Shown here: positions 1-11,754 of the stretch, piece by piece
Numbering within the stretch: position 1 is the first letter of the stretch
Layout: every line of letters starts with the position of its first letter
Source of the DNA: Candidatus Nanohaloarchaea archaeon
GTDB taxonomy: Archaea; Nanohalarchaeota; Nanosalinia; Nanosalinales; Nanosalinaceae
Reading direction: 5' to 3'
Assembly (NCBI GenBank): GCA_042217695.1
Contig: JBDGSE010000037.1
Coordinates: 1-11,754, forward strand
Length of the DNA: 11,754 nt
Made by a program: the position numbers and the translations under genes
The notes under the pieces: generated by a model
The model's database searches: none
The model's input: only the letters and a program-made list of their open reading frames with translations
What the model was told of the DNA's origin: nothing

Positions 1-35
1 AGGTTCACTTGTTACGCACTAAACGGTTAGTAGGA

Positions 36-55
36 TGCGAGGGCGAGGATTCGAA
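36..55 (-). repeat. 20-bp exact duplicate of the tRNA-Leu 3' end
   Basis: tgcgagggcgaggattcgaa at 36-55 is identical to 105-124. Confidence 0.95.
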
Positions 56-104
56 TGCGAAGCTGGCGCTTCTATGTTCGAATCCGGAGTAAAGCAAACC
101 TGTT

Positions 105-187
105 TGCGAGGGCGAGGATTCGAACCCCGGAACCTCTACAGGACAGCGCCCTCAACGCTGCGCCTTTGACCACTTGGCTACCCTCGC
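105..187 (-). tRNA. tRNA-Leu (anticodon GAG), CCA not encoded
   Basis: Reverse complement GCGAGGG TA GCC AAGTGGTCAAA GGC G CAGCG TTGAGGG CGCTG (long variable arm) CGGGG TTCGAAT CCTCG CCCTCGC A folds into a complete class II cloverleaf. Anticodon GAG is at 153-151. Confidence 0.95.
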
Positions 188-340
188 GAACTTCTGAAAG
201 TTCGATCATCACAAGGCATGCCGCGCATGCCTTTCAGGACCTGCCTATTGTTTTTGGAGGGTTGGCAAGCCGCTCTTGGCTACCCTCGCAATTGGTTACG
301 CTCAATTGATACGCAACAAGCCATGCTAGGCATGGCTTTC
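173..340. repeat. Degenerate tandem repeat (~102-105 bp period): tRNA 5' fragment + hairpin A + hairpin B
   Basis: Hairpin A: CGAACTT-ctga-AAGTTCG (187-204) and CAATTG-8nt-CAATTG (289-308). Hairpin B: AAGGCATGC-cgc-GCATGCCTT (213-233) and AAGCCATGC-tag-GCATGGCTT (318-338), both in an AC...TC context. Confidence 0.8.
275..289 (-). repeat. 15-bp exact duplicate of the tRNA-Leu 5' end
   Basis: cttggctaccctcgc at 275-289 is identical to 173-187. Confidence 0.9.
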
Positions 341-370
341 GAACTGAAGCTATAGAAGGTGTTCGTGAGC

Positions 371-426
371 TATTTTTTTAACTGGTTTGTTCCCTGCTCC
401 CGCAAGAAAAAACATACTTAAATTCT
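371..426. promoter_or_regulatory. Probable divergent archaeal promoters (tRNA-Leu leftward, ECF operon rightward)
   Basis: Minus-strand TTAAAAAAATA at 381-371. Plus-strand A-rich BRE-like tract followed by CTTAAAT at 417-423, about 30 nt before ATG 450. Confidence 0.5.
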
Positions 427-449
427 GTAGAGGTTAAACTCCGACACCG

Positions 450-1010
450 ATGGGAGGGGCCGCAGACGTTTTACCGGGCAGTTCGCCCGATTTGAAGGAT
501 GTTTCTGATTCTGTTGGATCCACTCTTACGAGACGTCTGGCGGCGACCGCCGCGCTCACCGCTACCGGCATCGCGGGACGCGTACTTTTACAACACTCTC
601 CCAGCGTGGAGCCCATCGTGGCTATAGCGGTGGGAATCGGATTCATTCATGACTGGAGGCACGGTGCATCCTCGGGAGCATCAGGTTTCTTCCTCTCCAA
701 CTTTCTCGTGTGGGGTGGACAGGGCCCGTGGACCGTCTTCCAGGTAATCGGTGCGGGAGCCGCGGGCGCCACGGGAGGCCTGTTCTCGAGGTTCTCTTCT
801 TCGAGAACCATGTTTTTCGCTTCGCTGGTCGCAGCGACCGTGCTCTACGAGTTTTCGGTGAACCTCGGTTCGCTGGTATACGGCATGGGGGCTTTAAACC
901 CGGCTTTCCTGGCAGCGGCGGTTCCCTTCGGCCTGATACATCTTACAAGTTCGATAAGCTTTGGTGCAATGATCTATGGATTTAAAGAACGGATTGGCAG
1001 GCTTTACTGA
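450..1010 (+). CDS. ECF transporter S component, probably cobalamin-specific (CbrT-like)
   Basis: About 6 hydrophobic helices, with GRVLLQHSPSVEP, SNF...GQGPWTVFQ and PFGLIH motifs typical of CbrT-like S components. Adjacent to a DUF4430 gene. Start is ATG 450 or TTG 492. Confidence 0.8.
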   Translation: MGGAADVLPGSSPDLKDVSDSVGSTLTRRLAATAALTATGIAGRVLLQHSPSVEPIVAIAVGIGFIHDWRHGASSGASGFFLSNFLVWGGQGPWTVFQVIGAGAAGATGGLFSRFSSSRTMFFASLVAATVLYEFSVNLGSLVYGMGALNPAFLAAAVPFGLIHLTSSISFGAMIYGFKERIGRLY

Positions 1011-1410
1011 ATCAGTGGAAACCGAGTACGTTGCGCTTGGAGTCGGATTACTCGCTGTGCTGCTCCTGGCGATGCAGCTACAGCCCTCCGTGAAGGGGGG
1101 AGAACAGATCTCGATCTCGCTGAAGGTCGACTTCGGCGAAAGGGTGGAGACCCGGAGCCTGACACTCTCCAACAACACAACCGCCTTCGAGGCGGTGAAC
1201 GGGAGCTTCGACGTGGAGTACAGGGAGTACGACATGGGCTACTTCATAACCTCGATAGGGAACGTCAGTATGGATTCGAACCATTCCTGGCTCTATTTCG
1301 TGAACTCGGAACCGGCGAAGAGGGCCGTCAACAGGTACCTCCTGGAGGACAACGACAACCTTACTTTCCGGTACCTCGAGAACTCGAAGGCGTCGAAATA
1401 CTTCGACTGA
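976..1410 (+). CDS. Membrane-anchored DUF4430 (transcobalamin-like C-terminal domain) protein, putative corrinoid-binding
   Basis: N-terminal TM anchor followed by TAFEA...GYFITSIGN...WLYFVN...Y.L...D.L.F.Y, the DUF4430 signature. Overlaps the ECF gene by 35 bp. Confidence 0.85.
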   Translation: MDLKNGLAGFTESVETEYVALGVGLLAVLLLAMQLQPSVKGGEQISISLKVDFGERVETRSLTLSNNTTAFEAVNGSFDVEYREYDMGYFITSIGNVSMDSNHSWLYFVNSEPAKRAVNRYLLEDNDNLTFRYLENSKASKYFD

Positions 1411-1419
1411 GGTTTCAGC

Positions 1420-1426
1420 TATAAAA
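1420..1426 (+). promoter_or_regulatory. TATA box for leaderless lipoate ligase gene
   Basis: TATAAAA lies 24-30 nt upstream of ATG 1450. Confidence 0.6.
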
Positions 1427-1449
1427 CTTTCAAAGAGTATGGAGTGTTT

Positions 1450-2469
1450 ATGAGGAGCGAGGCTTCTGTCAAGGTTCCCAGCGGCAAAATGGTAAAAGCT
1501 GCGGTTGATGTCCGCGAGGACCAGCTGGAAAACGTTTCCATACGGGGCGACTTCTTTATAGAGCCCCCTGAGGCGCTTGAGGAACTGGAAGAGGCGTTGA
1601 CCGGTCTTGACGTCGATGCCGAGAGGGCAGAGTACCTCGCGACCGTGGACGAGGTGGAGGGAAAGATGATAGGGTTCTCCGCCGAACACGTCTACGAGGC
1701 CATACAGGAGGCGGTAAAACAGACCCGTTGGAGGATAATAGATGCGGGGATACACTCCGAGGCGATGCACCACGCGCTTGACGAGGTTCTGCTTGAAAAG
1801 ATGGAAGAGGGAGATATGAGGCCGACCCTGCGTTTCTGGCACAGGAAGAACCCGGCGATACCTTTCGGCAGGTTCCAGTCCTACGAGGATGAGGTCCAGC
1901 AGGAATACGTTGAAGACAACGGTATAGAGGTCGTGAGGCGGATAACCGGTGGCGGGGCGATGTACTCGGAACCCGGAGACATAATAACGTATTCGATGTA
2001 CCTCCCTAAGGAGATGGTCCCCGAGGATGTCGAGGAAAGCTACGAAGAGCTGGACCGGTGGGCTGTAGAGGCGTTGAACGACCTGGGTGTAGAGGTGGAG
2101 TACCAGCCGCTGAACGATATCGAACACGAGGATGGAAAAATCGGTGGCGCCGCCCAGCTGAGGAAGCAGGGCTCGGTCCTGCATCACACCATGATAAGCT
2201 ACGATCTGGACACGGAGAACATGCTGAAAGCGTTGAGGGTCGGCAAGGAGAAGGTCTCCGACAAAGCCATAGAATCCGCGGAGAAACGTGTGGCGGTGAT
2301 AAGCGACTACATCGACCGTTCACGGGACGAGGTGATTGAAGCGCTGAAGGAGAGGTTCCAGGAAAGGTATGGAGGCGACGAGGATATGCTTGACGAGGAA
2401 CTGCTCGAAAAAGCGGAGGAACTGGCGGAGGAAAAGTTCTCCACCGAGGAATGGAACCGGAAGCTCTGA
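1450..2469 (+). CDS. lplA: Lipoate-protein ligase with the accessory (LplB-like) domain N-terminal to the catalytic domain
   Basis: N-terminal KVPSGKMV...I.GDFFIEPPEALEELEEAL accessory domain. Catalytic motifs PTLRFW, VVRRITGGGAMY, ND...KIGGAAQ, LHH and WN at the C-terminus. ATG 1450 is preferred over GTG 1444 from TATA spacing. Confidence 0.92.
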   Translation: MRSEASVKVPSGKMVKAAVDVREDQLENVSIRGDFFIEPPEALEELEEALTGLDVDAERAEYLATVDEVEGKMIGFSAEHVYEAIQEAVKQTRWRIIDAGIHSEAMHHALDEVLLEKMEEGDMRPTLRFWHRKNPAIPFGRFQSYEDEVQQEYVEDNGIEVVRRITGGGAMYSEPGDIITYSMYLPKEMVPEDVEESYEELDRWAVEALNDLGVEVEYQPLNDIEHEDGKIGGAAQLRKQGSVLHHTMISYDLDTENMLKALRVGKEKVSDKAIESAEKRVAVISDYIDRSRDEVIEALKERFQERYGGDEDMLDEELLEKAEELAEEKFSTEEWNRKL

Positions 2470-2499
2470 GTTTTTAAGTCTTTGATACACGGAGTATCC

Positions 2500-2937
2500 G
2501 TGGTGTTAACAGGTCTGCTGGAGGAGGCTGAATGGCAGAGAGTCGAGAAGAACTCATTTGCCGTCTCCGATTCTGAAGTACTTGGGATAGACCATCTGGG
2601 CAGCTGTATCGGTGTAGGTATCTACGACCCCCAGGATTCGAGGACGGCGCTCCTGCACGCAGGTACAAGAGAGAACACGGAAATCGAGGAGATCCTGGAC
2701 GCTTTCCTGGAGGAAATCGACTTCGAGTGGCCCTACGAGGCCCTGGCCGGGGGAACCATATCATCAGATTACGACCCTCTGATAGAGGACGACGTATACG
2801 AACAGGCCCGGGAAACCGTGGGCGAGGCACTGGAGGAAAGCGGCTTCAGATACCAGACAGCATGGAACGACCGTCCTGTATACAACAGGATGGCTGTATC
2901 CCCAGAACACGGGATCCTCTACGACGAGACGCGTTAA
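2500..2937 (+). CDS. CheD-like Cys-His amidohydrolase/deamidase
   Basis: LGSCIGVGIYDP.....LLH matches the CheD LGSC...YDP...H catalytic motif, and a later LAGG motif is present. Start is uncertain (TTG 2482, GTG 2500 or GTG 2503). TTTAAG at 2473-2478 favours ~2500. Confidence 0.7.
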   Translation: MVLTGLLEEAEWQRVEKNSFAVSDSEVLGIDHLGSCIGVGIYDPQDSRTALLHAGTRENTEIEEILDAFLEEIDFEWPYEALAGGTISSDYDPLIEDDVYEQARETVGEALEESGFRYQTAWNDRPVYNRMAVSPEHGILYDETR

Positions 2938-3452
2938 TAGTCCGGGTTCTTCTCTTCCACATCTTCCAGAAAGTTCTCGTGGCGGGCCATTACAAAGAAA
3001 AGATCGCTCAGACGGTTGACGTAGGCCAGCACCTCTCCCCTCAACTCCTCCTCGCTGTCGAGCGCCACCACTGCTCTCTCTGTCCTCCGGGCCACTGAAC
3101 GCGCCAGGTCGAGGTAAGCCGCCGATTCAGCTCCTCCAGACAGAACAAAATCTCTTATTTCAGGGCTTTCATCTCTCATAGCGTCTATCCAGTCCTCAAG
3201 CAGGTCGATATTTTCCTGGCTTATCTCTTTTTTGTGGTCTCGGTCGGCCAGCTCCGCCTGGAGTATATGGAGGTCGTTCTGTATCTTTTCAAGTTTTTCC
3301 TCTTTTCTCTCTGCTTTTACAGCGGCGAGACCTGTCAGGGAGTTCAGTTCATCGATGTTGCCGATGGCCTCTATCCTGCGCGAATCTTTCGATACTCTTT
3401 CACCCGAGAAAAGGTCTGTCCTGCCCTCGTCCCCTCTCCTGGTGTATACCAT
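2934..3452 (-). CDS. pduO: PduO-type ATP:cob(I)alamin adenosyltransferase
   Basis: YTRRGDEG.T.L..GERVSKD..RIEA.G..DELNS, ARSVARRTER and YVNRLSDLFFVMAR signatures. Confidence 0.95.
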   Translation of the reverse strand: MVYTRRGDEGRTDLFSGERVSKDSRRIEAIGNIDELNSLTGLAAVKAERKEEKLEKIQNDLHILQAELADRDHKKEISQENIDLLEDWIDAMRDESPEIRDFVLSGGAESAAYLDLARSVARRTERAVVALDSEEELRGEVLAYVNRLSDLFFVMARHENFLEDVEEKNPDY

Positions 3453-3490
3453 ATGGATATACTTGTTTTACAGAGGTTAATAACTGGCGG

Positions 3491-4765
3491 TTATCTCTCG
3501 GTGAAGACGAATCCTGTCACCGTCTGGTTCTTGAACGTGGAGAACTCCTCGCCCTTGCCTCCTATCTCGCCGTAACCGTAGAAACCTGCGACCGGGCACT
3601 CGAGGTGGTCCCGGAGCATCCTGATCTCGCGTTCCCGTTCCTCCTCCGTCATTATCTGGTTCCTGTTGGTGCAGTCGGTCACGATGCCGAAAAGTGGTTT
3701 CTGCCCGGGTTCAACGTGGTCAAACGCGTCTCTTGCCGCCTCCACCACCCGGTCTCTTTCGGCCTCCACCACGTGGATGGACTGGGTCTCCTCTACCTCC
3801 GAGGTCATGACCAGTCCATTATCCCGTGTAACCTTCAGAGGTGTTACGATACGGTAGTTGCCTGGCGATATCTGCTCGGCCAGCGATTTCTCCAGAGAGT
3901 ACTGGAAAACCCTGTGGATGTTCAACGGCGACTCGCCACGGAGTTTCATACCTATATAGCGTCCGATGACCCTCAGTTTCCGGCCAAGCGGCAGGTCAAA
4001 CATCTTTTTGAGGTCGGAGACGTCTTTACCTATGACATCGGCGTAGAACTCTGCGGCAGGTCTGCCGTTTATCTCCTTTATGACCCGGCCGTCGGATTCG
4101 CTCACCATGCCGCTCTTCAGCGTCTCATCGAACCCGTGAGCCTGACCTCTCCTTATCGGGTAGTCGGATTCTATGGCTGTGAGCACCACTGCATCATCGT
4201 ATACCTCTCCGTTGAGGAACTGGTAGGTCCTCCTCATCTCTACGTTGTCTCCTGCGGAACCACCGGATACCGGTATATCGGCATTTATCTCGCCGGTTAT
4301 CCCCTTCAGGACCTCGAACTCCACTCCCTCCTGTCTCTGTGTTAACCCTGCCATCAGGGCAAAAAGTATCCTGTGGCGCTCCGAGTCAAGGTAGTCCTCG
4401 TCCACCACCTCTCTCGCGGCAGCCTCACCTGCCTCAACAGGCCGGGAGTAGACATTCCTCGAGACGGCCGTGGTAAACTCTATCTCAGGGGAACCTGCCA
4501 GCATCAGCACAGCCGAATCCGTGGTGGAGCCTTCGTCAGATATCTCGCCGGCCGTGGATGCACCGACCCATTCAGCATCCTCTTCCTCCATCCTCTCGTC
4601 GAGGCCGGAGGCTAGTCCTTCCAGGTCGAAACCGGGAGCTGCGAAGAGAAAACCGAAATCCACACGCGCCATGTCGCTATAGGCCTTCTTGAACAGTTCT
4701 TTACCGGCTTCACGGCCGTCAACGTCTTCCAGATGCACGACAGATTCTCCCGCTTCTACGCCCAT
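3491..4765 (-). CDS. Stand-alone FIST N+C domain protein (424 aa)
   Basis: VGASTAGEI, GGSAGD...TYQF, EING.PA..Y, C..R...E and GFYGYGEI...F.NQT motifs. Start moved to ATG 4765 (MGVEAG), which matches the paralog's MGLDVG start and avoids overlap with the divergent gene. Confidence 0.9.
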   Translation of the reverse strand: MGVEAGESVVHLEDVDGREAGKELFKKAYSDMARVDFGFLFAAPGFDLEGLASGLDERMEEEDAEWVGASTAGEISDEGSTTDSAVLMLAGSPEIEFTTAVSRNVYSRPVEAGEAAAREVVDEDYLDSERHRILFALMAGLTQRQEGVEFEVLKGITGEINADIPVSGGSAGDNVEMRRTYQFLNGEVYDDAVVLTAIESDYPIRRGQAHGFDETLKSGMVSESDGRVIKEINGRPAAEFYADVIGKDVSDLKKMFDLPLGRKLRVIGRYIGMKLRGESPLNIHRVFQYSLEKSLAEQISPGNYRIVTPLKVTRDNGLVMTSEVEETQSIHVVEAERDRVVEAARDAFDHVEPGQKPLFGIVTDCTNRNQIMTEEEREREIRMLRDHLECPVAGFYGYGEIGGKGEEFSTFKNQTVTGFVFTER

Positions 4766-4776
4766 ACCTGTTAATT

Positions 4777-4822
4777 CCCTGTCAGGGTTGATATTGGTTG
4801 TCCCGGGAAGACGTTTTATTTT
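4777..4822. promoter_or_regulatory. Divergent promoter region between the FIST gene and the citrate-cleavage operon
   Basis: TTTTATTT at ~4813-4820 lies about 30 nt before ATG 4847. Minus-strand AATATCAA at 4795-4788 lies before ATG 4765. CCCTG-t-CAGGG palindrome at 4777-4787. Confidence 0.45.
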
Positions 4823-4846
4823 TCGCGGCGAAAGCTGTAGTGTCGG

Positions 4847-5959
4847 ATGAAACTGTACGAGCACGAGGCGAAAGACATCCTCGAGGAACACGGTATCGAT
4901 GTGCCTGGCTCCGAGGGACCCGAGTTCGTGGTGAAGGCACAGGTGCTGGCGAAGAACCGTAAGGAACAGGGAGGGATAAGGTTCGCCTCCTCGCTGGAGG
5001 AAGCCAGGGAACTTGCGGGAGAGATGCCGGAAACGATCTCGGGGAGAGAGGTGGAGGACTTCCTCATCGAGGACCGCGTCGATTTCGAGAAAGAGTTCTA
5101 TGTATCTTTCCTCTACGACACGGACACCAGGAATCCCGTGATGCTTTTCTCTTCCTCTGGTGGATCGGGAATAGAGGACCGTGAAGTGAAAAAACTGGTG
5201 CTGGAGGACGGGATGCAGTGGCGTTTCCGCGACTTCCTTTCACGGCAGGAGATAGACGACATGATCGGGCTGGGCTCCACGCTGCAGAAACTGTTCCAGG
5301 CATTCCTTGAAGAGGATGCCAGGATGCTCGAGGTAAACCCGCTGGCAAAGACCCCGGAAGGCTACGTTGTGCTCGACGCGATGATGGACCTTGACGAGGA
5401 TGCGTCCTACCGGCATTCCCGCGACCTTCCCGAGCGGTCGGACCTGGGACGCGGTAAAACGGAGAGAGAACTGGAAGCCGAAAAGATCGACGAGGACGAC
5501 CACCGGGGCGTGGCGGGCAAGTACACCGAGCTCGACGGCGATATCGGGATGATGCTTGCCGGCGGGGGAGCCTCGCTGACCAATATGGACGCCCTGATAG
5601 AGTACGGGGGAGAACCCGCGAACTATACCGAGTACGGCGGCAACCCTCCGACCGAGAAGGTCTACCGCCTGTCGAAAGTTATAATGTCGAAACCCGGTCT
5701 GAAAGGGCTGTGGCACGTCGGCGGGACCGCGAACAACACCGACATACTGCGGACGATGAAGGGATTCGTCCAGGCTCTGGAAGAGGAAAGACCCGGGTAT
5801 CCGATAGTCGTGAGGCGGGATGGGCCGCACGCGGACGAGGCCTTCGAACTTCTACGTGAGACCCGGGACGAACTCGGGTTGAACATGAAACTTTTCCGGA
5901 ACGACACGCCGATGACGCAAACCGCAGAAGTACTGATGGAGATGGTGGAACAGCAATGA
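4847..5959 (+). CDS. Citryl-CoA synthetase large subunit / ATP-citrate lyase beta-like subunit (ATP-grasp + citrate-binding domain; SucC superfamily)
   Basis: MKLYEHEAK, VVKAQV, EFYVS and LEVNPL..LDA ATP-grasp motifs. C-terminal AGGGAS..MD, ANYTEYGGNP, GGTANNTD and IVVRRDGP match the ACL citrate-binding domain rather than SucC (NGAGL, ANFLDVGG, VVRL.G). Confidence 0.85.
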   Translation: MKLYEHEAKDILEEHGIDVPGSEGPEFVVKAQVLAKNRKEQGGIRFASSLEEARELAGEMPETISGREVEDFLIEDRVDFEKEFYVSFLYDTDTRNPVMLFSSSGGSGIEDREVKKLVLEDGMQWRFRDFLSRQEIDDMIGLGSTLQKLFQAFLEEDARMLEVNPLAKTPEGYVVLDAMMDLDEDASYRHSRDLPERSDLGRGKTERELEAEKIDEDDHRGVAGKYTELDGDIGMMLAGGGASLTNMDALIEYGGEPANYTEYGGNPPTEKVYRLSKVIMSKPGLKGLWHVGGTANNTDILRTMKGFVQALEEERPGYPIVVRRDGPHADEAFELLRETRDELGLNMKLFRNDTPMTQTAEVLMEMVEQQ

Positions 5960-6027
5960 GCAGTTTGCTTGAAGTAGAAGACGTGGAAATCTCAAAGGAT
6001 AATGGACCGGGAGGTCTCGAACGATGA
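5956..6027 (+). CDS. 23-codon mini-ORF MSSLLEVEDVEISKDNGPGGLER (possible gene remnant or coupling peptide)
   Basis: ATGA overlaps at both ends (5956-5959 and 6024-6027). GGTGG SD-like motif at 5944-5948. Confidence 0.45.
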   Translation: MSSLLEVEDVEISKDNGPGGLER

Positions 6028-6629
6028 ACATACCCGTATTCGACATCGGTGATACGTTGCTCCCGTCACGAAGGATGATAAACAGGAAGGTCCATGAACA
6101 CACGGGGACGGAAAAACATTTCCCCATAGAGGAGTACAACATCTACGTCCCGGAAGAAGTGCAGAACTGGCTGGACGAGAACGGTCTCGAGGGAAACGCG
6201 GAGGAGATAACCAGGAGCTACCTGGACTGGGAGCGCTCGTTCTTCCGCGGCAACAGCGTCGTGGAAACGCTGAAAAAATGCAACCAGGAGCTGGGCACTA
6301 TCGGCTTCATCAGCGACAACTCGATAGCCGCCAAGAAGTTCTACCGGGAGCTGTTCCAGGAGCTCGGTGTCGAGTACAGGGGTTTCGTGGTCTCCGAAGA
6401 GGTCGGAGTGAAAAAGCCCTCCAGGGAGATATTCGAGGCCTTCCTGGATAAGCGGGAGAGACCCGCGGAAAAGTTCGCCTATTTCGGAAACAACCCGGAG
6501 AGAGATTCTGGCGCGGAAAAAGTCGGGATGGACTTCGTCTGGGTCGACAGGTACGACGACTTCGGTTCAGAATGGAGCGGCAAAACCATACAGGAGTTCA
6601 GCTTTGAAAAGATACAGGAGGCGGTGTAG
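6024..6629 (+). CDS. HAD-superfamily hydrolase
   Basis: FDIGDTL (motif I), ISDN (II), SEEVGVKKP (III) and FGNNPERD.GA (IV variant). SD GGAGGT at 6010-6015. Confidence 0.88.
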   Translation: MNIPVFDIGDTLLPSRRMINRKVHEHTGTEKHFPIEEYNIYVPEEVQNWLDENGLEGNAEEITRSYLDWERSFFRGNSVVETLKKCNQELGTIGFISDNSIAAKKFYRELFQELGVEYRGFVVSEEVGVKKPSREIFEAFLDKRERPAEKFAYFGNNPERDSGAEKVGMDFVWVDRYDDFGSEWSGKTIQEFSFEKIQEAV

Positions 6630-7523
6630 ATGGCCATAATAGTTGACGAAGACACGAAGGTGTTGGTACAGGGGATAACCGGGAGGGAGGCATCGGAAAA
6701 AGTCCCGGAGATGCTGGATTACGGGACCGATGTGCTGGCGGGCGTCACCCCGGGCAAGGGCGGACAGGAGGTCTCAGGCGTCCCGGTATACGATACCGTG
6801 TCGGAGGCCCTGAAGGAACACCCCAGGATAAACACCTCCCTGGTCTACGTCCCCCCCTTCGCGGCGAAGGACGCTATATTTGAATCACTGGAGAACGGTA
6901 TAGAGACCCTGAACGTCATCACCGAACGGATACCCACGAGGGATGCGTGGGAGATACACCGGGAGGCAGAGCGAAAAAACGCCACCGTCGTGGGCCCTAC
7001 CTCTGTCGGGATAATATCGCCCGGAAAATGCAAGCTGGGGCCTATAGGCGGGAACGAACCAGAGCGCGTCTACCGCGAGGGCAGGGTCGGCGTGATATCC
7101 AAGTCCGGCGGCATGACCACCGAAACGTCCTGGGTGGTGCGCCAGGCAGGCTTCGGGGTCTCAACCGCGGTCGGGCTGGGAGGCGACGTGATAGCAGGCA
7201 CAACTTTCGAGGACGCCCTTAAGATGTTTGAAGAGGACGACCAGACCGACGCGGTCGTGCTGTTCGGCGAGTTAGGCGGGACCTACGAGGAAAAAGCCGC
7301 CGAACTTCTCGACTCCGGAGATTTCTCCAAGCCACTTGTTGCGTTCGTGGCGGGGAAGTTCACCGAGGACATGCCTGAAAAGAAGTACGGCCACGCAGGA
7401 GCCATCATCCGGGGCGACAGAGGCAAACCCTCCGGCAAGGTAGAGGCTCTGAGGGATGCCGGGGCGCACGTGGCGGACGTCCACCACGAGATAGGCGAGA
7501 AGCTGAAGGAAGTGCTGGACTAA
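6630..7523 (+). CDS. Citryl-CoA synthetase small subunit (SucD-like CoA-binding/phosphohistidine subunit)
   Basis: [20 protein letters not shown]...GII.PG, SKSGG.T.E, GLGGD, GE.GG..EE and GHAGA (phospho-His). SD GGAGG at 6617-6621. ATG directly follows the HAD stop codon. Confidence 0.9.
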
Positions 7524-7560
7524 CCGGGACTATTTCAATATCTTTACCCCACTGTTCCAC

Positions 7561-8262
7561 ATGACAGACTGGAAGACCTCGATCTCTTCCTCGGGAGAAG
7601 ACGCTGTTGTACGCGGAGTCCCGCAGGAAGAGGTCATGGAGATGGATTTCGCCGACGCCATCTGGCTTTTACTGACAGGGGAGAAGCCCTCGGAGGATGA
7701 GTCAGAACTCTTCAACACCGTACTGTCATCAAGCATCGACCACGGCGTCGGGAACCCCTCGACCGTAGCATCGAGGACCGTGCAGAGCGGCGGCAACGGG
7801 ATGAACACCTCGGTCGGCGCCGGGATACTCGCGCTGGGAGACCTCCACGGCGGAGCCATCGAGGACTGCATGGCGATGCTTCAACAGGAGAAAGACCCTG
7901 AGGACATAGTCGAGGAACGGCTCGAATCCGGCGACAGGATCCCCGGGATCGGCCACAAGGTCTACGATGACGAGGATCCCCGGGCCAGGAAGATAATCGA
8001 GAAAGCGGAGGACCTGGGGCTCGATGGAGAATACACAGAAAAGATGAGGTCTGTCCGGGAAACGTTCGCGGAGGAAAAAGTCGAGCTGGTGATGAACGTG
8101 GACGGCGCAATCGCCGCGGTGATGTCAGACCTTGACTGGGACCACCGACTGGGTAAAGGCCTCTTCATAATCGCAAGGACTCCCGGACTCGTCGCGCATG
8201 TGAGAGAGGAGATGGACGAAGACCCGTTCCGGCGTGAAGACGGGGAATACACCGGAGACTAG
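7561..8262 (+). CDS. ccl: Citryl-CoA lyase (citrate-synthase-like fold)
   Basis: 233 aa, WKTSIS start, DHG..PS, LHGGA, IPGIGH..Y...DPRA, NVDGAIAA and ARTPGLVAH.REE. Too short for a full citrate synthase. Confidence 0.88.
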   Translation: MTDWKTSISSSGEDAVVRGVPQEEVMEMDFADAIWLLLTGEKPSEDESELFNTVLSSSIDHGVGNPSTVASRTVQSGGNGMNTSVGAGILALGDLHGGAIEDCMAMLQQEKDPEDIVEERLESGDRIPGIGHKVYDDEDPRARKIIEKAEDLGLDGEYTEKMRSVRETFAEEKVELVMNVDGAIAAVMSDLDWDHRLGKGLFIIARTPGLVAHVREEMDEDPFRREDGEYTGD

Positions 8263-8546
8263 CCGAGCTGCTCCCTGAGTTCCTCCGGGAGCTCCAGGTC
8301 CACATCGCCGTACTCGTCCTCGATGGCACGGGCGGACAGCGCGTATGCAACCGGCCCCATAACATTGTTGAACTGTTCGAGGATATCCTCCAGCGCTTTC
8401 TCACCGTTATCCACAGAGATCACCTCTCCGTCCTCGTCCAGTTCCACCTCCCCGGACTTGTTGGCCTGTGCCACGACGAAGTTCTTTCCCTGCGTGTCTA
8501 TGAGTTTCTGAACCACCACATTTATGATGTCCGCGTAGTCTGTCAT
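8259..8546 (-). CDS. Small acidic helical hypothetical protein (95 aa) translationally coupled to the FIST gene
   Basis: ATGA overlap with the upstream FIST gene (8543-8546). Acidic composition like the other cytoplasmic proteins. Confidence 0.8.
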   Translation of the reverse strand: MTDYADIINVVVQKLIDTQGKNFVVAQANKSGEVELDEDGEVISVDNGEKALEDILEQFNNVMGPVAYALSARAIEDEYGDVDLELPEELREQLG

Positions 8547-9721
8547 TGTCCTAGCACCTGTATCGATGCTGTTTCCTCATGGAAGCGGGGACGTCCGTTG
8601 CTGGTGGCGATCTGTCCGTAGGCGAACAGCCCCACCACCGGGGTGTCCTCCCCGACTTCCTCCTTTATCCTCTCCACTTCTTCCCGGGTCAGCTCCATAT
8701 CGTCGTAGACAGCGTGCCTGCCGGCACAGCTGAACACGAGGGCGGCATCCACCTCTTCTTTCTCCAGACCGGCGTTCTCTCTTGCCTCTCTCGCCGCCCG
8801 TCCGGCGGCATCCAGGAGCCGGGGTTTCTCCGCCCGCATAAGGTGGACCTCCAAGTTTTCCTTCACGGGAGCTCCCAGGCTGAAGCACCCGTCCTCATCG
8901 ATGTCGAGCGCGACCCTTAACTGGGGTTCCTCCTCTCCCAGGTCTATCCCCATCGGGGTCATGAGCAGAAAGCCCGGGTCCTGGGCGTTTTCCTCGCCGT
9001 AGATCTCGCTGTAAACTGTCAGAGGCCTTTCGCCGTCGAGCTCTCTGAGGTAGGTGGCGTCGGCATCCGTTATCTCATACGTGCTGGGTGTTTTCCGGAA
9101 CCCGTGGGCCTTGTCGCCACCGACTTTACCATCCCAGTCCACCACGGAGCAGACCACCGCGTCCTCCATGACCTCTCCATCGTAAAACACGTAGGTATGC
9201 TCGAAGCTGAGGTCGTCGCCCGCGAACTGGCCTGCGGTGGAGAAACCGTGTCCCAGGTAGTCAGTTATCCCGTCCAGGACGTGGACTCCGTGGCCGTGCA
9301 GGGCATCCGCGAATATGTTCACAAGTACATCTCTTTCATGGGTGCCGTCCTGCCTGAGCACGTACGGGGATATATCCTTTTCCAGGCCCTGGAAGGCCTC
9401 TTTGATGGCCTCCCTGCCTGCGTTGTAGCTGTGGTCGCTGAGTCCCTTCCCTATACCGATGGAAGCGTCCACGCCGTGGAACCCTGCCGCGACCACGGAA
9501 CCGGTTTCAGCCCCTTCAGCGATCTCCACGGTGCTCGAGGCCCCGATCACCGGTGTGTCGCCGGCGGCGTCTCCGGCCCCGGCCACTACCTCCTCCATGT
9601 CGTGGTCCGTGGATGAGAATACATAGACCAGGTCGGCGTTCTCTCCGCCGGCCTCTTCTACAGCTTTTTTGCCCGCCTCAAATGAGTCTCCGGCTTCCGC
9701 CTTTCCAACGTCAAGACCCAT
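8543..9721 (-). CDS. Stand-alone FIST N+C domain protein (392 aa)
   Basis: VIGASS..EI, AGDDLSFEHTY, ELDG.RP..VY, P.G, FSCAGR...E and GLFAYGQI...FH..T motifs. Confidence 0.92.
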   Translation of the reverse strand: MGLDVGKAEAGDSFEAGKKAVEEAGGENADLVYVFSSTDHDMEEVVAGAGDAAGDTPVIGASSTVEIAEGAETGSVVAAGFHGVDASIGIGKGLSDHSYNAGREAIKEAFQGLEKDISPYVLRQDGTHERDVLVNIFADALHGHGVHVLDGITDYLGHGFSTAGQFAGDDLSFEHTYVFYDGEVMEDAVVCSVVDWDGKVGGDKAHGFRKTPSTYEITDADATYLRELDGERPLTVYSEIYGEENAQDPGFLLMTPMGIDLGEEEPQLRVALDIDEDGCFSLGAPVKENLEVHLMRAEKPRLLDAAGRAAREARENAGLEKEEVDAALVFSCAGRHAVYDDMELTREEVERIKEEVGEDTPVVGLFAYGQIATSNGRPRFHEETASIQVLGQ

Positions 9722-9745
9722 ACATGTTTTATGTCGGTCCCTGTT

Positions 9746-9788
9746 CTTAAATCACGATAATACAGACTTCGATGCCGGGGACTTTAAC
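9746..9788. promoter_or_regulatory. Divergent TATA boxes for leaderless genes starting at 9721 (-) and 9811 (+)
   Basis: Minus-strand TTTAAG (9751-9746) and plus-strand TTTAAC (9783-9788), each 23-30 nt from the respective ATG. Confidence 0.6.
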
Positions 9789-9810
9789 TGCGGGATCTCA
9801 ATTAAGAGGT

Positions 9811-10119
9811 ATGGACGCCGACAGGTTCAGGTCGAAACTGGGGGATGTCGCGGTCGCGAAGGACCACGTCGAACGTGAGAGATCGGACGCAGAAGAATGG
9901 GAGATAATCGAGAGGAACTTCTCGGAGAAGAGGCTCGCGGACCATGTAAAGTTCTCGAAGATAGAAGGTATAGAGTACGAGGATAACTCCATCTTCCCGA
10001 ACATAGTCCTGGAAACCAGAGACGGGCAGAAGAGGCTTTTCTTCCTGGTCGGCGACCGCGGAAGAGAATGCTTCAAACGGCTGCGGTACCGGCTGAACGC
10101 TTTCAGGGAGTCCTACTGA
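9811..10119 (+). CDS. Hypothetical protein (102 aa), possible PH-like fold
   Basis: Alternating beta-strand pattern (VKFSKIEGIEY, IVLET, LFF) followed by a C-terminal helix. ATG 9811 is chosen by TATA spacing. Confidence 0.65.
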   Translation: MDADRFRSKLGDVAVAKDHVERERSDAEEWEIIERNFSEKRLADHVKFSKIEGIEYEDNSIFPNIVLETRDGQKRLFFLVGDRGRECFKRLRYRLNAFRESY

Positions 10120-10616
10120 GGCGAGGCGCAGTGAGGACAGTAGTCCCAGCCCGGTTCTATCAATCTCTCACAGCTGTCGCATAACTCCCTTACCTGGTTG
10201 CCGCATTCCGGACAGGCAAGCCAGTCCTCCTCTATCTCGTGCCCGCACTCCGGGCATTCTCCTGTAGACACATCACTTCCCCTGGAACGCCGGTTTATCA
10301 TCTCCTGGATATCTTTCGGCGAGTCGATGGCATTGAACCTCATCTCCACGCCCTGGCCGCCGGCCGTCGATATATCCACGTTGCCGTAGCCGAAGTACTT
10401 CCCCAGGATATCCTGCGAGAAGGACGTGTTCTGGACCTTGTCGAAACCTATCTTCTGGACGTTCCGGGAGAACAGGCCTGTCTTCTTGTAGAGGCCCTGG
10501 TTCGTCACCACGAAATCCGTTATCTCCAGGCCGATGATCCTCTGAAGCCGCGGGTTACCATGCCACAGAACCTCTTCATCGTCGTCCAGCGTAAGCCAGT
10601 CAAAATCTTCCGTCAT
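10113..10616 (-). CDS. Bacterial-type PH domain (bPH_2-like) + double zinc ribbon protein
   Basis: E.VLW.G.P, FVVTN....K.GLFSR....I...KVQ...F.Q..LG..FGYGNV.I.TAGG. Four CxxC pairs (CPEC, CPEC, CDSC, CPHC). Confidence 0.88.
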   Translation of the reverse strand: MTEDFDWLTLDDDEEVLWHGNPRLQRIIGLEITDFVVTNQGLYKKTGLFSRNVQKIGFDKVQNTSFSQDILGKYFGYGNVDISTAGGQGVEMRFNAIDSPKDIQEMINRRSRGSDVSTGECPECGHEIEEDWLACPECGNQVRELCDSCERLIEPGWDYCPHCASPQ

Positions 10617-10657
10617 AAAGGCAGTTACTCATACCTCTTGAAATAGATGACCCGTCG

Positions 10658-10675
10658 AATAAAAAAAGAAAGAGG
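10658..10675 (-). terminator. Oligo-T archaeal terminator
   Basis: Minus strand reads TAA CCTCTTTCTTTTTTTATT immediately after the stop codon of 10676..11161. Confidence 0.6.
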
Positions 10676-11161
10676 TTACTGTCCGGACTTCCATAACAGG
10701 TAGAACCCGTACGAGACCACGGCGAAACCGAAGGCAGAGAGTCCGTGGAAGAAGACGTACCAGAAGCTGGGTGCCACACCCCACGAAGGCAGGTGTCCCA
10801 GGGAGAACTCCTGGAAATGCCAGTAGAGATGAGGTATGTAGAGCAGGAACTCCATCACCAGCCCTACAGCGATTATCTCGAAGTAACGCGCCAGCTCGCC
10901 GCCGTAAAATCTTCTCGCCCGGTAAAGGAATGCTATGGCGAAAGGCAGCGGTATAGCGGGCAGATAACCCATGAGCATCTCGGCGTTTCTGCCCAGAATA
11001 CCTGTCATGCCCGCGGCTGCAGCTAAAAGCCCCAGCAGCACACCGAACCCGGCGACCATCCAGGCCTCCCGGTCGGAGTCAGCCGAGCGCAGTATGTAGG
11101 CTGCAGCAGCGGCAGAGACCAGTATAGAGGCGTAAAACACGTATACCGCGACACCGGTCAT
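10676..11161 (-). CDS. Hypothetical membrane protein (~5 TM), paralog of 11158..11544
   Basis: Hydrophobic helices. Shares YR....GG, IPHxxxH, FF(x)H.L and V.YG.Y..W motifs with its neighbour. ATGA-coupled. Confidence 0.8.
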   Translation of the reverse strand: MTGVAVYVFYASILVSAAAAAYILRSADSDREAWMVAGFGVLLGLLAAAAGMTGILGRNAEMLMGYLPAIPLPFAIAFLYRARRFYGGELARYFEIIAVGLVMEFLLYIPHLYWHFQEFSLGHLPSWGVAPSFWYVFFHGLSAFGFAVVSYGFYLLWKSGQ

Positions 11162-11544
11162 ACTTTACCACCTCTCCAGAACCGGTAGGCGCCGTAGGCG
11201 ACCATGACAAACGCCCAGGCCGCCAGCACGTGCTGGAAGAAGTATACCGGCAGATACCTGTAACCAGCTATATGGGCCATCACATGGGGTATCAGCGTGA
11301 CAGTGTAGTAAAGTACGCCGGCACCCATGACCGCGATAGCCTTACCCATCCTGCCTCCCAGGACCTGGCTGCCCCGGTAAACGAAGAAGGCTGTAGCAAG
11401 TCCGAAGACAGTGGAGAAACCGTCCAGCAGTGTTTCAACCATCCTGGGCCACTGCATGGCGTAGGCCAGGTAGGCAAACACGAGTACACCGACGACTCCT
11501 CCACCGATGATGTATCCGTCCCGTTTCTCAAGGTTCAGGGACAT
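11158..11544 (-). CDS. Hypothetical membrane protein (~4 TM)
   Basis: Hydrophobic helices. Minus-strand TATA box TTTTATAC at 11574-11567 fits a leaderless ATG 11544. Confidence 0.8.
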   Translation of the reverse strand: MSLNLEKRDGYIIGGGVVGVLVFAYLAYAMQWPRMVETLLDGFSTVFGLATAFFVYRGSQVLGGRMGKAIAVMGAGVLYYTVTLIPHVMAHIAGYRYLPVYFFQHVLAAWAFVMVAYGAYRFWRGGKV

Positions 11545-11673
11545 ATTGAAAGATTTACTAATACAGGTATAAAAGGTTTACAGTCAGGCCGCAAAAAACC
11601 TCGAGAAATCCGGTTTAAACCCTCAAATCCTGGAAGAAACACCTTGCCTCTCAAGGATCAAATGCCGGGTCAA

Positions 11674-11744
11674 GCAAATCGAAGATTTGCGGCCGAAGCA
11701 CTACTTGCTTCTAAGAGCAAGTTCTGAAGAAGAGAACTTGCGGC
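11674..11744. repeat. Hairpin cluster with TTGCGGC direct repeat next to a tRNA 3' end
   Basis: GCAAATC-gaa-GATTTGC (11674-11690), GAAGCA-ctact-TGCTTC (11695-11711) and GCAAGTTCT-7nt-AGAACTTGC (11717-11741). TTGCGGC occurs at 11687 and 11738. Confidence 0.75.
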
Positions 11745-11754
11745 TGCCGGGATT
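11739..11754 (-). tRNA. 3' end of a tRNA (or tRNA-end duplicate) truncated by the window; acceptor resembles tRNA-Gly
   Basis: Reverse complement AAT CCCGG CAGCCGC A = end of T-loop, T-stem 3' strand, 7-nt acceptor 3' strand and discriminator. Identity cannot be confirmed without the anticodon. Confidence 0.6.

Follow-up and report, generated by a model that had tools for sequence, protein, structure and literature searches.

The window, that is, the whole 11,754-nucleotide stretch of DNA analysed here, is contig C31 of G000, a Candidatus Nanohaloarchaea genome assembly of 757 kb that is 83% complete. Close to its left end it carries an intact, intronless tRNA-Leu(GAG) gene, with copies of the gene's own ends lying outside it on either side and four hairpin modules of 45-60 bp stacked at it. 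The features are, from left to right:

36..55, minus strand: outer copy of tRNA positions 54-73 (T-loop to discriminator), a 100% direct repeat of 105-124
56..104, plus strand: the 49-bp 3' unit ('3A' family), with an inner hairpin (59-63/68-72) and an arm (77-85) that pairs with the outer copy at 47-55
105..187, minus strand: tRNA-Leu(GAG), called by ARAGORN and by Rfam RF00005 (52.5 bits); position 1 is 187 and the discriminator A73 is 105
188..239 (far end approximate), plus strand: module B, with hairpins 187-193/198-204 and 213-221/225-233
240..274, minus strand: unit A, a tRNA-Leu-specific 5' unit made up of a loop (270-274), an arm (257-269), an A-rich linker and the segment 240-245
275..289, minus strand: outer copy of tRNA positions 1-15, a 100% repeat of 173-187
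290..345 (far end approximate), plus strand: module C, with hairpins 289-294/303-308 and 318-326/330-338
370..386, minus strand: a conserved A/T-rich motif, a putative promoter, present upstream in 13/24 orthologous tRNA-Leu(GAG) loci

A preliminary description, made from the letters of this DNA, had reported a copy of each tRNA end, an inverted copy of each, and small inserts with no integrase, and all of this is borne out. The 3'-end repeat covers 20 nt at a spacing of 69 and the 5'-end repeat 15 nt at a spacing of 102, both at 100% identity. Segments 47-55 and 77-85 pair at 9/9 positions and, by direct reading, 257-269 pairs with 275-287 at 11 of 13. The inserts measure 49 bp (56-104) and 87 bp (188-274), and no integrase was found among the 16 ORFs scanned in the window or in the genome at its 83% completeness. 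What had been overlooked is that the 87-bp insert consists of two stacked elements (unit A and module B), that module C lies outside the outer 5' copy, and that the pattern is genome-wide. Random genomic 13-mers have a near copy (at most one mismatch) within 330 nt in only 5 of 2997 trials, and chance is therefore excluded as the source of the terminal copies.

Module B abuts tRNA position 1 on the antisense strand and has no duplication of its own; its first hairpin pair makes use of tRNA position 1. Module C is flush in the same way, here against the first position of the outer 5' copy. The unit A arm pairs with the outer 5' copy, and in folds the segment 240-245 can alternatively pair with 264-269. 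In an Rfam search of positions 1-1500 the tRNA alone scored above its gathering threshold (sroE reached 18.8 of 51 bits). Elsewhere in the genome, the 3' unit recurs as a 94% copy following tRNA-Leu(TAG) on contig C19 and, in part, behind tRNA-Ile on C2; module B has copies on C2, C4 (in an intron, in both orientations), C16, C27, C15 and C1, and module C on C36, C16, C28, C6 and C12.

The rest of the window is occupied by ordinary genes. Positions 450-3452 encode a membrane protein without a Pfam match, which we take to resemble an ECF-type S component, a DUF4430 protein, a lipoate-protein ligase and a cobalamin adenosyltransferase, possibly a cofactor-scavenging cluster. A three-gene citrate-cleavage set (ATP-grasp/citrate-binding, CoA-binding and citrate-synthase-like subunits) occupies 4847-8262, with a HAD hydrolase gene in between, and is bracketed by two FIST-domain genes (3491-4891 and 8543-9721).

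The locus begins 35 bp from a contig end and tRNA genes are the break point of many contigs, so that an artefact of assembly, which the preliminary description had allowed for, has to be considered. Among the listed contigs from the two sequencing runs (of one study, and one of them possibly the source sample) that cover the locus, none spans 1-350 and none bridges 104/105 or 187/188 with 31 letters on each side. However, the contigs cover the locus at the depth of its flanks: one contig of run X2 spans 169-1056 at flank depth with one difference, and further contigs cover 35-111 and 82-132, overlapping across 35-132. The runs also include contigs, probably from relatives, in which the tRNA appears to be joined nearly directly to the promoter or unit A to be kept without module B. 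The architecture described here is found again in three relatives with single-contig genomes (G013, G016 and G017), and these are stronger support for real DNA than the run contigs. We regard an artefact as extremely improbable.

The preliminary description had suggested a scan of all tRNA genes of the genome for terminal duplications, and this shows that tRNA-Leu(GAG) is not unique. A downstream copy of positions 61-73 is present at 13 of the 28 T-arm sites with at least 100 nt of downstream sequence, two of the 28 being doubtful tRNAs, and an upstream copy of the 5' end at 6/24 ARAGORN calls (the 146 calls made under relaxed settings are noise and are excluded from these counts). The genome has 29 non-coding pairs of direct repeats with a length of 12 bp or more: 21 are copies of a tRNA end, one is module C repeated at tRNA-Thr, two enclose modules at gene junctions and five are unrelated. 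The 3' copies start at positions 50-61 and most of them stop within 1 nt of position 73, while a few (L157 and L161) extend into the trailer. In one case the copy is of another gene: Leu(CAA) on C28 bears the 3' end of the Leu gene on C17. Four anticodon introns of G000 as we read them (Thr, Lys, Arg and Ile) open with module C, at or beside its precise end, and module B occurs in both orientations in one long anticodon intron.

Two side observations concern the same genome. ARAGORN misplaces the long introns of C4 3529-3754 and C17 1524-1721 and misnames the isotypes; by direct reading, its 'Arg(TCT)' on C4 is Ser(CGA) and its 'Leu(AAG)' on C17 is Leu(TAA). C20 3809-3898, which is not a tRNA site, has a hairpin insert of 52 bp enclosed by a 19-bp duplication, and C32 4990-5149 has an exact tandem duplication of 79 bp.

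In relatives the locus is polymorphic, and the empty alleles that an alignment might have been expected to reveal do exist, alongside single and stacked ones. In the three empty alleles the promoter-like motif stands 41-45 nt from the tRNA. Eight loci have a distance of 82-125 nt and two of 157-158 nt, whereas the locus described here has 194 nt. When module C is subtracted, about 36 nt remain between this motif and the outer 5' copy, and for this reason we infer that the outer 5' copy marks the ancestral start of the gene. Among orthologous tRNA-Leu(GAG) loci, strict 5' copies are present in 4/24, 3' copies in 5 of the 22 with downstream DNA, and both in two; a '5' copy' in L007 (a chance 8-mer at the edge of the scanned region) and the half gene in L028 were dropped from this survey. 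Arrays in relatives contain up to several units in varying order. At the T-arm sites fetched from three relatives, 3' copies number 12/28, 9/21 and 5/27, in loci that were partly chosen by pattern hits.

Searches of 70 genomes of the phylum with patterns for the individual elements gave 27 hits in 19 genomes for unit A, every one before a tRNA-Leu 5' end, and 23 hits in 13 genomes for the strict 3' unit, with no hits for the reversed control in either case. Module B was found in 35/70 genomes (one hit for the reversed control) and not in genera g15 and g19 or family f4. The near-invariant 27-nt core of module C is present at 26 genome loci, all with archaeal titles (12 Woesearchaeota, 9 labelled 'uncultured Methanosarcinales' and 5 others), and at 27 metagenome loci. 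One of the four modules is also found in other DPANN-labelled genomes. In one Woesearchaeota-titled genome (G041; for example L058 300-700), module C lies inside a non-coding repeat of about 250 bp with imperfect terminal inverted repeats and 55 matches; it has no ORF and we have therefore rejected it as an autonomous parent element.

The orthologous loci also bear on the possibility that the copies are attL/attR scars of integrase-bearing islands that have decayed to about 50 bp, or decoy att sites that would serve in defence. The phylum does have islands that integrate at tRNA genes. In L103 there is an integrase behind tRNA-Leu(TAG), and behind the tRNA-Leu(TAG) on C19 lies a remnant of 22 residues with 77% identity to the beginning of the integrase-linked frame of L103. 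This remnant, however, lies outside the duplicated pair. The preliminary description had named a relative with an integrase-bearing island between the duplicates as the observation that would point to a decayed site, and none of the 24 orthologous loci has an island there. The inserts are of narrow size and their interiors are common to different isotypes. Nor do viral contigs offer carriers: the four module patterns gave 16, 1, 0 and 5 matches in them, all of which we read as chance. Decayed att sites are not supported, and we consider either reading very improbable.

Each of the modules recurs at other tRNAs, on either strand, in anticodon introns, at protein-gene starts and across the phylum. 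In relatives, module B is placed by our reading in introns of Ser, Arg, Lys, Trp and Met genes. Module C best illustrates the range of sites. Its joining end is constant and its other end variable. An insertion after the D-loop on the sense strand comes with a repeat of the gene's 5' end, and one after the T-loop on the antisense strand with a repeat of its 3' end (L049, L056 and L062). In the T-loop or anticodon loop on the sense strand it sits inside the gene like an intron (L053, L068 and L070), and flush at a gene end it has no repeat (L055, L066 and L069). Just within protein starts, the start region is repeated (L237, L252, L260 and L262); at L237 a tRNA 5' end lies between two copies of module C at such a start. 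Module B insertions are mostly flush, while duplications are otherwise common. The elements are shared between unrelated loci, are found on both strands and in stacks, differ in their presence from one relative to another, and are precise at one end and variable at the other. Duplication is thus general, and we infer that survival of the gene decides which outcomes are observed. It is likely, in our judgement, that these are mobile mini-elements filtered by gene survival.

Two further observations on such sites are recorded here. At L291, L293, L304, L311 and L323 module B lies antisense directly before apparent ATG start codons. At L247 (about 2320-2545, minus strand) there are two module C starts, each preceded by sequence that we take to end like a CRISPR repeat, with a partial repeat downstream and no cas gene in the four neighbouring ORFs scanned.

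Could these structures have arisen in place, by replication slippage or fold-back at the hairpins of the tRNA, producing direct and inverted copies without any mobile element? The arms do track the host tRNA, and some copies reach into the trailer as far as a short match to the arm (L161 and L157). Template switching, one of the origins put forward in the preliminary description, fits the far junction at these two loci, but it does not account for modules conserved across loci, genera and phyla. The same modules stand at unrelated loci, in other phyla and at non-tRNA sites, and the shared interiors largely refute local slippage. Moreover, fixed mismatches are kept in the arms, and foreign tRNA ends are carried along with units: at L170, for example, a tRNA-Pro gene has behind it the tRNA-Arg 3' end together with the unit of the Arg locus (L170 is joined to L153 across a contig break). 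As a source of the whole pattern, local slippage seems to us improbable, if a little less so than decayed att sites.

Every family examined shows pairing between the interior of the element and the target bases immediately 5' of its precise end, over 2 bp in modules B and C and over 9-13 nt in unit A and the 3' unit. For module B, the two bases that adjoin the hairpin core on its 5' side are paired with two on its 3' side, within the element, in 24/24 of the first copies at both positions, a count from which viral and pattern-biased loci were dropped. Among 42 further copies from 40 newly fetched loci, which were hand-picked from pattern hits with rare dinucleotides favoured, pairing holds in 42/42 and 41/42, against permutation means of 22.1 and 15.7. 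The third base is at chance level (11/42, expected 11.0). Behind tRNA 3' ends the paired bases of module B include position 73 in 12 of 13 cases, and the discriminator is matched each time. Module C junctions pair in 15/15 and 14/15. At two separate positions the arm of unit A changes in step with the 5' strand of its host (7/7 versus 3/19, in loci that are non-independent), and two unit A arms match the 5' end of another Leu gene (L131 and L132). Within introns the paired dinucleotide of module B is often borne by the element, so that part of its pairing reflects no more than a conserved 7-bp stem. The p-values overstate the case, since the genomes are related and the patterns were drawn from G000.

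The same inverted arms invite an explanation at the RNA level, in which the units would have a function as leader and trailer RNAs, either in regulating or chaperoning the maturation of the pre-tRNA or in sequestering the spare ends. The hairpins are kept with compensatory changes, and the outer copies are well preserved. In folds of the leader with the tRNA alone, the 5' arm lifts the modelled pairing of the acceptor stem from 0.58 to 0.80. In the whole precursor, however, shuffling the 5' arm improved the real pairing from 0.57 to 0.87. The suggestion that the antisense segments pair with the pre-tRNA finds no support in folding: the 3' arm pairs with the outer copy at 0.98 and with the real T-arm at 0.00, and the 5' arm with the outer copy at about 0.5 and with the real 5' strand at 0.10-0.17. 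In the trailer the 3' arm is no bar to competition from the outer 3' copy (0.997 versus 0.99). The folding model takes no account of modifications or of folding order. The units are also absent from most orthologues, and the modules occur in both orientations. Control of tRNA maturation by the units is not supported, and a functional RNA of this kind is improbable, though marginally less so than local slippage.

Two specific RNA assignments were also rejected. The 350-nt precursor contains one bulge-helix-bulge motif, away from the junctions, against 2.7 in shuffled sequences, and with no excess of motifs the flanking units are not to be read as introns of this type. Module B is not a C/D-box guide RNA, as both orientations relative to transcription occur. 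Of the enzymes of tRNA processing, EndA is present in G000; RNase P RNA and HARP were not found in this 83% complete assembly, and below-threshold RNase P RNA matches were found in 4/5 relatives.

None of the families of mobilising enzyme that we searched for co-occurs with the modules. A Y1 transposase is present in 1/41 relatives and a tyrosine recombinase in 25/41, the latter not found in the single-contig genome G013, which has units on both sides. Among 70 genomes, the IS110 recombinase (PF02371) is found in none, Cas1 (PF01867) in three, G000 not being one of them, and a reverse transcriptase in seven, not including the unit-rich single-contig genomes G016, G017 and G013. The reverse transcriptases of five of the seven genomes with a match are 334-358 aa in length (L264-L267), a size that presumably points to diversity-generating retroelements. 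No circular intermediate or new insertion was observed. The mobilising enzyme may be a host protein with a function not yet recognised, or may enter from outside at times.

Two candidates were set aside. At L241 only 84 bp separate a Y1 gene from a copy of module C, and a Y1 gene is present in 4/5 module-bearing non-halophile genomes; four of the six such loci, and 16 related loci (in 14 of 401 genomes), are ordinary IS200-like elements without modules, and the 16 have end hairpins of their own and no module B or C in the flanks that were read. A weak and widespread 'integrase' match of about 370 aa was rejected as an integrase because its motifs, we believe, are those of a DEAD-box helicase.

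The main rival to direct movement of DNA involves the same elements, moved as intron RNA. Excised tRNA introns, released by EndA and starting with a 5'-OH, would enter DNA breaks by RtcB-like ligation or with the help of an occasional reverse transcriptase, and the free end would be joined by microhomology. The four introns of G000 that start with module C at or beside its precise end and the presence of EndA favour such a route, and precise and ragged ends with a variable duplication may resemble target-primed insertion. On the other hand, reverse transcriptase is as scarce as described above, both orientations occur even inside one intron, and nothing in this route would lead one to expect Watson-Crick pairing with tRNA positions 72/73. 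We consider it unlikely, but more credible than any of the other alternatives.

Short mobile DNA of related kinds is well known. REP/BIME sequences with their RAYT transposases, the guides of IS200/IS605 elements, integron attC sites, the CTX phage and the palindromic elements of Rickettsia provide examples of single-stranded hairpins as substrates, target choice by a few base pairs and short palindromes inserted into genes. Compared with REP/BIME-RAYT and integrons, no module-flanked Y1 gene and no integron integrase was found here, and the outcomes include introns and duplicated gene ends. IS110/bridge-RNA elements differ in that the IS110 recombinase is lacking in all 70 hosts, and archaeal bulge-helix-bulge introns in that the inserts of the window have no such motif at their junctions.

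The closest parallels are archaeal. In Thermoproteales, similar short sequences are met again and again as transposed bulge-helix-bulge introns, in one tRNA gene or another and not always at the same position (Fujishima et al. 2010, as reported in the available parts of PMC4090602 and bioRxiv 10.64898/2026.10.13.758758), by a mechanism that these sources describe as unknown but thought to act at the DNA level. Modules B and C are alike in appearing as related introns in different tRNA genes, but they are also extra-intronic, antisense, stacked and at protein-gene starts, with duplicated gene ends. Because they also occur outside introns, with duplicated ends, failed and rescued insertions are visible here. 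The SMR-A elements and PATEs of Haloquadratum walsbyi are transposase-free, hairpin-rich, about 80-110 bp long and nested in other elements; SMR-A is described as having palindrome targets, terminal inverted repeats, no duplication and an 'enigmatic' mobilisation, and PATEs as derived from IS605 ends, also without duplication (PMC3119063, in the part available). Compared by description rather than by sequence, our elements share with SMR-A the short transposase-free form, the targeting of hairpins and other elements, and nesting, with stacking here; they differ in having one precise and one variable end, no prominent terminal inverted repeats (neither 56-104 nor 188-274 has ends that form an inverted repeat), frequent duplications of 12-55 bp and a concentration at tRNA genes. 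They differ from PATEs and IS200/IS605 elements in that duplications are common and that module ends are unrelated to the Y1 transposon ends of 16 loci.

Elements of the SSV and pNOB8 types flank their insert with a partial copy of a tRNA 5' or 3' end and leave the gene intact (PMC3293823 and PMC3119063, in the parts available). The partial direct repeat and the intact gene are common to our loci, which differ by having no integrase or cargo, a size of 40-160 bp, copies of both ends, the same interior at many isotypes, and non-tRNA targets. Casposons also show T-loop-directed insertion at tRNA 3' ends, target duplication and polar, array-like stacking; they are kb-long, carry Cas1, end in terminal inverted repeats and duplicate 15 bp, of which 5 bp belong to the tRNA (PMC5137440, in the part available). 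Here the insertion, duplication and stacking are similar, but the duplication is variable (starting at 50-61 and ending at about 73) and Cas1 is rare. By the features that define them, our elements are not att scars, casposons, PATEs, SMR-A, REP-RAYT or IS110 elements. We found no description of them in the published literature, in a search that most subscription papers and supplements lay outside, and the available text of PMC3293823, PMC5829648, PMC10266531, bioRxiv 10.64898/2026.10.13.758758 and 10.64898/2026.05.13.725050 does not describe them. The phenomenon is real and widespread, has apparently not been published, and is akin to transposase-free short mobile repeats.

Taken as a whole, the evidence is probably best explained by at least four hits on this tRNA-Leu gene by gene-free DPANN hairpin elements of 45-60 bp. 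The idea of miniature tRNA-targeting elements, raised in the preliminary description, is supported in the main, but the targets include starts and stops of protein genes, and duplication is one outcome among several, with flush insertion and introns. For the reaction we propose the following. A strand-transferase would join the precise end to exposed single-stranded DNA (tRNA loops, the feet of acceptor stems, gene starts), with a check by short base pairing at the junction during transfer. The other end would then either join flush or be rescued by copying an intact sister or allele, leaving 12-55 bp of the target repeated. Selection would retain insertions flush at a gene end, insertions in the D- or T-loop with the gene end duplicated, and loop insertions that complete a splice motif and so become introns. 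Units of element plus copy, once formed, would also travel as cassettes, and the outer copies would be by-products, presumably trimmed with leader and trailer by RNase P and RNase Z. The single-stranded substrate, the strand-transfer chemistry, the repair route and the trimming of the precursor all stay conjectural in this scheme, and for the chemistry we would put the chances at somewhat below even; its analogues are the guides of IS200/IS605 and the integration of hairpins by tyrosine recombinases. Contrary to movement of mobile elements, outer 5' copies are identical to the gene in 21/26 unit-A loci while the interiors have diverged, which could indicate selection on the copies.

Whether the elements form a distinct class of mobile DNA is more doubtful than the chemistry, although it is possible: hairpins of about 50 bp, for which a DPANN enzyme not yet recognised picks the target by pairing, would be a direct source of tRNA introns. 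If so, flush insertion, the duplicated gene end and the intron would be three fates of one reaction. On the practical side, the repeats break assemblies at tRNA genes and can be mistaken for att sites or for split tRNAs. As to the arrival of archaeal tRNA introns, a review of 2014 called the mechanism of their transposition unknown (PMC4090602, in the part available), and a 2026 census of Asgard archaea found no general route (bioRxiv 10.64898/2026.10.13.758758, in the part available). In nanohaloarchaea, which are of a cultivable type, the same modules are found as introns, as flush insertions and as rescues that duplicate gene ends, with a junction rule that can be tested. Insertion of 50-bp hairpins by an enzyme that relies on pairing with a few bases of the target would, if this is true, represent a new recombination activity, and the elements may be a source of tRNA introns in ultra-small archaea.

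Follow-up and report, generated by a model that had tools for sequence, protein, structure and literature searches.

The window, the whole 11,754-nt stretch analysed here, is contig C31 of the source genome G000, a 757-kb assembly that is 83% complete. Close to its left end lies a tRNA-Leu(GAG) gene, accompanied by copies of parts of its own two ends and by two hairpin-bearing units upstream (window coordinates):

36–55, minus strand: 20-nt duplicate of the tRNA-Leu 3′ end, from the T-loop to base 73
56–104, minus strand: trailer insert between the tRNA and the 3′ duplicate, with a complement of the T-arm copy at 76–85, flanking a small hairpin
105–187, minus strand: tRNA-Leu(GAG), intact, without an intron
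187–204, plus strand: hairpin A of unit 1, head subfamily A1; 7 bp, 4-nt loop; its base 1 is the complement of tRNA G1
205–212, plus strand: A1 linker with the conserved unpaired ATCA
213–233, plus strand: hairpin B of unit 1; 9 bp, 3-nt loop
236–274, minus strand: body of a separate 5′-duplication module, common to relatives without the A1-B head
275–289, minus strand: 15-nt duplicate of tRNA-Leu bases 1–15, the second copy of the docking site
289–308, plus strand: hairpin A of unit 2, head subfamily A2; 6 bp, 8-nt loop with the invariant sequence GTTACGCT
309–317, plus strand: A2 linker with the invariant CGCAA
318–338, plus strand: hairpin B of unit 2; 9 bp, 3-nt loop; no target duplication after it
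373–385, minus strand: TATA-like box, conserved at orthologous loci and identified by its conservation and position

A first-pass annotation of this DNA had described the upstream region as two tandem units of ~102 bp. Its observation that hairpin A begins opposite tRNA G1 in both units holds at 187–204 and 289–308, and the linkers and both B hairpins (213–233 and 318–338), including the G-C to C-G swap, are as it described them. The 102 nt, however, is a spacing: the 15-mer opposite bases 1–15 of tRNA-Leu(GAG) occurs at 173–187 and 275–289, 102 nt apart, and is otherwise unique in the genome; only this 15-mer, hairpin A, the linker and hairpin B (~65 nt) recur. The segment 236–274 has no counterpart beyond the second unit, and its positions 257–269 form an imperfect complement of the 15-nt duplicate. 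The earlier account also omitted the 20-nt tRNA 3′-end duplicate at 36–55; the adjoining insert (56–104) has a near-identical counterpart behind tRNA-Leu(TAG) on contig C19.

The TATA-like box lies 194 nt from G1 in the window, compared with 41–45 nt in three empty alleles, and both units are therefore likely to lie within the transcribed leader of the tRNA. Window positions 1–440 fold with z = −4.8. A contig from sequencing run X2 spans window positions 169–700 with one difference and a contig from run X1 matches 173–289 exactly; because these contigs cover the units, misassembly is ruled out, and since the two runs may represent the source sample, they show nothing further. At the Rfam gathering threshold, tRNA was the sole match in the window, and the heads (hairpin A, linker and hairpin B) match no known Rfam RNA. 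Rfam gave no riboswitch that might serve the downstream B12-related genes, a possibility we considered; loose ARAGORN predictions were noise, and a sigma-70 promoter scan was run on the window with a model that is inapplicable to archaea. The opposite contig end (11663–11754) also stops in the 3′ end of a Glu-like tRNA on the minus strand, followed by hairpin modules, and G000 contigs often break at tRNA/hairpin-module loci.

Alignment divides the heads into two subfamilies. The A1 heads (17 sequences) have a conserved stem, a variable loop and the ATCA linker, and the A2 heads (24 sequences) a variable stem, the invariant GTTACGCT loop and the CGCAA linker; hairpin B terminates both. Unit 1 of the window is an A1 head and unit 2 an A2 head. 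The two agree in 35 of 56 columns (62%), and unit 1 agrees with copies on contigs C16 and C2 in 40/50 and 40/52 columns and unit 2 with a copy on C36 in 44/54 (~80%). These alignments show the units to be separate copies of a gene-less hairpin-linker-hairpin cassette of ~52 nt.

The claim that pairing is kept while sequence varies is borne out in both subfamilies. In an independent MAFFT alignment, the outer pair of A1 is CG in 12 sequences, GC in 3, AU in 2 and broken in none. Among 36 distinct model-aligned A1 matches, in an alignment fitted to the covariance model and so biased towards it, 95.5% of cells were paired and 12 of 15 pairs showed two-sided change (0/500 shuffles). For hairpin B of A2, 78% of cells were paired with 31 two-sided changes (0/500 shuffles), two of five measures did not exceed the shuffles, and these covariation counts, like those for A1, ignore kinship. 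The pattern search that the first-pass annotation had proposed returned matches across G000 and in relatives: the exact hairpin-B pattern is present in 19 of 61 genomes, with a single match for the reversed control, and elsewhere in G000 hairpin B lies before tRNA-Ile, behind tRNA-Gly, in three introns and at contig ends that bear tRNA fragments. Further hairpin modules, of the AGAAG...CTTCG and GAAAA...TTTTCG types, join the A/B head in composite inserts and occur in tRNA flanks and introns of G000, G005, G007, G010 and G012.

A covariance-model search of 71 genomes detected A1 in 41 and A2 in 43. Neither head was found in 7 of 42 family genomes, three of these seven being 96–99% complete; among 8 genomes outside the order, A2 occurred in none and A1 in two, as weak matches. 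Across GTDB the exact A2-B pattern gave 23 matches, 17 in entries titled Nanohaloarchaeota and 6 in entries titled uncultured archaeon. Thirteen of them are intron starts directly after base 37 and five lie antisense at base 1; the remainder follow base 73 (2) or a tRNA-end remnant (1) or lie at protein genes (2).

Heads dock in three classes: antisense at base 1, as in the two window units, sense after base 72/73, and at the start of an anticodon-loop intron. A polarity rule holds: on whichever strand ends at the tRNA landmark, the head follows on its 3′ side. A larger set, in which tRNA loci are over-represented, has 69 of 105 heads at tRNA landmarks, with 27 at 3′ ends, all of these between −3 and +2 of base 73; the complete genome G046, which provides an unbiased set, has 13 of 20 heads linked to tRNA genes and 7 not, and G018 has none. 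The left end is fixed, with hairpin A first, and right ends vary; outward-facing heads at both ends occur in a few composites only (the C4 intron, L102 and L186). The first 1–3 bases of the head are frequently the last bases of the host, some junctions have no overlap, and upstream bases differ between insertion sites with no common target tetranucleotide. The 4-bp central helix of the BHB motif, formed by the anticodon loop and the intron tail, had 4/4 pairs in 35 of 49 introns, as scored in a best-of search without a null control; the window's own two units are not introns. The earlier suggestion of iterative insertion stands in so far as the units appear to be separate insertions. Array-like growth special to the tRNA 5′ end is not supported, because the same head is also found at tRNA 3′ ends, at both intron ends and at some protein-gene junctions.

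Copy number varies among relatives, in which the alleles of this gene range from empty through partly filled to filled. Of the 19 orthologous loci, some place the box 41–45 nt from G1 and others carry different inserts. The orthologous locus of G017 and of G031 has the 5′-duplicate module without a head, and tRNA-Leu(TAA) of G017 is built like the window's locus but with A1 and A2 in exchanged positions. Lake contigs contain the joints 187–369/370 (empty), 188–260 (duplicate module only) and 187–340; the depth of this third joint equals that of a contig with ~90% identity across the adjacent gene. With joint sides as short as 19–34 nt, most of these joints come from other species. The tRNA-Lys(CTT) gene lacks an intron in G017 and G046; elsewhere its introns measure 70, 120 and 137 nt. 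The count of 0 introns in 28 tRNAs of G017 is biased, because the Rfam search that supplied its loci overlooks long introns.

Duplicates of tRNA ends were counted in 138 tRNA genes of six genomes, a set that takes 30 loci per relative out of 34–48 matches and includes a few mis-called genes: a 3′ duplicate accompanies 26 genes and a 5′ duplicate 12, and controls gave 0/138, 0/138, 1/690 and 0/690. None was found at 24 genes in G014 or 27 in G018. Inserts between tRNA and duplicate measure 35–150 nt. Target duplications range in length from none to 26 nt, and many copies have none.

Heads also lie among protein genes. On contig C15 of G000 (L240:250–345), a 15-nt duplication encloses an A1 element that separates two protein genes. 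At C12:12040–12160 of the same genome, an A2 element interrupts a junction of overlapping stop and start codons; there the duplication is 13 nt long, and its last 8–9 nt also equal the first bases of the head. The empty alleles of two start/stop-codon sites have spacers of 1 and 6 nt, and hence selection largely accounts for the precise docking at these codons. We dropped the idea that copies at start codons mark the ends of leaderless transcripts, because the sites with empty alleles lie inside operons. At L296, L321 and G046 C1:262618, A1 or A2 heads begin inside the stop codon of apparently one large gene, which we take to have a ribonucleotide-reductase-like C-terminus; this stop codon, occupied in three genomes, is a possible hot spot beyond what short spacers explain.

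We searched for an enzyme that might mobilise the cassette. As assembled (83% complete), G000 has no Y1 TnpA, Cas1, reverse transcriptase (RT), GIY-YIG or tyrosine integrase (PF00589) gene. Among 57 genomes, Cas1 and RT each occur in 5, GIY-YIG in 12 and Y1 TnpA in 3, none of the latter among 34 family genomes; among 67 genomes, tyrosine integrase occurs in 43 and DinB and an AddB-like protein in 34 each. RT is absent from the complete, head-bearing genomes G005, G013 and G017, and tyrosine integrase is absent from complete G013 and present in head-free G015. The RAYT family (PF01797) was not found in the family, and the cassette does not flank a RAYT gene as REP elements do. None of the seven families (Y1 TnpA, Cas1, RT, GIY-YIG, tyrosine integrase, DinB, AddB-like) follows head load across relatives; the co-occurring TnpA/RAYT or integrase genes that the first-pass annotation proposed to look for were not found in G000 as assembled, nor do they track the element in its relatives. 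An enzyme may be supplied in trans.

The ORFs adjoining tRNA loci include no recurring mobile cargo, and no ORF lies between a tRNA and its duplicate at the loci examined. Filtering the G000 ORFs for those that head-rich G046 has and head-free G018 lacks left 268, many of them shadow frames or G018 gaps; no transposase was recognised in this set, as judged from the first residues of part of the list and with one head-free genome compared. Phage and plasmid collections gave no match to the heads, and viral-contig searches gave 0 and 2 matches, both of the two by chance. Four of the five RT loci were inspected and none has a tRNA in the locus. The RTs at L086, L087 and L088 are ~333 aa long, two following small helical-bundle genes and one an Asn-rich frame; from their neighbouring genes they are presumably of the diversity-generating retroelement type. 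A 107-aa GIY-YIG-like ORF lies directly behind an intron-bearing tRNA-Lys (L229:1444–1764, G009), a single case.

With modest confidence, we lean towards a model in which the cassette is a non-autonomous element, each unit having arrived on its own when a DNA 3′ end, located where the tRNA acceptor helix begins at its base, primed the copying. The fixed left end, free right end, use of both strands, overlaps and variable duplication argue for primed copying over cut-and-paste or site-specific recombination. In this model, a new strand that has copied the tRNA gene, on either strand, would refold into a cloverleaf, leaving its 3′ end free to pair with the first bases of the cassette through microhomology and then copy the cassette. 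Return to the chromosome at the same place would leave no duplication, and return further back would leave one of 13–26 nt. Folding of the cloverleaf on either strand would account for both terminal docking sites, and a protein recognising the invariant loop and linker is a probable participant. Insertions would persist in three settings: external to the tRNA, next to a duplicate that makes the tRNA whole again, or at 37/38, a site at which the tail can close a splicing motif; the last would become introns, and site 37/38 would be a product of selection for that motif. In the window, the 5′-duplication module would have come first, followed by one head on each copy of the 5′ end, an order drawn from relatives rather than from a tree. 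Against primed copying, the invariant unpaired motifs suit a dedicated transposase, and pure template switching leaves them unexplained; junctions that share no bases with the host also tell against it. No priming intermediates were seen, and the mobilising enzyme was not found among the families searched in G000 and its relatives.

A dedicated transposase is the basis of one alternative, a PATE/REP-like element for which an HUH single-strand transposase, acting in trans from a virus, plasmid or host cell, would bind the hairpins and join the 5′ end of the head to a 3′-OH produced by a cut next to a helix. The lack of terminal inverted repeats (TIRs), near-terminal palindromes, fixed left end, insertion on both strands and many copies without duplication would all be explained, and the PATEs of Haloquadratum, as described, are defined by such features (PMC3119063). 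We nevertheless regard this reading as unlikely: Y1 TnpA occurs neither in G000 nor in 34 other family genomes, which also counts against the HUH/REP-type transposase proposed by the first-pass annotation, there is no common target tetranucleotide, duplications of 13–26 nt occur that PATEs do not make, and phage and plasmid collections are without a match, the two viral-contig matches being due to chance. Quite unlikely, in our judgment, is a route through RNA, in which RT would jump from processed RNA ends (the mature tRNA 3′ end, the 5′ exon end or the base-1 cDNA end) onto cassette RNA, and the chimeric cDNA would recombine into the corresponding gene. The three main docking sites are the RNase P, RNase Z and splicing-endonuclease sites, one template polarity covers all orientations, and cleavage of this leader by RNase P would free an RNA ending exactly at hairpin A; variable duplications and overlaps of 1–3 nt fit template jumping. 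The sparse occurrence of RT (5/57 genomes, with none in G000 or in the three complete head-bearing genomes above) speaks against it, as do the start-codon sites with a known empty allele, which lie inside operons and so are not transcript 5′ ends, and the 3′ junctions, to which no CCA was added at the loci inspected.

The heads could also be leader, trailer and intron structures of pre-tRNAs that the host selects as aids to stability or processing and that spread by gene conversion between tRNA genes. Pairing is maintained, both units probably lie in the leader, and in 7 of 12 cases the 5′ duplicate pairs best with its own insert when compared with the duplicates of other tRNAs; the window's own duplicate-insert pairing, however, is not significant (p = 0.12). 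Head polarity is opposite in leader and trailer RNAs, and hence the processing-nuclease signal offered by the first-pass annotation fits poorly. Together with the family genomes that lack either head (7/42, three nearly complete as given above) and the duplication-flanked copies away from tRNA genes on C15 and C12, this makes host selection of such structures an improbable origin. Relics of integrase- or casposase-driven insertion at tRNA attachment sites might be suspected from the 15-nt duplication, as in casposons (PMC5137440), and from integrated elements reported to be flanked by tRNA fragments (PMC3293823). This reading is largely refuted and very improbable, given that one head occurs at many tRNAs with locus-specific duplicates and no TIRs, that no ORF separates tRNA and duplicate at the loci examined, that Cas1 is found in 5/57 genomes, and that integrase is absent from G000 and G013 and present in head-free G015. 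A one-off local tandem duplication, which two similar units 102 nt apart might suggest, is refuted, with next to no probability left to it: each unit resembles distant copies more than it does the adjacent unit, and copies occur family-wide.

By analogy of behaviour, the nearest known systems would be YPAL/RU-2, followed by PATEs, the intron transposition of Thermoproteales and the TLRs of E. coli. The YPAL/RU-2 elements of Yersinia are described as gene-less, without TIRs, with internal palindromes and 3–26 bp duplications; like the cassette, they show variable duplication, targets at or beside dyad symmetry, and both empty and filled sites (PMC2229807). The cassette indeed combines variable duplication next to dyad symmetry with the lack of TIRs. 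YPAL is ~168 bp long, intergenic and enterobacterial, with no tRNA-end or intron role stated in the passages cited (PMC2229807); the likeness considered here is one of behaviour. The PATEs and SMRs of Haloquadratum walsbyi are transposase-free, and SMR-A inserts into the palindromes of other elements (PMC3119063). PATEs resemble the cassette in their hypersaline archaeal hosts and near-terminal palindromes without TIRs; they differ in making no duplication and deriving from IS605-type ends, SMRs differ in having TIRs, and the cited account describes neither tRNA-end targeting nor intron formation for them (PMC3119063). Set against the IS200/IS605 pattern, the cassette has the palindromes near its ends and no TIRs, but it can be flanked by duplications and has no fixed 4–5 nt target, and no cognate Y1 TnpA was found in G000 or in 34 family genomes.

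Transposition of tRNA introns in Thermoproteales was reported by Fujishima et al. 2010 (as cited in PMC4033280 and bioRxiv 10.64898/2026.10.13.758758), with related intron sequences in different tRNA genes, as seen here. Unlike those introns, as they are described there, the cassette also occurs outside tRNAs, on either strand and with DNA target duplications, so that its behaviour is that of inserted DNA as well as that of an intron. The E. coli TLRs are short units behind tRNA genes with an 18–19 bp copy of the 3′ end, in arrays of one to five; they are reported at 3′ ends only, and the cited account describes no common mobile head, 5′ duplication or intron form (PMC8144298). Casposons make a ~15-bp duplication at a tRNA gene, and repeated insertion at the same site yields arrays; unlike the cassette, they are described as large, TIR-bounded and Cas1-encoding, with a fixed target (PMC5137440). 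The cassette has neither a Cas1-solo gene nor TIRs; unlike in tyrosine-integrase islands, no integrase gene lies between tRNA and fragment; and, unlike a MITE, it lacks transposon-matching TIRs and a fixed duplication length, its duplications being variable. The literature searched does not describe elements of this kind from Nanohaloarchaeota.

An Asgard preprint (October 2026) treats the origin of archaeal tRNA introns as open; in the part cited, it examined copying, mobile elements and reverse transcription as routes, none of which proved general (bioRxiv 10.64898/2026.10.13.758758). Here, a single 52-nt head opens introns, lies in tRNA leaders and trailers, and also occurs as a free insertion with target duplication, and empty alleles occur in the same lakes. 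We class the element among small non-autonomous mobile repeats and consider a part in the gain of tRNA introns plausible. A wider claim extends the primed-copying model: the tRNA fold itself, on either strand, would be the landing signal of a structure-targeted mini-element that needs no element-encoded or recognisable transposase, and the element would be the source from which DPANN archaea gain new tRNA introns today, with intron, leader insert and trailer insert as three fates of one reaction. We hold this possible, though we would sooner doubt it than rely on it. This locus contributes the side-by-side docking of two subfamilies, a polarity rule that is symmetric between the strands, and a single gene in three allele states. 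The head sequence offers a bait for the mobilising protein and leads to loci where gain can be caught between strains. The element also explains the frequent contig breaks at tRNA genes of these genomes and the long-intron tRNAs that annotation misses or misnames.

At L099 (G005), two Gln-type tRNA genes 1.35 kb apart have an unusual region from D-arm to anticodon and are misnamed by ARAGORN; they may hold non-canonical introns. Elsewhere in the window, positions 450–3452 encode a membrane protein without a Pfam match, which we assume to resemble an ECF S component, a DUF4430 protein, a lipoate ligase and a cobalamin adenosyltransferase, possibly a cluster for B12 and lipoate salvage. The genes at 4847–8262 group an ATP-grasp/citrate-binding protein and a CoA-binding ligase subunit with a citrate-synthase C-terminal domain that stands alone; this cluster resembles a split ATP-citrate lyase or a citryl-CoA synthetase plus lyase, which would be noteworthy for a nano-archaeon with a fermentative metabolism. 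The minus strand also encodes two FIST N+C proteins, each standing alone, at 3491–4891 and 8543–9721.

Follow-up and report, generated by a model that had tools for sequence, protein, structure and literature searches.

Probably mobile hairpin cassettes with duplicated tRNA gene ends in a nanohaloarchaeal genome

Results

Organization of the window and its two tRNA-associated units

The window, the whole stretch of DNA analysed here (11,754 nt), is the entire contig JBDGSE010000037.1 (C31) of a Candidatus Nanohaloarchaea archaeon assembly (GCA_042217695.1; 757 kb, 44 contigs, 83% complete). We refer to this genome as G000 and to its contigs by C-numbers; other G-numbers denote genomes of relatives (the handles G006/G057 and G007/G049 are the same genomes, with identical coordinates), and L-numbers denote loci. 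A tRNA gene lies at each end of the window, and the proteins encoded between them are metabolic and membrane proteins (lipoate ligase, citrate lyase/synthase-like, FIST, HAD, bPH_2 and others); none of the 16 window proteins scanned contains a mobile-element domain, and these genes are unrelated passengers between the two tRNAs. Rfam families other than tRNA were found neither in the window (E ≤ 1; RF00005 alone) nor at 11 related loci (gathering score), and archaeal RNase P RNA (RF00373) has no match in the 83% of the genome represented in G000. Within positions 4847–8262, genes for ATP-grasp/citrate-binding, CoA-binding/ligase and citrate-synthase-domain proteins adjoin the lipoate ligase gene and two FIST genes; we take these to suggest a split ATP-citrate lyase-like set, presumably unusual in a fermentative nano-archaeon.

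The features at the left end of the window, with the evidence for each, are as follows.

105–187, minus strand: tRNA-Leu(GAG), intronless, the target gene of the left units (ARAGORN; Rfam RF00005, 52.5 bits)
36–55, minus strand: direct copy of tRNA-Leu positions 54–73, 20/20 identical, a target duplication with period 69 (sequence, own-end test)
56–104, minus strand: type A cassette, 49 nt, with 94% identity (46/49) to the insert behind tRNA-Leu(TAG) on contig C19 (sequence comparison)
93–107, minus strand: first hairpin, whose outer pairs recruit the terminal GCA of tRNA-Leu(GAG) (sequence)
75–87, minus strand: inverted copy of the tRNA's own T-loop/T-stem, pairing over 9 bp with the direct copy (fold, own-end test)
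58–74, no strand assigned: GAAGC/GCTTC hairpin, an AGAA...TTC module (motif search, fold)
188–236, plus strand: cassette of two hairpins, directly adjoining the 5′ end of tRNA-Leu and antisense to it (sequence comparison)
252–289, minus strand: leader unit with a direct copy of tRNA-Leu positions 1–15 (275–289) and an imperfect inverted copy (252–270) (sequence)
289–340, plus strand: variant of a 27-nt head hairpin, H (289–315), and a second hairpin (318–340), abutting the 5′-end copy on the antisense strand (pattern search, sequence comparison)

The leader unit at 252–289 is the mirror image of the tRNA-Leu 3′ unit, and the family of the 188–236 cassette is also present in G000 behind tRNA-Gly, in the tRNA-Ser(CGA) intron and at one intergenic site. 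The left unit has a folding z-score of −2.8 on the tRNA strand. By eye, the 188–236 cassette does not fit a C/D-box RNA, and neither the left nor the right trailer fits a bulge-helix-bulge (BHB). Two joints in Logan contigs, 187–370 and 188–260, were considered as empty leader sites and left unused; their sides are shorter than 30 nt with a likeness of 88, and they are probably from other organisms.

The features at the right end are as follows.

11739–11754, minus strand: final 16 nt of tRNA-Glu(TTC), truncated where the contig stops (end match in relatives, synteny)
11716–11741, minus strand: type B cassette, hairpin 1, with a GCA...TGC closure, 9 bp (fold, layout search)
11694–11713, minus strand: type B cassette, hairpin 2, an AGAA...TTC module (motif search, fold, layout search)
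11688–11693, minus strand: short direct repeat (6 nt) of the end of tRNA-Glu, with period 51 (layout search)
11673–11690, minus strand: hairpin opening the next unit and capping the short copy (fold, sequence)
11659–11670, minus strand: probable inverted T-arm copy (sequence, by analogy with the type A pattern)
11585–11658, minus strand: decayed outer trailer, assigned with low confidence (fold, sequence)

The trailer extends to about 11585, and its outer part may comprise a hairpin (11642–11656), a second inverted/direct T-loop-like pair (11603–11632) and an inverted acceptor-end match (11585–11600), all with low confidence. Folding z-scores of the right unit are −3.5 and −4.1 on the two strands.

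The contig stops at 11754, as do the Logan contigs listed, and the remainder of the right tRNA is absent from the G000 contigs. The original prediction took 11739–11754 as part of a tRNA, and we identify it as the 3′ end of tRNA-Glu(TTC) because of its end match in relatives, the Glu-Leu synteny and a bPH_2-like neighbour. This end recurs in 7 of the 41 genomes searched (8 loci), and seven of these eight loci are called tRNA-Glu by ARAGORN (five TTC and two CTC). Nineteen relatives have tRNA-Glu(TTC) and tRNA-Leu(GAG) on a single contig; in 18 of them the two share a strand and the Glu gene lies upstream, at a distance of 3.6–17.7 kb. In G021 the gene after Glu(TTC) begins like the bPH_2 gene of the window.

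The hairpins at both loci have the letters and positions first reported for them, and the copies of the tRNA ends are likewise present at both, with period 69 on the left (20/20) and period 51 on the right (6 nt). The motif CGAAGC-N4-7-GCTTCTA occurs twice in the window and in none of 200 shuffles. With a spacing of N3-10, the window's two sites are the sole matches in the 757-kb genome. The exact motif is not what defines the family; its members have in common an AGAA...TTC hairpin immediately ahead of the end copy. The two loci were thought to have the same architecture, and this holds for the shared hairpin and not for a single type of unit, the left having a long duplication and the right a short one. 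A sequence at 11663 that had been described as a tgccggg tRNA fragment is better read as the inverted T-arm copy at 11659–11670, which has one mismatch in 12 to the expected T-arm complement.

Copies of tRNA ends in G000 and its relatives

The cassettes of G000 form a genome-wide set of hairpin units of 45–120 nt. We searched for repeats of the last 13 nt of each tRNA (at most two mismatches) within 250 nt of tRNA ends having a trailer of at least 100 nt. A repeat of the tRNA's own end is present at 14 of 29 ends, as compared with 1 of 684 for the ends of other tRNAs. Five T-arm-like anchors judged not to be tRNAs and one duplicate were left out, and the window's right end is scored as a miss; one of the five, on C40, has since come to look like a genuine tRNA whose copies are of 6 nt only, and its inclusion would give 14 of 30. 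Among 19 relatives, 3′ copies are present at 21 of 115 ends (controls, 37/11432) and 5′ copies at 10 of 120 (controls, 98/10864), in a sample of 120 regions fetched among the 150 matches listed (524 in all) that is biased to intron-less tRNAs. No end copies were seen in the sampled tRNAs of seven genomes with at least five tRNAs sampled. Thirty-one inserts from relatives match G000 at 20 places, 15 of which are within 450 nt of a tRNA T-arm, a territory of at most 4.3% of the genome.

Orthologous loci are either occupied or empty. A unit is present at the Leu(GAG) locus in 5 of 25 cases (G000 included) and the site is empty in 20 of 25; at the Glu(TTC) locus a unit is present in 5 of 27 and the site is empty in 22 of 27. 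These counts derive from 30 loci fetched of 36 Leu(GAG) matches and 30 of 38 Glu(TTC) matches. The inserts differ at orthologous loci, and the tRNA-Glu(TTC) of G001 (L149) has the same layout as the right unit, with period 58, in a different sequence. Several genera have similar layouts at orthologous loci (L149, L311–L328), which could be old copies, inherited and kept for a function.

Two layouts of direct and inverted target copies

In type A units, the order of elements is the tRNA end, a short hairpin, an inverted T-arm copy, an AGAA...TTC hairpin, and a direct copy running from positions 54–60 to 73; a mirror layout stands before tRNA 5′ ends, that at 252–289 in the window among them. 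Direct copies are 13–20 nt long in 34 units. In 31 of 35 units the direct copy ends 0–2 nt from position 73, and nine of ten 5′ copies begin 0–2 nt from +1. The inverted copy tends to track the local tRNA: when 111 ends are ranked against it, the unit's own end comes in the top quarter in 22 of 35 units, which are not independent of one another, and 13 of 35 have no own-end preference. Variant T-arms are mirrored by the inverted copy at L325, L258 and L236.

Type B units have the order tRNA end, GCA...TGC hairpin, linker, AGAA...TTC hairpin and a 6–9-nt end copy, with a period of 51–58. A search for this layout matched 10 of 378 tRNA ends, seven antisense at 5′ ends and three sense at 3′ ends, one of these three being a false positive. 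Among the controls, swapped ends matched in 26 of 721 cases and shuffles in 3 of 11340. BLAST finds no match between the left and right inserts and no significant match for the right insert; what connects the cassette types is their layout and their common modules rather than a single alignable sequence.

The GCA...TGC closure is constant in type B (9/9 true matches). It had been proposed that these hairpins sequester the terminal GCA of the tRNA. The outer pairs do form with the tRNA's GCA, whereas a sequestering function is not supported, since pairing with the own tRNA's last bases is weakly end-specific overall (26/34 duplicated trailers, as compared with 600/988 swapped ends and 52/117 unduplicated trailers). 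G71 and C72 are already paired in the tRNA acceptor stem. The closure is better read as an insertion junction, GC|A. The same GC|A junction is seen at both tRNA ends, on opposite strands, because the acceptor stem is an inverted repeat, an indication that the target is DNA rather than RNA. The boundaries at +1 and 73 would also fit an RNA template, and a loop cut with a 15–20-nt reach and selection for a whole gene would give the same.

A conserved head hairpin in several archaeal groups

The 27-nt H pattern has 38 loci in GTDB genomes, all with archaeal titles and none bacterial: 15 are titled Woesearchaeota, 10 Methanosarcinales, seven Nanobdellati/Nanoarchaeia/Nanoarchaeota, one Iainarchaeum, two Nanohaloarchaeota and three unnamed archaea. 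The Methanosarcinales label on the ten is doubtful, as one shares its insert with a Woesearchaeota record. There are 27 further loci in metagenomes and none in viral contigs. H is present in 20 of 40 relatives, and a reversed-pattern control gave 0. By eye, the 38 loci comprise 18 sense at or in tRNAs, five antisense and 15 elsewhere; the contexts include D-, anticodon- and T-loop introns, copies with a 5′ or 3′ duplication, gene starts and the interior of larger repeats.

Across 26 variants selected on loop and tail, 154 of the 156 cells of the H stem are paired, and the stem is followed by a constant tail, ACACGCA. The pairs include nine G-T and no A-C, and H therefore folds on its own strand, whatever the orientation of the tRNA. 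All six pairs covary on 22 variants, above shuffled and slid controls, in a calculation uncorrected for kinship.

H is also nested in larger multi-copy repeats, at L015, L025, L029, L036 and L037 (all in one genome) and at L021, L024, L038, L022, L026 and L035; one larger repeat containing H has apparent terminal inverted repeats. At L059, L073, L081 and L083, H is at the start of a protein gene, with 20–40 nt of the start duplicated upstream, and L014/L086 and L069 are tandem runs of the H unit alone.

The strong covariation of H could indicate that the units are leaders and trailers with a role in processing, termination or small-RNA signalling, selected and spread by gene conversion. The layout shared by the tRNA-Glu(TTC) genes of G001 and G000 despite their differing sequences would fit such a role, and three E. 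coli tRNA-linked repeats (TLRs) are processed into Hfq/CsrA-binding RNAs, as the available text of PMC8144298 describes. We nonetheless consider a purely functional origin distinctly unlikely, given the many empty orthologous loci described above and the seven genomes with no copies at any sampled tRNA; moreover, the wobble polarity follows the cassette and not the transcript, and terminator-like sites number 1 as compared with 0.5 expected.

Cassettes in introns, at protein genes and in intergenic sites

Five of the 15 G000 tRNA introns share cassette modules with tRNA flanks, a sixth match being apparently fortuitous. Between the Thr(CGT) and Lys(CTT) introns the identity is 89% across 98 nt, and both contain, reversed, a module seen behind Arg(TCG) and Leu(AAG), where by eye it has a two-hairpin layout like that of the window's right insert. 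A BHB was seen by eye in related intron copies (the C4 Ser intron and L013). The earlier proposal of an element family is supported, and the family is larger than supposed, whereas its restriction to tRNA 3′ ends is not upheld, with members also at 5′ ends on either strand, in tRNA introns and at protein-gene boundaries.

The tRNA at C4:3529–3754, called tRNA-Arg(TCT) by ARAGORN, is by eye a tRNA-Ser(CGA) with a BHB intron, and this intron holds the same cassette in both orientations.

Cassettes at protein-gene boundaries are accompanied by a 15-nt duplication in an intergenic gap (C15) and by a 13-nt duplication at a gene start (C12, with an 8-nt microhomology at the junction); these show that a tRNA is not required. 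Upstream of an elongation-factor-like gene, C32:4990–5150 contains a 79-nt tandem duplication that includes a cassette module.

An alternative explanation is that half-spliced pre-tRNAs (5′ exon plus intron, or intron plus 3′ exon) are reverse-transcribed and recombined beside the tRNA gene. The duplications extend between non-canonical intron sites and the mature ends (from T-loop to position 73, or from +1 to D-loop), and H is found as D-, anticodon- and T-loop introns, both of which such a route would explain; the enzymes EndA and RtcB are also at hand, in 5/5 genomes. We regard an RNA route as unlikely, in view of the antisense copies (the seven type B matches, and by eye 5/23 tRNA-linked H loci), the intergenic and gene-start copies, the lack of a reverse transcriptase match (RVT_1) in 5/5 genomes, and copies of G73-ending tRNAs that have no added CCA.

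The trailer of tRNA-Leu(CAA) (C28:11299–11460 and C17:1546–1380) has a 22-nt copy of the tRNA-Leu(AAG) end, and its two modules are in the opposite order to those of the Leu(AAG) trailer. This swap fits a circular intermediate, recombination between loci or mis-assembly.

The duplications could also have arisen by local replication slippage and quasi-palindrome template switching, with the cassettes spread only through recombination between tRNA loci and DNA uptake, in which case no mobility machinery would be involved. The direct-inverted-direct layout, the Leu(AAG) end with swapped modules at Leu(CAA) and the microhomology at C12 are consistent with this. It would have to accommodate both the constant GC|A junction and an identical 26-nt head at unrelated targets in genomes titled Woesearchaeota, Iainarchaeum and Nanohaloarchaea, and we consider it improbable.

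Searches for mobility enzymes

Nine families of mobility enzyme have no match in G000 at its 83% completeness (Y1, GIY-YIG, tyrosine integrase, reverse transcriptase, Cas1, IS110, TnpB, HNH and DDE_Tnp_1), and none of the nine is common to the five carrier genomes tested. Integrases match in 3/5, Cas1 in 1/5 and DDE_Tnp_1 in 1/5; IS110, TnpB and HNH, like RVT_1, match in 0/5. LAGLIDADG proteins match in 3/5 genomes, the G000 match being in a 656-aa frame. Y1 transposases have no match in the 29 nanohaloarchaeal genomes and match in 11/54 genomes overall, all outside Nanohaloarchaeota and IS200-like; H is nearby at one of 12 Y1 loci, and that H is inside a tRNA D-loop intron. GIY-YIG proteins are encoded in 17/64 genomes, none of them G000, many in UvrC-sized frames, and H was found at 0/13 short GIY-YIG loci. 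In a single case, L119 (G054), a small GIY-YIG gene adjoins a tRNA whose end is duplicated and which has a hairpin insert.

The integrase matches raise the question of whether the units are attL/attR scars of tyrosine-integrase elements whose cargo has been lost, and a T-loop crossover with replacement of the 3′ end is a classic pattern for such elements (PMC3293823, in its available text). We consider this the least probable of the alternatives: there is no fixed attP because one cassette carries many different tRNA ends, there are 5′ and antisense copies, G000 itself has no integrase match, and the cassettes have no matches in viral, phage or plasmid collections.

Discussion

A proposed mechanism

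Related cassettes are found at unrelated sites, on one strand or the other, and at orthologous sites they are either present or absent. They have 6–20-nt target copies, their stems stay paired, and some make up parts of tRNA introns. We conclude that they are very probably a mobile family, with target duplication, strand symmetry and modules shared with introns, and that both window units belong to it.

We lean somewhat towards a mechanism of DNA-level insertion of non-autonomous cassettes, with target duplication, fold-back copying and splicing-aided survival in genes. The tRNA gene, while transiently folded, would be nicked in its D, anticodon or T loop or else at GC|A, on the acceptor stem's 3′ edge, and a folded single-stranded cassette would be joined there; the nicking or joining enzyme would act in trans. 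Host fill-in synthesis would duplicate the target, and fold-back template switching could write an inverted copy of the nearby target into the cassette stem. Insertions that restore the gene would persist as leaders or trailers, and can be envisaged to stack; loop insertions without duplication would survive only as a BHB that EndA and RtcB could splice.

A broader view, which we hold tentatively and as possible rather than probable, is that these are minimal mobile elements with neither terminal inverted repeats nor a gene of their own, in which a host or unrecognised single-strand enzyme targets folded tRNA genes on either strand and copies the target into stems; they would cross archaeal phyla and, in DPANN archaea, directly give rise to new tRNA introns.

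Relation to known elements

By description, the closest analogue would be the E. coli TLRs, located downstream of tRNA and rRNA genes in 1–5 copies per locus, with a function stated to be largely unknown and with a last 18–19 bp identical to the 3′ end of the upstream gene (PMC8144298, available text). The left unit, with its 20/20 own-end copy, and the 34 units with copies of 13–20 nt resemble these, the right unit less so with merely 6 nt. TLRs are confined to positions downstream of tRNA and rRNA genes, whereas the cassettes also occur at 5′ ends, antisense, in introns and at protein genes; the size of the cassettes (45–120 nt), their inverted target copy and a head common to several archaeal groups further set them apart, again by description.

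Both window units sit outside the tRNA, unlike transposed BHB introns. The transposed tRNA introns of Thermoproteales were reportedly described by Fujishima et al. in 2010. In Thermoproteales, near-identical introns occur in different tRNA isotypes by a mechanism stated to be unknown and presumed to act at the DNA level (PMC4090602; bioRxiv 10.64898/2026.10.13.758758; available text of both). A comparable case in G000 is that of the Thr(CGT) and Lys(CTT) introns, with 89% identity over 98 nt, but here the donor modules also occur beyond the tRNA bodies, accompanied by target duplications, of which the available parts of those accounts contain no report.

A short hairpin with a constant unpaired tail, stacked mosaics and single-strand folding with G-T pairs are reminiscent of REP/BIME elements, CGTC-tagged palindromes and the Ssn-related motifs (SRM) associated with GIY-YIG nucleases (PMC3733652 and PMC11893778, as far as their available text goes). 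The tail of H is ACACGCA, however, and not GTAG or CGTC, the target duplications are long, and H flanks neither a Y1 (RAYT) gene nor a small GIY-YIG (Ssn) gene. As a candidate CGTC/SRM repeat, H was rejected by eye for its mismatch to the published SRM consensus.

Casposons generate a duplication of about 15 bp at the tRNA 3′ end beside the T-loop, with only 5 bp of tRNA overlap, and have terminal inverted repeats and Cas1 (PMC5137440, available text). The cassettes differ in having inserts below 200 nt, no terminal inverted repeats, no Cas1 in G000 (1/5 genomes) and a duplicated stretch that is the tRNA end itself. MITEs are small, non-coding, non-autonomous and folded, and are flanked by direct repeats (PMC3184786, available text). 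The cassettes are likewise small, folded and non-coding with a target site duplication, but they have an inverted segment derived from the target in place of terminal inverted repeats, the mean best terminal match being 4.1/10 in 34 inserts as compared with 4.3 in shuffled sequences. No description of these cassettes was found in the largely open-access literature searched, nor in the available text of PMC3293823, PMC4390854, PMC10266531 and bioRxiv 10.64898/2026.05.13.725050.

Implications

How archaeal tRNA introns are gained was stated to be unknown in a 2014 review (PMC4090602) and is still treated as open in a 2026 preprint (bioRxiv 10.64898/2026.10.13.758758), in the available text of each. 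The cassettes offer a handle on how such introns arise: because the modules seen as introns also exist as free insertions, with duplicated targets and with orthologous sites that are empty, the donor, target and junction become identifiable and open to testing. An enzyme search could take the direct-inverted-direct footprint and the GC|A junction as concrete substrates. The cassettes also mislead tRNA annotation, with false anticodon calls and false ends observed, and they probably help to break assemblies at tRNAs; many G000 contigs end in a tRNA.
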